In this document: positions 1-64,000 of the stretch, piece after piece
Layout: each line of letters begins with the position of its first letter
Numbering within the stretch: the first letter of the stretch is position 1
Notes under the pieces: model-generated
Databases searched by the model: none
Told to the model about the DNA's origin: nothing
Seen by the model: only the letters and a program-made list of their open reading frames with translations
Translations under genes and position numbers: made by a program
Assembly: GCA_049700155.1 (NCBI GenBank)
Contig: JBNAVX010000020.1
Coordinates: forward strand, 13,906 to 77,905
Length of the DNA stretch: 64,000 nt
Origin: Thermodesulfovibrionales bacterium
GTDB taxonomy: Bacteria > Nitrospirota > Thermodesulfovibrionia > Thermodesulfovibrionales > SM23-35
Direction of reading: 5' to 3'

Positions 1-78
1 TACCATTGGTTTGGGACGTGAATTTGTCTCTTCTGATAATCTTGTCCCAAAACCTCCTGCAAGAATTACAGTTTTCAT
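1..78 (-). CDS. rfbF: Glucose-1-phosphate cytidylyltransferase-like sugar nucleotidyltransferase, first 26 codons only (gene runs off the left edge)
   Basis: The reverse complement of 1-78 reads [26 protein letters not shown] from an ATG at 76-78. GGxGTRL followed by EET..KPKPMV is the N-terminal signature of RfbF-type NDP-sugar pyrophosphorylases. The ORF is open-ended and therefore absent from the ORF track. Confidence 0.6.
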
Positions 79-85
79 AATATTT

Positions 86-2149
86 TTAAACTACCTGGGT
101 ATTTTTAACTACCCCATTTCTAAAACTCGGGATCATCTTTTGTATTAATGGTATAACCTCATCAGACAGATGGTTTGCGACAACTTGCTCAAGTTCATGC
201 ATATGACGAGAGATAATAGGCATTAAATTCTCATCAGGAACCGCTATCATAATTTTTTTATGGAAAGAAGGCAAAATATTTTCAGTCTTATCAAATAATT
301 CCTCATATAGTTTTTCACCGGGTCTCAGGCCGGTAAATATTATCTTGACCTCTTTGTGCGGAACAAATCCGGAAAGCCTGATAAAATTTTCTGCAAGATC
401 TATAATCTTTATCGGCTCACCCATATCAAGAACAAATATCTCACCACCTTTCCCTGATGCAGAAGCTATTAGAACAAGATGGACTGCTTCATCCGTTAGC
501 ATGAAGAATCTTTTCATCTCAGGATGTGTTATAGTTAAAGGACCTCCTTTGGTTAACTGATCTTTAAATACCTGGAGAACACTACCACTACTCCCAAGTA
601 CATTACCAAATCTGACAGTTGTAAACTTTGTCGCACTGGATGAATTCATATTGATTGTTAAAAATTCAGCAACACGCTTTGTTGCTCCCATAATACTCGT
701 GGGATTAACTGCTTTATCAGTTGAGATCAATACAAAACTTTCTACTCCATATTTACATGAAACATCAATGAGATTTTTTGTTCCAAAAATATTATTTTTG
801 ACTGCCTCAATAGGGTTATATTCCATCAAAGGAACGTGTTTATAGGCAGCAGCATGAAAGACAATCTGAGGTTTATATATTGAAAAAATATGTTCCAAAT
901 ATGGTAGATCCTGTATATCTCCTATAATAGTTGTGATTAATGATTCATGTTCTTCAGATCTTAATTCAAAGTCTATCTCATAAAGGTTGTTCTCTGATCT
1001 GTCAAATAATAAAAGGTTAGACGGTCTGTATCTAAAAATCTGTCTGCATAGCTCTGAACCAATAGAGCCACCTGCACCCGTCACTATTACCGTTTTATTT
1101 TCAATAAATTCTTTTACAGCAGAAATATCTGTATTTACAGGTTCTCTTTGAAGAAGGTCTTCAAGGGAGATGGGTTTCATATGAGATATCCCAAGTTGCT
1201 TATTAAGAAATGCATTTAATTCTTCTTCAGTGATATAGCCAAGTTTTACAAGTTTTGCACCAAGTCTTCCTCCCTCCTTTTTTTGAAGTGAAAGGGCTTC
1301 CTTTACCTGTGCTTCTGTAACTAATTTAGCATTTATTAGATGTTGTCCGAGTCTGGCTCCAACATATACATTGTTTTCAAGTATCTCATTTATGTTTGGT
1401 AGCTTTTTAAGAGGAATGTTAAATGGTTTACATATCTCATAGATATTTCTTATTGGTTTCTTTATATCAGCAGGTGATATTAAAATTTCATCAGGTCTTT
1501 CTTTTTCAAGAATCTCTGGAAGCATATCAGTAGTTCCCATTATAGGAACACCGTGTATTGTTAATCCTTTCTTCTGAATATCATCATCAATAATTCCTAT
1601 TGGCTCATATAAACATTCTTTATTACTCCTCATTTCTCTTACTATCATCTCTCCTGAACTCCCTGAGCCTATGATGAGCATTTTTTTACGAGATGATTTT
1701 AGGAACATAGATTCTCTTATCAGTCTTACAAGAAGTCTGCTACCACCAGATATAACAATTATCAATAAGAGATCGAGTATATATATAGAACGAGGATATT
1801 CTATATCACCGATCAGATATCTTACAATCAATAAAAAAGTTAAACTACCAATTGTTGAGGAACTTATGATCTTTATTAAATCACCGATACTCGCATAACG
1901 CCATAACCCTTTATAGAGTCCGGCTTTAAGGAATAATGTTAGACGGATAATTAAAAGAAGAGGGAGGTAGGTAAAAAATTTATTGAGATAATATGTTGAT
2001 GGTAATGATTCAAAACGTATTACGAAAGCAAGATAATTTGCGAGAGATGCCTGAACAAGAAGTATGATAGATACAATAATAAACCTGTGTTTTATAATCT
2101 GATCCTTAATGAATTGGTAAATTTTAATACTAATATTATTTTTAATCAT
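86..2149 (-). CDS. Membrane-anchored polysaccharide biosynthesis NDP-sugar 4,6-dehydratase/epimerase (CapD/WbpM/PglF family) with an inserted MshEN-like module
   Basis: 687 aa. N-terminal hydrophobic helices, then [18 protein letters not shown] (Rossmann fold), [11 protein letters not shown] and [20 protein letters not shown] (Polysacc_synt_2 signatures). Residues 266-318 form an extra tandem RLG...Q repeat (see findings). Confidence 0.9.
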
Positions 2150-2287
2150 TGATTTTTGTACTATCTATTTAAATTAAAACTATACAAAAGTGTTGTCAAT
2201 TAATAATAAGTTTCATAAATACTGAAACTATAGTTCTATAATTATTTTAAACTCAAGTTTGAATCTGAAATGATGATATGAATAAAT

Positions 2288-2887
2288 TCAGGAACCCTTA
2301 TGACCCCCAGCTCTCAAAACAGTCTTTAATATTAACTTTAAATCTGTAATGATATTATGGTTTTCTACATAACTCATAGAAAGGGCAATTTTATCAGGCA
2401 AGATTCTTTTTTTATATTCTTCTTCCCATTTATCAGTTAAAGACAGAAGGAGTTCTTCATCTGAATACCTGAGTGAGGCAGGATCTGTAATGCCAGGACG
2501 TATTCTGAGCAATTTTTTATAATCTGACTCATACAGCTTAACATATTCCTTTACTTCCGGCCTGGGACCAACAAAACTCATTTCTCCTTTTAAAACATTA
2601 AATAGTTGCGGCAACTCATCTATCTTATATCTTCTCAGAAATTTTCCTACATTCGTAATACGTCTATCACAGGCAACTGTAATTTTAGGTCCTTCCTCAC
2701 TTGGATTATATTTCATTGTTCTGAATTTATAAACTTTAAACGGTTTTAGATTTCTTCCTACTCTTTCCTGAACAAAAAAGACAGGTCCTTTACTATCAAG
2801 TTTTATCAAAAAAGCCACTATAATAAAGAGGGGAAAACAGAGAATTAATCCAATTAAAGAGAAAATAAAATCAAAAATTCGTTTCAA
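2288..2887 (-). CDS. Small monotopic phosphoglycosyltransferase (undecaprenyl-phosphate sugar phosphotransferase, PglC/WbaP C-terminal-domain family)
   Basis: 199 aa. One N-terminal hydrophobic helix, then KVYKFRTM and DELPQLFNVLKGEMSFVGPRP, the bacterial sugar transferase signatures. Confidence 0.9.
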   Translation of the reverse strand: MKRIFDFIFSLIGLILCFPLFIIVAFLIKLDSKGPVFFVQERVGRNLKPFKVYKFRTMKYNPSEEGPKITVACDRRITNVGKFLRRYKIDELPQLFNVLKGEMSFVGPRPEVKEYVKLYESDYKKLLRIRPGITDPASLRYSDEELLLSLTDKWEEEYKKRILPDKIALSMSYVENHNIITDLKLILKTVLRAGGHKGS

Positions 2888-2904
2888 CTTTTCTACATTA
2901 TCTA

Positions 2905-4056
2905 TTATCTTCTATTTTTTAAGATTATATCCTGTACTGCTTCTATTACATATTCCATGTTATCTGAAGTCATCCCAGGATATATAGGCAACGAAATAAT
3001 TCTTTCATATATCCATTCAGAATTAGCAAATTCTGAAAGATTATAACCGAACATATTTTTATAATAAGGATGTCTATATAAAGGAATAAAATGAACAGAT
3101 GCAGTAATCCCTCTATTTCTCAACTCTTCAATAAACTGATTCCTGCCTATTTTCAACATTTCAAGGTTCAGTTTTAAAACATATAGATGCCATGCGCTCT
3201 TTCTATCAGTTTTAACATGAGGAGGAATTACTTCAGGCATTGAATTGAATGCCTCTGAATATCTTTCAGAAATCATTTCTCGCCTTTCCCACATCCAATC
3301 AACCTTCTTAAGCTGTGCTATTCCAAGTGCTGCCTGTATATCAGTCATATTATACTTAAAACCTGCATCCACAACTTCATAGTACCATGAACCTTCATTT
3401 GTATATCTTTTCCATGCATCCTTTGATATGCCGTGGAGCCTTAATATCTTTATCTTCTCTGCCCATTCATTATTTTCTGTAGTTAACATACCTCCTTCAC
3501 CAGTGGTCAAGGTCTTTGTTGCATAAAAACTAAAACATGTTAAATCTCCTATAGTGCCTATTCTTTTTTTCTTATACCAGGCTGGGATTGCATGTGCGGC
3601 ATCTTCGATGACAAATAGATTGTGTTTTTTTGCTATATCTAAAATTTCGTCCATATCACAAGGCTGTCCTGCGTAATGTACAGGGATTATCACTTTAGTC
3701 TTATTTGTTATTTTCTCTTCAATCTTTGATAAATCAATATTGCATGTTTCTTTCTCAACATCTACAAAAACAGGTTTCGCCCTGAAATAAGTTATTACTT
3801 CTGCTGTTGCAGCAAATGTTATTGCAGGAATAATAACCTCATCTGCTTCTTGTAAATTTATTGCTCTAAGGGCAAGATGAAGACAGGCAGTACATGAATT
3901 CATTGAAATAGCATTTCTCGCACCTATATATTCTTTGAATCTTTCTTCAAATTCAATAGTTGTTGGACCCATAGTTATCCATCCAGTTCGCAGGGTATTG
4001 ATAACCATAGTCACTTCATCTTCTGTTATATAAGGTTTATGAAAAGGTATTTCCAT
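2905..4056 (-). CDS. DegT/DnrJ/EryC1/StrS-family PLP-dependent aminotransferase (NDP-4-keto-6-deoxy sugar aminotransferase)
   Basis: 383 aa. FSFYATKTLTTGEGGML carries the PLP lysine context. The whole length resembles PglE/WecE-type enzymes. It lies between the dehydratase/PGT genes and the export genes. Confidence 0.9.
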   Translation of the reverse strand: MEIPFHKPYITEDEVTMVINTLRTGWITMGPTTIEFEERFKEYIGARNAISMNSCTACLHLALRAINLQEADEVIIPAITFAATAEVITYFRAKPVFVDVEKETCNIDLSKIEEKITNKTKVIIPVHYAGQPCDMDEILDIAKKHNLFVIEDAAHAIPAWYKKKRIGTIGDLTCFSFYATKTLTTGEGGMLTTENNEWAEKIKILRLHGISKDAWKRYTNEGSWYYEVVDAGFKYNMTDIQAALGIAQLKKVDWMWERREMISERYSEAFNSMPEVIPPHVKTDRKSAWHLYVLKLNLEMLKIGRNQFIEELRNRGITASVHFIPLYRHPYYKNMFGYNLSEFANSEWIYERIISLPIYPGMTSDNMEYVIEAVQDIILKNRR

Positions 4057-4098
4057 TTTTGATCAGATTCTCATTTTCAAAGGATACTATTATATGTA

Positions 4099-4728
4099 TT
4101 ATATTTTGATGAATAATAAAAGTATGGTAAAAATTGCTACAGCAATTGCAACAAATATTATGAAAGTAGGAAGATACTTTAAGTATTTAGGATGATGATG
4201 TCTATATGATGGAAAGTATATTACTTCTTTCTCTATTACTTTTTTATTACTTATTTCAACTCCTCTTCTATCATAATCATATGAAATTTTATTTTTATTC
4301 TCTCCTATCTCTCTATAAACCTGATTAATTTTTTTTGCTATCTCCTCATATCCTTTTTGATTAAACACCCTATCTGGATGGTAAATCATAAGAAGCCTCT
4401 TCCATCTTCTTCTAATTTCTTCAGGTGTTGCATCTTCTGTTAAGCCAAAAGATAAAAATAGATTGTTTTTTTTGTTGAACAGGAGAATATGGATTATTCT
4501 TTTAGCAATAGTCTCAATTTTTTCTTTGGGTTGTTTTATTAACCGGGAGACTTCTTTTCCTACCTCTGGTTTTTCAATCAAATCGAGGAGTGTTTCATAA
4601 CAATCAATAGACCTTTTATAAATTTCATCTAAATGACAACCTTCATTGAACCTGATAATAAGACTTGCTGTTGAAAAAACCTCTTTCTTTCTATCATTAT
4701 CCTTGCTAATTTTATACCAATCAGCCAT
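4099..4728 (-). CDS. J-domain (DnaJ-like) protein with a C-terminal transmembrane anchor
   Basis: 209 aa. TPEEIRRRWKRLLMIYHPDRV contains the HPD tripeptide of J domains. The C-terminal PTFIIFVAIAVAIFTILLLFIKI is a hydrophobic anchor. Confidence 0.65.
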   Translation of the reverse strand: MADWYKISKDNDRKKEVFSTASLIIRFNEGCHLDEIYKRSIDCYETLLDLIEKPEVGKEVSRLIKQPKEKIETIAKRIIHILLFNKKNNLFLSFGLTEDATPEEIRRRWKRLLMIYHPDRVFNQKGYEEIAKKINQVYREIGENKNKISYDYDRRGVEISNKKVIEKEVIYFPSYRHHHPKYLKYLPTFIIFVAIAVAIFTILLLFIKI

Positions 4729-4829
4729 TATCCTGAAAATCTATATATGATAAAAATTTTGGAATTCTTCTTTCGTATAAATGACACAAAAGACTATTAT
4801 GCATGCTATTGAGCAGAATTAAATTGAAT

Positions 4830-7214
4830 TCAATCTTTTTCCTCTTCAAAATATGAAGAATAGTATGAGGAATGATAGTAATTGTATGAACCGTATTTAA
4901 GGTCTGATTTTCTCACACTGTTTAAAATCACTCCAAAGATTTTAGCATTCACATTCCTGAATATCTCTTTTATTTCTAATAAAGCCTTTTTGGGTGTCTC
5001 GCCTGCTTTTGCAACAAGAACAGTGCCATCAACTATCTTGCTAAGATATAAAGCATCAGGTAATCCTATCGCAGGTGGTGAATCTATAATAATAAATTCG
5101 AAAGAAGATTCTAAGACACTAATCAGGTCATCCATTCTTGATGAGCCAAGAAGCTCGGAAGGATTAGGTGGTATAGGACCTGATGTTATAATGCTCAACC
5201 CTCTTATATATGTTGGTTTTATGAACCCGCCATTAGTATTAGACCCATCAAACTCCATATTACCAGAGAGGAACGTTGAAAGACCTACTGAATTATTCAC
5301 CCTCAGAGAATGATGAAGCTTTGGCCTTCTCAAATCACCATCAATAATCAGACCATTACCAAGGGATTCCACAAGGGCTTTAGCAATATTTATACTAACT
5401 GTTGTCTTTCCAACCTTTTCTCCTGCGCCAGTCACAAGTATTGTCTTTGGTGGTCTTGAGGCTGAAGATAACATGATAAATGCTGCTATTGAGCGAAATG
5501 CCTCTGCAATGGGAGTTGTCTTCTCTGAATCAACAAGTACAGGTGTATTAGGAGAACTAAGCTTTTCTTCAAATGAGAGCACCTTAGATGTAGCAATATT
5601 AAGACCTTTTTCAATGTCCTGGAAATTTGGGATCATTCCAAGAGTTGGGAGTTTCGCCTCTTTTTCGATATCTTTTGTATCTTTTACACTGTTGTCAAAA
5701 TATTCAGCTAAAAATGCCAGACCTATACCACCGACAAACCCAAAAATGATTGATAAAAGCATGTTTACCACAATATTTGGTTTGAAGGGCCACCTCGGGA
5801 AAACTGCCTTATCAAGTATCTGAATATTTGTTGCAGTACTACTTGCAGCAACACCAACCTCATTAAGTCTTTGTAATAAAGTATTATAAAGTGCTTTATT
5901 AGAGTCTACTTCCCTTTTTAGGACCTCAAATTGCGCTATTGTATCCTGATAAGAAAGGACTTTCCTTTTTTGTGCATTTAAAGCCTTTGTAAGATTTTCT
6001 TCTTTTTTGAGAGAAGCTTCATAGTCAGATTTCAAAGCCTCAATAATCTTTGATTTCTCCTGTTCAATCCTTTCATGAATCGAATCTATCTGACTCTTTA
6101 GACTCTTCATCTTTGGATAATCAGGTGTGAATGTCTTTGAAAGACTGGAATATTCTGCCTCAAGAGAAGAAAGCTGGCTTTTAAGACCCTGTATTAATGG
6201 ATTACTCAAGATTACTGGATTATTCCCACCCGACTCCTTTACTTCTCTATATAAAGCCTCTTTTTGCATCCTCTCAGTTGTGATACTATTAAGTGCTGAA
6301 GATATATCAACAAGTTTTTGTGTCTGAATACTCTCTCTGTCCTTATCCATTATTATTTCCTTACTGGCTGCGTATTCATTCAACTTCTGTTCAGACTCCT
6401 CAACCTTCTTCTTCATTATCTCAACCTGATTTTGAAGAAAAGCTCTTGCTTCTTTACTCGTATCAACTCTGCTTTCTAAATCGAAGGCAATATATGTTTG
6501 TGCAACAGCATTTGCGACATTCATAGATATCTCTGGATTATGTGAGATGAAACTGACTTTAACAAGTTGAGAATTCTTTACAGGAGTGACCTCAAGCCGG
6601 GAAATTAAGGCGTTAACGACATTATCAGGTATCTCTTCTTTTTCGAGTGAACTGTTAAAAAGGTTATCGTAATTAACAGTCTTCTTATTTACAGGAGGCT
6701 TTGGAGCAACCGCTCTATATATTTTTACTATAATTCCTATCGTATTATCAAATATCGCATCCTTTATCTTATCTATCTTGCTCTTAACAGGCATAAAATC
6801 TTTATTCTTGTGCAGATTAAGCTTTCTGATCACCTCTTCTGCAAGACTCCTGCTCTTTAATATCTCATACTGGGTCTGATAATAATCTGGGCCAGTCTTT
6901 AAGCCCTGAACATCAGTAAAAGAAAGGACATTGGGATTATCTCCCATTATTTTTATAACAGCAGTTGCCTTGTATAAAGGCGTCATCATAAAGCTAAGGA
7001 TTAAAGTAGTTACAAAAACAGAAACTAAAAATATCATAACAACTTTCTTTCTTTTAAGAATTACATTGATATAATCCCTAAGATGAACTTCTTCTTCAGC
7101 TTTATAATCGAGATAATCCCTTAATTGTTCTATATGTGTTGAAAGTGGGAAGTCTCGTTCATACTTTTTTATTTCATATTTATTTTTCATTTCACCATCT
7201 TTATTAATAGCCAT
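4830..7214 (-). CDS. Polysaccharide co-polymerase / tyrosine autokinase (Wzc/GumC/EpsG-like)
   Basis: 794 aa. Wzz-type N-terminus with a TM helix, long coiled-coil, and second TM helix. Walker A GAGEKVGKTT, Walker A-prime IIDGDLRRP, Walker B FIIIDSPP. Tyrosine-rich C-terminal tail YGSYNYYHSSYYSSYF. Confidence 0.9.
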   Translation of the reverse strand: MAINKDGEMKNKYEIKKYERDFPLSTHIEQLRDYLDYKAEEEVHLRDYINVILKRKKVVMIFLVSVFVTTLILSFMMTPLYKATAVIKIMGDNPNVLSFTDVQGLKTGPDYYQTQYEILKSRSLAEEVIRKLNLHKNKDFMPVKSKIDKIKDAIFDNTIGIIVKIYRAVAPKPPVNKKTVNYDNLFNSSLEKEEIPDNVVNALISRLEVTPVKNSQLVKVSFISHNPEISMNVANAVAQTYIAFDLESRVDTSKEARAFLQNQVEIMKKKVEESEQKLNEYAASKEIIMDKDRESIQTQKLVDISSALNSITTERMQKEALYREVKESGGNNPVILSNPLIQGLKSQLSSLEAEYSSLSKTFTPDYPKMKSLKSQIDSIHERIEQEKSKIIEALKSDYEASLKKEENLTKALNAQKRKVLSYQDTIAQFEVLKREVDSNKALYNTLLQRLNEVGVAASSTATNIQILDKAVFPRWPFKPNIVVNMLLSIIFGFVGGIGLAFLAEYFDNSVKDTKDIEKEAKLPTLGMIPNFQDIEKGLNIATSKVLSFEEKLSSPNTPVLVDSEKTTPIAEAFRSIAAFIMLSSASRPPKTILVTGAGEKVGKTTVSINIAKALVESLGNGLIIDGDLRRPKLHHSLRVNNSVGLSTFLSGNMEFDGSNTNGGFIKPTYIRGLSIITSGPIPPNPSELLGSSRMDDLISVLESSFEFIIIDSPPAIGLPDALYLSKIVDGTVLVAKAGETPKKALLEIKEIFRNVNAKIFGVILNSVRKSDLKYGSYNYYHSSYYSSYFEEEKD

Positions 7215-7253
7215 CTTTTTTTACCTCTAAGCGATAACTTTATATGTTATATG

Positions 7254-8327
7254 TCAGTATGCGTACCCATAGGTACCAAAACGAAAGATGCCAAAACTTA
7301 TGCCCGTTGCTACTCTACCTAAAAATCCCTTTAAACCACTTCTTTCAACAATTATAATGTCCTTATCTTTAATCTCAATATCAGTGCTCTTCCTATTTAA
7401 TATTGAATCATAATCTACTTCAATTACTTCTCTTTCAGGCTTACCATTATCTCTGTAAATCTTAATACCTGAACGAACTGCCTCAAAATCTAATCCCTTT
7501 GCCATACTTAAAGCCTGAGTAAGTGTTATCTTTCCTTTAAGAGGGAATGAACCAGGTCCTTTAACAGCTCCATCAACAAAGAATATTCCAGCCTGTGGAA
7601 CATGAATTACATCACCTGAATATAATGGTATATTTAAATCTATGTTTCCCTTAATCAAAAGCGAATCAAGATCTATAACTATCTTCTCAGGATTATCTTT
7701 ATTTTGTGATTCATTGTTTGTTGAACCCTGCCTTTGTATTATGCATATGTCTCCTGCATCCTGACTTAAACCGCCTGCCATTGAAAGCAAATCAAGAAGA
7801 TATTTTTGCCCGGTTGCATAAAATACTCCTGGATTTTTAACAGATCCCAGAACAGCTATTTGCTGGCTTCTGTATTCTTTTATGAATACACTCACAACAG
7901 GTTCAGTCATATATTTTTCGAGGTTTTTACAAATCAATGATTCGAGTTCACTGACAGTAAGTCCAGAAGCCTTAATCTTTTCTATCAACGGGAGTTTTAT
8001 GTAACCTGAGGCACTAACACGAACCAATGAATTCAACTCTGGAGCCTGAAAAACAGTAATCTCGAGCAAGTCTTCAGGACCTATTTTATAATCAGCAGTT
8101 GAAAACGCCCTTTTTAGTTCACCGCCTTTCTGAACAAGCTCTACATTTAACTTCTCTGCTTTTGTATTAGAAGCAACTTGTTGTAAAAGAACTGACTCAG
8201 GACGAGGTGAACTGCCCGCACAAGAATTCAAGAGAAGCAAAAGAAAAACTAATAGGACAATGATACTCTGAGAGAATTCATTTTTTAGCATCTTAATTAT
8301 TATAACTCTTTCTTCTGTTTTTAACAT
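7254..8327 (-). CDS. Polysaccharide export outer-membrane/periplasmic protein (Wza/Poly_export plus SLBB family)
   Basis: 357 aa. Signal peptide with a lipobox-like LLNSC. YKIGPEDLLEITVF is a Poly_export motif. A repeated SLBB-like GDVIHVP segment follows. The gene lies directly upstream of the Wzc-like gene. Confidence 0.85.
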   Translation of the reverse strand: MLKTEERVIIIKMLKNEFSQSIIVLLVFLLLLLNSCAGSSPRPESVLLQQVASNTKAEKLNVELVQKGGELKRAFSTADYKIGPEDLLEITVFQAPELNSLVRVSASGYIKLPLIEKIKASGLTVSELESLICKNLEKYMTEPVVSVFIKEYRSQQIAVLGSVKNPGVFYATGQKYLLDLLSMAGGLSQDAGDICIIQRQGSTNNESQNKDNPEKIVIDLDSLLIKGNIDLNIPLYSGDVIHVPQAGIFFVDGAVKGPGSFPLKGKITLTQALSMAKGLDFEAVRSGIKIYRDNGKPEREVIEVDYDSILNRKSTDIEIKDKDIIIVERSGLKGFLGRVATGISFGIFRFGTYGYAY

Positions 8328-8348
8328 TTTTATAATATTTGATTTACT

Positions 8349-8531
8349 TTAAGGCCTTTTTAGTTCCCCCATGCACTCTGTCTCTTCTTTCAAAAATCTT
8401 TCAATAGCCTTTTTTATTATACAATCAGAAAATTCTGACCAGCAACCTTCTTTCTTACAATAGCTTCTAACTGTGTTTTCAAATTCCTTTATATAATGGA
8501 ATTCACATTTAGAACAAGTCCTTATAACCAT
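8349..8531 (-). CDS. Small cysteine-rich hypothetical protein (60 aa)
   Basis: This is the first ORF after the structured leader. It has six Cys including CSKC and C-x4-C-x6-C. A GGGAGAG Shine-Dalgarno-like sequence lies upstream. No family was recognised. Confidence 0.4.
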   Translation of the reverse strand: MVIRTCSKCEFHYIKEFENTVRSYCKKEGCWSEFSDCIIKKAIERFLKEETECMGELKRP

Positions 8532-8578
8532 TCTACTCTCTCCCTTCTTTGTTTTTTCTTAATAATCTTTAATAAAAA

Positions 8579-8687
8579 CATAGCTCCGCCATTTCAGTTA
8601 CATCCTTAACTGAAAACCTTTATAATCATTATCTATATATAACTACGACTTGAAAAAATAGTACAAAAAATTCAAGTCGTTATTTTT
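8579..8687. promoter_or_regulatory. Structured leader/intergenic element between the NusG paralog and the export genes: ops-reminiscent GGCGGAGCTATG plus two perfect hairpins
   Basis: Minus-strand GGCGGAGCTATG lies at 8590-8579. A 9-bp stem pairs 8592-8600 with 8607-8615. A 10-bp stem pairs ACGACTTGAA (8645-8654) with TTCAAGTCGT (8671-8680). On the plus strand the second stem is followed by TATTTTTAAAGTTTT. Confidence 0.35.
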
Positions 8688-8712
8688 AAAGTTTTGAATT
8701 TTTAAATTCTTT

Positions 8713-9207
8713 TCAAGCGCTCTCTACATCATCAGCATAAATCCTTATGCCAACACTTCTTCCAAGGAGTTTCAGATCAACAAGAAGCATATATTGATCT
8801 TCTTTCTTTCTAAGAATTCCCTCTGCACCTTTAAGTGGACCTCTCCTAACTCTTACTCTTGTTCCCTCCTTAAGATATGGGAAAATATCAAGTTCTTTTC
8901 CACTTTCAATTAAAATCTTCAAGGAACTTATCTCTTCAGGTTGTATAGGAGTAGGATAGCCTGATTCTGAGGAAACAAGTTTCACAGCTCCTCTTGTTTT
9001 GAGCACATTGAAAAACTGTTCAGGATGTGGATAGATTTGGACAAAAAGATATCCGGGGAAAAGTGGAAAATCAATAAGCTTTCTTCTGTCTTTCCACTGC
9101 CTCCATCTTTTAACAGAAGGGAGAAATGTAGTTATACCCTTTTTTTCCAGCTCACTATTAGTAACAAACTCATGTCTTGATCTTACATATAAAGCAAACC
9201 ATTCCAT
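8713..9207 (-). CDS. NusG paralog, RfaH/UpxY-type transcription antiterminator (NGN plus KOW domains)
   Basis: 164 aa. WFALYVRSRHE...FLPSVKRWRQWKDRRKLIDFPLFPGYLFV is an NGN domain. GTRVRVRRGPLKGAEGIL is a KOW motif. The gene sits at the head of the polysaccharide export genes. Confidence 0.85.
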   Translation of the reverse strand: MEWFALYVRSRHEFVTNSELEKKGITTFLPSVKRWRQWKDRRKLIDFPLFPGYLFVQIYPHPEQFFNVLKTRGAVKLVSSESGYPTPIQPEEISSLKILIESGKELDIFPYLKEGTRVRVRRGPLKGAEGILRKKEDQYMLLVDLKLLGRSVGIRIYADDVESA

Positions 9208-9572
9208 AGGATATTTTTATCCTTTAATTAATATAGCAATGACCATACCTGATAATCATGGCTATCCATAATTCAGTTAATTAGTTTTTTAACAATAATC
9301 TAAAACAAATATCAAGAAAGAAGAAGTTCTAAATTTTTTGCAACTAAAGTTTCAAATTTAAATATCATATTATAAATCATTGAAATTAAATAAAAATAGA
9401 GATTTTAAATAAAAAATAACAAAAAATTAAAATATTTATTATTTTTAAATAACCTGATTTGGAGAGTAAGATATAAGATGTTTCTAAAGGAAACAATAAA
9501 CATAAAAATTGTAACCTTTAGATATATTTTAGTGGAGAGATTCTTCTTAAAATAAATTTATTTTATTAAAAG

Positions 9573-10877
9573 TTATGCCTTCTTTACTTTATCATGGTTT
9601 TTAAAATTTTTAGGTAACATATTTCTTGTATCAATGATAAGATTTGAATTAGCGAAAATTAATTCAGGGTCATAGACCGAGTGGTCGGTTGCAATAATCA
9701 CACAATCATATTTCATAAGATTTTCAGCAGTAAGAGGAACTGATTCTTTTTCTACCTTATATCTTCTCATCTTAGGAGCCTTTGGAATAAAAGGGTCATT
9801 ATAATCTACGATTGCTCCTTTTTTTTCAAGAAGCTCTATCAATTTAAACGATGGTGACTCACGAGGGTCATCCACATCTTTTTTGTATGCCAACCCAAGT
9901 ATCAATATCTTTGAGCCTTTAATACCTCTACCATTACTATTAAGAGCATCAACAGTCTTTTGAACTACATAATAAGGCATATTAGTATTAATTTCACCAG
10001 CGAGTTCTATAAACCGTGTTGGAAAATCATATTCCCTTGCCTTCCATGTAAGATAGAAGGGATCAATCGGTATACAATGTCCACCAAGACCAGGACCTGG
10101 ATAAAATGCATGAAACCCAAAAGGCTTTGTTTTTGCTGCTTCTATTACCTCCCATATATCAATTCCCATTCTTTCAAACAACATCTTTAGCTCGTTCACA
10201 AGTGCAATATTTACTGCCCTATAAATATTCTCAAGAAGTTTTGCAGCCTCTGCAACTCTCGTTGATGAAACCGGCACTGTCTTTTTAACAATCTGACTAT
10301 AAAGCAAGTCAGCAACCTCAAGACATTTAGCAGTACATCCACCTACAATTTTAGGTATAGTGCTTAGATTAAAGTCTTTATTATTAGGGTCTTCACGTTC
10401 AGGAGAATATGCAAGATAAAAATCAGTACCAGTCTTAAGCCCTGATTCTTCAAGTATAGGTTTCATGTTCTCATCGGTAGTACCAGGGTATGTTGTTGAT
10501 TCAAGCACTATAAGTTGTCCTTTTTTTAAATATTTTGCAATTGTCTTTGTAGTATTGATTACATATGAAAGATCTGGCTCCCGATGCCTATTGAGAGGTG
10601 TTGGGACACATACAATAATGCAGTCCACAGATTTAAGTTTCGAGAAATCCGATGTAGCAGAGAAACGAGATCTGTTTTGGTTTATATACGATATATTAAT
10701 ATGTTTAATATAGCTTTTCCCTTGATTGAGTAATCTTACCTTTCTTTCATCAATGTCAAAACCGATTACCTTAAACCCTGCTCTACAGAACGCAATAACA
10801 AGTGGTAAGCCAACATATCCAAGACCTATGACACCTATAACAGCCTTTTTAAATCTAATCTTATCAAGTAAATTCAT
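9573..10877 (-). CDS. Nucleotide-sugar 6-dehydrogenase (UDP-N-acetyl-D-mannosamine/glucosamine dehydrogenase family, WecC/TviB/WbpA-like)
   Basis: 434 aa. VIGLGYVGLPLV is the NAD-binding motif. GGHCIPIDP carries the catalytic Cys typical of this subfamily. Confidence 0.9.
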   Translation of the reverse strand: MNLLDKIRFKKAVIGVIGLGYVGLPLVIAFCRAGFKVIGFDIDERKVRLLNQGKSYIKHINISYINQNRSRFSATSDFSKLKSVDCIIVCVPTPLNRHREPDLSYVINTTKTIAKYLKKGQLIVLESTTYPGTTDENMKPILEESGLKTGTDFYLAYSPEREDPNNKDFNLSTIPKIVGGCTAKCLEVADLLYSQIVKKTVPVSSTRVAEAAKLLENIYRAVNIALVNELKMLFERMGIDIWEVIEAAKTKPFGFHAFYPGPGLGGHCIPIDPFYLTWKAREYDFPTRFIELAGEINTNMPYYVVQKTVDALNSNGRGIKGSKILILGLAYKKDVDDPRESPSFKLIELLEKKGAIVDYNDPFIPKAPKMRRYKVEKESVPLTAENLMKYDCVIIATDHSVYDPELIFANSNLIIDTRNMLPKNFKNHDKVKKA

Positions 10878-10950
10878 ATATACTATATAAAACGAGTATC
10901 AAAAGTAAAAGTATACTCTTAAGAGTCCATAATACCCATTAAATTCTTAG

Positions 10951-10997
10951 TAGTGGGGAGAAGATTTGAACCTCTTACCTTCGGATAATAACCCCAC
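10951..10997 (-). other. tRNA-like acceptor-stem/T-arm minihelix (truncated tRNA relic lacking D and anticodon arms)
   Basis: The minus strand reads GTGGGG-TTATTATCCGAAGGTA-AGAGG-TTCAAAT-CTTCT-CCCCAC-TA. This gives a canonical T-arm (G53, TTCAAAT loop, C61), a 6-bp acceptor stem and an A discriminator. I could not fold a D arm or anticodon arm. Confidence 0.35.
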
Positions 10998-11120
10998 ATG
11001 CTACAGGACTATTCTACACCGTAATTTTTACAATACCTTAAATAACTGCCTTTTTTCAAATTTACTCAATCAATTAATGTTATAAAAATGATCTTTATAA
11101 ACTACATTAAAAATAGAAGC

Positions 11121-12188
11121 TCAGAATAAACCCTGTGGAGCATTCTTCCCAAAATGCTGATATGCAATTTTTGTGGCGACTCTGCCGCGAGGTGTCCTGT
11201 CAAGAAGACCTTCCTGCAACAGAAATGGTTCATAAACATCCTCTAAGGTCTCTTTATCTTCTCTCAAAGAAGCAGCAATCGTCTCGATTCCAACAGGACC
11301 ACCCTTGTATTTTTCTATTATCGTAAGAAGAAGCCTTCTGTCCATCTCATCAAGTCCTCTTTCATCTACGTCAAGCGAGAGCAAAGAGCTCTTTGTTATT
11401 TCAAGGTTGATCTTTCCATCACCTTTAACCTGTGCAAAGTCTCTTATCCTTCTTAAGAGCCTGTTTGCTATCCTTGGAGTCCCTCTTGAGCGTCGGGCAA
11501 TCTCAAATGCAGCATCATCATCAATATCAGTCTTGAGTATCATAGATGAACGCAGGATAATCTTTTTAAGCTCTTCAGGTGAGTAGAATTCAAGCCTGTT
11601 TATCACACCAAAGCGTTCTCTCAAAGGAGATGTGAGTAACCCCGTCCTTGTAGTAGCACCAATTAAAGTGAATTTAGGAAGATTTAACTTCAGTGTTCGT
11701 GCACTTGGACCCTGTCCTATAATAATGTCAAGTTGATAATCCTCCATTGCGGGGTAAAGGATTTCTTCCACAATCCTCGGCAACCTGTGAATCTCATCTA
11801 TAAAGAGGATATCAAGTTCGGATAGATTTGTCAGGATTGCTGCGAGGTCACCTGGTCTTTCGAGAACAGGTCCTGAAGTTGTCTTTATATTAACCTTTAA
11901 TTCAGTGGCTATTATATGTGCAAGAGTCGTTTTTCCAAGGCCTGGTGGTCCACAGAAAAGCACATGGTCAAGTGGGTCTCTTCTCTTACCAGCAGCCTCT
12001 ATAAATATCCTGAGATTATCCTTTATCTTATCCTGTCCTATAAACTCTTCAAATGACCTCGGTCTTAAGGTCATTTCATAAGCAAAGTCTTCCTGAGAAA
12101 CAACTGGATTAATTGTTCTATTAACTACAAAACCTTTTTCTGATTGTCTGGTATGATTACCTGTCTTTTTCATTATGTAACCTATCAC
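11121..12188 (-). CDS. ruvB: Holliday junction branch migration DNA helicase RuvB
   Basis: 355 aa. Walker [12 protein letters not shown] and LFIDEIHRL, with full-length RuvB similarity. The GTG start overlaps the ruvA stop (GTGA); an alternative ATG lies at 12173. Confidence 0.97.
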
Positions 12189-12769
12189 TCATGATCGCCT
12201 GTTAGATATTTTAATGACTCCTTAAGTAGTTTCTCAATGTCATTATATCCACCCGATTCTAACTTTCTGTATGCCTTTTCAAGCGATTCCTGAGCAATAG
12301 ATCTTTTATATCCAAGATTTATCAGAGCTGATAGCGTATCTTCAAAAATCCTGTCTTTCGTTACCCTTGCAGGAAGCTTTTCCCTAAGTTCAAGAATCAA
12401 TCTGTGTGCAGTCTTCTTACCGAGTCCGGGTATCCTACATAGCATTCCTATATCTTCTGTCTCTATTGCATGTAAAAGGTCATTGTGAGAAATTCCAGAT
12501 AGTATATTAAGAGCCATTTTAGGTCCAATACCTGTAATGCTAAGAAGGGTAAGGAAGACCTTCTTTTCGTCTTCGGATATAAATCCATAAAGCTGTAACA
12601 CATCCTCACGTATATGGGTATAAATATATAAAAAAATTTCCTTCCCTTCTTCTGGAAGGTTTGAGAGGATACTGAAAGGAACAATTACCTGATAACCGAC
12701 ACCATTAACATCAATAATCACAGAGTCAGGCTTTTTTGAAATAAGTTTCCCTCTTAATGAACCGATCAT
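12185..12769 (-). CDS. ruvA: Holliday junction DNA helicase subunit RuvA
   Basis: 194 aa. [10 protein letters not shown]-terminus and two helix-hairpin-helix motifs ([15 protein letters not shown]). Confidence 0.95.
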
Positions 12770-12789
12770 GAATCAGTCTTATTTATTGC

Positions 12790-13458
12790 TCACAATTTAT
12801 TAATTATATTTTTTAATCTGATAGTATTCATATGGCATATCGCAAGCGCAAGGGCATCAGAAGCATCTTCATCGAGAACAAAACCTGATGTGCATATATT
12901 AAAACTCGGGAATAGTATCTTCTTAACCATCTCCTGAACCTGTCTTTTTTCAGCCCTACCATATCCAGTAATAGCCTTTTTAACCTCAAGCGCACTATAT
13001 TCATATATACTAAGATTTTCTGATGAAGCAGCGAGCAATACTACACCCCTTATCTGTCCAAGGTTCAATGCTGATTTTGCACTCTTAGCAAAAAAAACCT
13101 TCTCTACTACGACTTCATGGGGATTATATTCTTTAATGAGATTTATAAGTGTGATATAAAGATTTTTTAACCTCATATGGAATGGCTTCTTCAAAGATAA
13201 GTCAATCTTTCCTGAAGCAACATAAATACAATCTTGAGTCACGCTATTGGGGTTGAGGAAACCTTTCAATCCAGATATCTTATTGATTTGCTCAAGAGCA
13301 ATATTTGTATCAATAATCCCATAACCTGTGATACTACCAGGGTCTATTCCGAGGATACGAACCTCTCCACATAAGACTGATGCCTTACCTTTAGAATGTT
13401 CGCTATTTTTTCCTTGGTACCTCAAAGAGTATCTCCTCCACCATACGGCAGAGGACAT
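12790..13458 (-). CDS. ruvC: Crossover junction endodeoxyribonuclease RuvC (start uncertain)
   Basis: The conserved core ILGIDPGS...DASDALALAICH begins near 13356. The only canonical in-frame starts are ATG 13458 and TTG 13464, which add about 34 non-conserved residues and overlap the gmhA 3' end. GGAGAGG lies 5 nt upstream of an in-frame ATC at 13356 (see findings). Confidence 0.85.
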   Translation of the reverse strand: MSSAVWWRRYSLRYQGKNSEHSKGKASVLCGEVRILGIDPGSITGYGIIDTNIALEQINKISGLKGFLNPNSVTQDCIYVASGKIDLSLKKPFHMRLKNLYITLINLIKEYNPHEVVVEKVFFAKSAKSALNLGQIRGVVLLAASSENLSIYEYSALEVKKAITGYGRAEKRQVQEMVKKILFPSFNICTSGFVLDEDASDALALAICHMNTIRLKNIINKL

Positions 13459-13987
13459 GTCCAAGAGTTATATGTGTCTCTTGAATACGCGGAGTTTTAT
13501 CAGATGGAACAATAAAAGCAAAATTTGCCTTTGATGCTAATTTCTCTCCTTTTAATCCTGTGAATGCAATCGTAGTCAATCCCTTCTTTTTTGCAACATC
13601 CATTGCCTTCAACACATTAGGAGAATTACCGCTTGTACTAATTGCAATAACAACGTCCCCTTCATCTGCAAGTGATTTTAGTTGTTTTGCAAATATTTCC
13701 GAAAAGTCATAATCATTCGCAATGGATGTAATTACAGCCATATCTGTATTGAGAGACAAAGCTGGAAGGCTTGGGCGCTCTCTCTGAAATCTATTGACAA
13801 ATTCTGCTGCAATATGAGATGCATCGGATGCGCTCCCGCCATTACCAAAAAGAATCAATTTCTTCCCTCTATTGAAGGCATCAGCAATAACCTTTGAAGC
13901 TTCAATTATGGTATCAACATGGTTCTCTACAAATCTCTTTTTTATCTCTATACTTTCTTCAAATGCCTTAAGTACTTTGTCCTTCAT
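13403..13987 (-). CDS. gmhA: D-sedoheptulose-7-phosphate isomerase (SIS domain, GmhA/DiaA family)
   Basis: 194 aa. LFGNGGSASDASHIAAEFVNRF is the SIS/GmhA signature. Confidence 0.85.
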   Translation of the reverse strand: MKDKVLKAFEESIEIKKRFVENHVDTIIEASKVIADAFNRGKKLILFGNGGSASDASHIAAEFVNRFQRERPSLPALSLNTDMAVITSIANDYDFSEIFAKQLKSLADEGDVVIAISTSGNSPNVLKAMDVAKKKGLTTIAFTGLKGEKLASKANFAFIVPSDKTPRIQETHITLGHVLCRMVEEILFEVPRKK

Positions 13988-14120
13988 CTAAAAAATCTCT
14001 GAGACTTAAAATTTAAATTTCATAATTAATTACAGCATCCCTTTTCCCACAGGAATAACAGATTATTTATGCATCACAACCAATTTATATCGTATAGGGT
14101 AACGCAACAAATTTTTTATG

Positions 14121-15122
14121 TCAATCATCAACTTTAATATTTGATGCCAAATTTATTGCCTCTATCATGCTCGATGGATCTGCAATTCCTTTCCATGCAA
14201 TATCATATGCTGTACCATGATCAGGAGAAGTGCGTATAAATGGCAACCCTACTGTCAAATTCACTCCCTTATCAAAGGCAATCATCTTCAAAGGAACCAA
14301 TCCCTGATCATGATACATACATACAACAATGTCAAATTCACCTTTATATGCTCTATGGAAAAGAGAATCAGCTGGGTATGGACCTGATACTGGAATACCT
14401 TCCTTTTGTGTCTCTATTATAGATGGGATTATCTCTTTTATCTCTTCATCTCCAAATAGACCCCCTTCTCCTGCATGTGGGTTCAACCCTGCGACTGCTA
14501 TTCGTGGATTCTTAATACCGAGTATCTGGCATGCCTTCATTGAAAGACGTATTGTTTTTATTATTCTATTTTTTTTTATCAATGAAGAAACTTTTTTTAA
14601 AGGAGTATGGATTGTGACAAGAATAACCTTTAGCGGACCACCTACAAGCATCATCGCATATTCTTTTGTATTTGTTAATTCAGCGAGCATTTCAGTATGT
14701 CCTTGCCATTTAAAACCAGCTAACTTCAATGATTCTTTTGATATAGGTGCTGTGACAATACCATCAACTAATTTTTCTAACGCTAACTCGACTGCTTTTT
14801 TAATGTAAACAACAGATGCCCTACCACCATCCCCAGTTGGTCTGCCCAAGGAAAATTTTTTGAATCTTTTGACCACTCCCATATCAATCAATCTGATGGT
14901 TCCAGCATCTGGTTTTAAATCGGGTCTTTCTGATGATTCAAGAATCTTAATTTTTAAAGGTTTCTTTAGAAACTTTATAGCCCCTTCCAATAGAACTCTG
15001 TCACCAATAACAACAGTAGAAAGGCAATCTTTTTTTATATTTTGAAAAGAGGAAAGAGCTTTAACGATTATTTCAGGACCAACCCCATAAGGGTCTCCCA
15101 TTGTGATAGCTAATTTCTTCAT
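14121..15122 (-). CDS. pdxA: 4-hydroxythreonine-4-phosphate dehydrogenase PdxA
   Basis: 333 aa. GDPYGVGPEI, GHTEMLAE and TSPDHGTAYDIA motifs. Confidence 0.93.
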   Translation of the reverse strand: MKKLAITMGDPYGVGPEIIVKALSSFQNIKKDCLSTVVIGDRVLLEGAIKFLKKPLKIKILESSERPDLKPDAGTIRLIDMGVVKRFKKFSLGRPTGDGGRASVVYIKKAVELALEKLVDGIVTAPISKESLKLAGFKWQGHTEMLAELTNTKEYAMMLVGGPLKVILVTIHTPLKKVSSLIKKNRIIKTIRLSMKACQILGIKNPRIAVAGLNPHAGEGGLFGDEEIKEIIPSIIETQKEGIPVSGPYPADSLFHRAYKGEFDIVVCMYHDQGLVPLKMIAFDKGVNLTVGLPFIRTSPDHGTAYDIAWKGIADPSSMIEAINLASNIKVDD

Positions 15123-15137
15123 ATGTTATACATAATA

Positions 15138-15911
15138 TTAAAAAGAAGAATACTCTTCTATTCCTGTAAGCTTCTTAAGTTTTGTGTAAATACTTTCAGC
15201 TATCTTGAAGAGATTTACCGTGTCTTCTCTATTGTAAAGAACCAGCAAATCAAGGGCTTTGCTGTTTCCTTTCTCTGCTTCCTGCCATAGAAGAACAGCA
15301 TCATAACCATCCATTCCATTGACTCTATCTTCTCTTTGAATCTCAAGATATTTTTCAAGTTTTTTTAATCCACCCTTTAAACCTACTCTCCTTGCTCCAA
15401 AACAAAGGTCAAAGTGTGGGATATCAATCTTTAAATGACGAAAGCATGTCTTAAGAAAGGGTATATCAAAAACAGAACCATAAAAAGTAATCAGATATTT
15501 ATATTTTGACAGCTCTTCATTAAGCGCATCTACTGTAAGGTTCTCACCTCTTATAAAACATCTGTAGCTCTCTCCATCATACATTCCGACAACTGTTACA
15601 TAACCACCTCTTCCAAGAGGAAGTCCATTTGTCTCTATGTCCAGACATATAGCATCTCCTTTAAACACATCGTAAAGCCTCCAGTGCTCATTCCTCTTAA
15701 GGGTGTTGGTAAAATAAGTAGAGTTTTTTTCCTTAAGTTTCGAATAGGCTGAAATTAGTATCCTATCAAAAATTTCCTTTCTCGCAGGATTCAAGAATGA
15801 GAGGTGCTTTGTATCAAGAAAGTGGTTCCATGTGAGAATACCTTCTCTCCATAGCCTCTTTTCGAGCTTATTGCCTATACCCTCAAGAATTATGAAGGTA
15901 TTCCTTATCAC
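15138..15911 (-). CDS. RNase H-like/DEDD 3'-5' exonuclease domain protein (YprB-like)
   Basis: 257 aa. CLDIETNGL (Exo I D-x-E), FYGSVFDIPFL and YNREDT motifs of the RNase_H_2/YprB family. Confidence 0.6.
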   Translation of the reverse strand: MIRNTFIILEGIGNKLEKRLWREGILTWNHFLDTKHLSFLNPARKEIFDRILISAYSKLKEKNSTYFTNTLKRNEHWRLYDVFKGDAICLDIETNGLPLGRGGYVTVVGMYDGESYRCFIRGENLTVDALNEELSKYKYLITFYGSVFDIPFLKTCFRHLKIDIPHFDLCFGARRVGLKGGLKKLEKYLEIQREDRVNGMDGYDAVLLWQEAEKGNSKALDLLVLYNREDTVNLFKIAESIYTKLKKLTGIEEYSSF

Positions 15912-16069
15912 AGCTCATATTATACATCATTCATAGCCATATGAAGAAACAACTGAGAAATATGCTACATATGTAATAAGATTTACAGACAAGGGTAGAT
16001 AAAAAAGAATAAAAAAGATACGATAAGAAACTTATAATTCCATTTTAATTTAAGTTAGAATAGTTTCCT

Positions 16070-17794
16070 ATGGAACCTATACTTTCAGAAATCTTTCAAC
16101 TTACAAAAGAACCAAGGATTGCATATTTCTCTATGGAGATAGGGATACAGAACAATATCCCCACTTATAGTGGGGGACTCGGTGTACTTGCAGGTGACAC
16201 AATAAGGTCTGGTGCTGACCTGAAACTACCTATGATTGCTGTAACACTCGTCAGTAAAAAAGGTTATTTCAGACAGGAACTTAATGAAAAAGGTAAGCAG
16301 ATAGAACTCCCTGACTCATGGGACCCATCGCAATATATGACACTTCTTCCAACAAAGGTATTTGTCCAGATTGAGGGCAGAGATGTTGCAGTTAAAGCTT
16401 GGCTTTATAAAGTAAAAAGTCTAACAGGTGGGATTATCCCTGTATTATTCCTTGATACTGATGTAGAGGAAAATACTCTTGAAGACAAGGAGATCACCTC
16501 TTATCTTTATGGTGGGGACCTGGCATACAGGCTGAAACAAGAGATCGTTCTTGGGATCGGCGGTGTAAGAATGCTCCATGAGCTTGGTTTTGAGATCAAA
16601 AAATACCACATGAACGAAGGACACTCAAGTCTCCTTACGATAGAACTCCTTAATATGTATAAACGTCCAATTGAAGATGTATGGGATGAAAAACTCGTAT
16701 GGGATAAAGATAGGGTAAAAGACCTCTGTGTATTCACAACACATACTCCAGTAGAGGCTGGTCATGATAAATTTCCCTATGACTTAGTAAAAAACATTAT
16801 GGGAGAGCTGATACCATTTGATGTATTGAAGGAACTCGGAGGAGATAAATATCTCAATATGACACTCCTTGGTTTGAATCTCAGTGAATATATAAATGGA
16901 GTTGCCAAAAAACACATGGAAGTCTCACGGAATATGTTCCCTGGATATGAAATCGCTGCTATTACAAATGGCGTTCACTCTTATACATGGACATGTGATA
17001 GTTTTAAAAGACTCTATGATAAATATTTACCTGGATGGGCAAATGAACCAGAATTGTTCGTTAGAGTTGGACGTATTCCAGATGTAGAAATATGGAATGC
17101 ACATATGGAAGCAAAAAGGAATCTCTGTGAATATATAAAAACAGAAACGGGTATTGAATTTAATCCTGAAATTCTCACAATAGGATTTGCAAGAAGGGCA
17201 ACTGCCTATAAAAGACCTGACCTTCTTTTCAGCAATATTGAGAGGCTTGAGAGGATAGGTGCTGGAAAACTCCAGATAGTTTACGCAGGAAAGGCACATC
17301 CAAAAGATGAACAGGGTAAAAAATTAATAGAACTTATATTCTCTTTTAAAGAAAGACTAAAGGATAAGATTAAGATAGCTTATCTGAAAAATTACGATAT
17401 GGAAATTGCCTTAAAACTCGTCTCGGGTGTTGATATCTGGCTCAATACCCCTTTAAGACCAAGAGAAGCATCAGGTACAAGTGGCATGAAGGCTGCGCAT
17501 AATGGAGTGTTGAACTTCAGTATTCTTGATGGTTGGTGGATAGAAGGACATATAGAAGGATATACTGGCTGGTCTATAGGTCCTCCTCCGACAGAGACAA
17601 AACTCACAGAAAACATGGATACAAGAGATGCGGATGACCTTTACAGTAAACTCGAATACATCATAATACCTTTATTCTACAATGATAGGTTTGCATGGAT
17701 AAGGATGATGCAGAATGCTATAGGGAAAAATGCTTACTATTTCAACAGCCACAGGATGATGAGGAGATACGTTACAGAGGCATATATAAGATGA
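16070..17794 (+). CDS. glgP: Alpha-glucan (glycogen/maltodextrin) phosphorylase, short GT35 type
   Basis: 574 aa. YFSMEIG...GGLGVLAGD N-terminus and EASGTSGMKAAHNGVLNFSILDGWW, the PLP-lysine motif. Confidence 0.9.
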   Translation: MEPILSEIFQLTKEPRIAYFSMEIGIQNNIPTYSGGLGVLAGDTIRSGADLKLPMIAVTLVSKKGYFRQELNEKGKQIELPDSWDPSQYMTLLPTKVFVQIEGRDVAVKAWLYKVKSLTGGIIPVLFLDTDVEENTLEDKEITSYLYGGDLAYRLKQEIVLGIGGVRMLHELGFEIKKYHMNEGHSSLLTIELLNMYKRPIEDVWDEKLVWDKDRVKDLCVFTTHTPVEAGHDKFPYDLVKNIMGELIPFDVLKELGGDKYLNMTLLGLNLSEYINGVAKKHMEVSRNMFPGYEIAAITNGVHSYTWTCDSFKRLYDKYLPGWANEPELFVRVGRIPDVEIWNAHMEAKRNLCEYIKTETGIEFNPEILTIGFARRATAYKRPDLLFSNIERLERIGAGKLQIVYAGKAHPKDEQGKKLIELIFSFKERLKDKIKIAYLKNYDMEIALKLVSGVDIWLNTPLRPREASGTSGMKAAHNGVLNFSILDGWWIEGHIEGYTGWSIGPPPTETKLTENMDTRDADDLYSKLEYIIIPLFYNDRFAWIRMMQNAIGKNAYYFNSHRMMRRYVTEAYIR

Positions 17795-17922
17795 CCCATT
17801 TATTTACAATTCACTATTTGACAGATTTGTCTAAAATAAGTTTTTTAGAAAAACCTGCATATTTTTTTATACACCCCTTTATCCCTCTTTTTAGAGGGGA
17901 TTAATGCATAATAAAGGCTAAT

Positions 17923-18789
17923 ATGATGGACACCCTGAAGGAAATAGAAGTTAATCTCGAGACTGAAGTCCGATTCCTTTCAGAAGAGATAGGACCAAGA
18001 AGTTATAGAGATTTAAGACAGCTTAACAAGGCAGCAGACCATATAGAAGAAAGAATGATGTCAATCGGTTGTAAAGTTAATAGACAAACCTTTAAATACA
18101 TGGGAAATTCATATCACAATATAATCGGGGAGTTGAAAGGCAAAAGAGACTCAGAAATCATTGTTTTAGGAGCTCATTATGACACTGTTCCGTATACCCC
18201 AGGTGCTGATGACAATGCAAGTGGTATCGCAGGACTTCTTGAACTTGCAAGACTTTGCATGATAGAAACACCTTCAAAGACCATATACTTTGTTGCATTC
18301 ACCCTTGAAGAGCCACCCTTATTTAAAACAAAGCATATGGGTAGTTATATCTATGCTGAAAGTTTATGGAAAAGAAATATAAAGATAGAAGGGATGATAT
18401 CATTAGAGATGATAGGATATTATTGTGATAAAAAGGGGTGTCAATATTATCCTCTACATTTCTTCAAATGGTTCTATCCAGAAAAAGGAGATTTTATAGC
18501 CTTTGTAGGAAATTTATCTTCAAAAGTATTTACAAAGAAGATAAAAAATGCATTTCAAATGTCCTGTAACTTGCCAGTGGAATCTCTTAACACTATCTCT
18601 CTTATTCCAGGAGTAGATTTCTCTGACCATTCTTCATTCTGGGACTTCGGTTATCCAGCTTTCATGATAACAGATACTGCTTTTTACAGAAATCCTCATT
18701 ACCATACTCCGGGAGACGAAGCAGATACCCTCAATTTTAAAAAGATGGCACTACTCATATATGGACTTAAATCTGCCATTACTCTTTAA
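17923..18789 (+). CDS. M28-family zinc aminopeptidase
   Basis: 288 aa. GAHYDTV...GADDNASG zinc-ligand motifs, plus EE and a late H. Confidence 0.8.
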
Positions 18790-20032
18790 TCTTCTTAATA
18801 TTAGCTCCGAGTCTTAATAACTTCTCTTCTATCTTTTCATATCCTCTTTCAAGATGATAAATCCTGTGGATGACAGTTTCACCCTTAGCAGCAAGTGCTG
18901 CTACAATCAGTGAAGCACTTGCCCTTAAATCTGTAGCCATTAAAGGAGCTCCCTTCAATCTCGAAACACCCCTAACTGTAGCAGTGCTTCCTTCTACTGT
19001 AATGTCAGCACCCATCCTTCTGAGTTCTGCTACATGCATGAATCTATTTTCAAATATTGTTTCCCTGATCATGCTCGTACCTTCTGCAATACTCATTAAA
19101 GCCATAAACTGAGCCTGCATATCAGTCGGAAAACCTGGATAAGGCATTGTCTTTATATCCGTAGATCTTGGTCTTGAAGGACCTACTACCCTTATCCCAT
19201 CAGCTTTTTGTTCAAAGACAAGTCCTGCTTCTTTTAGCTTTATAATAGGTGCATCAAGATGTTCAACCCTGCATCCCTTGATAAGTATATCACCTTCAGT
19301 AATACCTGCAAATGTCATAAAGGTCCCAGCCTCAATTCTATCAGGTATTACAGAATAGTCCATGGGTTTCAGCCCTTCTACTCCTTCTATTTCTATAACA
19401 CTACTTCCCGCACCTTTTATCTTTGCTCCCATGGAGATAAGTGCATTTGCAAGATCTACCACCTCCGGTTCCCTTGCTGCATTTTCAATCAGTGTTGTGC
19501 CTTTCGCAAAAGTTGCAGCCATCATAAGGTTTTCAGTGCCTGTAACAGTAGGAATATCAAAATAAATTGATGTCCCTTTCAACTTTTTTGCATTCGCAAT
19601 AACATATCCAGATTCAAGTTCTATTTTAGCACCCATCTTTTCAAGCCCCATAAGATGTAAGTTGATCGGTCTTGCACCAATTGCACATCCACCCGGAAGA
19701 GAAACCTTTGCCTTTCCAAATTTAGCAAGCAAAGGTCCTAACACAAGAACAGACGCACGCATTGTTCTTACAAGTTCATAAGGTGCCTCAAATATCCTGA
19801 CCTTTTCTGTATTGATTATAGCTTTATTGTCTTCATGCAAAAACTCTGCACCAAGATATCTGAGTAGCTGACCCATTGTAAATACATCTTTTAAGGCTGG
19901 AATTCTTCCTATCACGCTGGTCCCAGTTGAAAGGAGAGAAGCAGTTATTATAGGCAGGGCAGCATTCTTGGCACCGCTTATCTCAACCTCACCTTTAAGT
20001 CTTTTTCCACCACGAATAACTAATTTGTTCAA
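18779..20032 (-). CDS. murA: UDP-N-acetylglucosamine 1-carboxyvinyltransferase MurA
   Basis: 417 aa. GAKNAALPI and [14 protein letters not shown] (catalytic Cys loop). The 3' end overlaps the convergent M28 gene by 11 nt. Confidence 0.97.
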
Positions 20033-20122
20033 TGTGCTTTTTTTATTATCCTTTAGATTTTTATTATTCTACAGAGAATCCTGATAAAAAGAAAGGTAAG
20101 TAAAAAATTATCAAAATCAAAC

Positions 20123-20151
20123 TTGACACCTTACAAATATTTTTTATAAAT
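20123..20151 (+). promoter_or_regulatory. Candidate sigma-70 promoter upstream of the psiE-like gene
   Basis: TTGACA (20123-20128), a 16-17 nt spacer, then TATAAAT (20145-20151). This implies a leader of about 150 nt that contains the 20-bp palindrome at 20254-20273. Confidence 0.4.
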
Positions 20152-20311
20152 AAAATTTAGCACCCTATTAATAGAGGCTAATAATCTTTATTTAAAAGTA
20201 TACTAACGCTATGCAAGAAATATCAAAAAATCTGAAGAAAAAACACCTCGCAAAGAAGTAGAATTCTACTTCTGGATCCATCGTGCCTTCCGAAGATATG
20301 TAGAGATAACT

Positions 20312-20728
20312 ATGGATATGATTATGATGGGTCTTGTTATTGTATCTTTTATTCTCATTGCAAAAACAATTTATTTATTAGGTCTATCTGTTTACGATCA
20401 GACAAATATCGCTCATGTTATTTCTGAAATTATGTTTATATTTATTCTTACTGATACAGTCAGACTGCTTATTGTTTATCTTGAATCTCATAGAGTAGCA
20501 CTTGATGTAATGGTTGAAATAGCCATAGTGGTTGTTATCAGAGAGATAATATTAACAGGGTTCCTCCATATACAACCAATAATGATAATTGTAGCATGTA
20601 TTTTTATATTATCTCTTGGGGCATTACTAAGATTTGGGGGAATCAGACCAACGGGCGAAGAAGTCTTCAGTGTGCATAAGCCATTTTTTGGTTCTTTTTT
20701 AAGAAAAAAGGAAGAGAAAAAGGGTTAA
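20312..20728 (+). CDS. PsiE-family (phosphate-starvation-inducible-like) integral membrane protein
   Basis: 138 aa with four hydrophobic segments. The pattern ...FILTDTVRLLIVYLE...IVVVIREIIL resembles PsiE. Confidence 0.45.
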   Translation: MDMIMMGLVIVSFILIAKTIYLLGLSVYDQTNIAHVISEIMFIFILTDTVRLLIVYLESHRVALDVMVEIAIVVVIREIILTGFLHIQPIMIIVACIFILSLGALLRFGGIRPTGEEVFSVHKPFFGSFLRKKEEKKG

Positions 20729-21492
20729 ACTATTATCACTTGCCCGCCTTTCAACATGCTCAGGTTCTTGATTTTAAGCAATCTTAATTCTTTCCTGATT
20801 ATTTTTGAATATTGAGGCTTGGGATGTGTAATATATATTTTATGGGGCATCTTTGCCATCTTTTTGAGTTCATCTTCCATAAGTTGAGCCGTGAGATGCC
20901 CAGTATTTATTGCAATCTCTTTCATGCTATTAGGGAAGGAAACCTCAATAATAAGACAATGTATCTGAATATCTCCTATACTCTTCCATGTAACATCAGT
21001 AGGACCAGTGTCACCTGAATAAAAAAATCTCCTCTGATTTCTGTCCTCTACCAGATATCCAACAGCAGGCACAGTATGATTAACTTCATAAGGAGTAACT
21101 GTATAACCATCAAGTTTTAATACCTTGCCAGGTTTAATAGCCATGAAATTCAAAATTGAACTCTCAGGGTCAGGAAGTATTGTAAAATCAGGCCAGATAT
21201 CACTATTGAAAAGATTTCTTTTTATAGTCCTGAGGACTGGAGGGATACTTATAATACATACCCTGTGTATTCTATTATTTACAATGATATTGTCTGCAAG
21301 AAAGGGAATACCTTTTATATGGTCAAGATGTGCATGCGTAATAAAGATATTTTTAATCTTGAGCTGTGATTTTTCATCAAGTACATTTGTAAGACTGCCT
21401 GCATCGAACAGTATTTCATCATCAAGTAAAAATCCAGGATGTGAATAACCAGGAAATTCAGCTCCATAACAACCAAGAACCTTTATCTTCAT
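20725..21492 (-). CDS. MBL-fold metallo-hydrolase, class II cyclic-nucleotide phosphodiesterase-like
   Basis: 255 aa. MKIKVLGCYG...FLLDD..LFDAG...ITHAHLDHIKG (HxHxDH motif), organised like CpdP-type cAMP phosphodiesterases. Confidence 0.65.
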   Translation of the reverse strand: MKIKVLGCYGAEFPGYSHPGFLLDDEILFDAGSLTNVLDEKSQLKIKNIFITHAHLDHIKGIPFLADNIIVNNRIHRVCIISIPPVLRTIKRNLFNSDIWPDFTILPDPESSILNFMAIKPGKVLKLDGYTVTPYEVNHTVPAVGYLVEDRNQRRFFYSGDTGPTDVTWKSIGDIQIHCLIIEVSFPNSMKEIAINTGHLTAQLMEDELKKMAKMPHKIYITHPKPQYSKIIRKELRLLKIKNLSMLKGGQVIIV

Positions 21493-21637
21493 TTAGACTC
21501 CTAAAAACAAAAATAAGTTTTAATAAAAGAAATTATAACTAAGAGAGGTGTAAATATAAAGGATAAATTTCCTTAAATAATACTTTTTACGTATCAATTC
21601 ATTGACAGTCATGATATTTTCTGTTATTTTTTAATAG

Positions 21638-22423
21638 ATGAAAAAAAATCTTCTTCCCTTTATTTTGATATTTTTTTCTATCAGCACAAATGTTAATGCC
21701 TTTGACCTAACTGGGTTACAACCTGTTGCTCCTTATGGTGTATTTTCCACATTTAGTGCTGAGAGCCTCCCGAAAGGAAAAGCAGCTTTCTCAACTGATG
21801 CCGAGATATTATTAGACCCTGATTACTACAGGTTCTTAATCAAGTCAGCTTATGGAATTACAGATAACCTTGAAATTGATATTACTGTACCATATGTGCA
21901 TAAATGGACTGACACAATAGATGGTTTTGAAGACTCTGCGATAGGTTTAAAACACAGAATACTTGATGAAGATAGCTTTGGATTATCAGTTGCATACATT
22001 CTGAATGCTTCTATCCCATCAGGTCGTGACGAATTCAGCACAGACGGGCGTTTTGGTGGAGGAATCATCTTCACAAAAAGGTTAGGACCAGTAAAGGGAC
22101 ATGTAAATTTTTTTTATGAAATTCCTGGTAAAGGTTCCTTTGATGAAGAATTAATTTTCGGAGCTGGTCTGGATTTTTCTGCATCACATAATGTTAAGAT
22201 ACTGGCAGAATTATATTCTAAAAAAAGTCACTACTCTGAAAAATTTGATTCTCTGGAAGGAAGGTTTGGTTACAGGATAAAAGCTACTGATATACTGTAT
22301 ACTACCCTTGGTGCAGGCTTTAATTTTAAAGACAATGGACCTGATTTTAGGATAATTTTTTCTCTGACTTTTCTATATCCATATGAAAAACGAGTAATTA
22401 AGAAGATATATGAAGAGGAGTAA
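21638..22423 (+). CDS. Outer-membrane beta-barrel protein (putative transporter, MetA-pathway-like family)
   Basis: 261 aa. Signal peptide ending NVNA-F, alternating amphipathic beta-strand pattern, aromatic C-terminal region. Confidence 0.45.
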   Translation: MKKNLLPFILIFFSISTNVNAFDLTGLQPVAPYGVFSTFSAESLPKGKAAFSTDAEILLDPDYYRFLIKSAYGITDNLEIDITVPYVHKWTDTIDGFEDSAIGLKHRILDEDSFGLSVAYILNASIPSGRDEFSTDGRFGGGIIFTKRLGPVKGHVNFFYEIPGKGSFDEELIFGAGLDFSASHNVKILAELYSKKSHYSEKFDSLEGRFGYRIKATDILYTTLGAGFNFKDNGPDFRIIFSLTFLYPYEKRVIKKIYEEE

Positions 22424-22434
22424 TAATATAAGAA

Positions 22435-22890
22435 ATGTTTGATATCGGGATGCAGGAGCTAATAGTAATTTTTATAGTGATACTCCTTGTTTTTGGTCCC
22501 AAAAGGGCACCAGAACTTGGCAGAGCTGTTGGTAAAGCCCTCGCTGAATTGAAAAAATCTTTTTATGATGTAAAAAAACAGGTAGAGACAGAATTTAAAG
22601 AGTCCACTTCTGATATTCAGGAGGCAACAAAATCTCTTGAAGACTTGAAAAAGAAATTTGAGTCAACTGTCAGAGAAACAGTCGGAGTGAATACCATACA
22701 ACAGCCTATAAAAGAGATAATTGAAGAGACTGATGAAACTGAAGAAGAAGATTTAGAGGAGGAAGAGGAGGAAGAAGAGGAGGAGATCAAATCAGAGAAA
22801 GAAGAATTAGAAAAAGATGTAACAAAACAGGAGAAAGATATACAGGACGAAAAAATTCAAAAGGAAAAGGGCTTAGATGAAAGATATTAA
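22435..22890 (+). CDS. tatB: Twin-arginine translocase TatA/TatB-family subunit (TatB-like N-terminus) with a long acidic tail
   Basis: 151 aa. MFDIGMQELIVIFIVILLVFGPKRAPELGR (TM helix plus hinge and amphipathic helix). The C-terminus is Glu/Lys-rich (EEEDLEEEEEEEEEE). Confidence 0.8.
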   Translation: MFDIGMQELIVIFIVILLVFGPKRAPELGRAVGKALAELKKSFYDVKKQVETEFKESTSDIQEATKSLEDLKKKFESTVRETVGVNTIQQPIKEIIEETDETEEEDLEEEEEEEEEEIKSEKEELEKDVTKQEKDIQDEKIQKEKGLDERY

Positions 22891-23656
22891 GATGCCTCTA
22901 ACAGAACACCTTTCTGAGCTAAGAAAAAGGATTATCATATGTCTTGTCTCCCTTTTAATAGGATTTGTGGCTTCTTTTGCCTATTCTGAGGTTCTGTTCC
23001 GATTTTTAACGATTCCCATTAGATATAATATTTCATTCAGTCTCAATTCACCTTTTATATCATTAATAGAGAAAAAAATAAAAAATAATCCGCCTCTTGT
23101 TTTTCTGGCACCCACAGAAGCATTCTGGATGCATATCAAGATATCAATGATTTCGGCACTGGTAATATCTCTGCCTGTAATTTTTTCACAGTTATGGAAG
23201 TTTGTGTCTCCTGGACTCTTACATAAAGAGAAAAAGTATGTTGTTCCTTTCGTTATTATTACAACCACTTTCTTTTTAATAGGCGCTGCGTATTGTTTTT
23301 TTTTAGTCCTGCCTTTTGCATTGGGTTTTCTACTCACGTATAAGACTGAATCAATGACACCAATGCTTTCAGTAGGTAATTATATTGACTTCTGTCTAAA
23401 ATTTATCCTTGCTTTTGGTGCAATTTTTGAACTTCCTATAGCTATCATTTTCTTTACCCGCATGGGTCTTGTAACACCACAGACCCTTGCAAAGCACAGA
23501 AAATATGCTATCATACTGGCATTCATAGTGGCTGCTTTTCTAACACCGACACCTGATGCATTCAATCAGACTTTGATGGCTGTCCCGATGATAATACTAT
23601 ATGAGCTGGGTGTGCTTGTCTCAAGAATATTTGCCAAAAGAAAGGTAGTCACCTGA
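22877..23656 (+). CDS. tatC: Twin-arginine translocase subunit TatC
   Basis: 259 aa. PLTEHLSELRKR start motif and six TM segments. The probable true start is ATG 22892, just after the tatB-like stop. Confidence 0.93.
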   Translation: MKDIKMPLTEHLSELRKRIIICLVSLLIGFVASFAYSEVLFRFLTIPIRYNISFSLNSPFISLIEKKIKNNPPLVFLAPTEAFWMHIKISMISALVISLPVIFSQLWKFVSPGLLHKEKKYVVPFVIITTTFFLIGAAYCFFLVLPFALGFLLTYKTESMTPMLSVGNYIDFCLKFILAFGAIFELPIAIIFFTRMGLVTPQTLAKHRKYAIILAFIVAAFLTPTPDAFNQTLMAVPMIILYELGVLVSRIFAKRKVVT

Positions 23657-23934
23657 TGCCTACTATAAGAGGAAAAAGTCTAAAAGCAATTTCATATGAT
23701 ATATCAGAAGGGTATCTTACAGTAAATCCTATCTTTCTGAAATCTCTCGATGATGAATCACTCAAAGCCCTTTACCAGGAAATCGCCAAAGTACAGGCAG
23801 AAATAAGGGCAGAAAAGTTTCCTTATAGTGACACTCAGTTAATAAGGATTAGAAATATGAGACTTCAGAGGCTCCACCAATCATTAATGGTCATCAAAAA
23901 CTTTGCAAGAGAGAGAAAGATAATGCTCATATAA
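23656..23934 (+). CDS. Hypothetical protein (92 aa), translationally coupled to tatC
   Basis: The ATG overlaps the tatC TGA by 1 nt (TGATG). The protein is basic and predicted helical. No family was recognised. Confidence 0.5.
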   Translation: MPTIRGKSLKAISYDISEGYLTVNPIFLKSLDDESLKALYQEIAKVQAEIRAEKFPYSDTQLIRIRNMRLQRLHQSLMVIKNFARERKIMLI

Positions 23935-23972
23935 CATTGACACTTAAAGGTTGATGTGATAGTTTTAAAAAT

Positions 23973-25628
23973 ATGGAGCAGACTGAAGATATAAGTTTAG
24001 TAAAAGATATACTCCAGACCATTATCAAAGCAAGAAAAACCCTCAGGATGTATCCTACAAATAATCCCATATATATAAAGACACTTGAAGAAACATATAA
24101 CAAATTCAAGGAATTCTTCGAATACAGAGATGATCTCTCATTCAGGATAGGACAAAACAGCATCTATTTTGATTCAGAAGAGATATACCATAAGGATGAA
24201 AAAGAAGATAATCTCGCGCTTTTTTTCTTTAAAGATGGTTTGAGAGAACTTACGTTCAAAAAAGGGTTATCACAGGAAGAACTGGAAGAGTTTTTTAAGA
24301 TTATCACGCTGGATTATGAAAGAGAGGTTGAAGATGAAGATATAGTTACTCTCTTATGGCAAAGGGATTTTCAGAACATCATATATATTGTTGATGACAC
24401 AGTTCTACTTGATATAGAAGGAGAAGATTATGAATTAAAGGCAGTTAGTGAGGCAAAACAGACTGTATCAGACATTGAAGGACTAATGAAAGCTTATAAT
24501 GAAGAGTTCAAAGAAGAAGATGTCAAGGAAGTTCCAATCATATCTTTTACTGATAAAGACTTAAAGACCCTGATGAAAGAGCTTGAAACTGATTCATTGA
24601 GTAAGATAGATAAATTGTCTGACATCCTTTTTGAAATGCTTTATCAGTCTGAAGAACTCGGGGGTATACTTGAGGACGTATTCAGATTTTTAAAAGATAC
24701 CATAAAATTTTCTATAAGTCAGGGGGATTTCAAGGCAGTTATTAAATTAATAAACAGAGCTAAAGATTTTATAGAGGAACCCTACTCAACAGAAGATACA
24801 AAAAGATATCTAAAATTGCTTCTTTTATATCCTTCAAGTGAAGAGATCATAAATCTTCTGGGTGAGGTTCTGGACAGTCCTATCAGGATTGACGATGAAG
24901 ACTTTAAAGAATTTATCAAGCTTCTTGATAAAAAGGCTATCTCACCTCTCATTAATGTGCTCGGTGAACTAAAAACATTCCGTGTTAGAGAAAAGGTTAT
25001 TGATGCATTGATATTCCTTGGAAAACAAGATATCAAGACACTTGCCATGAATATCAATGATCCAAGATGGTATGTTGTCAGAAGTATCATTAGTATTATC
25101 AGAAAAATAGGAGATAGAAAGGCAAATGAATATCTCTTAAAGAATATCCGACACAGTGATGTAAGGGTAAGAAAGGAGATAATCAAAGGCATCAGTGAGC
25201 TTGGGGGTGAAGAATCTTTACCACATCTAAAAGAGCGCCTTGATGATGTAGACGCAGGTGTTAGAATAGAAGCTGTAAGGGCGATCGGTAATATAGGTTC
25301 TAAAAGGGCAAAAAATATTATTCTTGAGAAGATTTCTGATAAGAGTTTTAAAGAAAGAGACTTTGAAGAAAAAAAAGAATTTTATCGGGTTTTAGCAAAG
25401 TGGAATAACGATCCTGAAATCTTTGACTTTCTAACAAAGATATTAAAAAAGGGTTCTTTTCTCTGGTGGACAAAAAACTATGAAGAGAAGGCTTGTGCAT
25501 CATTATGCCTTGGTCTTATAGGTAATAAAGAAGCCTTACCTCTCCTTTACAAACAGACAGGTTCTGGAAATAAATTACTTGATGAAGTAACTCAAACAGC
25601 AATTAAAAGGATAGAACGTGGTTCGTGA
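23973..25628 (+). CDS. HEAT-repeat protein (unknown N-terminal domain of about 330 aa plus C-terminal PBS-lyase-type HEAT repeats)
   Basis: 551 aa. Repeats such as DPRWYVVRSIISIIRKIGDRKA, SDVRVRKEIIKGISELGGEE and DAGVRIEAVRAIGNIGSKRA. Confidence 0.7.
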   Translation: MEQTEDISLVKDILQTIIKARKTLRMYPTNNPIYIKTLEETYNKFKEFFEYRDDLSFRIGQNSIYFDSEEIYHKDEKEDNLALFFFKDGLRELTFKKGLSQEELEEFFKIITLDYEREVEDEDIVTLLWQRDFQNIIYIVDDTVLLDIEGEDYELKAVSEAKQTVSDIEGLMKAYNEEFKEEDVKEVPIISFTDKDLKTLMKELETDSLSKIDKLSDILFEMLYQSEELGGILEDVFRFLKDTIKFSISQGDFKAVIKLINRAKDFIEEPYSTEDTKRYLKLLLLYPSSEEIINLLGEVLDSPIRIDDEDFKEFIKLLDKKAISPLINVLGELKTFRVREKVIDALIFLGKQDIKTLAMNINDPRWYVVRSIISIIRKIGDRKANEYLLKNIRHSDVRVRKEIIKGISELGGEESLPHLKERLDDVDAGVRIEAVRAIGNIGSKRAKNIILEKISDKSFKERDFEEKKEFYRVLAKWNNDPEIFDFLTKILKKGSFLWWTKNYEEKACASLCLGLIGNKEALPLLYKQTGSGNKLLDEVTQTAIKRIERGS

Positions 25629-27045
25629 AGACAATAAAGAAATCCAAAAAATATCGGCAGAGATAATTAATCAGACGTCTATTATTTTGAAGACTGCGCT
25701 TATTCATGAATCAACTAATATTGCTGTTAAAACAGCTGTGGAAAAATTAATATCTTTACTGAATCCACTAATTGAATCAGAAAAAAGTGTCACTCTTGAA
25801 CTTATTGGGGAGTTTTTTTATGTGAACAATACAAGGGTGCGTTATGCACTTGAATACCTTTTAAACTTTGATTTTCTTACCAAGGAATTCAGAAAAAGAG
25901 GTCTTGGAAGTGTCATCTTTAATAACCAGATCAGCCCTGAAGATATTCAAATATTCATTAAGGCATTCATAGCATCAGGGCTTTCAGAAGAACCATATGA
26001 AAAGATGCTTGAAATGATGGATAATTCTCGAAATATTCACATAGATAGGTTGAAAAAAATTATAGAAGATAGATTAAAAAGGATTGGAGAAGGTGAAGAC
26101 GTTGATACAAGAAGAATTATTAAAAAAACATATTTTAATGCTGTTTCATTTACAAAAGGTGTGATGAAGAAGATCCGCTCAGGTGAAAGGGCAGATATGA
26201 AAAAGGCAAAAAGGATAGTTGAATCAATGGTTGATCAATTACTTGAAGACGAACATCTTCTTCTCAGCCTTACAGCCCTCAAAGACTATGATGAATATAC
26301 CTACCATCACATGGTCAATGTTAGTGTGCTTTCGATGGCACTCGGCTTGAGACTTGGGCTAAATAGAATGGCTCTAACAGAATTGGGTCTTTCAGCATTA
26401 TTCCATGATATTGGAAAAATCCAGATTCCTAATGAAGTATTGAACAAGCCTACAAGTTTCACTGATGACGAATGGAAGATGATTAAAAAACATCCTATAT
26501 GGGGCGTGAAAGCAATTCTTGGTTTTGGACGTTTTGGAAGTACAACAATAAGGTCTGTTATCGTCTCTTTTGAACATCATATGAATTGTGATTTTTCAGG
26601 ATATCCTCATGTAAAAAAATACTCTGAGCTTGACCTTTATTCAAGAATAGTAGCACTTGCTGATCAGTATGATGCAATGACTTCATCAAGGGTTTATTCA
26701 AGGACTCCTATTCCTCCTGACAAGACTTTAAGTATCATGATGGAACATGCTGGGACAAAGCTCGACCCACTGCTTTATAAGTTTTTCATTAATATGGTAG
26801 GGATTTACCCGATAGGTACAATAGTGATGTTAAACACAAGAGAAATAGGACTTGTTTATGAGAGCAATATGGCTTTTGCAGACAGACCGAAAGTTCTGAT
26901 AGTCATTGATGACAAGGGCAAAAGTGTTCGGGGCCCAATTGTTAACCTCTCTGAGAAAGATGAAAATGGTAAATATATTAGGTCTATCATGAAAACTCTG
27001 GATCCAGAAAAATATAAAATAAATCTCGCTGAGTATTTCTTGTAA
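25618..27045 (+). CDS. HD-GYP domain protein (putative c-di-GMP phosphodiesterase) with an uncharacterised N-terminal domain of about 230 aa
   Basis: 475 aa. YHHMVNVSVL, LFHDIGKIQIP, HPIWG and HHMNCDFSGYPH (HD...GYP) motifs. The GTG start overlaps the HEAT-protein gene by 11 nt. Confidence 0.88.
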   Translation: MVREDNKEIQKISAEIINQTSIILKTALIHESTNIAVKTAVEKLISLLNPLIESEKSVTLELIGEFFYVNNTRVRYALEYLLNFDFLTKEFRKRGLGSVIFNNQISPEDIQIFIKAFIASGLSEEPYEKMLEMMDNSRNIHIDRLKKIIEDRLKRIGEGEDVDTRRIIKKTYFNAVSFTKGVMKKIRSGERADMKKAKRIVESMVDQLLEDEHLLLSLTALKDYDEYTYHHMVNVSVLSMALGLRLGLNRMALTELGLSALFHDIGKIQIPNEVLNKPTSFTDDEWKMIKKHPIWGVKAILGFGRFGSTTIRSVIVSFEHHMNCDFSGYPHVKKYSELDLYSRIVALADQYDAMTSSRVYSRTPIPPDKTLSIMMEHAGTKLDPLLYKFFINMVGIYPIGTIVMLNTREIGLVYESNMAFADRPKVLIVIDDKGKSVRGPIVNLSEKDENGKYIRSIMKTLDPEKYKINLAEYFL

Positions 27046-27996
27046 TTGTATAGAGGACCCTTGCATATTGACTCTCTTCAATATATACAATTCTATCCAA
27101 CCCTGAAATGCAATAGCTTCTGTTCATTCTGTTTTAATAGAGGCATAAAACATTTAGAAGACATTTCTGTGAATAATTTCAAGTCACTGCTCTCAATCTT
27201 TTCAGATATTGGGATCAAAGAATTAGATATACTTGGTGGAGAACCAACCTTGCATCCATATTTCGACAAATTAATTGATCTATCATATAAGAATAAATTG
27301 AAGGTTAATATCAGTTCAAATGGAAGTAATATCAACCTTTTGAAGAGTGTTTCAGATAAATACAATGATAATCAGATAAAGATAGGAATTTCATTAAATT
27401 CTAATCCTATTAGAAGGGAACTCCATGAATATATAATCAAATATAAGCCATTATTAAAAACTGTTTCCTCTAATTTACAGTTAATTCCGAAGGCAATCAA
27501 AAAATATCTGTATTTACCCGGAATAAAGTTTTATTTAATATTCATGGATATCCTTTATAAAGATGACCTTGAGAATTGCCTATCATTTTACGATTATTTC
27601 AAAGAAGTAAATTTTTTGAAAAATTTTTATGAACATATTTATGGTGTATTCTGTTCAGGATTTATTCCTGATATAGAAAGTTATCCAGTTCTTCAATATG
27701 TAAGATGTCCTGCAGGAACTACAAAACTTTCTGTTTTACCTGATGGTTCTGTGTATCCATGTTATCTTTTTTTTAGATATGAGGAGTTCAAACTCGGGAA
27801 TATATTTGTTGATGATTTTAAAAAAATTTGGGAGAATCCTGTTCTCGATTTTTTTAGAATTTTTGAAAAGAATAACTGTGTTAATACAAAATGTAATCTG
27901 TTCTCTGCTTGTCATGGCGGTTGTCCTGCTATAAGTTTTATGATATACGGTAGTCTCAATTCATCTGATCCCAGATGTGTTAAACAATTATCTTAA
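27046..27996 (+). CDS. Radical SAM protein with a C-terminal SPASM-type auxiliary-cluster domain (start codon uncertain, TTG)
   Basis: 316 aa. CNSFCSFC (CxxxCxxC), GGEPTLHP, then CPAGTTKLSVLPDGSVYPCYLF...CNLFSACHGGCPA. The gene begins immediately after the HD-GYP stop. There is no ATG; candidate TTG starts are 27046 and 27061. Confidence 0.85.
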   Translation: MYRGPLHIDSLQYIQFYPTLKCNSFCSFCFNRGIKHLEDISVNNFKSLLSIFSDIGIKELDILGGEPTLHPYFDKLIDLSYKNKLKVNISSNGSNINLLKSVSDKYNDNQIKIGISLNSNPIRRELHEYIIKYKPLLKTVSSNLQLIPKAIKKYLYLPGIKFYLIFMDILYKDDLENCLSFYDYFKEVNFLKNFYEHIYGVFCSGFIPDIESYPVLQYVRCPAGTTKLSVLPDGSVYPCYLFFRYEEFKLGNIFVDDFKKIWENPVLDFFRIFEKNNCVNTKCNLFSACHGGCPAISFMIYGSLNSSDPRCVKQLS

Positions 27997-28064
27997 AAAA
28001 TATTTTAAACTTTTGTAATGAAACCTAAGTTTAGTTTATGAAAAAAATGGAATAATTTATAATT

Positions 28065-28640
28065 ATGTCAGTAGAAAAAAAGATCTTATATTTTGAGAAA
28101 CCTGGCAGAGAAAATACTTCTGAGTGTCTTGAAGTCGTTAAAAAAGCACTTAAGAACGAAAAATATAAACACGTCGTTGTTGCCTCCACAAGTGGATATA
28201 CTGGCATAATGTTTTCTGAGGAACTTAAGAATTATGGTATCAATCTTGTGGTAGTAACTCATTCATCAGGTTTTAAAGAACCCAATACAATTGAAATGCC
28301 AGATGAGATTCGAGCGAAGATAATAGAAAATGGTGCGAAAGTCTTCACAGGTCCTATGTTAACCCATTCTCTTGAGACGAGTCTGGCATCAAAGTTTGGT
28401 GGTTCATATCCAACGCTTATTATCGCAAATACCCTCAGGAGGTTTGGCGAAGGTGCAAAGGTATGTTGTGAGATTGTTATGATGGCAACTGATGCAGGTT
28501 TAATCCCTGAAGGAGAAGACGTCATAGCAGTAGCTGGCACTGCAACAGGAGCAGACACTGTTATGGTAATTAAATCTTCTGCATCAAAGAGATTCCTTGA
28601 TTTAAAAGTCATTGAAATACTTGCAAAACCAAGGACTTAG
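28065..28640 (+). CDS. Pyruvate kinase alpha/beta (C-terminal) domain-like protein
   Basis: 191 aa. YFEKPGRENT...VVASTSG...VVVTHSSGF...KVCCEIVMMATDAGLIP...GADT pattern of the stand-alone PK_C-like family. Confidence 0.6.
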   Translation: MSVEKKILYFEKPGRENTSECLEVVKKALKNEKYKHVVVASTSGYTGIMFSEELKNYGINLVVVTHSSGFKEPNTIEMPDEIRAKIIENGAKVFTGPMLTHSLETSLASKFGGSYPTLIIANTLRRFGEGAKVCCEIVMMATDAGLIPEGEDVIAVAGTATGADTVMVIKSSASKRFLDLKVIEILAKPRT

Positions 28641-28856
28641 GCGGAGATTATAAAGTGATTTATTATATTTTTGTGCAATATTTTTTATTTTTATCTTGTA
28701 TAAAACTTGGCTTAATTTTATATATTTATTAAAAATTGTAGGACAAAAACTTACAATTTAGATAAAGAAATTCTTACAAAAAAATCAGAATTTTACCTAT
28801 ACATAATTTTTTGTTAAATTTGTAATTTTATAAAAACATTAAAGGAGGATAAAGAT

Positions 28857-29252
28857 ATGAAGGGATATGTGGTTGACATTGAAAAAGAAACCAAAGAAAA
28901 CAAATATTTTCGCAAGGTCATTTATACTGCAAAAAACAGCCAGTTGGTCGTAATGTGTTTAAAGCCAGGTGAAGAAATCGGGGAAGAGGTACATGAACTT
29001 GATCAATTCATTCGGATAGAAAAAGGAAAGGGTAAAGCTGTTCTTGATGGTGTAGAACACAAGATTAAAGATGATTACGCAATTGTTATACCAGCAGGTA
29101 CCAAGCATAACATCATCAATACTTCAAAAGATGATGAGTTGAAACTCTATACAATTTATTCCCCACCACAACATAGAGACGGTGTTATTCACAAAACAAA
29201 AGCTGATGCTATGGCTGATGACGAACATTTTGACGGTAAGACTACAGAGTGA
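28857..29252 (+). CDS. Cupin domain protein
   Basis: 131 aa. GEEIGEEVHELDQFIRIEKGKG...IPAGTKHNIIN, the two-motif cupin signature. A strong AAAGGAGG Shine-Dalgarno sequence lies upstream. Confidence 0.8.
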   Translation: MKGYVVDIEKETKENKYFRKVIYTAKNSQLVVMCLKPGEEIGEEVHELDQFIRIEKGKGKAVLDGVEHKIKDDYAIVIPAGTKHNIINTSKDDELKLYTIYSPPQHRDGVIHKTKADAMADDEHFDGKTTE

Positions 29253-29261
29253 TTCTTAACT

Positions 29262-29591
29262 GTGAGACTATTTTCTCTTGATAAAGCTCCTCTTGAGCCT
29301 GTTAGTCATAACCCTGAACTGAAAAAGAGAGTACTTACTCACGATACTCTTCCTCATATAAAACACATAAGTCACATAATTCTTCATCCGGGAGATAGTG
29401 CTTCTGAGCATGTTCATAATGATTCTTTCGAGGTGTTCTACTGTATTAGGGGCAACGCAGAATTCTTGATAAAAGGAGAATGTGTCTCCATTAAAGATGG
29501 AATTTTACTCTTTGTTGAACCAGGAGAAGTTCACTCTATTCCCAAAATAAAAGAAGAAACAGAGCTTCTATATTTTCGTGTATCAAAGTAA
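29262..29591 (+). CDS. Cupin domain protein (GTG start)
   Basis: 109 aa. PGDSASEHVHNDSFEVFYCIRG...EPGEVHSI cupin motifs. Confidence 0.7.
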   Translation: MRLFSLDKAPLEPVSHNPELKKRVLTHDTLPHIKHISHIILHPGDSASEHVHNDSFEVFYCIRGNAEFLIKGECVSIKDGILLFVEPGEVHSIPKIKEETELLYFRVSK

Positions 29592-29645
29592 GCTAATAGA
29601 TTTGAGTGTTGAAAAGATTAAAGAATTTTATCTATAATTCAAAAC

Positions 29646-30728
29646 GTGAATAACAAAATCCTCATGAAAGGCAATGAGGCACTTGCTGAGGCAGCGATTC
29701 AGGCAGGTTGTCGCTTTTATGCAGGATATCCCATAACTCCCCAGAACGAGATACCTGAATATATGTCATGGAGAATGCCTGAAGTAGGAGGAATTTTTGT
29801 CCAGGCTGAAAGTGAACTATCTGCAATCAATATTGTTTACGGAGCATCTGTTGCTGGATTAAGGGCGATGACCTCATCAAGTAGTCCAGGAATAAGTCTC
29901 AAGCAGGAGACAATATCATATCTTGCAGGAGCAGAACTTCCAGCAGTGATTGTAGATGTGCAGAGAGGTGGACCTGGTCTCGGGAATATATCTGGGAGCC
30001 AGGGTGATTATTTCCAGGCTGTTAAAGGCGGGGGGCATGGAGACTATAGACTCCTTGTCTATGCCCCATATAACCTTCAGGAGATATGGGACCTTACTAT
30101 GCTTGCTTTTGATAAGGCAGACGAATACAGAAACCCTGTTATGATTCTCACTGATGGTGTTATAGGACAGGTAATGGAACCTTTTAATCCAACACCTTAT
30201 GTCCGACCAGACTTACCGAAAAAAGACTGGATACTCGATGGATGCAAGGGAAGGCAACCACGCGTTATCAGATCATTATGTATGGGGGAGGGAGAACTTG
30301 AGAGAAAAATTTTACATCTTCAGAAAAAATATAAAATGATGAAAGAGAAAGATGTAAAATTCGAGATATATTTTTCTGATGATGCAGATATTCTAATAGT
30401 AGCCTTTGGAATAGCGGCAAGAATTGCTTTATCAGCAGTCAAGATGCTTAGACGTGAGCGTATTAAAATTGGGCTCTTCAGACCTATTACACTTTTTCCA
30501 TTCCCTGAAAAAGAACTATACACACTTGCTGAAACAAAGAGAATCTTTGTCACAGTAGAAATGAATACAGGTCAAATGGTTGAAGATGTTCGACTTGCAG
30601 TAAATGGTAAAGCAGAGGTTTTCTTTTATGGACGTCCCGGTGGAACTATATTGACGCCAGAAGAGATTTATGAACATATAAAGGATCTTATTGGCATACG
30701 TCACTCACTAACCACTAATAAACACTAA
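29646..30728 (+). CDS. 2-oxoacid:ferredoxin oxidoreductase alpha subunit (KorA/VorB-type), with no partner subunits adjacent
   Basis: 360 aa. GNEALAEAAIQAGCRFYAGYPITPQNEI and SELSAINIVYGASVAGLRAMTSSSSPG. No beta, gamma or delta subunit gene follows. Confidence 0.88.
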   Translation: MNNKILMKGNEALAEAAIQAGCRFYAGYPITPQNEIPEYMSWRMPEVGGIFVQAESELSAINIVYGASVAGLRAMTSSSSPGISLKQETISYLAGAELPAVIVDVQRGGPGLGNISGSQGDYFQAVKGGGHGDYRLLVYAPYNLQEIWDLTMLAFDKADEYRNPVMILTDGVIGQVMEPFNPTPYVRPDLPKKDWILDGCKGRQPRVIRSLCMGEGELERKILHLQKKYKMMKEKDVKFEIYFSDDADILIVAFGIAARIALSAVKMLRRERIKIGLFRPITLFPFPEKELYTLAETKRIFVTVEMNTGQMVEDVRLAVNGKAEVFFYGRPGGTILTPEEIYEHIKDLIGIRHSLTTNKH

Positions 30729-30780
30729 CTTCATTTGTCTTAATCTATTAACCCATATTATTCATAAAATTTTTGGCAGA

Positions 30781-30871
30781 TGCAGTATTCGAGCGGATTT
30801 AAATTCTTTCGAAGAAAGAATTTACCTCGGAGGCTCGATCTTAATCGAGCCGAGAATGAGCGAGAATACTG
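30781..30871. repeat. GC-enriched compound palindromic element: outer inverted repeat enclosing two perfect hairpins
   Basis: Outer pairing is CAGTATTC (30782-30789) with GAATACTG (30863-30870). Hairpin 1 pairs TAAATTCTTTC (30799-30809) with GAAAGAATTTA (30813-30823). Hairpin 2 pairs GGCTCGAT (30831-30838) with ATCGAGCC (30843-30850). The element lies between convergent genes. Confidence 0.6.
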
Positions 30872-30909
30872 TATATGCCGATTACTCATAAGTTAATGAA
30901 TTAAGTGGG

Positions 30910-31449
30910 TTAAAGTTTTTCAAACTCCTTTTTAAAATAAACTAAAGTTGAATCATCAAATATACAGAACTCCACTATATTTAAAGATGTCTTTTCATCT
31001 TCTCTTAAAAATCTCGCACATTCTTGAACGAGTATCTCTGCACATCTATCTTTTGGAAACCCGAATATGCCTGAACTTATTGCTGGTATAGATATGCTCT
31101 TTAAACCCTTCTCCGACGCAAGCTTAAGACTACTTAGAACAGCACTCTTAAGTTTATTATCCTCGTCTCCCTCACCCATCTTTGGACCAACTGCATGTAT
31201 AACAAATTTTGAAGGCAACCTGCCAGCTCCAGTAATAACTGCAGTACCAACAGGCGTAAAACCTATCCTGTTACTTTCTTCCTGTATGATCTGCCCACCC
31301 TTTCTAACAATTGCACCTGCAACTCCACCACCATGCTTGAGATATGAATTTGCAGCATTCACTATTGCATCAACATCTCTATCAGTAATATCACCCTGAA
31401 CAAGTCTCAGTATTTTTCCATTAATCTCTTTCTCATAGATTATCTTCAT
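30910..31449 (-). CDS. Macro domain protein (ADP-ribose binding / O-acetyl-ADP-ribose deacetylase, YmdB-like)
   Basis: 179 aa. DAIVNAANSYLKHGGGVAGAI and SISIPAISSGIFGFP macro-domain signatures. Confidence 0.9.
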   Translation of the reverse strand: MKIIYEKEINGKILRLVQGDITDRDVDAIVNAANSYLKHGGGVAGAIVRKGGQIIQEESNRIGFTPVGTAVITGAGRLPSKFVIHAVGPKMGEGDEDNKLKSAVLSSLKLASEKGLKSISIPAISSGIFGFPKDRCAEILVQECARFLREDEKTSLNIVEFCIFDDSTLVYFKKEFEKL

Positions 31450-31484
31450 AAAACCCTCCTTGTCCTGTTAAGTATTCGTATTCC

Positions 31485-32708
31485 CTATGCCCTTATCACA
31501 TCCATGGGCTGTATTTTTGTTGCCTTTTTTGATGGATAAATACCTGCAATTATGCCAACTCCCACTGATGCAAAAAAAGATATCAAGAGCCCTGTCAGAG
31601 AAATAGTAAAAGGAAGCTTTGAGACTGTAAAGATAATAAGAGTTGTTATGAAACTTGCCACCACACCAACTGTTCCACCACTTAAGGATATAAAGGCTGA
31701 CTCTATTATAAATTGAAGAATAATATCTCGTTTTCTTGAACCAACTGCTCTTCTTATGCCAATCTCTACCCTCCTTTCATTCACTATGAGAATCATGATA
31801 GACAAGATTCCAATACCACCTATAAAAAAAGAGACTGCGGCAGCAACTTTACCAAGAATATTTACCATTGACATTGCCTGTGTCTTTAAAGCCATAACAT
31901 CTTTTAAATCAATAACAGTAAAATCATCTTTTTGTTCATCTTGTATCTTGTGTCTCTTCCTCAATAAAGCCTCTATGTCAGTCTTTACCAATGGGATAGA
32001 TTTTTCATCAATTACCTGAATAGAAATACTATTAATATAATTTTTGTTGACAAATCTTCTTAGAAAGGTATTTAAAGGCATGAAAATTTGATTGTCCTGA
32101 TTAAATCCTGATATATCCACACCTTTTTCTTCCATTATCCCTATCACTTGACATGGAACCCTCCATATAAGGATAAAGCGTCCTATGGGATTATCCTCAC
32201 CAAAAAGGTTTTTTGCAACTTCTCTGCCAAGCACAGCTACTCTATTTAAATTTTTATTATCCTCTTCAGTAATAAAACTGCCTTCCTCTACATAAAAATT
32301 CCTTACCTCAGGATAATTTGGCATTACTCCCATAACAAGGACTGATTTTAAGGTTATATCCCCGTATCTGATAGGAAATGTTTTATTCCCTGATGGTGAT
32401 ACTGCTTTTATAAATGGTGAACTCTGAAGTATCGCTTCAGAGTCCTCAACTGTGAGTGTGGTAGCCTCACTCAACAACCTTGTGATAGTTCCGAACCTTC
32501 TTACAACCCCGCTTCTCACAATAAGTAGATTCTTGCCAAGGTTTTCTGCTTCCTCTTCAGTCTTTTTTGCTAATGAATCAGATAGGTTGGATACAACAAC
32601 AAGAGAAAAGGTTCCAAGAAATACGCCGAGAATAGCAAGGGCTGTTCTCAGTTTAAAATTCAAGAGTGACCGAATCGCTATTTTAAGGTTTAGAAATATT
32701 CTCTTCAT
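31485..32708 (-). CDS. ABC transporter permease, MacB/FtsX type (MacB periplasmic domain plus FtsX C-terminal helices)
   Basis: 407 aa. N-terminal TM helix, large periplasmic domain, and a C-terminal 3-TM FtsX module with EIGIRRAVGSRKRDI. Confidence 0.88.
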   Translation of the reverse strand: MKRIFLNLKIAIRSLLNFKLRTALAILGVFLGTFSLVVVSNLSDSLAKKTEEEAENLGKNLLIVRSGVVRRFGTITRLLSEATTLTVEDSEAILQSSPFIKAVSPSGNKTFPIRYGDITLKSVLVMGVMPNYPEVRNFYVEEGSFITEEDNKNLNRVAVLGREVAKNLFGEDNPIGRFILIWRVPCQVIGIMEEKGVDISGFNQDNQIFMPLNTFLRRFVNKNYINSISIQVIDEKSIPLVKTDIEALLRKRHKIQDEQKDDFTVIDLKDVMALKTQAMSMVNILGKVAAAVSFFIGGIGILSIMILIVNERRVEIGIRRAVGSRKRDIILQFIIESAFISLSGGTVGVVASFITTLIIFTVSKLPFTISLTGLLISFFASVGVGIIAGIYPSKKATKIQPMDVIRA

Positions 32709-33919
32709 CTCTTTACAGCTTCTATAGGCTTCAAGTCAGCTGCCCTTTTTGCAGGCTGTAACCCAAAACCAATTCCAACAACCCACGAAAGAAATAAACC
32801 CACAACAAATGCTTTCCATGAAAAATATATAGGAAACTCTGCAATAAATTTGAGAAGTTTGGAAGATATCAGAGCAAGTATGAAGCCGAATACCCCCCCA
32901 GTGGTTGTCAAGATGACTGCTTCACATAAAAACTGAAAAAGTATATCTCTCTTTTTTGCGCCAACTGCCCTCCTTATTCCAATTTCATTTGTCCTTTCTC
33001 TGACAGATAACAAAAACAGGTTTGCAAGCACAAAGCCAGCAACGCCCAGAGATATAATCCCTGTGATTCCGAGAAATATAATGAGTGACCCAGTAAGGGC
33101 AACGAGGAACTTTATAATCTCTTTTGGAGAGATTATTGTGAAGTCATCTGGTTCTCCTTCAGGAATTCCGTGTCTTTTTCTTAGAAATGCTCTGAGTTCC
33201 TCAATGTAATTATATAAATTTTCCTGATCCATAAATCTAACTCTCAATGCTCTTACATATTTTGTTTCGTTCTCCAATTTCCTCATGAGTGTAGTAATCG
33301 GAATAACAATTCTGTCATCAAGGTTCTCACCAGCAGGAGAAGTTCCCCTTTCTGAAAGAACTCCTACTATCTGCACAGGGATAGTCTTGATAAGGACATA
33401 CTTTCCTATAGGGCTTTCATTCCTGAAGAGCTCTTTTACGAGATACTGTCCAATGAGACCTACATTTCTTAAACCCTTAACATCTTCTTCAGTAAAATCA
33501 GAACCTTCAACAACAGGCCATGACCATACAAGACTGTAATCGCTTGTTGAACCAACTATCAGGGTTTGATATTTCTTTTCCTTATAAGATATAGTTACCT
33601 CTCTCATAGCTGTCATTGGGACTACCAGATATGCACTATCAAAAGCCTCTTTGATGGCTTTTATATCATCAAGTGTAATCGTCTTCTGTCTCTCTCCAAC
33701 AGCCCTTGCCTCTTCACTTCCACCGATAATAAGTAAGGAATCAGGACCAAACCGTGCAACTATCTCAAAAGCCTTTTTATAAGCCCCTTCAGTAGCTGCA
33801 ACAATAACAGTAATTGAAGATATACCAAGGGCAACACTGATCAAACAGAATAGTGTCCTCAGCTTGTATGAGCGAACAGCTTTGATAGACTGGAATATAA
33901 TCTTAAAAAATCTGTCCAT
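32705..33919 (-). CDS. ABC transporter permease, MacB/FtsX type (second paralog)
   Basis: 404 aa with the same architecture and EIGIRRAVGAKKRDI. Overlaps the downstream permease gene by 4 nt. Confidence 0.88.
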   Translation of the reverse strand: MDRFFKIIFQSIKAVRSYKLRTLFCLISVALGISSITVIVAATEGAYKKAFEIVARFGPDSLLIIGGSEEARAVGERQKTITLDDIKAIKEAFDSAYLVVPMTAMREVTISYKEKKYQTLIVGSTSDYSLVWSWPVVEGSDFTEEDVKGLRNVGLIGQYLVKELFRNESPIGKYVLIKTIPVQIVGVLSERGTSPAGENLDDRIVIPITTLMRKLENETKYVRALRVRFMDQENLYNYIEELRAFLRKRHGIPEGEPDDFTIISPKEIIKFLVALTGSLIIFLGITGIISLGVAGFVLANLFLLSVRERTNEIGIRRAVGAKKRDILFQFLCEAVILTTTGGVFGFILALISSKLLKFIAEFPIYFSWKAFVVGLFLSWVVGIGFGLQPAKRAADLKPIEAVKR

Positions 33920-33925
33920 GAAACT

Positions 33926-34594
33926 TTATTCAGAAATAATCCCATCTTTTATATGAATAATTCTCCTTGCATATTCAGCTATATGAGGGTCGTGAGTCAC
34001 AAGCACTACTGTCTTCCCCTGCTCATTCATCCTTGATAGTATATCCATGATTTCATTTGCTGTCTTACTATCAAGCTGGCCTGTAGGCTCATCTGCAAGA
34101 AGAAGATCTGGCTCATTTATCAATGCCCTTGCAATTGCAACACGTTGTTGCTCACCACCTGAGAGCTGGCTTGGTCTGAATCGAGCCCTACCTTCTAACC
34201 CAACAAGCTTTAAAAGTTCCATCGCCTTCTTTTTTGCGCTGTCACTCCGAGTACTGATATAAAGGGTTGGCAACAGCACATTTTCGAGGACAGTAGCATA
34301 GGGAAGAAGATAAAAGTTCTGAAATACAAAACCTATGTGTTCATTCCTTATCTCTGATAATTCATCATCAGTGAGGCTTGAAACCTCTCTTTCAGCTAAT
34401 ATATATCTACCTGAAGAGGCTGTATCAAGACATCCAATGATATTCATAAGGGTTGTCTTACCAGAACCTGAGGTTCCCATTATTGCTATAAATTCTCCTC
34501 TCTCTATTGTAAGATTGATTCCTTTCAATACCTCAACTTGAACATCACCTATCTTATAAGTCTTTTTGATATTTTCCATTACGCATAAAGGCAT
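33926..34594 (-). CDS. ABC transporter ATP-binding protein (MacB/LolD-type)
   Basis: 222 aa. GTSGSGKTT (Walker A), [15 protein letters not shown] (signature), [12 protein letters not shown] (Walker B). Confidence 0.95.
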
Positions 34595-34606
34595 AAGTTT
34601 CCCGTC

Positions 34607-35803
34607 TTAACTCTTTGGCTTTTCTGAAACTGGCAGGATTAATTTTGTAGCAATAGTATCTCCTTCTTTGAGCCCGGACAGGATCTCTGTATTTTCCTCA
34701 CCTCTTGTGCCAATCTTTAATTCTACTTTTTCAACTCTCTCAGGTCCGATTACTTTATATGCAACCTGTTTTCCGCCTTCGAATTTTATTCCAGCATTCG
34801 GAGCAATAAGGATGTCCTTCTTTTCCTCTACGATTATCTTCACATGTGTCGTCATCTCTGGCTTCAGAAAATGTGTATCATCCTTTATTACCTTTACTAT
34901 TGCAAGATAATAGACAATGTTATCCTTTACAACAGGTTGCGGATAAATTTTTTCTATCTTTCCTTTGAAAATCTTATCAGGAAAGGTATCAACATAATAT
35001 TCTACCTGCTGTCCTACCTTAACCCTTCCTATATCTGTCTCATCAACATATATCCACATCTCAAGGCTTGTTGGGTCAAGTACAGTAACAAGATTAGCGA
35101 CCTGAAGTCCTGTCACGACTGTCTCGCCTTCCTGTGCTGTTACATCTGATACAATACCATCTATTGGTGCATAGATTTTTGTATAGCTGAGTATTGTCTC
35201 GTTCTGTCTTAATCTTGCAGTAATGTCTTCTATATTTGCCTTTGCTATCTTTTCCTGTGTCTTGAATTCATCCTGTAACCTTTTCAAAATTGCTTCTGAT
35301 GCCTCAAATTGACTTTTTGCCTTATCAACAGCATCTACTGTTGTATATTCATGCTTTAAAAGCTCCTGTTCTCTTTCATAATTTATCTTTGCATATTCAT
35401 AATTGGCTTTTGCCTCACGTATGCGTTCTGGATATGTCAACTCTATCTGTTTTAAGGTATTACGAGCAGCATCTAAAGAAGCCTTTTGCTGTTCTATTGC
35501 CTTCTGTATTTCCCGGTCATCTATAAGTGCAATAAGCTCACCTTTTTTTACTCTGTCACCTATCTTGACTTTCATTCTAACAATCTCGCCCGTTGCCCTC
35601 GCACCAATCTTCACAAGTGCCCCAACCTGCGGTTTTATAATCCCTGTTTCAACAATCACACCCCGAATGTTCCCTTTTTGAATCTTTGCAGTCTCTATAA
35701 CTTTAATTGAGGGCTTACTAATAAATTTCTTATATACAAAGATGCCTCCACCAATAATTAATATAGGTAATATTAGAATTAAGAACTTCTTCAGATTTTT
35801 CAA
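34607..35803 (-). CDS. Efflux periplasmic adaptor (membrane fusion protein, HlyD/MacA family)
   Basis: 398 aa. N-terminal anchor, biotinyl-lipoyl-like segments (GDRVKKGELIALID, APIDGIVS) flanking a coiled-coil hairpin. Confidence 0.9.
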   Translation of the reverse strand: MKNLKKFLILILPILIIGGGIFVYKKFISKPSIKVIETAKIQKGNIRGVIVETGIIKPQVGALVKIGARATGEIVRMKVKIGDRVKKGELIALIDDREIQKAIEQQKASLDAARNTLKQIELTYPERIREAKANYEYAKINYEREQELLKHEYTTVDAVDKAKSQFEASEAILKRLQDEFKTQEKIAKANIEDITARLRQNETILSYTKIYAPIDGIVSDVTAQEGETVVTGLQVANLVTVLDPTSLEMWIYVDETDIGRVKVGQQVEYYVDTFPDKIFKGKIEKIYPQPVVKDNIVYYLAIVKVIKDDTHFLKPEMTTHVKIIVEEKKDILIAPNAGIKFEGGKQVAYKVIGPERVEKVELKIGTRGEENTEILSGLKEGDTIATKLILPVSEKPKS

Positions 35804-35809
35804 ATCTTT

Positions 35810-37087
35810 TTAACCTCCTGTAATATTCTCCAATTTTTCTATGCCTGCAATCCTTTCAAGTAGAGTTTTTGATAAAATCAAATTCAACCTTGAAATTATA
35901 AGCTGTTCTCTTGCATTAGCAAGGAGGCTCTCAGCCTGAACTAAGGATAATATATCAGCTTTTCCGACTTTATATTCTCCAAAGGCTTGATTGTAGTTAT
36001 GCTCTGCCTGCTTGAGTTGCTCCTGTGCTACTTTCAAATTATTTGAAGCTGTTATAAAATCTTCATATGTCTTATGAACATCGAGTAAAATCTGCCTCTT
36101 TATCTCATTAAGTTGTTCTAATGATGCATCCTTCTCCAATCCTGAAGACTTGAGCTTAAAGAATTTTCCAAGTTCAAAAATATTCCATGTAGCAGTAACA
36201 TTAGCTACCTTCTCCTCAGGAAAGGCAGTTCTGAATACTCCCCCCTCTGTTTTAAGATAAGATGCATTTAGTGAAAAAGTTGGTAAAAAATTGCTGAGAA
36301 CAAGGGACCTATTATTTTCAGCAATCTTAACTGCATCTTCTGATTGTTTAATCTCTGGCCTTTGTAAAGCAATTTGTGATAACTTTTCTCTATCAGGAGG
36401 TCTAACCTCAAGATCTATTGACCCCTGAATCTCGTATTGACTGTCGAGTGGCTTTCCTATAAGAGAACTGAGTTCTGATAATGACTTTTTAAATTCACCT
36501 TCTGCCTGAATCACGTTAAATCTTGCCTGTTCAAGTCTGACAGATGCCTGAAGAACATCCAGAAGTTTTGCAACGCCAAATTTATATCTTCCTTCGGCAA
36601 CTTCATAATCCTTCTGGGCATCCTGAAGCTGGACCTTTCTCTGTTCAAGAGTCTCTCTTCTGGCAATTGCAGTATAAAATGCAACCTTTACATTAAATTC
36701 AAGATCAAGTAGGTTCTTCCTGAGCTCTTCCTTACTGATATCAAAATTAAGCCCTGCAATATTTCTATTTGCCCTTCTGTTACCGGCATCAAAGAGAATG
36801 TAAGAGAGTGTAAGGTCATACCTTCTCGTGCTGAATTCTTGCTGTGTTGTGTATATCCGATTTTGTGAACTTGAAGCATCAAGGCTTGGTAGATAAGGTG
36901 ACAATGAGGCATTATAAAGTGCTTCTGCAGACTTTGTCCTGATTAATGAAGCCTTATATGACGGTAATGTCTCTTTTGCAAGAGATATAGCTTCATCAAG
37001 GGTAAGGGATTGAGATTCCTGTGACAGGAAGATTAAAAAAGTAATTATTGTAAACAATAATATTTTACTTTTAAAATCTCTTTCCAC
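35810..37087 (-). CDS. TolC-family outer membrane efflux protein
   Basis: 425 aa. Signal peptide, LTLDEAISLAKE start of the OEP repeat, and two tandem OEP-type halves. Confidence 0.9.
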   Translation of the reverse strand: MERDFKSKILLFTIITFLIFLSQESQSLTLDEAISLAKETLPSYKASLIRTKSAEALYNASLSPYLPSLDASSSQNRIYTTQQEFSTRRYDLTLSYILFDAGNRRANRNIAGLNFDISKEELRKNLLDLEFNVKVAFYTAIARRETLEQRKVQLQDAQKDYEVAEGRYKFGVAKLLDVLQASVRLEQARFNVIQAEGEFKKSLSELSSLIGKPLDSQYEIQGSIDLEVRPPDREKLSQIALQRPEIKQSEDAVKIAENNRSLVLSNFLPTFSLNASYLKTEGGVFRTAFPEEKVANVTATWNIFELGKFFKLKSSGLEKDASLEQLNEIKRQILLDVHKTYEDFITASNNLKVAQEQLKQAEHNYNQAFGEYKVGKADILSLVQAESLLANAREQLIISRLNLILSKTLLERIAGIEKLENITGG

Positions 37088-37174
37088 AAAAACCTCCTTT
37101 CTTTATCCTGTTATTTTACATATGTAAGGAAGATAAAGAAAATAGCTGGATTAGTATAAAATCTTTCTTTCCCC

Positions 37175-37208
37175 TTGACAAAGCATACATATTTAGTGTA
37201 CATATGTA
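37175..37208 (+). promoter_or_regulatory. Candidate lexA promoter with an overlapping palindromic operator candidate
   Basis: TTGACA lies at 37175-37180. The perfect 10-bp palindrome TACATATGTA at 37199-37208 ends 3 nt before the lexA ATG. It is nested in ACATAT-N9-ATATGT (37187-37207). No Shine-Dalgarno sequence precedes the ATG. Confidence 0.4.
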
Positions 37209-37211
37209 TAT

Positions 37212-37811
37212 ATGAAAGAACTTACGCAGAAACAGAGAAAAGTATTAGAATTTCTCACCTCATACACAAAAAAATATGGTTATCCTCCTACTGTAAGGGA
37301 AATAGGTAAACATTTCGGTTTTTTCTGGACTGCTGCAAGAGGATTTCTCAAGTCCCTTGAAAGAAAGGGTTTTATAAAAATAAACCCTGCAAGATCAAGG
37401 GGAATAGAAATTATTGGGTTAAAACCTGCTGAAGCCTTGAAGGCTCCTCTCTTAGGAAAGATAAGGGCAGGAAAACCGATTCTGGCAGTAGAAGATACAG
37501 AGTCACATATCTTCATTGACAAATCGCTATTCCCTGTAGAAAATGCCTTCACTTTAAAGGTGACAGGAGATAGCATGATAGAGGCAGGGATACTTGATGG
37601 AGACTTTGTGGTAGTAAAACCACAAAAGGTCATTGAGAATGGGGAAATAGGAGTTGTTCTTATAGGAGATGAGGCAACAGTAAAGCGGGTCTTCAAAGGC
37701 AAAGAAAAGATTATACTCAGACCTGAAAACAAAAATATGAAACCTGAAAAATACAACCCTGATGAAGTAACTATCATAGGCAAGGTAATAGGACTCATAA
37801 GGAAAATATAA
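37212..37811 (+). CDS. lexA: LexA repressor (S24 self-cleaving SOS regulator)
   Basis: 199 aa. N-terminal winged helix LTQKQRKVLEFL...YPPTVREIG. GDSMIEAGILDGDFVVV carries the catalytic Ser, and ATVKR the Lys. Confidence 0.96.
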   Translation: MKELTQKQRKVLEFLTSYTKKYGYPPTVREIGKHFGFFWTAARGFLKSLERKGFIKINPARSRGIEIIGLKPAEALKAPLLGKIRAGKPILAVEDTESHIFIDKSLFPVENAFTLKVTGDSMIEAGILDGDFVVVKPQKVIENGEIGVVLIGDEATVKRVFKGKEKIILRPENKNMKPEKYNPDEVTIIGKVIGLIRKI

Positions 37812-38050
37812 TGCATGTCGGAGAGACAATAAAAGTCATCGCATCCTTTGGTCTTCCCTACAAGATAAAACCCATAAAATTCAAGTGGGCTGGAAGGCTC
37901 TTCGACGTAAAGGAAATTACCTATATGTGGAAAACAAAAGAGGGGGGAAAAAATATTTATCACTTCTCTGTCACTGATGGGAAGTCTTTATATGAACTGG
38001 TTTTCGATACGGATTCCTTGATATGGAAACTCGAGAATCTCGAAACTTAG
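37811..38050 (+). CDS. Hypothetical 79-aa protein translationally coupled to lexA
   Basis: The ATG shares one nucleotide with the lexA TAA (TAATG). The composition looks beta-rich (IKPIKFKWAGRLFDVKEITYMW...). No family was recognised. Confidence 0.5.
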   Translation: MHVGETIKVIASFGLPYKIKPIKFKWAGRLFDVKEITYMWKTKEGGKNIYHFSVTDGKSLYELVFDTDSLIWKLENLET

Positions 38051-38077
38051 GTATATTATTTAAGGGTATAACGTATA

Positions 38078-38232
38078 GTTCCCGGGATTTCCCACCCAAA
38101 TATTCGAGAACTTATCATAAAGAGATATCGCCTTGTTTATAACACTGAGGAACCAGCGTTACTATTTTAGGGATTATCCATGGAAAAAGAGACTTGAAGG
38201 CTTTATGGGATAAAGAACAAAGGAAATTTTGA
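38078..38232 (+). pseudogene. RelE/ParE-family toxin relic (C-terminal half only, frameshifted)
   Basis: One frame reads VPGISHPNIRELIIKRYRLVYNTEEPALLF then TAG. The adjacent frame continues GIIHGKRDLKALWDKEQRKF then stop. Joined, these give the Y-R-(I/L)-(V/I)-Y...(I/L)HGxRD C-terminal pattern of ParE/RelE toxins. The N-terminal roughly 45 residues and an antitoxin gene are absent. Confidence 0.55.
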
Positions 38233-38245
38233 CCTGAGTCATGAC

Positions 38246-39463
38246 ATGTCAAAGATTATCCTCTGTGCAGATATGGATGCGTTTTTTGCCTCTGTGGAGC
38301 AGCAGACAAATCCACGCCTGAGAGGCAAGCCCATAGGTATTATAGGCTCCGGAGGAAGAACAGTCATTACTACTGCCTCATATGAAGCAAGAAGATTTGG
38401 CATAAAAACAGGGATGAACATATATGAGGCGAAGAAGACATTCCCTTCCTTAATCCTTGTAGCAGGAGATAATGAAAAATACACCCATACCTGTAAAGAG
38501 ATTGAAAAGATATACAATCAATTTACTCCTGATGTTGAGATCTATTCCATTGATGAGGCATTCCTTGACATAACAACAACCCATCACCTCTTTGGTGGTC
38601 CTGAGGCAATAGGCAAAACTATCAAAAAATTGATAAAAGAAAGATTCGGTATTAACTGCACTATAGGGATTGGTCCCAACATACTCATTGCAAAGCTCGC
38701 CAGTGACCTTTCAAAACCAGATGGACTCAGATGGATCAAGCCAGAAGAAGTGGAAGGTGTACTGGAAAATCTACCTGTAAAGGAACTATGGGGAATAGGC
38801 TCAAAGATTTCAGAGAGGCTCTCTGTCCTCGGGATTAGGACATGCGGAGAACTTGGCAGGGCACCTTCAAGCCTTCTCAGGAATAGGTTTGGCATCTATG
38901 GAGAAGCACTAAAAGCAATGGGCAAGGGAATATGTAACAGACCTGTTCAGATAAAACCTGAAGATGCAAAATCTGTTGGTCACAGTATGACCCTTCCTGA
39001 AGATATATGGGAGAGGGAAAAGATAGAAGCATACTTACTCATGCTCAGTGAGATGGTCGGGAGGAGAGCAAGGAAATATGGATACATAGGCAGGACAGTC
39101 TCTGTTGTTATTAGATACACTGACTTTGAAACATTCACAAAACAGACTACCCTTTTAGATTTTACAAACGATACTCATGTGATATTTCAGGGGACATTAA
39201 AAATAATTAATAAAATAAAGCTAAAAGACAGGATAAGACTCCTTGGTGTGTCCCTCTCAAACCTTATCAAAGACCCGAAACAGATACCATTGATTGAAAA
39301 AGAGAAAAAACGAAAGCATATCCTTCAGGCTATAGATTATATCAACGATAAATACGGAGATTTCAAAATTACATGGGGTTCTTATATCATGCAGAAAAGG
39401 AACTCAGGTGTGATCTCTCCCGCATGGAGACCATCAGGAATTAAGAGTGTAAGCGTGAAATAG
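38246..39463 (+). CDS. dinB: DNA polymerase IV (Y-family translesion polymerase DinB)
   Basis: 405 aa. ILCADMDAFFASVEQ and YSIDEAFLDIT catalytic motifs, plus an HhH and little-finger region. Confidence 0.95.
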   Translation: MSKIILCADMDAFFASVEQQTNPRLRGKPIGIIGSGGRTVITTASYEARRFGIKTGMNIYEAKKTFPSLILVAGDNEKYTHTCKEIEKIYNQFTPDVEIYSIDEAFLDITTTHHLFGGPEAIGKTIKKLIKERFGINCTIGIGPNILIAKLASDLSKPDGLRWIKPEEVEGVLENLPVKELWGIGSKISERLSVLGIRTCGELGRAPSSLLRNRFGIYGEALKAMGKGICNRPVQIKPEDAKSVGHSMTLPEDIWEREKIEAYLLMLSEMVGRRARKYGYIGRTVSVVIRYTDFETFTKQTTLLDFTNDTHVIFQGTLKIINKIKLKDRIRLLGVSLSNLIKDPKQIPLIEKEKKRKHILQAIDYINDKYGDFKITWGSYIMQKRNSGVISPAWRPSGIKSVSVK

Positions 39464-39535
39464 TTATGTTGAACAGAATATTTGATTATTTTACAAAGTT
39501 GCTCGTTGTATAGTGCAGGAATGATTTACCGTTTT

Positions 39536-39640
39536 GATAAAAAACATTGCAGTACAATCCCAATTGAGGTAGGAATACAAAATACAGGCCTCGGAGTTGT
39601 TCTTGCGCTCAAACATTTTTCCAATCAATCTGCTGTTACC
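39536..39640 (+). pseudogene. Internal fragment of a bile acid:sodium symporter (BASS/SBF) family transporter gene
   Basis: The translation ...STIPIEVGIQNTGLGVVLALKHFSNQSAV matches the conserved E-x-G-x-QN-x-GL...HF helix of BASS transporters. About 250 N-terminal and 30 C-terminal residues are missing. The surrounding 78-aa ORF runs into the ribD 3' end. Confidence 0.5.
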
Positions 39641-39652
39641 AAATCCTATTTA

Positions 39653-40756
39653 TTATTTTTCAATATAACCTTCAATCAATATATCTTCCCCTACCCTGCG
39701 TATCTTTATATCTCTTAAACGGTGTGCTTCTTCAAGCCTTCTGAATGATTTCCCCCCTACAGAAGGAAAAGACTCTCTCCCGCCGATAATCTTAGGGGAT
39801 ATGAAGAACATCACTTTATCTACAATTCCCTGTTCAAGTGCATTAGCATTAAATGATGAGCCTGCTTCAATAAGCACTGATGTAATCTCTTTTTCACCAA
39901 GTCTTTTCATAAGCCAATACAGATCAACCTTTTCACCTTCATATTCGATAATTTCAACGCCCTTGTCTAAGAGTATTTTTTTCTTTTTGTTGATTGTTGA
40001 TTGATGATTGATGATATCTACTCTTTTTGCAACTATTATTGTTTTCGGTGGTATCTGTAGAACCTTTGAATCTAAGGGTATATCAAGATTAGGGTCAACA
40101 ACAATTCTCACTGGATGCTTACCTCCCTTTATCCTTGCTGTAAGCTCAGGGTCATCTGCTTTGACTGTCCCTATTGCTGTCATAATTGCATCAACCCTGC
40201 TCCTCAATCGATGAACCATCTTCCTTGATTTTTCAGAAGTTATCCATTTAGATTGACCTTCAGGGGTTGCAATCTTACCATCAAGGGTCATTGCTACCTT
40301 CATAATTACAAAAGGAATACCTTGAGTAATATATTTAATATAAGCTTCATTTAACGTTTTTGCCTCTTTTTCAAGAATACCTGTCCTGACCTCTATGCCT
40401 GCATTCTGAAGCTCTGCTACACCTCTTCCAGAAACTTTTGGGTTTGGGTCTATCATACCTATAACAACCTCCTTGATTCCTGCAGAAATAATAGCTTTTG
40501 TGCAGGGAGGGGTCCTTTTCTCTGTATGACAACAGGGTTCAAGATTTATATATAGTGTGCAACCTCTGGCATCTTCCCCGGCTTTTTCTATTGCAAGGGC
40601 TTCAGCATGAGGCATTCCAGCCTTTTTATGAAAATCCTCTGAAATTATCCTGCCATCTTTGACAAGCACTGCTCCAACCATAGGATTAGGACTTGTCATA
40701 GAACGTGCTTTTGATGCAAGCTTTAACGCATATTTCATATAAAGTTCGTCATTCAT
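39653..40756 (-). CDS. ribD: Bifunctional riboflavin biosynthesis deaminase/reductase RibD
   Basis: 367 aa. HAEALAI and PCCHTEKRTPPC form the cytidine-deaminase zinc motif. A C-terminal RibD_C reductase domain follows. Confidence 0.95.
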   Translation of the reverse strand: MNDELYMKYALKLASKARSMTSPNPMVGAVLVKDGRIISEDFHKKAGMPHAEALAIEKAGEDARGCTLYINLEPCCHTEKRTPPCTKAIISAGIKEVVIGMIDPNPKVSGRGVAELQNAGIEVRTGILEKEAKTLNEAYIKYITQGIPFVIMKVAMTLDGKIATPEGQSKWITSEKSRKMVHRLRSRVDAIMTAIGTVKADDPELTARIKGGKHPVRIVVDPNLDIPLDSKVLQIPPKTIIVAKRVDIINHQSTINKKKKILLDKGVEIIEYEGEKVDLYWLMKRLGEKEITSVLIEAGSSFNANALEQGIVDKVMFFISPKIIGGRESFPSVGGKSFRRLEEAHRLRDIKIRRVGEDILIEGYIEK

Positions 40757-40819
40757 GTTTATTAGGATACCACAAAATTTTTCTTCTAAGTATCTCCCTT
40801 TTCTGTTATAATTATTTTA

Positions 40820-41224
40820 ATGAACCAGTTATGGATAGCATTAATAACTATCGCAGTTCTTGTAACAGCAGGTTTCTTAGTAGCGTTACTTATTGATTTG
40901 ATAAAATTGACCCGTTCTCTCACAGCATTCTTGAAAACAACAGAAGAATCTATAAAAGAAACACTGAATGATTTACATGAAGCAATCAAAAGCATTAAGA
41001 CTGTATCGGATAATATCCAGGACGTAACAGGCGATGTAAAGACATTCTCAAGGGCAATAAGGGATGCAGGAGAGAACGTACAACGTATTAACACTATGGT
41101 AGAAAAGATAAAATCCTCTGCCCTCATTGAGGCTTCAAGTCTTAAGGTTGGGTTAAAAACAGCCTTTGCAGTGTTAACAAGTAATCTTTTAAATAATTTA
41201 TTCAGGAAAGGAGGTAAACAATGA
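40820..41224 (+). CDS. DUF948-like membrane-anchored coiled-coil protein
   Basis: 134 aa. A single N-terminal TM helix followed by helical repeats (TLNDLHEAIKSIKTVSDNIQDVTGDVKTF), typical of DUF948. Confidence 0.55.
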   Translation: MNQLWIALITIAVLVTAGFLVALLIDLIKLTRSLTAFLKTTEESIKETLNDLHEAIKSIKTVSDNIQDVTGDVKTFSRAIRDAGENVQRINTMVEKIKSSALIEASSLKVGLKTAFAVLTSNLLNNLFRKGGKQ

Positions 41225-41532
41225 GAGAAGAAGGTGGATATGGTGTAGGAAGTATGTTCCTTTCTTTCTTACTCGGAGGTGTTGTTGGTGCAGCCCTTGC
41301 ATTACTTTTAGCCCCGCAATCAGGCCGAGAGACAAGAACCAGGATAAAAGATTTTGCTGAAGATGTTAAGGAAAAAGTCAAAGGTTATACTGAAGATGTT
41401 AAGGAAAAAGTGACATCATCTATAGAAAAGGGTAAAGAGCTCTTTGAAGAAAAGAAAACAGCTATAACAAAGGCTGTCGAGGCTGGTAAAGAAGCTTACG
41501 AAAAAGAGAAGGAAAGACTGGCTAAGGAATAA
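41221..41532 (+). CDS. YtxH domain protein
   Basis: 103 aa. GGVVGAALALLLAPQSGRETR is the YtxH signature. A lysine/glutamate-rich helix with an internal repeat (EDVKEKVKGYTEDVKEKV) follows. Confidence 0.7.
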   Translation: MREEGGYGVGSMFLSFLLGGVVGAALALLLAPQSGRETRTRIKDFAEDVKEKVKGYTEDVKEKVTSSIEKGKELFEEKKTAITKAVEAGKEAYEKEKERLAKE

Positions 41533-41533
41533 G

Positions 41534-41878
41534 ATGCATGAATTATCAATCGCTCAAAGCCTTCTTGATATTGCAGTAAAAAATTGTAAGGAGAATGGTT
41601 ATAAAAGGATAGAAGCTATAAAGGTTAAAATCGGGAGGGCATCGGGCATAATGCCCGATGCCCTCCTTTTTGCATTTGATGCAGTTAAGATTGGCACTAT
41701 TGCAGAGAAGGCAAGCTTGAATATAGAGGAAGTCCCTGTAAGCGGTTATTGTGAAAACTGTAAAAAAAGCTTCACTGTTGATGAAGCATTCATAATAAGC
41801 TGTCCCAAATGTGGAAATATTTCCCTAAGGATAGATACTGGAAGGGAATTACATATAGAAGAGATGGATGTGTTTTAA
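41534..41878 (+). CDS. hypA: Hydrogenase nickel incorporation protein HypA
   Basis: 114 aa. MHELSIAQSLL N-terminus, plus CENC...CPKCG zinc site. Confidence 0.93.
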   Translation: MHELSIAQSLLDIAVKNCKENGYKRIEAIKVKIGRASGIMPDALLFAFDAVKIGTIAEKASLNIEEVPVSGYCENCKKSFTVDEAFIISCPKCGNISLRIDTGRELHIEEMDVF

Positions 41879-41904
41879 AATATATTTCAGGGAGGTCTAT
41901 TAAA

Positions 41905-42549
41905 GTGAAAGTAAAAGTTGTATCACATATACTTGAGGCAAATGATAGAATTGCCGAAGAGAACAGGAAGCTCTTTGATAAATTAGGTGTGTATGTTATT
42001 AATCTTATGAGCGCTCCAGGAGCTGGTAAGACATCTCTTATAGAAAGGACGATAAAAGAAATTTCTGGAAAGATAAAGATAGGTGTTATTGAAGGTGATA
42101 TTGCTGGCTCAGATGATGCTAAAAGGATAAAGAGCCTAAACATCCCTGTTGTCCAGATAAATACAGGTGGCGCCTGTCATCTTGATGCAAATATGATTAG
42201 AGAAGTAATAGATGATTTTCCTCTTAAAGGACTTGATCTCCTTATTATTGAGAATGTTGGAAATCTTGTTTGCCCTGCTGAATTTAAAGTTGGGGAAGAT
42301 ATAAAGGTTATGCTCCTCAGCATAACAGAAGGTGATGATAAGCCACTCAAATATCCATTAATGTTTCAGGAATCTTCTGCACTTGTCTTAAATAAAATTG
42401 ACCTCTTACCATACACAAATGCAAACATAGGAAAGATAAAAAAGAATTCTCTTGCTCTCAATCCAAGATTAAAGATATTTGAAGTCTCCTGTAAGACAGG
42501 AGAAGGATTAAATAAGTGGATAAAATGGCTACAATCTCTGATAAAATAA
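41905..42549 (+). CDS. hypB: Hydrogenase nickel incorporation GTPase HypB
   Basis: The GTG at 41905 is preceded by GGAGG. GAGKTSL P-loop, ENVGNLVCP and NKIDL motifs. The longer tracked ORF (from 41809) would overlap hypA by 70 nt and is rejected as the start. Confidence 0.9.
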   Translation: MKVKVVSHILEANDRIAEENRKLFDKLGVYVINLMSAPGAGKTSLIERTIKEISGKIKIGVIEGDIAGSDDAKRIKSLNIPVVQINTGGACHLDANMIREVIDDFPLKGLDLLIIENVGNLVCPAEFKVGEDIKVMLLSITEGDDKPLKYPLMFQESSALVLNKIDLLPYTNANIGKIKKNSLALNPRLKIFEVSCKTGEGLNKWIKWLQSLIK

Positions 42550-42555
42550 TTATAA

Positions 42556-44961
42556 ATGGACTCGAGAGTAAAAATATTAGTAAAGGGAATTGTTCAGGGT
42601 GTAGGTTTTAGACCTTTTGTTTATAACCTCGCAAAATCTTTAAACCTCAAAGGCTTCGTTATGAATTCTTCAAAAGGGGTTACTATTGAAATTGAAGGTA
42701 ATGGTAGTTCTCTTTTTATTGAAAGACTTAACCATGAAGCACCTCCCCTTTCCCGTATCATGAGCATTGATGTTATCCCACTACCATTCTATGGTTATAG
42801 TGATTTCCGAATAGTAGAAAGCGAGGACGAGGGAAGTTTCACTCTCGTCTCACCAGATGTCTCTATATGTAAGGATTGTTTTAAAGAGCTCTTAGATATA
42901 AATGACAGGCGCTATCTTTATCCATTTATAAATTGCACTAATTGTGGGCCCAGATATACGATCACAAAATCAGTGCCTTATGATAGACCAAATACTACAA
43001 TGTCAGTATTCAAGATGTGTTCTGAATGCAATGAAGAATACCATGATCCTGAGGACAGACGATTTCATGCCCAGCCCAACGCATGTCCTGTATGCGGTCC
43101 TCATGTGAAGTTGATAGTTAATAATAAAAGGGGTAAAGCAGGAGTAAACGATAGCACCCCTAAAATTAATAAAAAAGAAAATCCTGTAAAAGAGACAATC
43201 AGACTTCTGAAGGATGGATATATTATTGCTATAAAAGGGCTTGGTGGTTTTCATTTAGCCTGTGACGCATCCAATAATGAAGCAGTAAATAAATTGAGGT
43301 TAAGGAAGAGGAGAAGTAATAAACCATTCGCACTTATGGCCCCTGACATTGAAACTATCAAAAAATTCTGTGAGGTCTCTGAAAAAGAAGAGGAACTTCT
43401 TTTATCTAATAAAAGACCTATTGTTTTATTAAAGAAGAAAGGAAACTACCTGCCTGAAGAAGTTTCTCCTAAAAATCCTTATCTTGGCTTCATGCTACCC
43501 TATACCCCATTGCATTACTTACTTTTTTACTTCCCTTTAAATTCCTCATATATAACTCATAACTCAGAACTCAGAACTAACTTTGATGCCCTCGTTATGA
43601 CGAGTGGAAATCACTCGGAAGAACCCATTGTTATTGATAATGAAGAAGCTATTTCTTCTCTATCCAATATCTCTGATGCGTTTCTTATTCATAACAGAGA
43701 TATATTTATGCGTGTTGATGACTCTGTTGTAAAGGTCTTCAGCCATAAAACCAATATCCTGAATAAACAGATAGCACTTTCATCTCATATCACTCAGTCT
43801 TTCACCCTATTTATTCGCCGTTCTCGTGGTTATGTCCCTGATCCTATTTTCCTCCATGAAGAAGGTCCTGAGGTTCTCGGTTGTGGAGCTGATATAAAAA
43901 ATACCTTTACACTTACAAAAGGAAACTTTGCTATACCGAGCCAGCATATAGGCGATATGGAAAACTATGAAACACTGATGTTCTTTGAAGAGAGTCTTGA
44001 AAACCTGAAAAAGGTTTATAGGGTTAAACCTGAAGCTATTGCATATGACTTACATCCTATGTACTTATCCACCCAGTGGGCACTCAAACAGAATAATATA
44101 AAAAAGATCGGGATACAACATCATTATGCTCATATTGCTTCTGTCATGGCTGAAAGAGGAATCACTGAAAAGGTTATCGGTGTATCATTTGATGGGACAG
44201 GGTATGGTACTGATGGAAACCTGTGGGGTGGAGAATTTCTGATAGCTGATATAAATGGTTTCAAAAGGGCTGGGCATTTTAGATATATTCCTCTTCCAGG
44301 CGGGGAAATAGCAGTGAGAGAACCATGGAGAACTGCTATAAGCTATATATGGAACACAGCTAGAGAGCAAACTATGTATTATATTGATTGTCTTGGTTTC
44401 CCTGATAGGTATGGTATAGAACAGATAAATAAAATTTTGAAGATTATAAATGAAAAACAGTTTTCACCTCTTTCATCAGGTGCTGGAAGGTTATTTGATG
44501 CAGTTTCATCAATGCTTGGTATATGTGACAGGAATACATTTGAAGGAGAGGCTGCGATAGCACTCGAATCTATAACACGATCAGACGTTTCTGGTGATTA
44601 TACAGTGAATATAATATCCAAGGATATACTTGAGATAGATTTTTCCCACACTGTTTTGGGAATTATAGAAGATCTCCTCAAAGGAGAAGACAGGGGTTTC
44701 ATTGCATCTAAGTTTCATAATACTATAGCTTCAGTCATTTTTAGGGTTGTTCAGAAACTCTCTTCATACAATAATACAGATATTGTTATTCTCAGTGGTG
44801 GAGTCTTTCAGAATATGTATCTTCTTGAAAGAACTATCTCATTACTTGAAGCAGCTGGGAAAGAGGTTTATACAAATACAAAAGTTCCATGTAATGATGC
44901 AGGGATATCCCTTGGACAGGCTTATATATTAAGAGAATGGATAAAATCAGGAAGAGAGTAA
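42556..44961 (+). CDS. hypF: Carbamoyltransferase HypF
   Basis: 801 aa. Acylphosphatase-like N-terminus (VQGVGFRPFVY), two CxxC-x18-CxxC zinc fingers, a YrdC-like domain and a Kae1-like C-terminal domain. Confidence 0.96.
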   Translation: MDSRVKILVKGIVQGVGFRPFVYNLAKSLNLKGFVMNSSKGVTIEIEGNGSSLFIERLNHEAPPLSRIMSIDVIPLPFYGYSDFRIVESEDEGSFTLVSPDVSICKDCFKELLDINDRRYLYPFINCTNCGPRYTITKSVPYDRPNTTMSVFKMCSECNEEYHDPEDRRFHAQPNACPVCGPHVKLIVNNKRGKAGVNDSTPKINKKENPVKETIRLLKDGYIIAIKGLGGFHLACDASNNEAVNKLRLRKRRSNKPFALMAPDIETIKKFCEVSEKEEELLLSNKRPIVLLKKKGNYLPEEVSPKNPYLGFMLPYTPLHYLLFYFPLNSSYITHNSELRTNFDALVMTSGNHSEEPIVIDNEEAISSLSNISDAFLIHNRDIFMRVDDSVVKVFSHKTNILNKQIALSSHITQSFTLFIRRSRGYVPDPIFLHEEGPEVLGCGADIKNTFTLTKGNFAIPSQHIGDMENYETLMFFEESLENLKKVYRVKPEAIAYDLHPMYLSTQWALKQNNIKKIGIQHHYAHIASVMAERGITEKVIGVSFDGTGYGTDGNLWGGEFLIADINGFKRAGHFRYIPLPGGEIAVREPWRTAISYIWNTAREQTMYYIDCLGFPDRYGIEQINKILKIINEKQFSPLSSGAGRLFDAVSSMLGICDRNTFEGEAAIALESITRSDVSGDYTVNIISKDILEIDFSHTVLGIIEDLLKGEDRGFIASKFHNTIASVIFRVVQKLSSYNNTDIVILSGGVFQNMYLLERTISLLEAAGKEVYTNTKVPCNDAGISLGQAYILREWIKSGRE

Positions 44962-44969
44962 ATATAAAA

Positions 44970-46058
44970 ATGGGGGAAAAGATGAAAGAGGTACCTAAAA
45001 AGATAAAGGATTTAATGAATAATATTAAAAGACCTGTAAAACTTATGGAAGTGTGCGGGACTCATACAGTAGCTATATTTAAACATGGTATCAGAGACAT
45101 CATTCCAAGAGAAATTACCCTTCTCAGCGGTCCCGGATGCCCTGTATGTGTTACAGCAATAAAAGATGTAGATATTGCAATAGCAATATCTAAGATGAAC
45201 AGCAACATATTATTTACATTTGGTGATATGATGCGAGTTCCGGGAAGTAAACAATCTTTTTATCAGGCACAAGCAGAGGGGGCAAATATAAAGATTGTTT
45301 ACTCTCCAATGGATGCTCTGGATTTTGCCCTAAAAAATAGGGATAGAAAAGTAATATTCTTTGCAACTGGTTTTGAGACAACCTCACCATCCATAGCAGG
45401 GACACTCTATGAGGCAGAAAAAGCAAATGCACAAAATTTTTATATATACTCTACTCATAAGTTGGTCCCACCTGCTCTGAAAGCACTTCTTGATTCAGGA
45501 GAAGTAAGATTAGATGGACTTATTTTACCCGGACATGTTTGCACAATTACAGGACCAAAACCATATGAATTTCTTGTTTCTGATTATAAGGTCCCTTCAG
45601 TAATAACAGGCTTTGAAGCTGAAGACATACTTCAGGGTATTATGATGCTCCTTGAGCAGATTGCATCAAATCAACCATCTGTAGATATTCAATATAAAAG
45701 AGCTGTCAGAAAAGAAGGCAATCCTAAGGCAGTATCACTCATAAATGAATATTTTGAACCATGTGATGCAAACTGGAGGGGGATCGGCACAATACCTCTG
45801 AGTGGTTTGAAATTGAAAGACAAATATAGCCGCTGGGATGCAACTAAAAAATTTGAAATCGATGTTCCTGAAGTTAAAGAACCAAAGGCATGCCAGTGTG
45901 GTTTTGTTCTTAGAGGAATAAAGATACCCACAGATTGCCCGCTTTTTGGGAAAACCTGTACTCCTGAAAGACCCGTTGGAGCATGCATGGTAAGTTCTGA
46001 AGGAAGCTGTGCAGCATATTTTAAATATGGATTTAAATATGGAAAGAGAGAAAATTAG
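44970..46058 (+). CDS. hypD: Hydrogenase maturation protein HypD
   Basis: MEVCGTHT and GPGCPVCV motifs. Start is either ATG 44970 or ATG 44982 (GGGGGA Shine-Dalgarno sequence upstream). The tracked start at 44937 overlaps hypF. Confidence 0.93.
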   Translation: MGEKMKEVPKKIKDLMNNIKRPVKLMEVCGTHTVAIFKHGIRDIIPREITLLSGPGCPVCVTAIKDVDIAIAISKMNSNILFTFGDMMRVPGSKQSFYQAQAEGANIKIVYSPMDALDFALKNRDRKVIFFATGFETTSPSIAGTLYEAEKANAQNFYIYSTHKLVPPALKALLDSGEVRLDGLILPGHVCTITGPKPYEFLVSDYKVPSVITGFEAEDILQGIMMLLEQIASNQPSVDIQYKRAVRKEGNPKAVSLINEYFEPCDANWRGIGTIPLSGLKLKDKYSRWDATKKFEIDVPEVKEPKACQCGFVLRGIKIPTDCPLFGKTCTPERPVGACMVSSEGSCAAYFKYGFKYGKREN

Positions 46059-46059
46059 G

Positions 46060-47058
46060 ATGGATAGGGTTCTTCTCAGCCACGGTAGTGGCGGAACAAT
46101 GATGCACAAGTTAATAAGAGAGCATTTCGCACCTGAGTTTGATCTTAAATCTCTCAATGATTCAGCAGTTCTTGAAAGAATAAAAAAGGGGAAACTTGCT
46201 TTTACAACTGATTCTTATGTAGTGTCTCCCATATTTTTCCCCGGGGGCAATATTGGAGAGCTTGCAGTCTATGGCACTGTAAATGACCTATCTATGGTAG
46301 GAGCACAACCTCTTTATATTACTGTAGGATTTATACTTGAAGAAGGTTTTCAGTTCGAATATCTAAAGAAAATACTTTCCTCTATGTCAGATGCTTCTGA
46401 GAAAGCAGGGGTTAAGATTGTGGCAGGTGATACAAAGGTAGTTAATAAAGGAAAAGCTGATGGTATCTTTATAAATACATCAGGAATTGGAGTGATTGAA
46501 GATAAAATTGAAATATCACCCTCTAAAGTAAAACCGGGGGATAAGATTATTCTGAGTGGACCTATAGGGAATCATGGCATTTCAGTAATTGGTGAAAGAA
46601 ATGGCATCAGTTTCAACCCTCCTGTATTGAGTGATACAGCTCCTTTAAATGGTCTTGTTAAAGATATGCTGAAGATTACAAAAAAGATCCATGCAATGAG
46701 AGACCCAACAAGAGGGGGGCTTGCTACTACACTTAAGGAGATAGCCACAGATTCGGGATATTGTATGTTTATTGAAGAGGAACAAATTCCTGTGCCACCA
46801 GGAGTCAGAGGTGCATGCGAGTTACTTGGACTTGACCCTCTTTATGTTGCTAATGAAGGAATACTTGTAGCTATAGTTAGTCCAGACGTTACAGATAAAC
46901 TTATAAAAGCTATGAAAAGGCATCCATTAGCAAAAGAGGCAAGAATAATTGGAGAGGTGCGGAAGTCACCAGAAGGTATGGTCTTGTTAAAAACATCAAT
47001 AGGTGGAACAAGGATAGTTGAGATGCTCTCAGGAGACCAGCTTCCAAGGATATGCTGA
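46060..47058 (+). CDS. hypE: Hydrogenase maturation carbamoyl dehydratase HypE
   Basis: MDRVLLSHGSGG start right after the hypD stop, an AIR-synthase-like fold, and a C-terminal PRIC motif (catalytic Cys). Confidence 0.95.
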   Translation: MDRVLLSHGSGGTMMHKLIREHFAPEFDLKSLNDSAVLERIKKGKLAFTTDSYVVSPIFFPGGNIGELAVYGTVNDLSMVGAQPLYITVGFILEEGFQFEYLKKILSSMSDASEKAGVKIVAGDTKVVNKGKADGIFINTSGIGVIEDKIEISPSKVKPGDKIILSGPIGNHGISVIGERNGISFNPPVLSDTAPLNGLVKDMLKITKKIHAMRDPTRGGLATTLKEIATDSGYCMFIEEEQIPVPPGVRGACELLGLDPLYVANEGILVAIVSPDVTDKLIKAMKRHPLAKEARIIGEVRKSPEGMVLLKTSIGGTRIVEMLSGDQLPRIC

Positions 47059-47142
47059 TTTATTTCAAATTTAGAAATTGCCAGTGCAAAATTATCAATA
47101 AAAAAATATTTTAAATTTGATAAATGCCATGGGAGGTCTCAA

Positions 47143-47868
47143 ATGCTTCTTGGTGTTAATGTTGACCATGTAGCAACTATAAGGCAGGCAAGAAAAGGCT
47201 TTGAGCCAGATCCAGTTATGGCTGCAACTCTTGCAATACTTGGTGGGGCAGATGGAATAACAATACATCTCAGAGAAGATAGACGACATATACAGGATAG
47301 AGATTTAAAAATATTGCGAGAAGTTGTCCCTGTAGAATTGAACCTTGAAATGGCTGCAACTAAAGAGATGTTTAATATTGCAATTAAGACAAAACCCGAC
47401 ATGATAACAATTGTACCTGAAAAGCGCCAGGAGCTTACAACTGAAGGAGGTCTTGATGTAAAGACTCAGAAAAAGGCTATTCAGGACTTTATAAGAAAGC
47501 TTCAGGATAATGGATTGCCTGTAAGTCTTTTTATAAATCCAGAACCAGATGATATCGCAATCTCAAAAGAAACAGGCACAGATATGATTGAAATACATAC
47601 TGGAATGTATGCAGATGCAAAAGGTAAAAAACAAGAGAAAGAACTTTTGCGTGTAATGAATGCTGTAAAACATGCAATAGATATCGGGCTTACAGTTAAT
47701 GCTGGACATGGGCTTAACTATTTTAATGTTACTAAGATAGCAAATATTAAAGGCATCAGAGGACTTTACATTGGACACAGCATTGTCTCTCGAGCAGTCC
47801 TTGTAGGTATGGAGAGAGCTGTGAGAGAGATGAAAGAGCTAATCAGAATAAATTCTAAAACCTCTTAG
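47143..47868 (+). CDS. pdxJ: Pyridoxine 5'-phosphate synthase PdxJ
   Basis: 241 aa. LGVNVDHVATIRQAR and HLREDRRHI motifs. Confidence 0.96.
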   Translation: MLLGVNVDHVATIRQARKGFEPDPVMAATLAILGGADGITIHLREDRRHIQDRDLKILREVVPVELNLEMAATKEMFNIAIKTKPDMITIVPEKRQELTTEGGLDVKTQKKAIQDFIRKLQDNGLPVSLFINPEPDDIAISKETGTDMIEIHTGMYADAKGKKQEKELLRVMNAVKHAIDIGLTVNAGHGLNYFNVTKIANIKGIRGLYIGHSIVSRAVLVGMERAVREMKELIRINSKTS

Positions 47869-48986
47869 AATCTCAAGAAGGCCCCTATTCCACCTGCTTC
47901 TGTCAACTTTTTATTATCTTCAACAACCTCCACCAAGGCACCTTGATTGATAGCTTTTTCCCCTGCGAGGCTTATAAGATAATCAACCATCTCCATACTA
48001 CCTTTACAGTAAGGGCAGGAGCTTACATTCTGTGTGGTCAAAAAACCACATGCTGGACAGAAATAGCCTATTGTCTTTAAATTTTTTGAAATAATTAGCT
48101 TCATCACCCTCTTTTCCTGTAACGCATTAAGAACATCCTCTAACCCGAGCACAGCGTCCTTATTTTTCATAGCTCTTGTAATAAGTTCCTCTATTGTTTC
48201 TTCTTCTTTTTTCTTTTCATATTCTAAAACTATAGGTTCAACTCTTGATAGAACCTCAGAGCTATTAGCAAACATCTCTATCTTGACAGTTCCAATAATT
48301 TTATCAAGAATTTTCTTATGTAACATACCTTTTACCATTGATACTGCTTCGTCAGAACCACCAATTATTATCCTCCCTATATATTCTCCACTCAGAAAAG
48401 AATCCAGCTTTTCAATAACCTCCCTGAGATGCATCCCCACATGGTAATCTATGTGCCTTTCATAATGGTTTTGAGAAAGAGCAAACCATCCACCTTTCTT
48501 ATGTTTTCCAGGAACATCAGGTGTATAAACCTCACCATATTCAATAATTTCTCTGAGATGAACCAGAAATATCCTCGCAAACTCTTTATCCACAAGCAAA
48601 ACGGCATATCGTTGATAATTATCCAGAATATCCATAAGAGGTTTTACATAAGGTGACTTATCAACAATTAATTCATTTTTTACAGGTACACCAAGATGAT
48701 ATTCCTTCCAGAAGGAATTTTTTAAAGAGCTCAGTAAAGCAACTCCCCTTTTAAAAGCCCTCTTATTTGTGAGAATATAATTATCAATCTTTTCTAAATC
48801 AGCCTTTACTTTCTTATAAACACTTTTATCCAGTGTTTCTATAGTATTCTTCATCATATTTTTTAGATGTACAATATAATCTCCCTTTTTGTTGAACATA
48901 GGATCAACATTCAGATATAAACTCACAAAATAACCATCTTTCCGTTCAATAGATGTGACTTCTCTTAATTCAGACCTGCTGAGCAT
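47865..48986 (-). CDS. Bacterial eRF1/Pelota/Vms1-like protein (baeRF-type) with GGW in the GGQ-equivalent loop and a C-terminal-domain zinc ribbon
   Basis: 373 aa. KHKKGGWFALSQNHYERH aligns by eye to the eRF1 GRGGQSALRFARLR loop. DAVLGLEDVLNALQEKRVMKLIIS and the terminal GGIGAFLRF match eRF1 domain 3. CPACG-x11-CPYC forms the ribbon. Confidence 0.65.
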   Translation of the reverse strand: MLSRSELREVTSIERKDGYFVSLYLNVDPMFNKKGDYIVHLKNMMKNTIETLDKSVYKKVKADLEKIDNYILTNKRAFKRGVALLSSLKNSFWKEYHLGVPVKNELIVDKSPYVKPLMDILDNYQRYAVLLVDKEFARIFLVHLREIIEYGEVYTPDVPGKHKKGGWFALSQNHYERHIDYHVGMHLREVIEKLDSFLSGEYIGRIIIGGSDEAVSMVKGMLHKKILDKIIGTVKIEMFANSSEVLSRVEPIVLEYEKKKEEETIEELITRAMKNKDAVLGLEDVLNALQEKRVMKLIISKNLKTIGYFCPACGFLTTQNVSSCPYCKGSMEMVDYLISLAGEKAINQGALVEVVEDNKKLTEAGGIGAFLRF

Positions 48987-50022
48987 TTTTCCCTCCTTCT
49001 ACACTTCTGAAAATTTCAATGACTGATATAAATAGTGCAATTACAAGTGGTCCCATAATAAGCCCAATTAAACCGAGTAATTTTATACCTCCGAGGACGC
49101 TGAAAAAGATCACGATTATCGGCATCTTTGTTCGACCGCCTATTATGATGGGCTTCAATATATTGTCTACTAAACTTATCCCAAATAGACCAATAATTGC
49201 AAGTATGAAACCTTTTAATACTGCACCTTTTAAGAAGAGATAAATTGTTGCTGGAACCCATATTGAAGATGCTCCAAGTAAAGGGACAAAAGAAGCAATA
49301 GATGTAGCAAGTCCCCAAACAACAGGTGTTGAGATTCCAAGTATAAAAAATGCAAGACCTGCGATTGTGCCTTGCATAATTGAGACAGCAACACCCCCGT
49401 AAATTGTAGAGATAATAATATCTCTTATCTGTTTCACAAGCCTGTCTTTCTGTGTTTCAGAAAAAGGCATATAATCACGAACTTTACTCAGAAATTCAGG
49501 TCCATCTTTTAAAAAGAAGTATATTGAAAAAACCATAAATATTAAGTCAATTGACACAGTAACAACATTAGTAGCTCCCTTTGTAATTTTTGTAACTATC
49601 TCTTTACCTAACCGCGAAATATTTTCAACAATCGCCTGATTAAGTTCCTCTTCTGAAAGATTAAGTATAGAAAGTAAACTTTCGGTTATTGATCTAATGC
49701 TTGGATGTTGTAATAAACTTTCCAGAGCATCAAGCATATCAGTTTCCAGATAGCCAGCCAGATCTTTTAATTCAATCACAAGTAAATATGTAAGATATGA
49801 AAAAGGACCAAGAATTATAATAAGTATGATGGTCAGTGTAAGAAGGGCTGCGATAGTTTTCCATTTAAGATATTTAAGAATAAAGACATAAACAGGATAA
49901 AAAACAATAGAAAAGACAATTGCCCAGGCTATAGGCGTTAAAAATGGCTTTAATATCTGATAAGTCAGAAAACCGAGTATTATTATTAAAGTAATAACAG
50001 CAAAAAGATAAAATCTCGTCAT
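48970..50022 (-). CDS. AI-2E family transporter (PerM/UPF0118)
   Basis: 350 aa with 7-8 TM segments and the typical central soluble insertion and glycine-rich C-terminal helices. Its 3' end overlaps the start of the eRF1-like gene by 17 nt. Confidence 0.8.
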   Translation of the reverse strand: MTRFYLFAVITLIIILGFLTYQILKPFLTPIAWAIVFSIVFYPVYVFILKYLKWKTIAALLTLTIILIIILGPFSYLTYLLVIELKDLAGYLETDMLDALESLLQHPSIRSITESLLSILNLSEEELNQAIVENISRLGKEIVTKITKGATNVVTVSIDLIFMVFSIYFFLKDGPEFLSKVRDYMPFSETQKDRLVKQIRDIIISTIYGGVAVSIMQGTIAGLAFFILGISTPVVWGLATSIASFVPLLGASSIWVPATIYLFLKGAVLKGFILAIIGLFGISLVDNILKPIIIGGRTKMPIIVIFFSVLGGIKLLGLIGLIMGPLVIALFISVIEIFRSVEGGKNAQQV

Positions 50023-50073
50023 TTTTAAAAGTTTTCTATTATATAATATAAGTTGTTAATAGAGGTAAATAAT

Positions 50074-50232
50074 ATGTGCAATAATGAAAGACCGAGCATA
50101 AAAGCCGTTTATGAAAACCTGAGGAAAAACATACCATTTATGAAAAAGACTTTCCTCTTTATTAAAAACTTTTCTTTAAGAATCTTAAAATTTCAGAATT
50201 GCTGTAATCATCCCGGGGAACCTGGTTGTTGA
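50074..50232 (+). CDS. Unannotated small ORF (52 aa) with a cysteine-rich C-terminus
   Basis: AGAGG Shine-Dalgarno-like sequence 8 nt upstream of ATG 50074. Translation: MCNNERPSIKAVYENLRKNIPFMKKTFLFIKNFSLRILKFQNCCNHPGEPGC. A GC-rich hairpin follows at 50245-50261. It falls below the size cutoff of the ORF track. Confidence 0.35.
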   Translation: MCNNERPSIKAVYENLRKNIPFMKKTFLFIKNFSLRILKFQNCCNHPGEPGC

Positions 50233-50298
50233 AAAAGGATATAGCACCGCAGGGTGCGGTGATTATCTAACACAATCGCTTTACACAACTCAATTTGT

Positions 50299-50820
50299 AT
50301 GATAAAATTTTGTATGAAGACATTTATCATGGTCATCCTATCCTTCCTATTTGCCTTTACATTATTTATCTTACTTGGCGAAAAAGATGGACACAATAAT
50401 TTCAAGATAAAAGGAAATTCTTTTATTGAAGGACTTAAGATTTTACATAGAGAAAATGATAACACTGCATGGACTTTGATAGCAAAAAAGGCAGAGCTTA
50501 GAGAAAGTGAAAATATAGCAGACCTCAGTGATATTACTGTCATCGTTCCTAAGAATAGTTTCAAACTCTTTGCTGATAAGGGGATATATGATTTGTCAAC
50601 ACAGAGTTTCAGGGCAGAAAGTAAAATAAAAGCAGAGTCAAAAGATTATAAAATAGTAACATCACTAATTGATTATGAAACTTCTTCAGGAAGAATTAAA
50701 ACAAACGAAAATATTAAAGTAGATGGCAAAAGATTCAAAGTCGAAGGAAAAGGAATGAGCGTAGATTCTGATAAAAAAATAAGAATATTAAAAGATGTTA
50801 AAGCCACTTTTTATAAGTAG
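50299..50820 (+). CDS. lptC: LPS export system protein LptC
   Basis: 173 aa. N-terminal anchor and beta-jellyroll-like repeats. It lies immediately upstream of lptA-lptB-rpoN, the conserved order. Confidence 0.75.
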   Translation: MIKFCMKTFIMVILSFLFAFTLFILLGEKDGHNNFKIKGNSFIEGLKILHRENDNTAWTLIAKKAELRESENIADLSDITVIVPKNSFKLFADKGIYDLSTQSFRAESKIKAESKDYKIVTSLIDYETSSGRIKTNENIKVDGKRFKVEGKGMSVDSDKKIRILKDVKATFYK

Positions 50821-51265
50821 CATCTTAATATTCTTTTTCATCCTCAATAATATTTATGCTGAGGAAAAGCCCCAGAGATTAAAGGGACCGATAGTTATTA
50901 CTTCAGAAACACTTACTGTTGACAATGAAGCACATACCGCTCTCTTTGAAAAATCTGTTGTTGCAAGAACTACAGATTCAACACTTTATGCAGATAAAAT
51001 GCTTGTTCACTACCATTCTGAGACTGGAGATATAATGAAAATTGAAGCTGAAGGACATATAAAATTATTAAAAGGCTCAAGGGCTATTATCTCAAATGAA
51101 GCTACCTATTTTGCAGAAGGTGAAAAAATTATTTTTACTGGTGAGCCGAGAGCTGTAGAAGGCGAGAATTTAGTCACAGGCAAAAAGATTACATATTTCT
51201 TAAATGATGACCGTTTTCTTGTTGAAGATAGCAAAGTTTTCTTAAAGAAAAAGAGAGTCCCATAA
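50795..51265 (+). CDS. lptA: LPS transport periplasmic protein LptA (OstA-like)
   Basis: 156 aa. Signal peptide, then an OstA N-terminal-domain pattern (ITSETLTVDNEAHTALFEKSVV...YADKMLV...GN). Confidence 0.8.
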   Translation: MLKPLFISSILIFFFILNNIYAEEKPQRLKGPIVITSETLTVDNEAHTALFEKSVVARTTDSTLYADKMLVHYHSETGDIMKIEAEGHIKLLKGSRAIISNEATYFAEGEKIIFTGEPRAVEGENLVTGKKITYFLNDDRFLVEDSKVFLKKKRVP

Positions 51266-51988
51266 TTGCAAGTATTAGAGGTAAAAAATCTTCATAAAGC
51301 ATATGGTAAAAGATATGTTGTTAAGAACCTTAATATATATCTTTCAAAAAGAGAAATTGTGGGTCTTCTTGGACCAAATGGAGCAGGGAAGACAACAACA
51401 TTTTATATGATAGCAGGACTTATAAGGCCTGATGAAGGGAAAATATTTCTTGATGATAAAGATATAACAGGTTTACCAATGTTCAAAAGGGCAAAAATGG
51501 GGATATGCTATCTTCCTCAAGAACCATCCATATTCAGAAAACTTTCTGTAAGAGATAATTTAAGGGCAGTTCTTGAAATAAGAGGACTCAGCAGAGAGGA
51601 AATAGAAGTTGAAATAGACAGGTTATTGGAAGAGTTCGGTCTACTTGAATTTTCAGAAAGAGAAGGCTACAAGCTATCAGGAGGAGAAAGAAGAAAAGCA
51701 GAGATAGCAAGGGCTGTTGCAACAAGACCCGTATTTATGCTATTTGATGAACCTTTTACTGGTATAGACCCTATTACAATCTTAGAATTAAAAAAAATAT
51801 TTAACTACCTTAAAGAAAAAGGTCTCGGTATCATGATCACAGACCATAATGTAAGAGATACCTTATCAATAACAGACCGTGCTTATATATTAAGTAATGG
51901 TGAGATACTTGAAGAAGGCATACCTGACAAGATTGTATCAGATCCAAGAGTCAGAGAGGCTTTTCTTGGGGAGGAATTTGTTCTCTAA
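51266..51988 (+). CDS. lptB: LPS export ABC transporter ATP-binding protein LptB (TTG start)
   Basis: 240 aa. GPNGAGKTT, LSGGERRKAEIARA and LFDEPFTGIDP motifs. Confidence 0.95.
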   Translation: MQVLEVKNLHKAYGKRYVVKNLNIYLSKREIVGLLGPNGAGKTTTFYMIAGLIRPDEGKIFLDDKDITGLPMFKRAKMGICYLPQEPSIFRKLSVRDNLRAVLEIRGLSREEIEVEIDRLLEEFGLLEFSEREGYKLSGGERRKAEIARAVATRPVFMLFDEPFTGIDPITILELKKIFNYLKEKGLGIMITDHNVRDTLSITDRAYILSNGEILEEGIPDKIVSDPRVREAFLGEEFVL

Positions 51989-53427
51989 TGGTAATTGAAA
52001 ACAGGCTTGAGCTCAGACTATCACAAAAACTTATCCTGACACCTCAATTACAGCAGGCTATGAAACTGCTTCAATTGCCACAACTTGAACTTTTACAGGC
52101 TCTTAGCCAGGAAATGGTAGAGAATCCTTTTCTTGAAGAATCCCTTGAAGAGATAAATACTGAAGAACTTACAATTGAAGAAAAAGAATCCTTTGATAAT
52201 GAAGAGACCATTGAAGATACAGAGGTACCTCTTGAAAGACTCATGCATTTTACTGTTGATGAATACTTTGAGGAAAGAGGAAGTGATGGAAGAGATCTTG
52301 GTTATTTTACGCCGGGTACTATAACTCCGCCATCGTTTGAACAATTTTTAACAGAGAAACAGGATCTATACGATCATCTCTTGTGGCAATTGAGGCTATC
52401 TACCGCACCAGAGGAGATACGAATAATTGGTGAGAACATAATAGGCAATTTAGATGAAAATGGATACCTTCCTCTAACCGTTGAAGATATTGCAAGCCAA
52501 ATGAATGTAGATTCTGTTAAAGTAGAAAAGGCTATCAATTTAGTCCAGAGTTTCGATCCTCCTGGAGTATGTGCAAGGAACCTTAAAGAGTGTCTTCTTT
52601 TACAACTTGAGCCTTTAAATCTTAAAGGCACACTCGTTGAAAAAATTATTGCCAACAATATTGAAGACCTGGAAAAGAAAAAATATAAAAAGATAGCCCA
52701 AAATTATAAAATATCGCTTCAAGAAGTCATGGCAGCTGTCAGAATCATTGAAGGACTTGAACCTAAACCTGGTAGAAATTTTTCCAGTATAAAGACTAAC
52801 TATATTGTTCCTGATGTTTTTGTGACAAAGACCCCTGATGGATACCAGATTATCTTAAATGACGACGGAATGCCTAAGTTGAGGATATGCAGTCTTTATA
52901 AAAAATTAATCAAGCAGAAAGACGTCTTCCCTAAAGAAGAAAAACAGTTTTTGATAGAAAAACTTCGCTCAGCAATAGCACTACTCAAAAGTCTTGAACA
53001 AAGAGACAGAACAATATACCGAGTAACGGAAAGTATAGTAGAACTACAAAAAGATTTTTTTGAAAAAGGACCAGAATATATAAATCCATTAACACTTAAA
53101 GATGTTGCTTCTAAACTCAATATGCATGAAAGTACAATAAGCAGAGTCACTTCAAACAAATACCTTTCCTGCCAGCACGGTATCTTCAGCTTCAGATATT
53201 TCTTCAGTAATGCACTCAGTAGCGGTACAGGAAAAATATCTTCAACTTCAGTAAAAAATACAATAAAAAAGGTTATTGAGGAAGAAGACCCAGAAAATCC
53301 CCTGAGTGATCAGAGAATTGTAGATATCCTAAAAAATAAAGGAATTATAGTAGCAAGAAGGACAGTAGCAAAATACAGAGAAGAACTAAAAATTCTACCT
53401 CAGGCACAGAGGAAAAAGATTAACTGA
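51988..53427 (+). CDS. rpoN: RNA polymerase sigma-54 factor RpoN
   Basis: 479 aa. Gln/Leu-rich region I (LSQKLILTPQLQQAMKLLQLPQLEL), an HTH, and the RpoN box ARRTVAKYREEL. Confidence 0.97.
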   Translation: MVIENRLELRLSQKLILTPQLQQAMKLLQLPQLELLQALSQEMVENPFLEESLEEINTEELTIEEKESFDNEETIEDTEVPLERLMHFTVDEYFEERGSDGRDLGYFTPGTITPPSFEQFLTEKQDLYDHLLWQLRLSTAPEEIRIIGENIIGNLDENGYLPLTVEDIASQMNVDSVKVEKAINLVQSFDPPGVCARNLKECLLLQLEPLNLKGTLVEKIIANNIEDLEKKKYKKIAQNYKISLQEVMAAVRIIEGLEPKPGRNFSSIKTNYIVPDVFVTKTPDGYQIILNDDGMPKLRICSLYKKLIKQKDVFPKEEKQFLIEKLRSAIALLKSLEQRDRTIYRVTESIVELQKDFFEKGPEYINPLTLKDVASKLNMHESTISRVTSNKYLSCQHGIFSFRYFFSNALSSGTGKISSTSVKNTIKKVIEEEDPENPLSDQRIVDILKNKGIIVARRTVAKYREELKILPQAQRKKIN

Positions 53428-53442
53428 TTGAAAGGAGGAGCC

Positions 53443-53964
53443 ATGAATATTATTGTTACTGGAAGACATTTTGAAGTTACAGATGCTTTAAGAAAATATG
53501 CAGAAGGGAAAATAAAAAAATTTGATCGTTATCTCTCTAATATAACAGAGGCGATAGTAACCCTTAGTATCGAAAAATATAGGCATAAGGCTGAAGTTCT
53601 TCTTAAAGTTAATGGTTACCTCATACAAGCAGAAGGAATAACAGGTGAAATATATTCTTCGATAGATGAAGTAGTCGAGAAACTTGAAAGACAGGTAAAA
53701 AAGTATAAGGAGAAGCTTGTATCTCATAGAAAAGGTGAGGGAAAAACAAACTTAACAGAGTCTGTTACTACTCCTAAAGAAACAGGGAAAATCATAAAGA
53801 ATAAGAGATTTGAATTGAAACCTATGAGTCAGGACGAAGCTGTTATGCAGATGGACCTCCTTGATAAGGATTTTTTTATCTTCACGAATGAGAACACTGG
53901 AAATATAAATGTACTCTATCGTAGAAAAGACGGAAATTTTGGACTTATAGAGCCTTTAAAGTAA
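53443..53964 (+). CDS. hpf: Ribosome hibernation promoting factor, long form (HPF)
   Basis: ATG 53443 is preceded by AGGAGGAG. MNIIVTGRHFEVTDALRKYAE N-terminus, plus a C-terminal dimerisation domain (MSQDEAVMQMDLLDKDFFIF). Confidence 0.93.
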   Translation: MNIIVTGRHFEVTDALRKYAEGKIKKFDRYLSNITEAIVTLSIEKYRHKAEVLLKVNGYLIQAEGITGEIYSSIDEVVEKLERQVKKYKEKLVSHRKGEGKTNLTESVTTPKETGKIIKNKRFELKPMSQDEAVMQMDLLDKDFFIFTNENTGNINVLYRRKDGNFGLIEPLK

Positions 53965-54093
53965 ATTTATTTTCTTTAATTAAAATTAGATATTTATTCT
54001 AAAATTGTGATACATATCTGTTTTTTTTTCTGATTCTTAAATAAATTTTTAATTTATTTCATAATTCATAGAAATAGAAAGGCAATCTTAAAT

Positions 54094-54942
54094 ATGGGAA
54101 AACCAGATATAGTAATCATAACAGGTCTCTCTGGCTCTGGTAAGACCATAGCATTAAGAGCCCTTGAGGACTTAGGCTTCTTCTGTGTAGATAATCTACC
54201 TGTTGCACTTATAAAATCTTTTGCTTCCATAATTTCTCAAGATGCTGATATACAAAAGATAGGGATAGGAATCGACATTAGAGAAAAAGGGTTCCTTTCA
54301 GAAATTACAGAAGTTCTAAATAGACTCAGAAAACATTTCCACACAGAAATCCTTTTTCTTGAAGCAGAAGAAGATGTACTACTAAGAAGATTCAAAGAAA
54401 CAAGAAGACCTCATCCCCTCGGAGAAAATATTGAGAAGGCTATACAGATCGAAAAGGAGAGACTTTCTCCTTTGAAAGAAAATGCTGACAGGATAGTAGA
54501 TACATCTTCATTTACTCCACATCAACTCAGACAGTTCATAACATCTCTTTTTATAACAAAAAAACTCAGAAAAGCAATGACCGTAGTTCTCATGTCTTTT
54601 GGCTTTAAGTTTGGACCACCACAGAATGCTGATTTGCTCTTTGACGTCCGTTTTCTCCCTAATCCGAACTTTGTCCCTGAACTTAAAAAATTGAAAGGAA
54701 CAGACAAACGCGTTTCTAATTTTGTATTTAAAAAACCAGAGGCAAAACTATTTATGAATAAGATAAAAGAACTAATGGATTTTTTAATACCACTCTATAT
54801 CAAGGAAGGAAAGTCATATCTGACAGTAGGTATTGGTTGCACAGGTGGTAACCATCGTTCTCCTGCTATTGTAGAGAAACTTAAAAATTATCTCAAAAAA
54901 CATTCTGTAGATATTCATGTTGTGCATAGAGATCTACCTTAG
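54094..54942 (+). CDS. rapZ: RNase adapter protein RapZ (YhbJ P-loop NTPase)
   Basis: 282 aa. ITGLSGSGKT, FCVDNLP and CTGGNHRSP motifs. Confidence 0.95.
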   Translation: MGKPDIVIITGLSGSGKTIALRALEDLGFFCVDNLPVALIKSFASIISQDADIQKIGIGIDIREKGFLSEITEVLNRLRKHFHTEILFLEAEEDVLLRRFKETRRPHPLGENIEKAIQIEKERLSPLKENADRIVDTSSFTPHQLRQFITSLFITKKLRKAMTVVLMSFGFKFGPPQNADLLFDVRFLPNPNFVPELKKLKGTDKRVSNFVFKKPEAKLFMNKIKELMDFLIPLYIKEGKSYLTVGIGCTGGNHRSPAIVEKLKNYLKKHSVDIHVVHRDLP

Positions 54943-54984
54943 GTTTACAAAGTTGATTTAAGTTGTTAGTATAAAAATTGCTAT

Positions 54985-55074
54985 GGAGAGGTGGCCGAGC
55001 TGGTCTAAGGCAGCCGCCTGCTAAGCGGTTGTGGGGGTAAAACCTCACCCAGGGTTCGAATCCCTGCCTCTCCG
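54985..55074 (+). tRNA. tRNA-Ser (anticodon GCT), class II with a long variable arm; CCA not encoded
   Basis: GGAGAGG...CCTCTCC acceptor stem, D arm GCCGAGCTGGTCTAAGGC, anticodon loop CTGCTAA flanked by GCCGC/GCGGT, a long variable arm, and T arm CAGGGTTCGAATCCCTG with discriminator G. Confidence 0.93.
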
Positions 55075-55231
55075 TTTTATATATAAAAACTTATTTAAGC
55101 AAATAAAACAGAAAATAATTTAAATTTATAGGTGATTTATTTTAGAATGTCTTTCAGCGAAAGTGGGAAATTTTAAAATAAAAAATAAAATGAAAAAAAA
55201 AGAAGAGAATTAAATTTAGCAGGAGGATAAG

Positions 55232-55822
55232 ATGATGAAAAAGGTATTGATTGTAATCATTAGTTTCGTATTAATTGCAATGACATATTCATGTAAGAAA
55301 AAAGAAGAGAAACCAGTTCCACAAGTTCCTGTTCAGCCTTTTCCACAGGCACCTATGCAAGCACCACAGATTCCCATGCAACCTCAACAGGTTCCAATGC
55401 AACCATCTCCTCAAGCACCACTACCTAAGATGCCATCAATTAAGACTAAAGTTATTATACCAGAAAGTGTCAAAGGCAAATGGAGTGCAGTAAAATTAAT
55501 TGTTACAGATAAAGTAACGAATAGCTCTCAGGAATATACTGTTAATCTCAACAGCGATTTTAAAATACCAAATTCAAATCTAAAGGTGCATGTAGGAGAA
55601 TTCCTGCCTGATTTCAAGATGCAAGGAGGCACTCTAACTTCTATCTCCAATGTCCCTAACAATCCTGCTGTTGAAGTAAGGGTATATGAAGGAAACAAAC
55701 AGATATTTCCTTCTCCCGGAAAACAATGGGGATGGCTATTTGCAAAGATGCCTAATGTTCACCCTCTTAGACATCCAAAATATAACATCAACCTGAAAGA
55801 AGGTATAGCAAAAAAGGGTTAA
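55232..55822 (+). CDS. Lipoprotein with a Pro/Gln-rich linker
   Basis: 196 aa. Signal peptide plus a lipobox-like MTYSC, followed by PQVPVQPFPQAPMQAPQIPMQPQQVPMQPSPQAPLP and a beta-rich C-terminal domain. A strong AGGAGG Shine-Dalgarno sequence lies upstream. Confidence 0.6.
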   Translation: MMKKVLIVIISFVLIAMTYSCKKKEEKPVPQVPVQPFPQAPMQAPQIPMQPQQVPMQPSPQAPLPKMPSIKTKVIIPESVKGKWSAVKLIVTDKVTNSSQEYTVNLNSDFKIPNSNLKVHVGEFLPDFKMQGGTLTSISNVPNNPAVEVRVYEGNKQIFPSPGKQWGWLFAKMPNVHPLRHPKYNINLKEGIAKKG

Positions 55823-55875
55823 TTTGATGAAATAATTCTTTAGTACACCTATATTTTTTTATAGAGAAGACTTTG

Positions 55876-56691
55876 TTATTCACAATTTATTCTTAAATGT
55901 TCATAGATTCTTTGGGCAAGCTTTAGTTGTGCTACTTCATCAAGCTCAAGACCACTCTCTAAAAGACCTATGTATTTATCCACCTCTTTATCTTCAATTC
56001 TTAACTCTTCAATCGTTTTTTCCTGATCTTTTATCTTCGTGTCTATCTCTGTGATTTTAAGATTTAGATTAAATCTCTTGTCAAAAAAAGAAAGAACTTG
56101 TTTTATAGCATAAAAGTCTTCAACTGGAGCTAAATAAAAAGGCACTTCCAACCATAGGCTCAGTCCCGGAATCTTTTTCCTTTGAGCTATCCATAACAGA
56201 AAACTACTTATTGCAGGGTGACCTTCCCATGTAAGCTCTTTTATATCATATAAATGGAGAACCTCTCTAAATTTTAAATGGTTAAAAACTCCGAATATCC
56301 TTCTTAGAGCAGTATGCGGTTTCTGAGCTATCATGCCATTGATAGTATATAGCTCTTTTATCTGACCAAAACGGACAGGGACATCTAAAATGTGATTCAA
56401 ATATTTATAGTGATAATAACTTGGTTGATCTGATTTAAAAATCACCAGATTTCTTGTCTGGTCATAAAAGAACCTGCTTTCAGGAAACTCTATACAATCA
56501 TCCTCAATAGCAACTCCATCCATAGAAAAAAACCCATTCGGTTCAATCTCATAAAAACTCTTACACAACAGTTTCTTATTTAAAAAATCTGTTACTTCAG
56601 GTGCAATCTTCCCTATATCACCATTCCAGCCTACAATAATAGACAGGTTTTCGTTTTCCGATTTAGTGGCATGTTCATATAACTCCTTCAT
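55876..56691 (-). CDS. PAC2 (proteasome assembly chaperone 2-like) family protein, paralog B, with a C-terminal coiled coil
   Basis: 271 aa. LSIIVGWNGDIGKIAPEVTDFL parallels the GW-x-G-x-G motif of PAC2 proteins. Its start overlaps the 3' end of the upstream paralog by 17 nt. Confidence 0.6.
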   Translation of the reverse strand: MKELYEHATKSENENLSIIVGWNGDIGKIAPEVTDFLNKKLLCKSFYEIEPNGFFSMDGVAIEDDCIEFPESRFFYDQTRNLVIFKSDQPSYYHYKYLNHILDVPVRFGQIKELYTINGMIAQKPHTALRRIFGVFNHLKFREVLHLYDIKELTWEGHPAISSFLLWIAQRKKIPGLSLWLEVPFYLAPVEDFYAIKQVLSFFDKRFNLNLKITEIDTKIKDQEKTIEELRIEDKEVDKYIGLLESGLELDEVAQLKLAQRIYEHLRINCE

Positions 56692-57592
56692 CTTTAGACC
56701 CTTTCAAAAATTCAGAAATCTCATCCCATAACCTTTTCTTATTTTCTTCGGTCATCGGCTCCAGCTTGGTCTCTTCCTGATAACCAAATTCCTTCAGTTT
56801 ATCAAGCCGTTCTTTAACTTCTGAGGGAAGTTTACTATAAATCTCCTCTATTTTCTTTTCTACATCTTTATAATCTTTATCAAATTGAATAAAATCAATC
56901 TCAATTTCAAAAATATTACTGAATATCTCCAATACAGATCTCGAAGCCTTAGGATATGGTAATGGCAATGCCTGAAAATATATCGGTATCTCACCCATTA
57001 AACATATACCTTTAAAACCTCTTTTTTTTGCAACGCCCAGTAAAAGCCCATTTAAGCCAGAAATAAAACCTTGACCACTTCTTCCTTCTATTTGTGACAT
57101 CAAAACAGTATTTGAATATTTTCTTATCTCTTTCAATAAACTTTTGTCATTTGGAACTGCCCACACCTTTGACCTCATTGTATGATGTATAAAACTCACA
57201 GCAGCTCCTGAGGTATAAATTCTCTCACAACCAAATTTTGAGGCTATGTCCAGAACAAAATTAGCCATCCTGTATGCTTCTTCACCTTGTGCATATCCTG
57301 ACGGTGTTCTTTTTGGCTGTTCCTCTCCGATAAAAAATATCAAATCATTTTTTTCTTTCCTCTTAAAATAGAATTTATTTGAAGGAAATTCAAGAGTTTC
57401 TAATAGACCATCTTTGATTATCACTTTTTTAGGATAAAAGAACTCCCAACTCTCAATCTCTCCAAATTCCTCAGCTTCTACTATTGACCTCAATGTATCA
57501 ACAGCAATAAGACCAATATTCCCAATTCCAGGCCAACCTACAACCATAACAGGATTCTTTAATTCTGGTTCTTTATATAACCTGATCCCCAT
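56675..57592 (-). CDS. PAC2 (proteasome assembly chaperone 2-like) family protein, paralog A
   Basis: 305 aa. ELKNPVMVVGWPGIGNIGLIAVDTL is the N-terminal PAC2 signature. The C-terminal tail is charged and helical. Confidence 0.7.
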   Translation of the reverse strand: MGIRLYKEPELKNPVMVVGWPGIGNIGLIAVDTLRSIVEAEEFGEIESWEFFYPKKVIIKDGLLETLEFPSNKFYFKRKEKNDLIFFIGEEQPKRTPSGYAQGEEAYRMANFVLDIASKFGCERIYTSGAAVSFIHHTMRSKVWAVPNDKSLLKEIRKYSNTVLMSQIEGRSGQGFISGLNGLLLGVAKKRGFKGICLMGEIPIYFQALPLPYPKASRSVLEIFSNIFEIEIDFIQFDKDYKDVEKKIEEIYSKLPSEVKERLDKLKEFGYQEETKLEPMTEENKKRLWDEISEFLKGSKDEGVI

Positions 57593-57817
57593 GTATTTTA
57601 ACCTCTAAAAGAATATACTAATATATTTTATCAAGAATATTGGAAGTAGCAAATCTTTTGAGGAGTAAATTATAACAATAAGGATCTTAAGCTTTAAATA
57701 CATCTTCTAAAACGTTTTTTTGATAATACAAAGGGAGTTTAAATTGTAGACCTACTAAAATTTTGCTACTTATACAATTGACGATTAACTATATTAAGTT
57801 TTAATATTACATTTACT

Positions 57818-59056
57818 ATGCTACAACCTGAAAAACAACTCGAACTCTTAAAGAGAGGCGCTATTGAGATAATCTCAGAGGATGAACTTCTGAGAAAACT
57901 TGAAAAGTCATTTAAAGAAAAAAGACCTCTTAAAGTTAAAGCAGGATTTGACCCTACAGCCCCTGACATACATTTAGGTCATACTGTTCTGCTTGAAAAA
58001 ATGAGACAATTTCAGGAACTTGGACATGAGGTTACATTTCTTATTGGTGATTTCACCGGAATGATAGGAGATCCAACCGGAAGGTCTGAGACAAGAGTCC
58101 CTTTAACAAAGGAAGATGTCCTGAAAAATGCCGAAACTTATAAAAAGCAGGTATTTAAGATTCTGGACCCTGAAAAGACACAGGTAAGGTTCAACAGCGA
58201 ATGGCTCGCAAACATGGGTGTAATGGAATTGATAAAACTTGGTACGATGCAGACAGTCGCGCGTATGCTTGAGAGAGAAGATTTTAAAAATAGATTCAAA
58301 GCCCAGCAGGATATAACAATCCTTGAATTTTACTATCCTTTATTTCAGGCATATGATTCTGTATATCTCAAATCCGATGTAGAAGTTGGCGGAACAGACC
58401 AGAAGTTTAATATGCTAATGGGAAGGACCATGCAGAGGAAGATGGGTATCGACGAACAGGTGATTATCTTAATGCCTTTACTTGAAGGACTTGATGGTAT
58501 TAATAAAATGAGCAAAAGTCTTGGTAATTATATCGGTATAACTGAATCGCCCGATGAGATGTATGGTAAATTGATGTCTATAAGTGATGAACTTATGCTC
58601 AGATACTATGAACTCCTCAGTCATATATCCTTAGAAGAGCTTAATTTACTAAAGGAAGGAATACAAGCTGGTAAGGTTCATCCAAAGATTGCTAAAGAAA
58701 ACCTTGCACTTGAAATTGTTGAAAGATACTGGGGTAAGGAAGAAGCTACAAAGGCAAAGGAGAAATTTGATCGAATCTTTAAAGAAAAAGGCTTGCCTGA
58801 TGAAATCCCTGAAGTAAAGATAATGCTATCACCTATAAAGAGTTCCGCAACTGGCAGAGCCAATATCAACTGGCTTCCTCAAATAATAAAGGATACCGGG
58901 CTTGCTAAAAGCACAAGCGAGGCAATTCGTCTCATCAAGCAGGGTGGCATAAAGCTAAATGGGAGTACTGTAACTGATACAAATATTATGCTCAAGCAGG
59001 GTGAACATATTATCCAGGTAGGTAAGAGAAAATTCTGCAAAGTAAAACTTGAATAA
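57818..59056 (+). CDS. tyrS: Tyrosyl-tRNA synthetase (type 2, with a C-terminal S4-like domain)
   Basis: 412 aa. PDIHLGH (HIGH motif), KMSKSLGN (KMSKS motif), and C-terminal [17 protein letters not shown]4 motif. Confidence 0.96.
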
Positions 59057-59135
59057 CAAAAATTATCCTTTATCTCATTGAGCTGAATGTATGTTATCTT
59101 TAAGATGACGTTTTTATGCAGGATACAGCTCTTAA

Positions 59136-59687
59136 TTATAGATGTCTCTTCGCAAGTTCCAGAAGGCCGTAAATTTTTAAATCAATAAGATTCCCTTCTG
59201 CTCTGAGAGCAGACAATCTATCATAAATCTCATTCATCGGTATTTTAAGCACCTCAATATCTTCTGCCTCATCTCTATTTCCTATGCCTTTGAATTCAAG
59301 GCTTTTTGCAAGAAAAGCAGTGAGAAGCTCACCAGAAGCACCCGACGAAAGTGGACCTTCTCCTATATAAACAATTTCTTTCGCAGAATAACCAGTTTCC
59401 TCAAGTAATTCTCTTCTTGCAACTTCTTCAAGTGTTTCTCCTTTTTCATTAAGACCAGCAGGGAATTCAATGACATATCTATTCACAGGTGGTCTAAACT
59501 GCCTTGTCAGTAAAACTTTCTTTTCATCAGTTACAGGTACAATAACAACAATCCCTTTGCAGTTGATCCTCTCAAATGATTCCCATTCTCTGATTGTACC
59601 AGTAGAATCAATATATTTTGTTATAATGCACCTGAGAAATCTCCCTTCCCATAAGGTCTTTTTTTCAATTATTCTTGCTTTTTCCAC
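59136..59687 (-). CDS. NUDIX hydrolase (ADP-ribose pyrophosphatase-like)
   Basis: 183 aa. GLNEKGETLEEVARRELLEETG is the Nudix box (GX5EX7REUXEEXGU). Confidence 0.88.
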   Translation of the reverse strand: MEKARIIEKKTLWEGRFLRCIITKYIDSTGTIREWESFERINCKGIVVIVPVTDEKKVLLTRQFRPPVNRYVIEFPAGLNEKGETLEEVARRELLEETGYSAKEIVYIGEGPLSSGASGELLTAFLAKSLEFKGIGNRDEAEDIEVLKIPMNEIYDRLSALRAEGNLIDLKIYGLLELAKRHL

Positions 59688-59842
59688 AATCTATCTTATT
59701 AGTTTTTTAATACAAATGATTTAAAATAGCTTTCATTACGAGGAGATCGAAAAAAAACGTCAAAAGAATCTCAAAAATCTTAAACTTTCTAAGTAAGTGT
59801 AATAAGATTGCTATGTCCTTCAGACTCACAATGGCAAAATAT

Positions 59843-61654
59843 TTATAACTCCCTATATAAGGGTATCTTAATTCGGAAGATAGTCGAATCACTATCAGTA
59901 AATACTTCTATATTTCCCTGCATGGATTCTATAAACCTATAGATAATGTTCAAACCCCTTCCTTTAACCTCTCCTTTTCTTATCTGCTCTATATTCTCCT
60001 CAGGGATTTTGCCTGTATTGCGGATCTCAAAACATGCCATATCATCACTCCTGTAACTCTTAATAGATAATTCTCCACCATCCTCAGGTATCGCCTTAGT
60101 AGCATTGTCAAGCAGATTGTCAATGACACGTTCAAGGGCAAAAGGATAACAATAGATGTACAAACCTCTCTCTAATCCATCCTGAAAAAGTTTAATATTT
60201 AATCTTCTCTGTTCCCTTATAGACTCTTCATTAATCCTGAAGCGACTCTTTAGCACTTCTGTTAGATCAACAACCCTCTCCCTACCCTCTATATCAGGAT
60301 AGATTGCTATTTCCTGCATACGGACTGCCTCACTAACAACAATATCAAGATATTCTAATATCTTTTCTTTTACTTTCCCAAAATCTTTTTCTTCAAGAAG
60401 TTTCTTTGCCCTCTTTGCAAAACCTGCAATCGCAATCCCGGGATTCTTGAAATCATGCAGAATATCATCAAGTTTTTCGATTCTTAGTGCCTTCATAATC
60501 TCCTTTCCAAAAAAACTTAGAAGTTCAATCTCCTGCTCCATAAACTCCTGACGTCTGTCTGTAGCATAAAAGACAAGAAAATAATTGACTTCCTTTCCGC
60601 CTTTAAGAGGTATTAAAAGAACAGAATTGACATTATGTTTTGAGGCATATCTTCTTAATTCTTCGTTTGACAATTCACTCCTGAGAGGGTCTTTAATCAA
60701 TATATAAGAGGAGTTGATCCTCTCATATTCATAATCACCATGTTTTTCAGTACCATTAATTAACACATCAAAATATGGATGTTCTTTTATTGCGAAGATG
60801 CATCCTTTATCATGGGTCTCCTGTCCTGGTGGATATTCAAGTTCAATCTGGACATGTTTTCTATCCTTACTTATATTAAACAGTGAACATGATTGTATAT
60901 TCATAATCCCTGCGAGTTCAGGAATCATGAGCTTGAAAACATCTTTCATCTTTATCCCTTCACGATGGCTGAGCTTTATAAAGATCTTTTCTACAATCTT
61001 TTCTTTCATAATATTGAGATTCTGAAGCTCGAGAATCCGCTTCTTTGCCAGTACATAACTTGCTCTTCTTGCAAGTAATTCAGCAGTTGTTACCTCAAGA
61101 GGATCAAACTCTTTGTCTATTTCTTTATAATATATCTGAATAGTTCCTTGGATGTTCGGTTTATTTTCAAGAAATCCTGGTATGCTTATAGGTACTGCCA
61201 TCAGGGAATTAAATCCATGTCTTTTTACGACATCCTTATCAAGATAATCAGGTTCTAAAAGTATATTAGGAACGAGGTAGCTTCTACCACTTTTTATGAC
61301 TTTTCCTGCTACTGACCTTTCAGCAGGTATATCCTTTAATCTCTCAGTCTCTGCATATTTATATGATCCGAATGCAACAAGTTTGTTAGTTTCAGGGTCA
61401 TAGATTCTGATTGTGGCAGCTTCTGCATGCAGAAATTCAACAACTTTATTTGCAACAGTCTCGAGGATTTCTTTCCATGACAGAGTTGGACTTATATTTA
61501 TCACATCCTCGACTGCTTTTATTACTTCTTCCACTTGAGCAGAAAGAAAATATTTTCTTATATATACTACGAGATCATTAATTTCTTTTACAGATAAATT
61601 ATATTTTGCAAGAATAGGATTAGATTTCAGATAATTTACTATTGTTTCATGCAT
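59843..61654 (-). CDS. Cytoplasmic sensor histidine kinase with tandem GAF-like domains
   Basis: 603 aa with no TM segment and two GAF-like regions. H-box LHDFKNPG, N-box DNLLDNATKA, G-box GRGLNI. No adjacent response regulator. Confidence 0.85.
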   Translation of the reverse strand: MHETIVNYLKSNPILAKYNLSVKEINDLVVYIRKYFLSAQVEEVIKAVEDVINISPTLSWKEILETVANKVVEFLHAEAATIRIYDPETNKLVAFGSYKYAETERLKDIPAERSVAGKVIKSGRSYLVPNILLEPDYLDKDVVKRHGFNSLMAVPISIPGFLENKPNIQGTIQIYYKEIDKEFDPLEVTTAELLARRASYVLAKKRILELQNLNIMKEKIVEKIFIKLSHREGIKMKDVFKLMIPELAGIMNIQSCSLFNISKDRKHVQIELEYPPGQETHDKGCIFAIKEHPYFDVLINGTEKHGDYEYERINSSYILIKDPLRSELSNEELRRYASKHNVNSVLLIPLKGGKEVNYFLVFYATDRRQEFMEQEIELLSFFGKEIMKALRIEKLDDILHDFKNPGIAIAGFAKRAKKLLEEKDFGKVKEKILEYLDIVVSEAVRMQEIAIYPDIEGRERVVDLTEVLKSRFRINEESIREQRRLNIKLFQDGLERGLYIYCYPFALERVIDNLLDNATKAIPEDGGELSIKSYRSDDMACFEIRNTGKIPEENIEQIRKGEVKGRGLNIIYRFIESMQGNIEVFTDSDSTIFRIKIPLYREL

Positions 61655-61779
61655 TGTATTCGTGTTATCTTTTAAACATCTTGAATAATATGGATTCTTT
61701 TTAGAATATATTAAAATTATGTTTTCTTCAATAATTATGACCTTGACTTTAAAAGTTCACCTATCCTATCATCAAAAAA

Positions 61780-62751
61780 ATGGAAGTTCAAGAGGTCTTC
61801 AAACTATACGAATCTGAGTTAAAATCAGTCGAAAACAGGCTGAAAGATTTATTCAGAAGCATAGCTTCTCCTGTTCCGTTAATAGGCAAACATCTTATAG
61901 AGAGCGGTGGAAAAAGATTGAGGCCGCTCTTACTCCTATTAAGTTCAGAGATATCTGGTTACAAAGGTGAGGCGCGATTAGACCTAGCCAGCATCATTGA
62001 ATCAATACATACCGCCTCACTCCTACATGATGATGTTGTCGATGGAGCTGAGATAAGAAGAGGGAAAATACCAGCACATTCAATATGGGGAAATCAGATC
62101 GTTATACTCGTAGGTGACTTTCTTTATGCAAATGCATTAAGGCTCGCTGTAATGTATAAAAATCAGAAAATAATGGAGGCACTTTCTTCGGCTACTACAA
62201 GTATGACAGAAGGAGAAATCCTACAACTTTCCAAGATAGGAGATCCAGATATAACCGAAGAAGAATATTTTAATATTATCTCTGCTAAAACAGGTGCCCT
62301 TATCTCTGCAGCATGTAGAATAGGAGCAATACTTGGTTCTCTACCTGAAGATAAAGAGAATGCTCTTTCATATTTTGGGATGAAAACAGGAATGGCTTTC
62401 CAGATGGCAGATGATATTCTTGATTATATGGCTGATGAAGGAAAACTCGGTAAACGTCTTGGAAAAGACTTAAAAGAAGGCAAGATTACCCTACCTATAA
62501 TCTATCTCTTAAAAGTTGCTTCTGATGAAGAGGTGAAAGAGATCAAAGACATTATTAATGATGATTTCAAACAGGATGATCTGAAGAGGATACAAGATCT
62601 CTTTAGAAAACATGATGTTCTTACCCTTTCTTTTAAAAAAGCACAAAAACTTGTATCTGACGCAAAAGCTGAACTTGAGATCTTTCCTCATTCTAAAGCA
62701 CGAGATGCATTATTTACAGTAGCTGATTATGTTCTCTTAAGGGGCAGATAA
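61780..62751 (+). CDS. Long-chain polyprenyl diphosphate synthase (IspB/HepT-like)
   Basis: 323 aa. [15 protein letters not shown] (first Asp-rich motif) and QMADDILD (second Asp-rich motif). Confidence 0.9.
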
Positions 62752-62753
62752 TA

Positions 62754-63260
62754 ATGCATCCTCTTGTTGAGCTTGCAAAGAAAAGTGTAGAAATATATAT
62801 AAAGGAAAAGAAGGTCATTGAGCCTCCTGAGTCTCTTCCTCCTGAATTGAGAGAAAAGGCTGGTGTATTTGTATGTATTAAGAAACACGGACAGCTCAGG
62901 GGATGTATCGGGACCTACATTCCATGTTGTGATAATGTAGCCCTTGAAACGATAAGGAATGCTATATGTGCTGCGACAAAAGATCCAAGGTTCAATATTG
63001 TCTCAGAAAAAGAACTAAAAGACCTTGAATATTCAGTTGATATACTTTCACCGCCTCAAAAAGTTACAGACCTTGGTGAACTTGATCCTAAAAAATATGG
63101 AATAATAATTGTGAGCGGGAATAAGAAAGGACTTCTTCTCCCTGACCTTGAAGGAGTCAATACTATTCAAGACCAGATAAGGATTGCGAGGATGAAAGCC
63201 TCTATAGAACCAGATGAAGATGCGGAAATCTATAAATTTGAGGTTAAAAGATATAAATGA
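62754..63260 (+). CDS. AMMECR1 domain protein
   Basis: 168 aa. [18 protein letters not shown] contains the conserved LRGCIG motif. Confidence 0.85.
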
Positions 63261-64000
63261 TAGAGATTCCTCTTAAAGGTAATATAAGGGAATTCAGCAT
63301 ACCAAAGGTCCTTCTATATTTAAACAGGAACAGAAAAACAGGTATTTTAATTATAAAAACCCAGACATTTACTAAAAAGGTCTTTATGGAAAAAGGAGAT
63401 GCCATCTTTGCTTCATCTACATACGAAGATGATAGATTGGGCGAGATGCTTGTTAAAGCAAAAAAAATAACGCTCCAGCAACTTGAGGAGTCTGTAGAAC
63501 TACTCAAATTAAGAAAAAAAAGGCAGGGTGCAATACTTGTAGAACTTGGTTATCTAACCCCAAAAGACCTCTTCTGGGGTGTTAAATATCAAGTAAAGGA
63601 AATAATCACCAGTCTTTTTACTCTCGACTATGCTGAATACAAATTTATTGAGGGAACCCTGCCTGAAGAAGTAATTACACTTAAAATGAGCATGGGGAAC
63701 CTTATATATGAAGGTATAAAAAAGATAAATAATCTTAATCTAATAATGAAAGAGATGAATATAAATTCTGTCTTAAAGCTCAGTACAGACCCCGTGAGTC
63801 TTTTTCAGGATATAGAACTTGATGAAAAAGACAAAAAACTGCTTTCAAGAATTGATGGAAAAAAGACTGTTAAAGAACTTGCTGACAGTTCTCCTGAGGG
63901 TTCTTTTGAGGCATTAAAAACTCTGTATGCCTTATGGTGTACCGGAACACTCGAAGAAAAAGTGGAGTTGCCTGAAAAGACAGAGGTACCATTAGATGAG
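63257..64000 (+). CDS. DUF4388/PATAN-like protein with a degenerate MshEN/T2SSE_N-like repeat; 3' end truncated by the window edge
   Basis: The ATG overlaps the AMMECR1 TGA (ATGA). [26 protein letters not shown] is the DUF4388 start motif. Residues 60-112 form a 24-5-24 RLG/RQG repeat. The ORF is open to position 64000 (248 codons) and is absent from the ORF track. Confidence 0.7.

Follow-up and report, generated by a model that had tools for sequence, protein, structure and literature searches.

A putative MshE-type c-di-GMP receptor module in the interdomain linker of a UDP-GlcNAc 4,6-dehydratase from Thermodesulfovibrionia

Described c-di-GMP receptors in polysaccharide pathways

Where c-di-GMP is known to control bacterial exopolysaccharide (EPS) production, it acts either at the synthase or co-polymerase, by way of PilZ in BcsA and Alg44, the I-site in PelD, PgaCD, and MshEN in NfrB, or through transcription factors. 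The MshEN domain of the MshE, PilB, PilF and GspE ATPases carries a pair of 24-residue motifs with five residues between them (24-5-24) in a four-helix bundle, with a defined set of ligand-contact residues (5HTL; PMC5013675). Taken by itself, V. cholerae MshEN_N binds c-di-GMP with a KD of 0.35 uM, and some MshEN domains, for example that of XpsE, have lost binding (PMC5013675). In E. coli NfrB, a GT2 glycosyltransferase bears a C-terminal MshEN, and binding of c-di-GMP switches on EPS production (PMC8669469). The published MshEN_N-only architectures are EpsG of Methylobacillus, in which the module is joined to a chain-length tyrosine kinase, and Bd2402 (PMC5013675 Suppl. Table 4). There is no CapD or Polysacc_synt_2 partner among the MshEN architectures of that table, and in the literature searched we found no description of an MshEN joined to CapD, WbpM, PglF, EpsC, Polysacc_synt_2, a dehydratase or an epimerase. 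The known control of CapD operates through cell-wall precursors rather than a second messenger (PMC6441080).

A dehydratase with a linker insert

The gene at 86..2149 of the 64-kb stretch of DNA analysed here (the window; this and all further coordinates are on the minus strand unless stated otherwise) encodes, by the ORF listing, Pfam and alignment to the PglF structure, a 687-residue protein of the membrane-anchored PglF/WbpM/CapD type. Its N-terminal anchor of four hydrophobic helices (about residues 22-133; 1751..2086) is seen both in hydropathy windows and in the AF2 model (helices 22-45, 52-76, 88-113 and 120-133). It is followed by a cytoplasmic pseudo-Rossmann domain (about residues 155-256; 1382..1687), which is supported by the Pfam model CoA_binding_3 (PF13727; match at 77-225) and by the alternating strands and helices of the AF2 model. 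The catalytic SDR domain (residues 354-636; 242..1090) matches Polysacc_synt_2 (PF02719) at 354-636 with E 1e-116 and holds the motifs TGAGGSIGS (residues 357-365; nt 1055-1081), T477-D478-K479 (nt 713-721) and M487x3K491 (nt 677-691), whose residues are invariant across 86 homologs; the PglF structure 5BJU aligns to residues 326-677 (E 2e-91). The sequence and domain features of the class are present, namely the SDR with TGxxGxxG, the membrane anchor, the pseudo-Rossmann domain and TDKxnMx3K, which is the fingerprint of the PglF/WbpM class (PMC8987622), and Pfam finds no GT domain. On this combination we assign the product to the PglF/WbpM/CapD-class UDP-GlcNAc 4,6-dehydratases; the anchor, the pseudo-Rossmann domain and the SDR with TDK...Mx3K are common to PglF of C. 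jejuni, WbpM of P. aeruginosa and CapD of S. aureus.

Between these cytoplasmic domains lies a 58-residue insertion (residues 264-321; 1187..1360) that holds an MshEN_N four-helix module and is larger than the 53-residue motif unit itself. Exactly these residues are missing, as one clean 58-column gap, from four canonical-type enzymes, the CapD-type proteins of Legionella, Bacillus, Rhizobium and Pseudanabaena (four phyla), a comparison set of plasmid-borne homologs rather than full-length PglF, WbpM or CapD. In these homologs, the pseudo-Rossmann domain is followed directly by the (I/V)x(I/L)EDLLxR helix. Canonical homology runs to about residue 263 and the SDR segment starts at V354, in agreement with an earlier note on this DNA, which had placed the insert between the membrane/pseudo-Rossmann half and the SDR half and had given canonical enzymes only a short linker there. 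The insertion site coincides with the start of the catalytic PglF construct that was crystallised. For enzymes of this class, the catalytic fragment is known to be soluble and active.

The insert comprises motif 1 (residues 266-289; 1283..1354; positions 1-24 of the NCBIfam model NF053729), the five-residue spacer KKEGG (residues 290-294; 1268..1282) and motif 2 (residues 295-318; 1196..1267), the two 24-residue motifs aligning to R9-Q32 and R38-Q61 of MshE, respectively. This 24-5-24 unit occupies precisely the residues (266-318), the window positions (1196..1354) and the ORF that the earlier note had given, and the window holds no second complete pair of motifs in all six reading frames. The description of a complete MshEN-type module given there is right as to the motif pair and too broad as to the domain, of which only the MshEN_N subdomain is present, without MshEN_C. 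Its assertion that repeat 2 fits the pattern at every position breaks down at position 11, where Tyr305 lies outside the pattern; the published consensus allows L/V/I/F here, and V. cholerae has Phe. Repeat 1 does depart at the two positions named (K275 for Gly and V282 for Leu), and the published relaxed motif ([GAS] at position 10) likewise fails at the Lys in position 10 of motif 1, as it also does for the PilB of this lineage. We do not regard these departures as decay, because position 10 is a turn residue that is mostly Asn in the lineage's PilB, and position 17 is Ile/Val family-wide.

The same departures would suit a structural relic, that is, a PilB-derived helical bundle retained as a spacer or dimerisation element after the loss of nucleotide binding, as in XpsE, and degenerate MshEN domains of this kind do exist (PMC5013675). 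We consider this rather improbable: position 10 is non-Gly also in PilB of the lineage and of M. xanthus, and the XpsE-type losses consist of many substitutions (G11V, R38G, G40L and others), none of which is found in the insert.

Profile comparisons point to the same family. NF053729.1 ("c-di-GMP_motif, MshE-related") matches residues 266-318 over positions 1-53 of 53 with 61.7 bits (cut-off 38; E 4e-17), and this curated cut-off is also passed by the divergent fusion representatives P0124 and P0127 and by the 'Scalindua' copy, which again speaks against a relic. In a phmmer search of PDB sequences, the insert aligns gap-free to residues 8-64 of V. cholerae MshE (5HTL; E 9e-9) and also to the PilF/PilB N-domains, and a profile built from PilB/MshE modules only recognises the dehydratase ORF with 86 bits (E 3e-26). 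The Pfam T2SSE_N/MshEN model PF05157 gave no match in the whole protein (E<=1) or in a 77-residue segment. As Wang et al. 2016 themselves note (PMC5013675), this model represents the C-terminal portion of MshEN; since it models that part and matches the lineage's PilB (84.5 bits), we do not count the miss against the identity of the insert. We classify the insert as MshEN_N-only, with MshEN_C/T2SSE_N1 absent, and thus do not file it as a full MshEN.

The predicted helices of the insert (AF2; 263-273, 279-292, 296-302 and 308-318) form a four-helix fold that superposes on c-di-GMP-bound MshE (5HTL_B) with an rmsd of 1.0 A. Foldseek aligns the insert-only predicted model to 5HTL_B over 54 columns at 44% identity, and its best 13 matches are all MshE/PilF/PilB N-domains. 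By sequence and predicted fold, we regard the insert as an MshE-type c-di-GMP-motif module and hence as a putative receptor. The significant profile match and the clean gap in the canonical-type enzymes bear out the earlier note, its refuting conditions included, on every point open to computation.

This places the protein near, and yet apart from, the described systems. With MshE and PilB it has in common the 24-5-24 motif, the four-helix bundle (here predicted) and, with the conservative replacement of Leu by V282, the ligand-contact residues, whereas the insert is internal rather than N-terminal, lacks MshEN_C, carries Ile/Val instead of Leu at position 17 and has as its output an SDR sugar dehydratase in place of a secretion ATPase. 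As in NfrB, an MshEN-type domain is fused to an EPS-synthesis enzyme, and the NfrB model NF008411 aligns to residues 265-323; however, NfrB is a polymerising synthase with a full MshEN, while here the putative receptor sits on a nucleotide-sugar precursor enzyme, upstream of glycosyl transfer. The MshEN_N-only state and the polysaccharide pathway are shared with EpsG, whose model TIGR03029 aligns to the insert, although the partner domain differs and the EpsG module is terminal. In BcsA-PilZ, Alg44, PelD, PgaCD and NfrB the receptor resides on a polymerising glycosyltransferase or co-polymerase; the dehydratase is not a member of this group, though the outcome may be alike.

Conservation of the insert and its kinship with PilB

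Across the best 120 homologs the module shows no indel and the 24-5-24 spacing is constant. Mean pairwise identity is 68% in the insert, as against 55.5% in the TM region, 62% in the pseudo-Rossmann domain and 35% in the C-tail; we take the insert to be under purifying selection and better conserved than the N-terminal domains of the enzyme itself. The positions that contact c-di-GMP in MshE (as defined in PMC5013675) are kept across 117 insert homologs at R/K266, L/I267, I/V282, L296 and L311 (L/F/M). G268, G297 and Q289 are each present in all 117, L286 and L315 in 116 each, and residue 295 is Arg in 109 and Lys in 8. Residue 318 is Gln in 76 of the 117, and roughly one homolog in three has H, R, L or M there. 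In one genome, the first Arg of motif 2 is Met. That the least variable positions are those of ligand contact and the Gly backbone, and not only those of the hydrophobic core, is a further argument against a relic.

A systematic difference from PilB is seen at position 17, which is I/V in all CapD inserts and Leu in all 40 Nitrospirota PilB modules. This exchange of the guanine-stacking Leu, together with K275 in place of the turn Gly, could alter affinity or specificity. Taken further, it might reflect a specificity retuned towards a different ligand, such as 3'3'-cGAMP or another cyclic dinucleotide, and V. cholerae MshEN does bind cGAMP weakly (PMC5013675). Yet the Gly-x pairs whose backbone amides read guanine O6/N7 are invariant, and Val is able to make the same CH-pi contacts as Leu (PMC5013675), so that we deem another ligand very unlikely.

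The nearest relative of the insert is the N-terminus of PilB from the same Nitrospirota lineage (61% mean identity), which carries the c-di-GMP motif at 72.5 bits, and the KKEGG spacer recurs in 34 of the 40 Nitrospirota PilB modules. The lineage's own PilB pilus ATPase is thus the likely donor.

The spread of the fusion is narrow, with about five clusters at the 50% identity level and carriers in 39 species genomes, nearly all of them within Thermodesulfovibrionia (Nitrospirota); when CapD-type enzymes from other phyla were searched exhaustively with HMMER for more divergent inserts of MshEN_N, only about five clusters matched both flanks and insert. Four proteins of suitable length (P0130, P0166, P0185 and P0251) were rejected as further fusions, being ATPases or HDOD proteins. 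Over 120 protein clusters, drawn from assemblies made independently of one another, show the same in-frame architecture, and the identical dehydratase protein lies on two further contigs. With this recurrence, and with E-values from 1e-8 to 1e-26, we reject a chance motif, mis-assembly or chimeric gene call, the probability of which we consider negligible.

The EPS locus and a possible role of c-di-GMP in initiating-sugar supply

The operon partners of the dehydratase are a small, upstream PglC-type phosphoglycosyl transferase (Bac_transf; 2288..2887; NCBIfam EPS_sugtrans, C-terminal half only, E 7e-70) and a DegT/PseC/PglE-type sugar aminotransferase (2905..4056; NCBIfam PseC, 406.8 bits, below the cut-off of 423.5); an operon with an aminotransferase and a phosphoglycosyl transferase is likewise common to the canonical PglF, WbpM and CapD enzymes. 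In this context, a conversion of UDP-GlcNAc to UDP-2-acetamido-2,6-dideoxy-4-hexulose is predicted, and the neighbouring genes are consistent with it. The same EPS locus holds, by NCBIfam matches, a Wzc-type tyrosine autokinase/co-polymerase (4830-7214) and a Wza-type exporter (7254-8327), together spanning 4830..8327, and is headed by an UpxY/RfaH-type antiterminator (8713..9207; NF033644, 125.8 bits, cut-off 100). About 27 of 39 related loci retain the order aminotransferase, PglC-like transferase, dehydratase, the PglC-type gene adjoining the dehydratase in most; the Wzc/Wza pair is kept upstream in many, and the antiterminator is also conserved. Among the conserved neighbours in the related loci, only a DnaJ-domain membrane protein lacks an explanation.

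Outside the operon, the window encodes an HD-GYP-type protein (25618..27045, plus strand; Pfam HD_5, 76.6 bits; FHDIGK ... HHMNCDFSGYP), which, going by these motifs, we take as evidence of c-di-GMP turnover on the same contig; the c-di-GMP motif of the lineage's PilB likewise speaks for such signalling in the organism. The 64-kb window contains no GGDEF motif of a diguanylate cyclase, and scanning related loci for motifs over about 1 Mb gave no credible GGDEF protein and a single credible HD-GYP (L046, Pfam-confirmed); this dearth of cyclases is a point in favour of the relic reading. A literature search for c-di-GMP enzymes of Thermodesulfovibrio gave nothing useful.

We propose, with moderate confidence, that the PilB-derived insert binds one c-di-GMP and thereby alters domain or subunit packing, such that the supply of the initiating sugar, and with it EPS, follows c-di-GMP. 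Under this proposal, the dehydratase, the aminotransferase and the PglC-type transferase would make and load the 2-acetamido-2,6-dideoxy-hexose with which a Wzx/Wzy-type exopolysaccharide is initiated. In Thermodesulfovibrionia, the 58-residue MshEN_N module, most probably copied from the N-terminus of their own PilB, was inserted in the flexible pseudo-Rossmann/SDR linker. Its two 24-residue motifs would hold a single c-di-GMP as in MshE, and binding would change the packing of the two cytoplasmic domains or of the subunits of an oligomer. We infer that initiating-sugar supply, and hence EPS, would track cellular c-di-GMP, probably with activation at high c-di-GMP. Points that weigh against this proposal are the dearth of cyclase genes in the window and the related loci, the departures in motif 1, the replacements at Q318 and at the first Arg of motif 2, the low AF2 confidence in the linkers, the loss of binding in MshEN domains such as that of XpsE, and the ability of PilB N-domains with this fold to act as interfaces between proteins.

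The ligand could alternatively act without any effect on catalysis, the insert serving as a c-di-GMP-dependent docking or assembly site that recruits the dehydratase to the PglC-type transferase, Wzc or a local diguanylate cyclase, or drives oligomerisation, so that the pathway is channelled. Such a role would agree with the position of the insert in a flexible interdomain linker, whose flanks have low AF2 confidence, and with the natural PglC-dehydratase-MshEN_N triple fusions (P0127, P0075), which suggest that the two enzymes act as a complex. There are also precedents in the direct interaction of NfrB with the specific cyclase DgcJ (PMC8669469) and in the homologous N-domain of Xanthomonas PilB, which is a protein-binding surface (the PilB-PilZ complex 7LKM is among the fold matches). 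No partner gene, however, visibly co-varies with the insert, and we rate docking as unlikely.

The proposed gating of the dehydratase by c-di-GMP is strengthened by the HD-GYP protein in the window and by an independent fusion to the same enzyme in cyanobacteria. There, CapD-type dehydratases carry a C-terminal EAL domain in all 120 of the best homologs, for example in Pseudanabaena (WP_126391687.1) and Oscillatoria nigro-viridis PCC 7112, and the catalytic motifs DDFGTG and EGVE are missing from most of them. The parallel lies in the fusion of the same enzyme class to a c-di-GMP-type domain, the EAL being seemingly degenerate and receptor-like; it differs in that the EAL is about 240 residues long, C-terminal, from a different phylum and of independent origin. 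This CapD-EAL family, which occurs in cultured strains, suggests that a link between c-di-GMP and this dehydratase class is general and extends beyond uncultured Nitrospirota, and the PCC strains among them offer a tractable parallel system.

More tentatively, we put forward the wider view that c-di-GMP gates a nucleotide-sugar enzyme, and so initiating-sugar supply instead of polymerisation, secretion or transcription, and that this may have arisen at least twice, by insertion of a PilB-derived MshEN_N in Thermodesulfovibrionia and through a degenerate EAL in many cyanobacteria. In the Nitrospirota, sensors of shared ancestry and similar affinity on PilB and on the dehydratase would then place the assembly of pili and the initiation of EPS under one common signal. 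In the linker, the insert forms a discrete cassette of 58 residues for which natural insert-free homologs provide controls, making it a clean and testable case. If the proposal is true, a receptor in the first sugar-modifying enzyme would constitute a new control point, at the commitment of precursors, and would extend the output domains of MshEN_N to SDR enzymes. Its likely origin from PilB would mean that lineages are able to rewire pathways by duplicating a sensor that they already possess.

An MshEN_N module inside a PglF/WbpM/CapD-class dehydratase

The enzyme carrying the insert is a 687-aa protein encoded on the minus strand (86..2149), in which a membrane anchor of four hydrophobic helices at the N-terminus (AlphaFold2 model and hydropathy) is followed by the Pfam domains CoA_binding_3 (aa 77-225) and Polysacc_synt_2 (aa 354-636; E 1e-116). 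Its residues 326-677 align with the PglF catalytic fragment from C. jejuni whose crystal structure is 5BJU (E 2e-91), and it displays the motifs TGAGGSIGS (357-365), T477-D478-K479 and M487x3K491. According to a recent review (PMC8987622), the signature TDKxnMx3K marks retaining UDP-GlcNAc 4,6-dehydratases of the PglF/WbpM class, and both the TDK/Mx3K fingerprint and the TGAGGSIGS residues are unchanged across 86 homologs. By sequence, the protein is thus a member of the PglF/WbpM/CapD class.

An earlier note had proposed that a c-di-GMP-binding module of the MshEN type separates the pseudo-Rossmann and catalytic SDR halves of this enzyme. Its coordinates and quoted landmarks are correct: exact mapping to the ORF places the two-motif unit with its KKEGG spacer at aa 266-318 (1196..1354, minus strand). 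The position of the module is likewise confirmed by an alignment to four homologs of the canonical type (Legionella, Bacillus thuringiensis, Rhizobium, Pseudanabaena). All four lack the insert, which appears in the window protein and two relatives as a single uninterrupted stretch of 58 additional residues (aa 264-321) between a conserved G-N-(I/V)-x-V and an (I/V)-x-(I/L)-EDLL-x-R helix. Since the PglF crystal construct starts just past this point, the insertion site corresponds to the linker between the pseudo-Rossmann and catalytic domains.

Several profiles agree on the identity of the segment. The curated NCBIfam domain model NF053729.1 covers aa 266-318 end to end (61.7 bits, with the cut-off at 38; E 4e-17), the NfrB, EpsG and PilB NCBIfam models match the same residues, and a profile made solely of PilB/MshE modules scores the ORF at 86 bits (E 3e-26). 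In a phmmer search of PDB sequences, the segment aligns without gaps to residues 8-64 of V. cholerae MshE (5HTL; E 9e-9), and also matches PilF and PilB N-domains. In the whole-protein AlphaFold2 model (pLDDT 79.5) it forms helices at 263-273, 279-292, 296-302 and 308-318, flanked by low-confidence linkers. A model of the segment alone (core pLDDT ~80) finds as its best PDB fold match MshE with c-di-GMP (5HTL_B; rmsd 1.0 A over 54 columns, 44% identity), with matches 2-13 all being PilF/PilB N-domains.

A Pfam search found no match on the dehydratase to PF05157, which models the C-terminal part of MshEN; as the same model does match the PilB of this lineage, the insert comprises MshEN_N only. 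The proposed MshEN assignment therefore stands for the N-terminal subdomain, on its geometry, profile score and predicted fold, and falls for the full domain. The isolated MshEN_N(1-62) binds c-di-GMP with a KD of 0.35 uM (Wang et al., PMC5013675), and hence the subdomain suffices for binding.

A six-frame scan of the whole 64 kb yielded no further complete two-motif unit. The sole other match of the PilB/MshE-module profile in the window is a degenerate MshEN_N-like hairpin (32.6 bits), which has lost its second RLG and its two terminal Gln, in a DUF4388 protein that runs off the window's end (63257-64000, plus strand).

Conservation, distribution and origin of the insert

In the 120 best homologs (~690 aa, 60-100% identical), the module is present throughout and has no indel. 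Across 117 homologs, its mean pairwise identity (68%) lies between those of the SDR domain (75.5%) and the pseudo-Rossmann domain (62%), followed by the TM region (55.5%) and the C-terminal tail (35%). The most constrained positions of the insert in this set are those to which the structure paper assigned guanine stacking and backbone hydrogen bonds (PMC5013675): G268, Q289 and G297 never vary, L286 and L315 each change in a single homolog (116 of 117 retain them), position 295 has Arg in 109 and Lys in eight, and positions 266, 267 and 311 are confined to R/K, L/I and L/F/M, respectively. One weak point is Q318, which is substituted in about a third of the homologs. We regard a structural relic without binding as improbable, and a different cyclic dinucleotide as the ligand as a very distant prospect. 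A further weak point, unique among the sequences examined, is a species genome (L025:8001-8300) with Met in place of R295, the Arg that opens motif 2 (GGMLGSKL).

The statement that repeat 2 fits every consensus position does not hold, as its position 11 is occupied by Tyr and the consensus admits L/V/I/F there. Position 10, a turn residue, is mostly Asn both in the dehydratase inserts and in the lineage's PilB, and position 17 is Ile/Val in all inserts compared; the deviations of repeat 1 at these positions would thus be lineage traits rather than decay.

One genome per species was scanned across 185,579 species with patterns based on the insert plus its flanking sequence, and the full dehydratase-plus-insert combination was recovered at 39 loci, all in MAGs and nearly all labelled Nitrospirota, Thermodesulfovibrionia or Thermodesulfovibrionales. 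With this recurrence, an artefact is scarcely conceivable. The sole insert-bearing dehydratase outside Nitrospirota-labelled genomes is on a 315-kb contig labelled Candidatus Scalindua sp. (JALDRB010000003.1; 57% identical, NF053729 56.8 bits); it lacks the usual operon neighbours, and horizontal transfer or a binning error may account for it. When 1.84 billion cluster representatives were searched exhaustively with HMMER, using aa 225-345 as the query, only ~5 clusters matched flanks plus insert; the remaining ~2,900 matches cover just the insert and fall in PilB-type ATPases, NfrB-like glycosyltransferases, multi-repeat proteins and others. The divergent relative P0124 (56.5 bits) and the PglC-dehydratase fusion P0127 (46.7 bits) also exceed the NF053729 cut-off. 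P0127 (897 aa) and P0075 (935 aa), both metagenomic relatives, are natural triple fusions that combine, in order, a PglC-type Bac_transf domain, the membrane/pseudo-Rossmann part, the MshEN_N insert and the SDR dehydratase, an architecture suggesting that transferase and dehydratase may act as one unit.

The genome scan retained 41 further insert-only loci, nearly all N-termini of bona fide PilB (in a checked example, TIGR02538 scores 802 bits against a cut-off of 676, with the motif at aa 5-57), and several of these come from the same MAGs as dehydratase loci. Mean module identity is 66% among inserts, 61% between inserts and Nitrospirota PilB, 43% to V. cholerae MshE and 41% to M. xanthus PilB, and the KKEGG spacer is common to inserts and Nitrospirota PilB modules. 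The simplest reading of these comparisons is that the lineage's own PilB sensor was copied into the dehydratase linker. The module has also spread to further proteins in the lineage: an FHA-domain protein (L044:7365-8360, MAG CAZXCW01; ORF running off the locus end) has an internal MshEN_N module (NF053729 64.7 bits) that is 79% identical to the dehydratase insert of the same MAG.

The polysaccharide locus and its c-di-GMP context

The dehydratase lies in a Wzx/Wzy-type polysaccharide locus. Upstream on the same strand are, in this order, a small PglC-type phosphoglycosyl transferase and a PseC/PglE-type aminotransferase (both NCBIfam), a 209-aa DnaJ-domain membrane protein (4099-4728), Wzc (4830-7214), Wza, an UpxY-type antiterminator heading the locus (8713-9207; 125.8 bits against a cut-off of 100) and an NDP-sugar dehydrogenase. 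On other contigs with the identical protein, a nucleotidyltransferase and a second 4,6-dehydratase follow downstream. The order aminotransferase, PglC-like transferase, dehydratase is preserved in ~27 of 39 loci, and the dehydratase/aminotransferase pair is predicted to make the initiating sugar of the locus.

The DnaJ-domain protein ends in a C-terminal hydrophobic helix and recurs in several related loci (L006, L014, L028, L032 and L035). The UpxY-type antiterminator is conserved across many related loci; its family is best known from Bacteroides capsule loci. The window's Wzc-like ORF (794 aa) matches tyrosine-kinase models; the public call on an identical contig (L086:4944-6986; 680 aa, no Pfam hits on record) seems truncated at the C-terminus.

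No GGDEF gene was found in the window or, in ~1 Mb of related loci, beside the dehydratase gene. An HD-GYP-type protein is encoded in the window (25618-27045, plus strand; HD_5 76.6 bits; FHDIGK...HHMNCDFSGYP), probably a c-di-GMP phosphodiesterase or sensor, directly preceded by a HEAT-repeat protein (23973-25628, plus strand) with a stop/start overlap. In a Nitrospirae MAG, a GAF-GAF-HisKA-HD_5 protein (HHHERYDGKGYP; L046:415-2766, minus strand) adjoins, upstream, an MshEN-bearing PilB, an arrangement that connects the lineage's pilus ATPase with putative c-di-GMP turnover.

A predicted c-di-GMP switch on the initiating sugar

We moderately favour a model in which the module binds c-di-GMP in the manner of MshE, and binding alters the way in which the two cytoplasmic domains, or the oligomer, are packed, such that production of the initiating sugar, and with it EPS, would track c-di-GMP. 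By analogy with NfrB (PMC8669469), the sign would probably be activation. That the module instead serves for ligand-dependent docking, with no allosteric switching, is unlikely but the foremost of the alternatives. The allosteric model predicts an outcome similar to that of NfrB and BcsA, which act at a different step. Enzyme-level control of another kind occurs at the same step in S. aureus CapD, which is inhibited by cell-wall precursors (PMC6441080). Wang et al. (PMC5013675) do not list the dehydratase-MshEN_N combination in their table of architectures, nor was it found in the literature searched.

Cyanobacteria possess a large family of CapD-type dehydratases extended by EAL. The Pseudanabaena homolog, which had served as a control lacking the insert, has a C-terminal EAL domain (E 3.5e-57; L005:4568-7420, sp. 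ABRG5-3 plasmid NZ_AP017566.1, 37567-40419). Polysacc_synt_2 and EAL co-occur in all of its 120 best homologs (P0271-P0390; 46-100% identity), from Microcoleus, Oscillatoria nigro-viridis PCC 7112, Gloeocapsa PCC 7428, Moorena, Phormidium and others. In a crude motif check, the DDFGTG-type motif is absent in 116 and EGVE in 119 of the 120, and these EAL domains look like the receptor type. No publication on this fusion was found in the literature searched. That two phyla bear unrelated c-di-GMP-type modules on one enzyme scaffold makes a functional link between c-di-GMP and the dehydratase more credible. For a specialist in c-di-GMP, the MshEN_N fusion would be moderately surprising, and it can be tested directly. 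It is limited by having no cultured host, though the cyanobacterial parallel offers cultured strains.

What the first reader, a model, noticed from the sequence alone, without database searches (positions are those of the whole stretch)
47865..48986. Bacterial eRF1/Pelota-like protein with GGW replacing GGQ and a zinc ribbon, translationally coupled to an AI-2E transporter
Seen directly:
- The C-terminal third (DAVLGLEDVLNALQEKRVMKLIIS ... GGIGAFLRF) matches eRF1/aRF1/Pelota domain 3, including the characteristic terminal GGI-x-A-x-LR(F/Y).
- It is interrupted by a CPAC-x12-CPYC zinc ribbon.
- The central region PGKHKKGGWFALSQNHYERH aligns by eye with the eRF1 GGQ loop (GRGGQSALRFARLR) but reads GGW (codons at 48486-48494).
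- No NIKS-like motif is evident in the N-terminal domain.

Established knowledge: bacteria terminate translation with RF1/RF2. eRF1-fold proteins in bacteria (baeRF / Vms1-like families) are rare, poorly characterised, and proposed to act in ribosome rescue or RNA-based conflict.

The upstream AI-2E transporter gene overlaps this gene by 17 nt, which suggests obligatory co-expression with a membrane protein.
Basis: partly seen in the sequence, partly recalled or inferred. Interest (0 to 1): 0.6.

Follow-up and report, generated by a model that had tools for sequence, protein, structure and literature searches.

The report
Balon-type eRF1-like ribosome factor, GGW loop
This gene encodes a bacterial copy of the archaeal/eukaryotic release-factor fold, in the same protein family as a recently solved ribosome "hibernation" factor, so it is a recognisable member of a known family; it has a tryptophan where the catalytic glutamine should be and a lineage-specific pairing with a membrane transporter.

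Summary
A 373-aa ORF lies on the minus strand at 47865-48986, with GGW at 48486-48494, a four-cysteine zinc ribbon (CPAC-x10-CPYC, not x12), an eRF1-type C-terminus, no NIKS, and a 17-nt overlap with an upstream AI-2E transporter gene.

It is a member of Pfam baeRF_family10. Its best sequence and fold match in the PDB is Msmeg1130 (Balon), a cryo-EM-validated A-site hibernation factor that is itself family 10. Archaeal aRF1 scores almost as well. Profile alignment to aRF1 (PGKHKMGGQ---SQRRYER versus PGKHKKGGWFALSQNHYER) places W167 at the catalytic-Gln position. The nearby Q172 matches aRF1's non-catalytic second Gln and is Q in only 46% of relatives. The zinc ribbon is ancestral aRF1 architecture and the most conserved feature.

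The AI-2E pairing is real: 56 of 70 related Nitrospirota loci, usually overlapping, with the Shine-Dalgarno inside the AI-2E gene. It is lineage-specific, was lost repeatedly, and is normally part of a longer gene array. Distant family members sit beside heat-shock genes instead.

Most likely it is a non-hydrolytic, stress-induced ribosome A-site blocker. An active peptidyl-tRNA hydrolase, as the public annotation says, is not excluded. Verdict: new member of a known kind, moderate interest.

The parts
47865..48986 (-). baeRF_family10 (aeRF1-fold, Balon-type) gene, 373 aa, ATG start, TAA stop
   Evidence: ORF list. Pfam PF18854, 99.4 bits against a cutoff of 27.1. PDB best hit is Msmeg1130/Balon. 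AF2 model pLDDT 85.5.
48651..48986 (-). N-terminal domain (about residues 1-112). It carries the family-conserved S22/Y24/L25 strand and the NVDP loop, and has no NIKS.
   Evidence: Secondary structure of the model. Y24 is 95% and S22 94% conserved among 142 representatives. The aRF1 NIKS segment aligns to a variable helical-hairpin tip. No NIKS or HP in the sequence.
48237..48650 (-). Middle (RNase-H-like, eRF1_2 / baeRF_family10) domain, residues 113-250
   Evidence: Pfam PF18854 covers residues 112-250 and eRF1_2 covers 127-236.
48453..48512 (-). aRF1-type 'GGQ' loop, PGKHKKGGWFALSQNHYERH (residues 159-178). GGW lies at 48486-48494 and Q172 at 48471-48473.
   Evidence: Coordinates. Alignment to aRF1 PGKHKMGGQ---SQRRYER and eRF1 PKKHGRGGQSALRF. 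GGW is invariant in the clade. Among 142 representatives W is 64%, G166 85%, R177 88% and Q172 only 46% Q. The loop has low pLDDT (53-58), so it is flexible.
47868..48209 (-). C-terminal eRF1_3/Pelota-type domain (residues 260-373), ending GGIGAFLRF
   Evidence: Pfam eRF1_3, 25.9 bits against a cutoff of 25.8. The C-terminus aligns to aRF1 GGYAGILRY and eRF1 GGIGAVMRY.
48006..48059 (-). Cys4 zinc ribbon CPAC-x10-CPYC (residues 310-327), inserted in domain 3
   Evidence: The four Cys are invariant in the clade and 97-100% conserved in 142 representatives, the most conserved columns of all. The ribbon aligns to the insert of H. salinarum aRF1 (YECPN...EHTCSDCGEE) and to the Cys-less insert of Msmeg1130.
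48991..48996 (-). Shine-Dalgarno GGAGGG for the baeRF gene, 4 nt upstream of its ATG and embedded in the AI-2E coding sequence
   Evidence: A GGAGG-type SD is present in all 56 AI-2E-linked loci.
48970..48986 (-). 17-nt overlap between the AI-2E stop region and the baeRF start
   Evidence: The overlap is conserved in 52 of 56 loci, ranging 8-188 nt.
48970..50022 (-). AI-2E family transporter gene (350 aa), upstream partner in the two-gene unit
   Evidence: Pfam PF01594, 168.7 bits, covering residues 9-337. It reaches no NCBIfam subfamily cutoff. An AI-2E gene is adjacent in 56 of 70 informative loci.

Best explanation
The gene encodes a Balon-type member of the bacterial aeRF1 clade (Pfam baeRF_family10).

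Shown here:
- It has the three-domain aRF1 fold.
- It is most similar to Msmeg1130, a factor solved on the 70S ribosome in the A site.
- It lacks the stop-codon-reading NIKS element.
- It keeps an almost intact aRF1 catalytic loop, but with Trp in place of the catalytic Gln.
- It keeps the aRF1 zinc ribbon at the site where Balon homologues carry an insertion in their EF-Tu-binding region.

Inferred:
- Under stress or starvation the protein enters the ribosomal A site independently of mRNA, probably together with EF-Tu contacted through domain 3 and the zinc ribbon.
- The flexible Gly-Gly hinge places W167 at or near the peptidyl-transferase centre. There the indole stacks on rRNA or tRNA bases (for example A2602 or the CCA end) instead of activating water.
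- The result is translation blocked and the ribosome protected, without release of the nascent chain.

Genomic setting in this Nitrospirota lineage:
- The gene is co-transcribed and probably translationally coupled with an AI-2E family exporter.
- Ancestrally it sat inside a co-directional array: Amidase_3, amidohydrolase, Peptidase_C26, AI-2E, baeRF, SBP_bac_5.
- I read this as co-regulation in a nutrient or stress programme, not as a physical transporter-factor machine.
For: Family and fold:
- Pfam baeRF_family10, 99.4 bits, E = 2.9e-28.
- Msmeg1130 itself scores 124.7 bits on the same model.
- Best PDB sequence hit is Msmeg1130/Balon, full length, at 2.5e-11 for the single sequence, 1.3e-12 for the clade profile and 2.6e-36 for the family profile.
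- Best fold hits are 8v9j_z/8v9l_z, Msmeg1130 on 70S (E = 7e-24, TM 0.62-0.65). They rank ahead of aRF1, P. urativorans Balon, Rv2629, eRF1 and Pelota.

Function of relatives:
- Msmeg1130 and Rv2629 bind the A site and inhibit translation about 15-fold in vitro (PMC10901736).

Catalytic loop:
- W167 aligns to the GGQ Gln with high posterior probability.
- Only 1 of 142 representatives reads GGQ there. W is 64%, and aromatic or hydrophobic residues account for much of the rest.
- Q172 aligns to the non-catalytic second Q of aRF1 GGQSQ. It is Q in 46%, E in 23% and A in 14% of representatives.
- Rv2629, solved on the ribosome, has AGW aligned to the family GGW.
- No NIKS.

Genomic context:
- Distant family-10 members sit beside GrpE, ClpB, DnaJ, DnaK, Hsp20, HspR-type MerR, HtrA and an ECF sigma. 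This matches the stress-operon theme reported for Balon homologues, including transporter neighbours such as EmrB, MarC and Smr.
- No PADLOC defence hit.
Against: - There is no experiment on any member of the GGW/zinc-ribbon subgroup.
- The protein falls far below the NCBIfam cutoffs of all three curated Balon families: 95 against 480, 56 against 330, and 47 against 320.
- It scores almost equally well against aRF1 (91.7 bits; 118.6 against 128.8 bits).
- It retains Gly-Gly and an aRF1-like loop. Burroughs & Aravind singled out family 10 as possibly catalytic.
- From general knowledge of bacterial RFs (not checked here), the Gln backbone rather than the side chain carries much of the catalysis, so GGW need not be dead.
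- Balon's literal HP motif is absent.
- The bL27 trap and lasso loop could not be assessed.
- The neighbours in Nitrospirota are not classical stress genes.
- A canonical long HPF already exists in the window.
Confidence: 0.6

Rival explanations
1. It is an active, stop-codon-independent peptidyl-tRNA hydrolase (a ribosome-rescue factor), as implied by the public annotation 'Vms1/Ankzf1 family peptidyl-tRNA hydrolase'. The Gly-Gly hinge delivers the loop into the peptidyl-transferase centre. Hydrolysis is promoted by backbone groups at W167 or by Q172 (a GGx..SQ motif in the Vms1/VLRF1 style). Chaperones or proteases then deal with the released chains.
For: - GG is retained and the loop length is tightly constrained within the clade.
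- Q172 is at least 90% conserved within the clade.
- There is a weak Pfam acVLRF1 hit, 28.1 bits against a cutoff of 27.1.
- NCBI records name close homologues Vms1/Ankzf1 family hydrolases.
- Proteostasis neighbours (ClpB, DnaK, DnaJ, GrpE, Hsp20, HtrA) in distant members would also suit a release-and-degrade pathway.
Against: - The catalytic-position residue is Trp, and Gln is almost never there: 1 GGQ in 142 representatives.
- Q172 aligns to aRF1's second, non-catalytic Gln.
- Q172 is E or A in 37% of representatives, and E in several clade members with 62-68% identity.
- In this clade a 3-residue insert (FAL) moves SQ away from GG, breaking the GGxSQ spacing.
- The closest solved relatives block translation rather than release peptides.
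- The acVLRF1 hit is dwarfed by the family-10 hit on the same region.
Confidence: 0.2
2. The AI-2E protein and the eRF1-like protein form a physical membrane-associated module. The transporter recruits or gates the ribosome factor, for example to silence membrane-bound ribosomes, or to pair drug or ion efflux with protection of the A site and peptidyl-transferase centre.
For: - The pair is adjacent in 56 of 70 informative loci, down to 49% identity.
- The genes overlap in 52 of 56 loci, with a conserved SD inside the AI-2E coding sequence.
- The pair relocated as a unit in the window's lineage while all other neighbours changed.
- Other Balon homologues neighbour efflux pumps.
- Membrane-anchored ribosome inactivators exist (title and abstract of 10.1101/2024.08.16.608256).
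Against: - AI-2E is missing at 14 of 70 informative loci. The NJ tree interleaves these with AI-2E-containing loci, suggesting at least 5 independent losses while baeRF is kept.
- AI-2E is not next to any of the 7 more distant family members examined.
- In most genomes the pair is just two genes of a 6-7-gene co-directional array with equally tight junctions.
- No paper holding the phrase 'AI-2E family transporter' together with ribosome or release-factor terms surfaced in the search.
- No interaction test could be run.
Confidence: 0.1
3. It is a genuine stop-codon-reading class-I release factor used alongside RF1/RF2.
For: Full-length similarity to aRF1: TIGR03676 at 91.7 bits, 4af1 at 118.6 bits with the family profile, and Foldseek E = 7e-21.
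Against: - No NIKS.
- The segment aligned to NIKS is variable across the family.
- No GGQ.
- The score is far below the TIGR03676 cutoff of 234.7.
- baeRF-1 proteins have never displaced RF1/RF2.
Confidence: 0.02

Closest known systems
Msmeg1130 (MSMEG_1130), the mycobacterial 'Balon' hibernation factor (PDB 8V9J/8V9L; Helena-Bueno et al. 2024, PMC10901736)
   Same: - Same Pfam family, baeRF_family10.
- Best sequence and fold match over the full length.
- Same three-domain layout.
- Shared N-domain SLY(L/F)N(V/A)DP strand-loop and C-terminal G.(G/A)A.LR(F/W) ending.
- No NIKS and no GGQ.
   Different: - Only about 20% identity, and 95 bits against an equivalog cutoff of 480.
- Msmeg1130 has lost the four cysteines; a Cys-less insert sits at the ribbon site.
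- Msmeg1130 reads ..ERAGQMREQ.. where this protein reads KKGGWFALSQ.
- Msmeg1130 is hypoxia-induced, whereas this gene is tied to an AI-2E transporter.
Balon of Psychrobacter urativorans (8RD8/8RDV/8RDW) and Rv2629 of M. tuberculosis (8V9K)
   Same: - aeRF1 fold (Foldseek E = 6e-18 and 7e-17).
- Both are A-site binders.
- Rv2629 carries AGW aligned to this family's GGW.
   Different: - More distant: 59 and 75 bits with the family profile, and 56 and 47 bits on their NCBIfam models.
- Balon has an HP motif, a lasso loop, a bL27 trap and an EF-Tu beta-hairpin.
- This protein has no HP dipeptide, an aRF1-like loop, and an intact zinc ribbon.
Archaeal aRF1 (for example H. salinarum 4AF1, A. pernix 3AGK)
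   Same: - Nearly as close as Msmeg1130 (118.6 against 128.8 bits).
- Loop PGKH..GG.SQ..YER is nearly identical to A. pernix PGKHKMGGQSQRRYER.
- Cys-containing insert at the same domain-3 site, and the same C-terminal motif.
   Different: - Catalytic Gln replaced by Trp.
- A 3-residue FAL insert in this clade.
- NIKS decoding element absent.
- Below the TIGR03676 cutoff.
- Bacterial host that presumably uses RF1/RF2.
baeRF-1 clade, family 10, of Burroughs & Aravind 2019 (PMC6514570)
   Same: This is the family the protein belongs to. It has the three-domain arrangement, and the family was predicted to insert into the A site and to link to translational shutdown.
   Different: The authors highlighted a conserved Gln and possible hydrolase activity. 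Here that Gln maps to aRF1's second, non-catalytic Gln and is poorly conserved, whereas Trp occupies the catalytic position. The HPF neighbourhood they describe is only incidental here.
Vms1/ANKZF1/VLRF1 peptidyl-tRNA hydrolases
   Same: aeRF1 superfamily. Marginal acVLRF1 Pfam hit. Public records use this name for close homologues.
   Different: - Different clade.
- The VLRF1 catalytic GxxQ/GGxSQ spacing is not kept.
- acVLRF1 lacks the N-terminal codon-binding-type domain that this protein retains.

Membership tests
Pfam PF18854 baeRF_family10 | Score above the curated gathering threshold (27.1 bits) on the middle domain | tested here: met
   99.4 bits, E = 2.9e-28, residues 112-250 matching profile positions 1-139 of 143.
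aeRF1 superfamily (aRF1/eRF1/Pelota fold) | Three-domain architecture: N domain, RNase-H-like M domain, Pelota-type C domain | tested here: met
   AF2 model at pLDDT 85.5. Foldseek full-length matches to Msmeg1130, aRF1, eRF1 and Pelota, 48 hits at E <= 1e-3. eRF1_2 and eRF1_3 both score above their Pfam cutoffs.
Balon-type hibernation factors (sensu Helena-Bueno et al. 2024) | Bacterial aeRF1 homologue of at least 300 aa lacking the NIKS motif | tested here: met
   373 aa with no NIKS. The aRF1 NIKS segment aligns to a non-conserved hairpin tip.
Balon-type hibernation factors (sensu Helena-Bueno et al. 2024) | Lacks the GGQ motif | tested here: met
   The motif reads GGW, with W at the Gln position. 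Caveat: the Gly-Gly and the flanking aRF1 loop are retained, unlike Msmeg1130.
Balon-type hibernation factors (sensu Helena-Bueno et al. 2024) | HP motif in the N domain contacting the decoding centre | tested here: not met
   There is no HP dipeptide anywhere in the protein. Whether the conserved NVDP loop is a functional equivalent could not be tested.
Balon-type hibernation factors (sensu Helena-Bueno et al. 2024) | Lasso loop around A2602 and the bL27 trap | not testable with these tools
   This needs residue-level superposition on 8RDV or a ribosome complex.
Balon-type hibernation factors (sensu Helena-Bueno et al. 2024) | Beta-hairpin insertion in the C domain that contacts EF-Tu | tested here: inconclusive
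   An insert exists at the same site but is an intact Cys4 zinc ribbon. It aligns to the Cys-less insert of Msmeg1130. Burroughs & Aravind regard the two-strand insert as a possible degenerate zinc ribbon.
Balon-type hibernation factors (sensu Helena-Bueno et al. 2024) | Binds the ribosomal A site and inhibits translation | not testable with these tools
   Requires biochemistry or cryo-EM.
NCBIfam NF052288 MSMEG_1130 family, NF052287 AOC03_06830 family and NF052289 Rv2629 family ribosome hibernation factors (equivalogs) | Score above the curated cutoffs (480, 330 and 320 bits) | tested here: not met
   95.4, 55.7 and 47.1 bits. The protein is related to these curated subfamilies but is not a member of any.
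Class-I release factor aRF1/eRF1 (TIGR03676) | Score of at least 234.7 bits, plus GGQ and NIKS motifs | tested here: not met
   91.7 bits. GGW instead of GGQ, and no NIKS.
Vms1/ANKZF1/VLRF1 peptidyl-tRNA hydrolases | Conserved catalytic Gln in a GxxQ / GGxSQ loop | tested here: not met
   The loop is GGW-FAL-SQ. Q172 aligns to aRF1's non-catalytic second Gln and is Q in only 46% of 142 representatives. The acVLRF1 hit is marginal at 28.1 against a cutoff of 27.1.
AI-2E transporter family (PF01594), for the upstream partner | Full-length match above the gathering threshold | tested here: met
   168.7 bits against 34.3, residues 9-337 matching profile positions 3-325 of 327. No NCBIfam subfamily cutoff is reached.

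The most novel reading that the evidence does not exclude
The GGW/zinc-ribbon subgroup of baeRF family 10 is not just another Balon. It would be a mechanistically distinct factor, an almost unaltered aRF1 catalytic loop re-tooled by a single Gln-to-Trp change. It would insert fully into the peptidyl-transferase centre, either clamping peptidyl-tRNA or competing with PTC-binding toxins. In Thermodesulfovibrionia it would work as a physical or regulatory pair with its translationally coupled AI-2E exporter, linking membrane efflux or ion status to A-site and PTC occupancy.
Probability: 0.12. Interest if true: 0.7.

Novelty: new member of a known kind. Interest (0 to 1): 0.35.

Why it matters
- It moves an apparently exotic 'bacterial eRF1' into an experimentally grounded family, Balon/baeRF family 10.
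- It flags a probable mis-annotation in public records, where close homologues are named 'Vms1/Ankzf1 family peptidyl-tRNA hydrolase'.
- This subgroup keeps the aRF1 catalytic loop and zinc ribbon almost intact while swapping only the catalytic Gln for Trp. That makes it a natural intermediate between a release factor and a hibernation factor. It is a clean system for asking which changes convert one into the other (W167Q, G165A/G166A, Cys-to-Ser).
- The conserved, overlapping AI-2E partner gives a testable but lineage-restricted lead on how ribosome silencing is wired to membrane physiology in Nitrospirota.

Tried and rejected
1. Canonical release factor. Rejected: no NIKS or GGQ, and below the TIGR03676 cutoff.
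2. Q172 as a displaced catalytic Gln (GGxSQ, Vms1-like). Considered because Burroughs & Aravind report a conserved Gln in family 10. Downgraded for two reasons:
   - aRF1 itself reads GGQ-SQ, so this Q is the second, non-catalytic one.
   - It is Q in only 46% of representatives.
3. HPF neighbourhood as functional evidence. A long HPF lies 3.4 kb away, but the proximity exists only in the 7 closest loci. Rejected as genus-level synteny.
4. Cis-regulatory RNA or heat-shock operators upstream of the pair:
   - No Rfam hit at E <= 1.
   - No CIRCE or HAIR match.
   - Only 2-3 sigma-54 or sigma-32 consensus matches in 55 upstream regions.
   - Sigma-70-like and terminator-like hits are no more frequent than in shuffles.
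5. An apparently conserved upstream 'motif' (TGGCATCC) turned out to be the GVQWHPE coding signature of a Peptidase_C26 gene.
6. Defence-system membership. No PADLOC hit for either protein.
7. Literature:
   - No paper combined GGW with bacterial aeRF1 and peptidyl-tRNA hydrolase terms.
   - The search for 'AI-2E family transporter' with ribosome or release-factor terms surfaced no relevant paper among those listed.
   - The held Balon supplementary text has no Nitrospirae entries.
   - Shaw & Green 2007 could not be retrieved, so the tolerance of GGQ-Gln substitutions rests on my general knowledge only.
8. Residue-level 3D superposition of the GGW loop on GGQ was not possible because model coordinates are not exposed. 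I relied on profile alignments with high posterior probability.
Full report
**Observation**

The window carries a 373-aa ORF on the minus strand at 47865..48986.
  - GGW is residues 165-167, at 48486-48494.
  - The loop PGKHKKGGWFALSQNHYERH is residues 159-178.
  - The C-terminus is GGIGAFLRF.
- The zinc ribbon is CPAC-x10-CPYC (residues 310-327), not x12.
- The protein contains no NIKS and no GGQ.
- The upstream ORF 48970..50022 (-) is a full-length AI-2E transporter (PF01594, 168.7 bits).
- Its stop overlaps the downstream ATG by 17 nt. A GGAGGG Shine-Dalgarno (48991-48996) lies inside the AI-2E coding sequence.
- The start codon is secure. M1 is invariant and L2 at least 90% conserved in the 33-sequence clade alignment.

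**What it is**

- Pfam places the protein in baeRF_family10 (99.4 bits, E = 2.9e-28). Weaker overlapping hits go to baeRF_family3, eRF1_2, acVLRF1 and eRF1_3.
- NCBIfam gives sub-threshold full-length matches:
  - MSMEG_1130-family ribosome hibernation factor, 95 bits against a cutoff of 480.
  - aRF1/eRF1, 91.7 bits against 234.7.
  - The Psychrobacter-Balon family, 56 bits, and the Rv2629 family, 47 bits.
- The only strong PDB sequence hit is Msmeg1130, 'Ribosome hibernation factor Balon' (8V9J), over the full length.
- An AlphaFold2 model built on 33 homologues is confident (pLDDT 85.5). Only residues about 160-180, the GGW loop, are low.
- Foldseek ranking:

| Target | E-value |
|---|---|
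| Ribosome-bound Msmeg1130 (TM 0.62-0.65) | 7e-24 |
| aRF1 4AF1 | 7e-21 |
| P. urativorans Balon | 6e-18 |
| eRF1s | 9e-18 and weaker |
| Rv2629 | 7e-17 |
| Pelota/Dom34 | 5e-11 and weaker |

- I reconstructed residues 9-375 of Msmeg1130 from the alignment printout. It scores 124.7 bits on Pfam baeRF_family10. The experimentally validated factor and this protein therefore share a curated family.

**What is known about that family**

- Burroughs & Aravind (PMC6514570):
  - They defined the bacterial aeRF-1 (baeRF-1) clade and argued that most families are catalytically dead A-site binders linked to translational shutdown.
  - They singled out family 10 as having a conserved Gln that might be catalytic.
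  - They noted that classical aeRF-1 has a zinc ribbon inserted in the Pelota domain, degenerate in many bacterial families.
- Helena-Bueno et al. (PMC10901736):
  - They showed that Balon, Msmeg1130 and Rv2629 occupy the A site.
  - Balon and Msmeg1130 were also captured on the ribosome together with EF-Tu.
  - All three lack NIKS and GGQ.
  - The two mycobacterial proteins inhibit translation about 15-fold in vitro.
  - Their 'Balon homologues' are essentially all bacterial aeRF1 homologues of at least 300 aa, found in about 20% of representative bacteria and typically in stress operons, sometimes next to efflux pumps.

**The catalytic loop**

- Profile alignments with high posterior probability line the loop up as follows:

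| Protein | Loop |
|---|---|
| This protein | PGKHKKGGWFALSQNHYERH |
| A. pernix aRF1 | PGKHKMGGQ---SQRRYERI |
| H. salinarum aRF1 | PGKQRKGGQSAQRFARL |
| S. pombe eRF1 | PKKHGRGGQSALRFARL |

In the wider family the motif is typically GGW-SQ-x-R-x-QRH, and this Nitrospirota clade has a 3-residue insert, giving GGW-FAL-SQ.
- aRF1 itself reads GGQ-SQ, so this Gln is the ancestral second, non-catalytic one.
- Conservation among 142 unbiased representatives with 27-58% identity to the query:

| Position | Conservation |
|---|---|
| Four Cys | 97-100% (the most conserved columns) |
| R177 | 88% |
| G166 | 85% |
| G165 | 75% |
| W167 | 64%, with F, L, M or R in some of the rest |
| Q172 | Q 46%, E 23%, A 14% |

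- Only one representative reads GGQ.
- Rv2629, solved on the ribosome, carries AGW aligned to the family's GGW.
- This pattern fits a loop that must reach the peptidyl-transferase centre and present an aromatic residue. It does not fit a loop that needs a catalytic Gln.

**The zinc ribbon and the N domain**

- The ribbon aligns to the Cys-containing insert of H. salinarum aRF1 (YECPN...EHTCSDCGEE) and to the Cys-less insert of Msmeg1130.
- It is therefore retained ancestral architecture. It lies at the site where Balon homologues carry an insertion in their EF-Tu-binding region and Balon carries its EF-Tu-contacting beta-hairpin.
- The segment aligned to aRF1's NIKS is a variable helical-hairpin tip.
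- The conserved N-domain element is the SLYLNVDP strand-loop, shared with Msmeg1130 (SLYFNADP).

**The AI-2E linkage**

- A scan of species-representative genomes found 298 relatives. The 80 best (55-89% identity) are almost all labelled Nitrospirota/Thermodesulfovibrionia.
- AI-2E is immediately upstream on the same strand in 56 of the 70 loci with enough upstream DNA.
- The genes overlap in 52 of 56 loci (8-188 nt, most often 8). All 56 have a GGAGG Shine-Dalgarno upstream of the baeRF start.
- The ancestral setting is a longer, tightly packed, co-directional array: Amidase_3, (CbiQ-like), amidohydrolase, Peptidase_C26, AI-2E, baeRF, SBP_bac_5. Median junctions are near zero. The array extends to a 49%-identity relative.
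- In the window's own lineage (window plus 7 loci) the AI-2E/baeRF pair alone was relocated between lptC and pdxJ.
- In contrast, 11 loci have Peptidase_C26 directly followed by baeRF. On an NJ tree these interleave with AI-2E-containing loci, suggesting several independent losses of AI-2E (the tree has no support values).
- A 42%-identity relative has GGDEF/EAL, baeRF, two DUF1538 genes and P-II instead.
- Six distant family-10 members, mostly Chloroflexota-type, sit beside the following:
  - GrpE, ClpB, DnaJ and HSP70
  - Hsp20, HspR-type MerR and thioredoxin
  - HtrA, NfeD/ClpP and Tricorn
  - an ECF sigma
- The transporter pairing is therefore real, old and probably co-translated. It is also lineage-specific and dispensable. 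The family-wide theme is heat-shock and proteostasis stress.

**Regulation and other checks**

- No Rfam element.
- No CIRCE or HAIR operators, and no convincing sigma-54 or sigma-32 consensus, upstream of the AI-2E gene.
- Promoter-like and terminator-like hits do not exceed shuffles.
- No PADLOC defence model matches either protein.
- There is only one family member in the window.

**Mechanism**

- Best-supported (confidence about 0.6): a Balon-type, mRNA-independent A-site blocker.
  - Shown: the fold, the family, the nearest solved relative, the lack of decoding and catalytic motifs, and the stress context of the family.
  - Inferred: A-site binding, EF-Tu contact through domain 3 and the zinc ribbon, and W167 stacking at or near the peptidyl-transferase centre in place of water activation.
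- Main rival (about 0.2): an active rescue hydrolase, which is the public annotation. It is supported by the retained Gly-Gly and the constrained loop. It is weakened by the Trp, the poor conservation of Q172 and the broken GGxSQ spacing.
- A physical AI-2E/factor module (about 0.1) and a true release factor (about 0.02) are less likely.

**Novelty and score**

- The family is curated and has solved, functionally tested members, so this is a new member of a known kind.
- Residual interest lies in three things:
  - the near-intact aRF1 loop with a single Gln-to-Trp change,
  - the universally conserved zinc ribbon,
  - the conserved overlapping AI-2E partner.
- It also lies in correcting the 'Vms1/Ankzf1 peptidyl-tRNA hydrolase' label.
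- Interest 0.35.

Noticed in passing
window 53428-53964 (+): A long-form HPF (Ribosomal_S30AE plus S30AE_C) follows rpoN in an lptC-lptA-lptB-rpoN-hpf-rapZ cluster. The cluster is divergent from the AI-2E/baeRF pair and about 3.4 kb from the AI-2E start. This genome therefore encodes a canonical hibernation factor near the Balon-type gene.
   Followed up: yes
L085 4001-5479 (protein P0272; also P0137): In some Chloroflexota-type family-10 members an N-terminal zf-HC2 anti-sigma domain is fused to the complete eRF1-like body, with no transmembrane segment. The gene overlaps an upstream ECF-sigma (Sigma70_r4_2) gene and is followed by HSP20, DoxX, DnaJ and MerR. This could couple ribosome occupancy to ECF or heat-shock transcription.
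   Followed up: partly
L087 1-6722; L055 1751-8725; about 40 further loci: Across Thermodesulfovibrionia the eRF1-like gene is embedded in a tightly packed co-directional array: AMIN-Amidase_3, (CbiQ-like), amidohydrolase, Peptidase_C26, AI-2E, baeRF, SBP_bac_5. The mix looks like cell-wall or peptide turnover plus uptake. Why a ribosome factor sits there is unexplained.
   Followed up: partly
PDB chain 8v9k_z (Rv2629), alignment: Rv2629 reads ..KPVTAGWNGYGDFQH.. aligned to the family's ..KHKQGGWSQARLQRH... The conserved Gly-Trp is therefore present in a factor whose ribosome-bound structure already exists. The role of that Trp could be read directly from 8V9K.
   Followed up: no
homologues P0006, P0008, P0033, P0038, P0092, P0097, P0115, P0116: NCBI records name close homologues 'Vms1/Ankzf1 family peptidyl-tRNA hydrolase', and JGI records name them 'peptide chain release factor subunit 1'. 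Neither name is supported by the motif analysis here.
   Followed up: yes
L089 4001-5122 and flanks: A 42%-identity relative lies between a PAS-GGDEF-EAL protein and two DUF1538 membrane proteins plus a P-II protein. This is another membrane or signalling context, different from AI-2E.
   Followed up: no
window 47865-47868: The convergent pdxJ gene (47143-47868, +) and the eRF1-like gene share 4 nt at their 3' ends (overlapping stop codons). That leaves no room for a terminator between them.
   Followed up: no
L014 and L015 (same MAG, DeMMO4_11): Two separate short contigs of one MAG each carry an AI-2E/baeRF pair (each 74% identical to the window protein). This is either a duplication or strain heterogeneity in the bin.
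   Followed up: no
window 42556-47058 (+): Hydrogenase maturation genes lie just upstream of pdxJ. The 349-aa ORF at 46009-47058 has the AIR-synthase-type domains expected of HypE. The 801-aa and 373-aa ORFs before it look like HypF and HypD by eye and were not tested. They are unrelated to the finding but help place the organism as an anaerobic Nitrospirota.
   Followed up: no
L038 (contig JBLMXV010000145.1): One locus with the typical Peptidase_C26, AI-2E, baeRF arrangement (63% identity) is labelled as a Chloroflexota MAG. This is probably a binning error rather than horizontal transfer.
   Followed up: no
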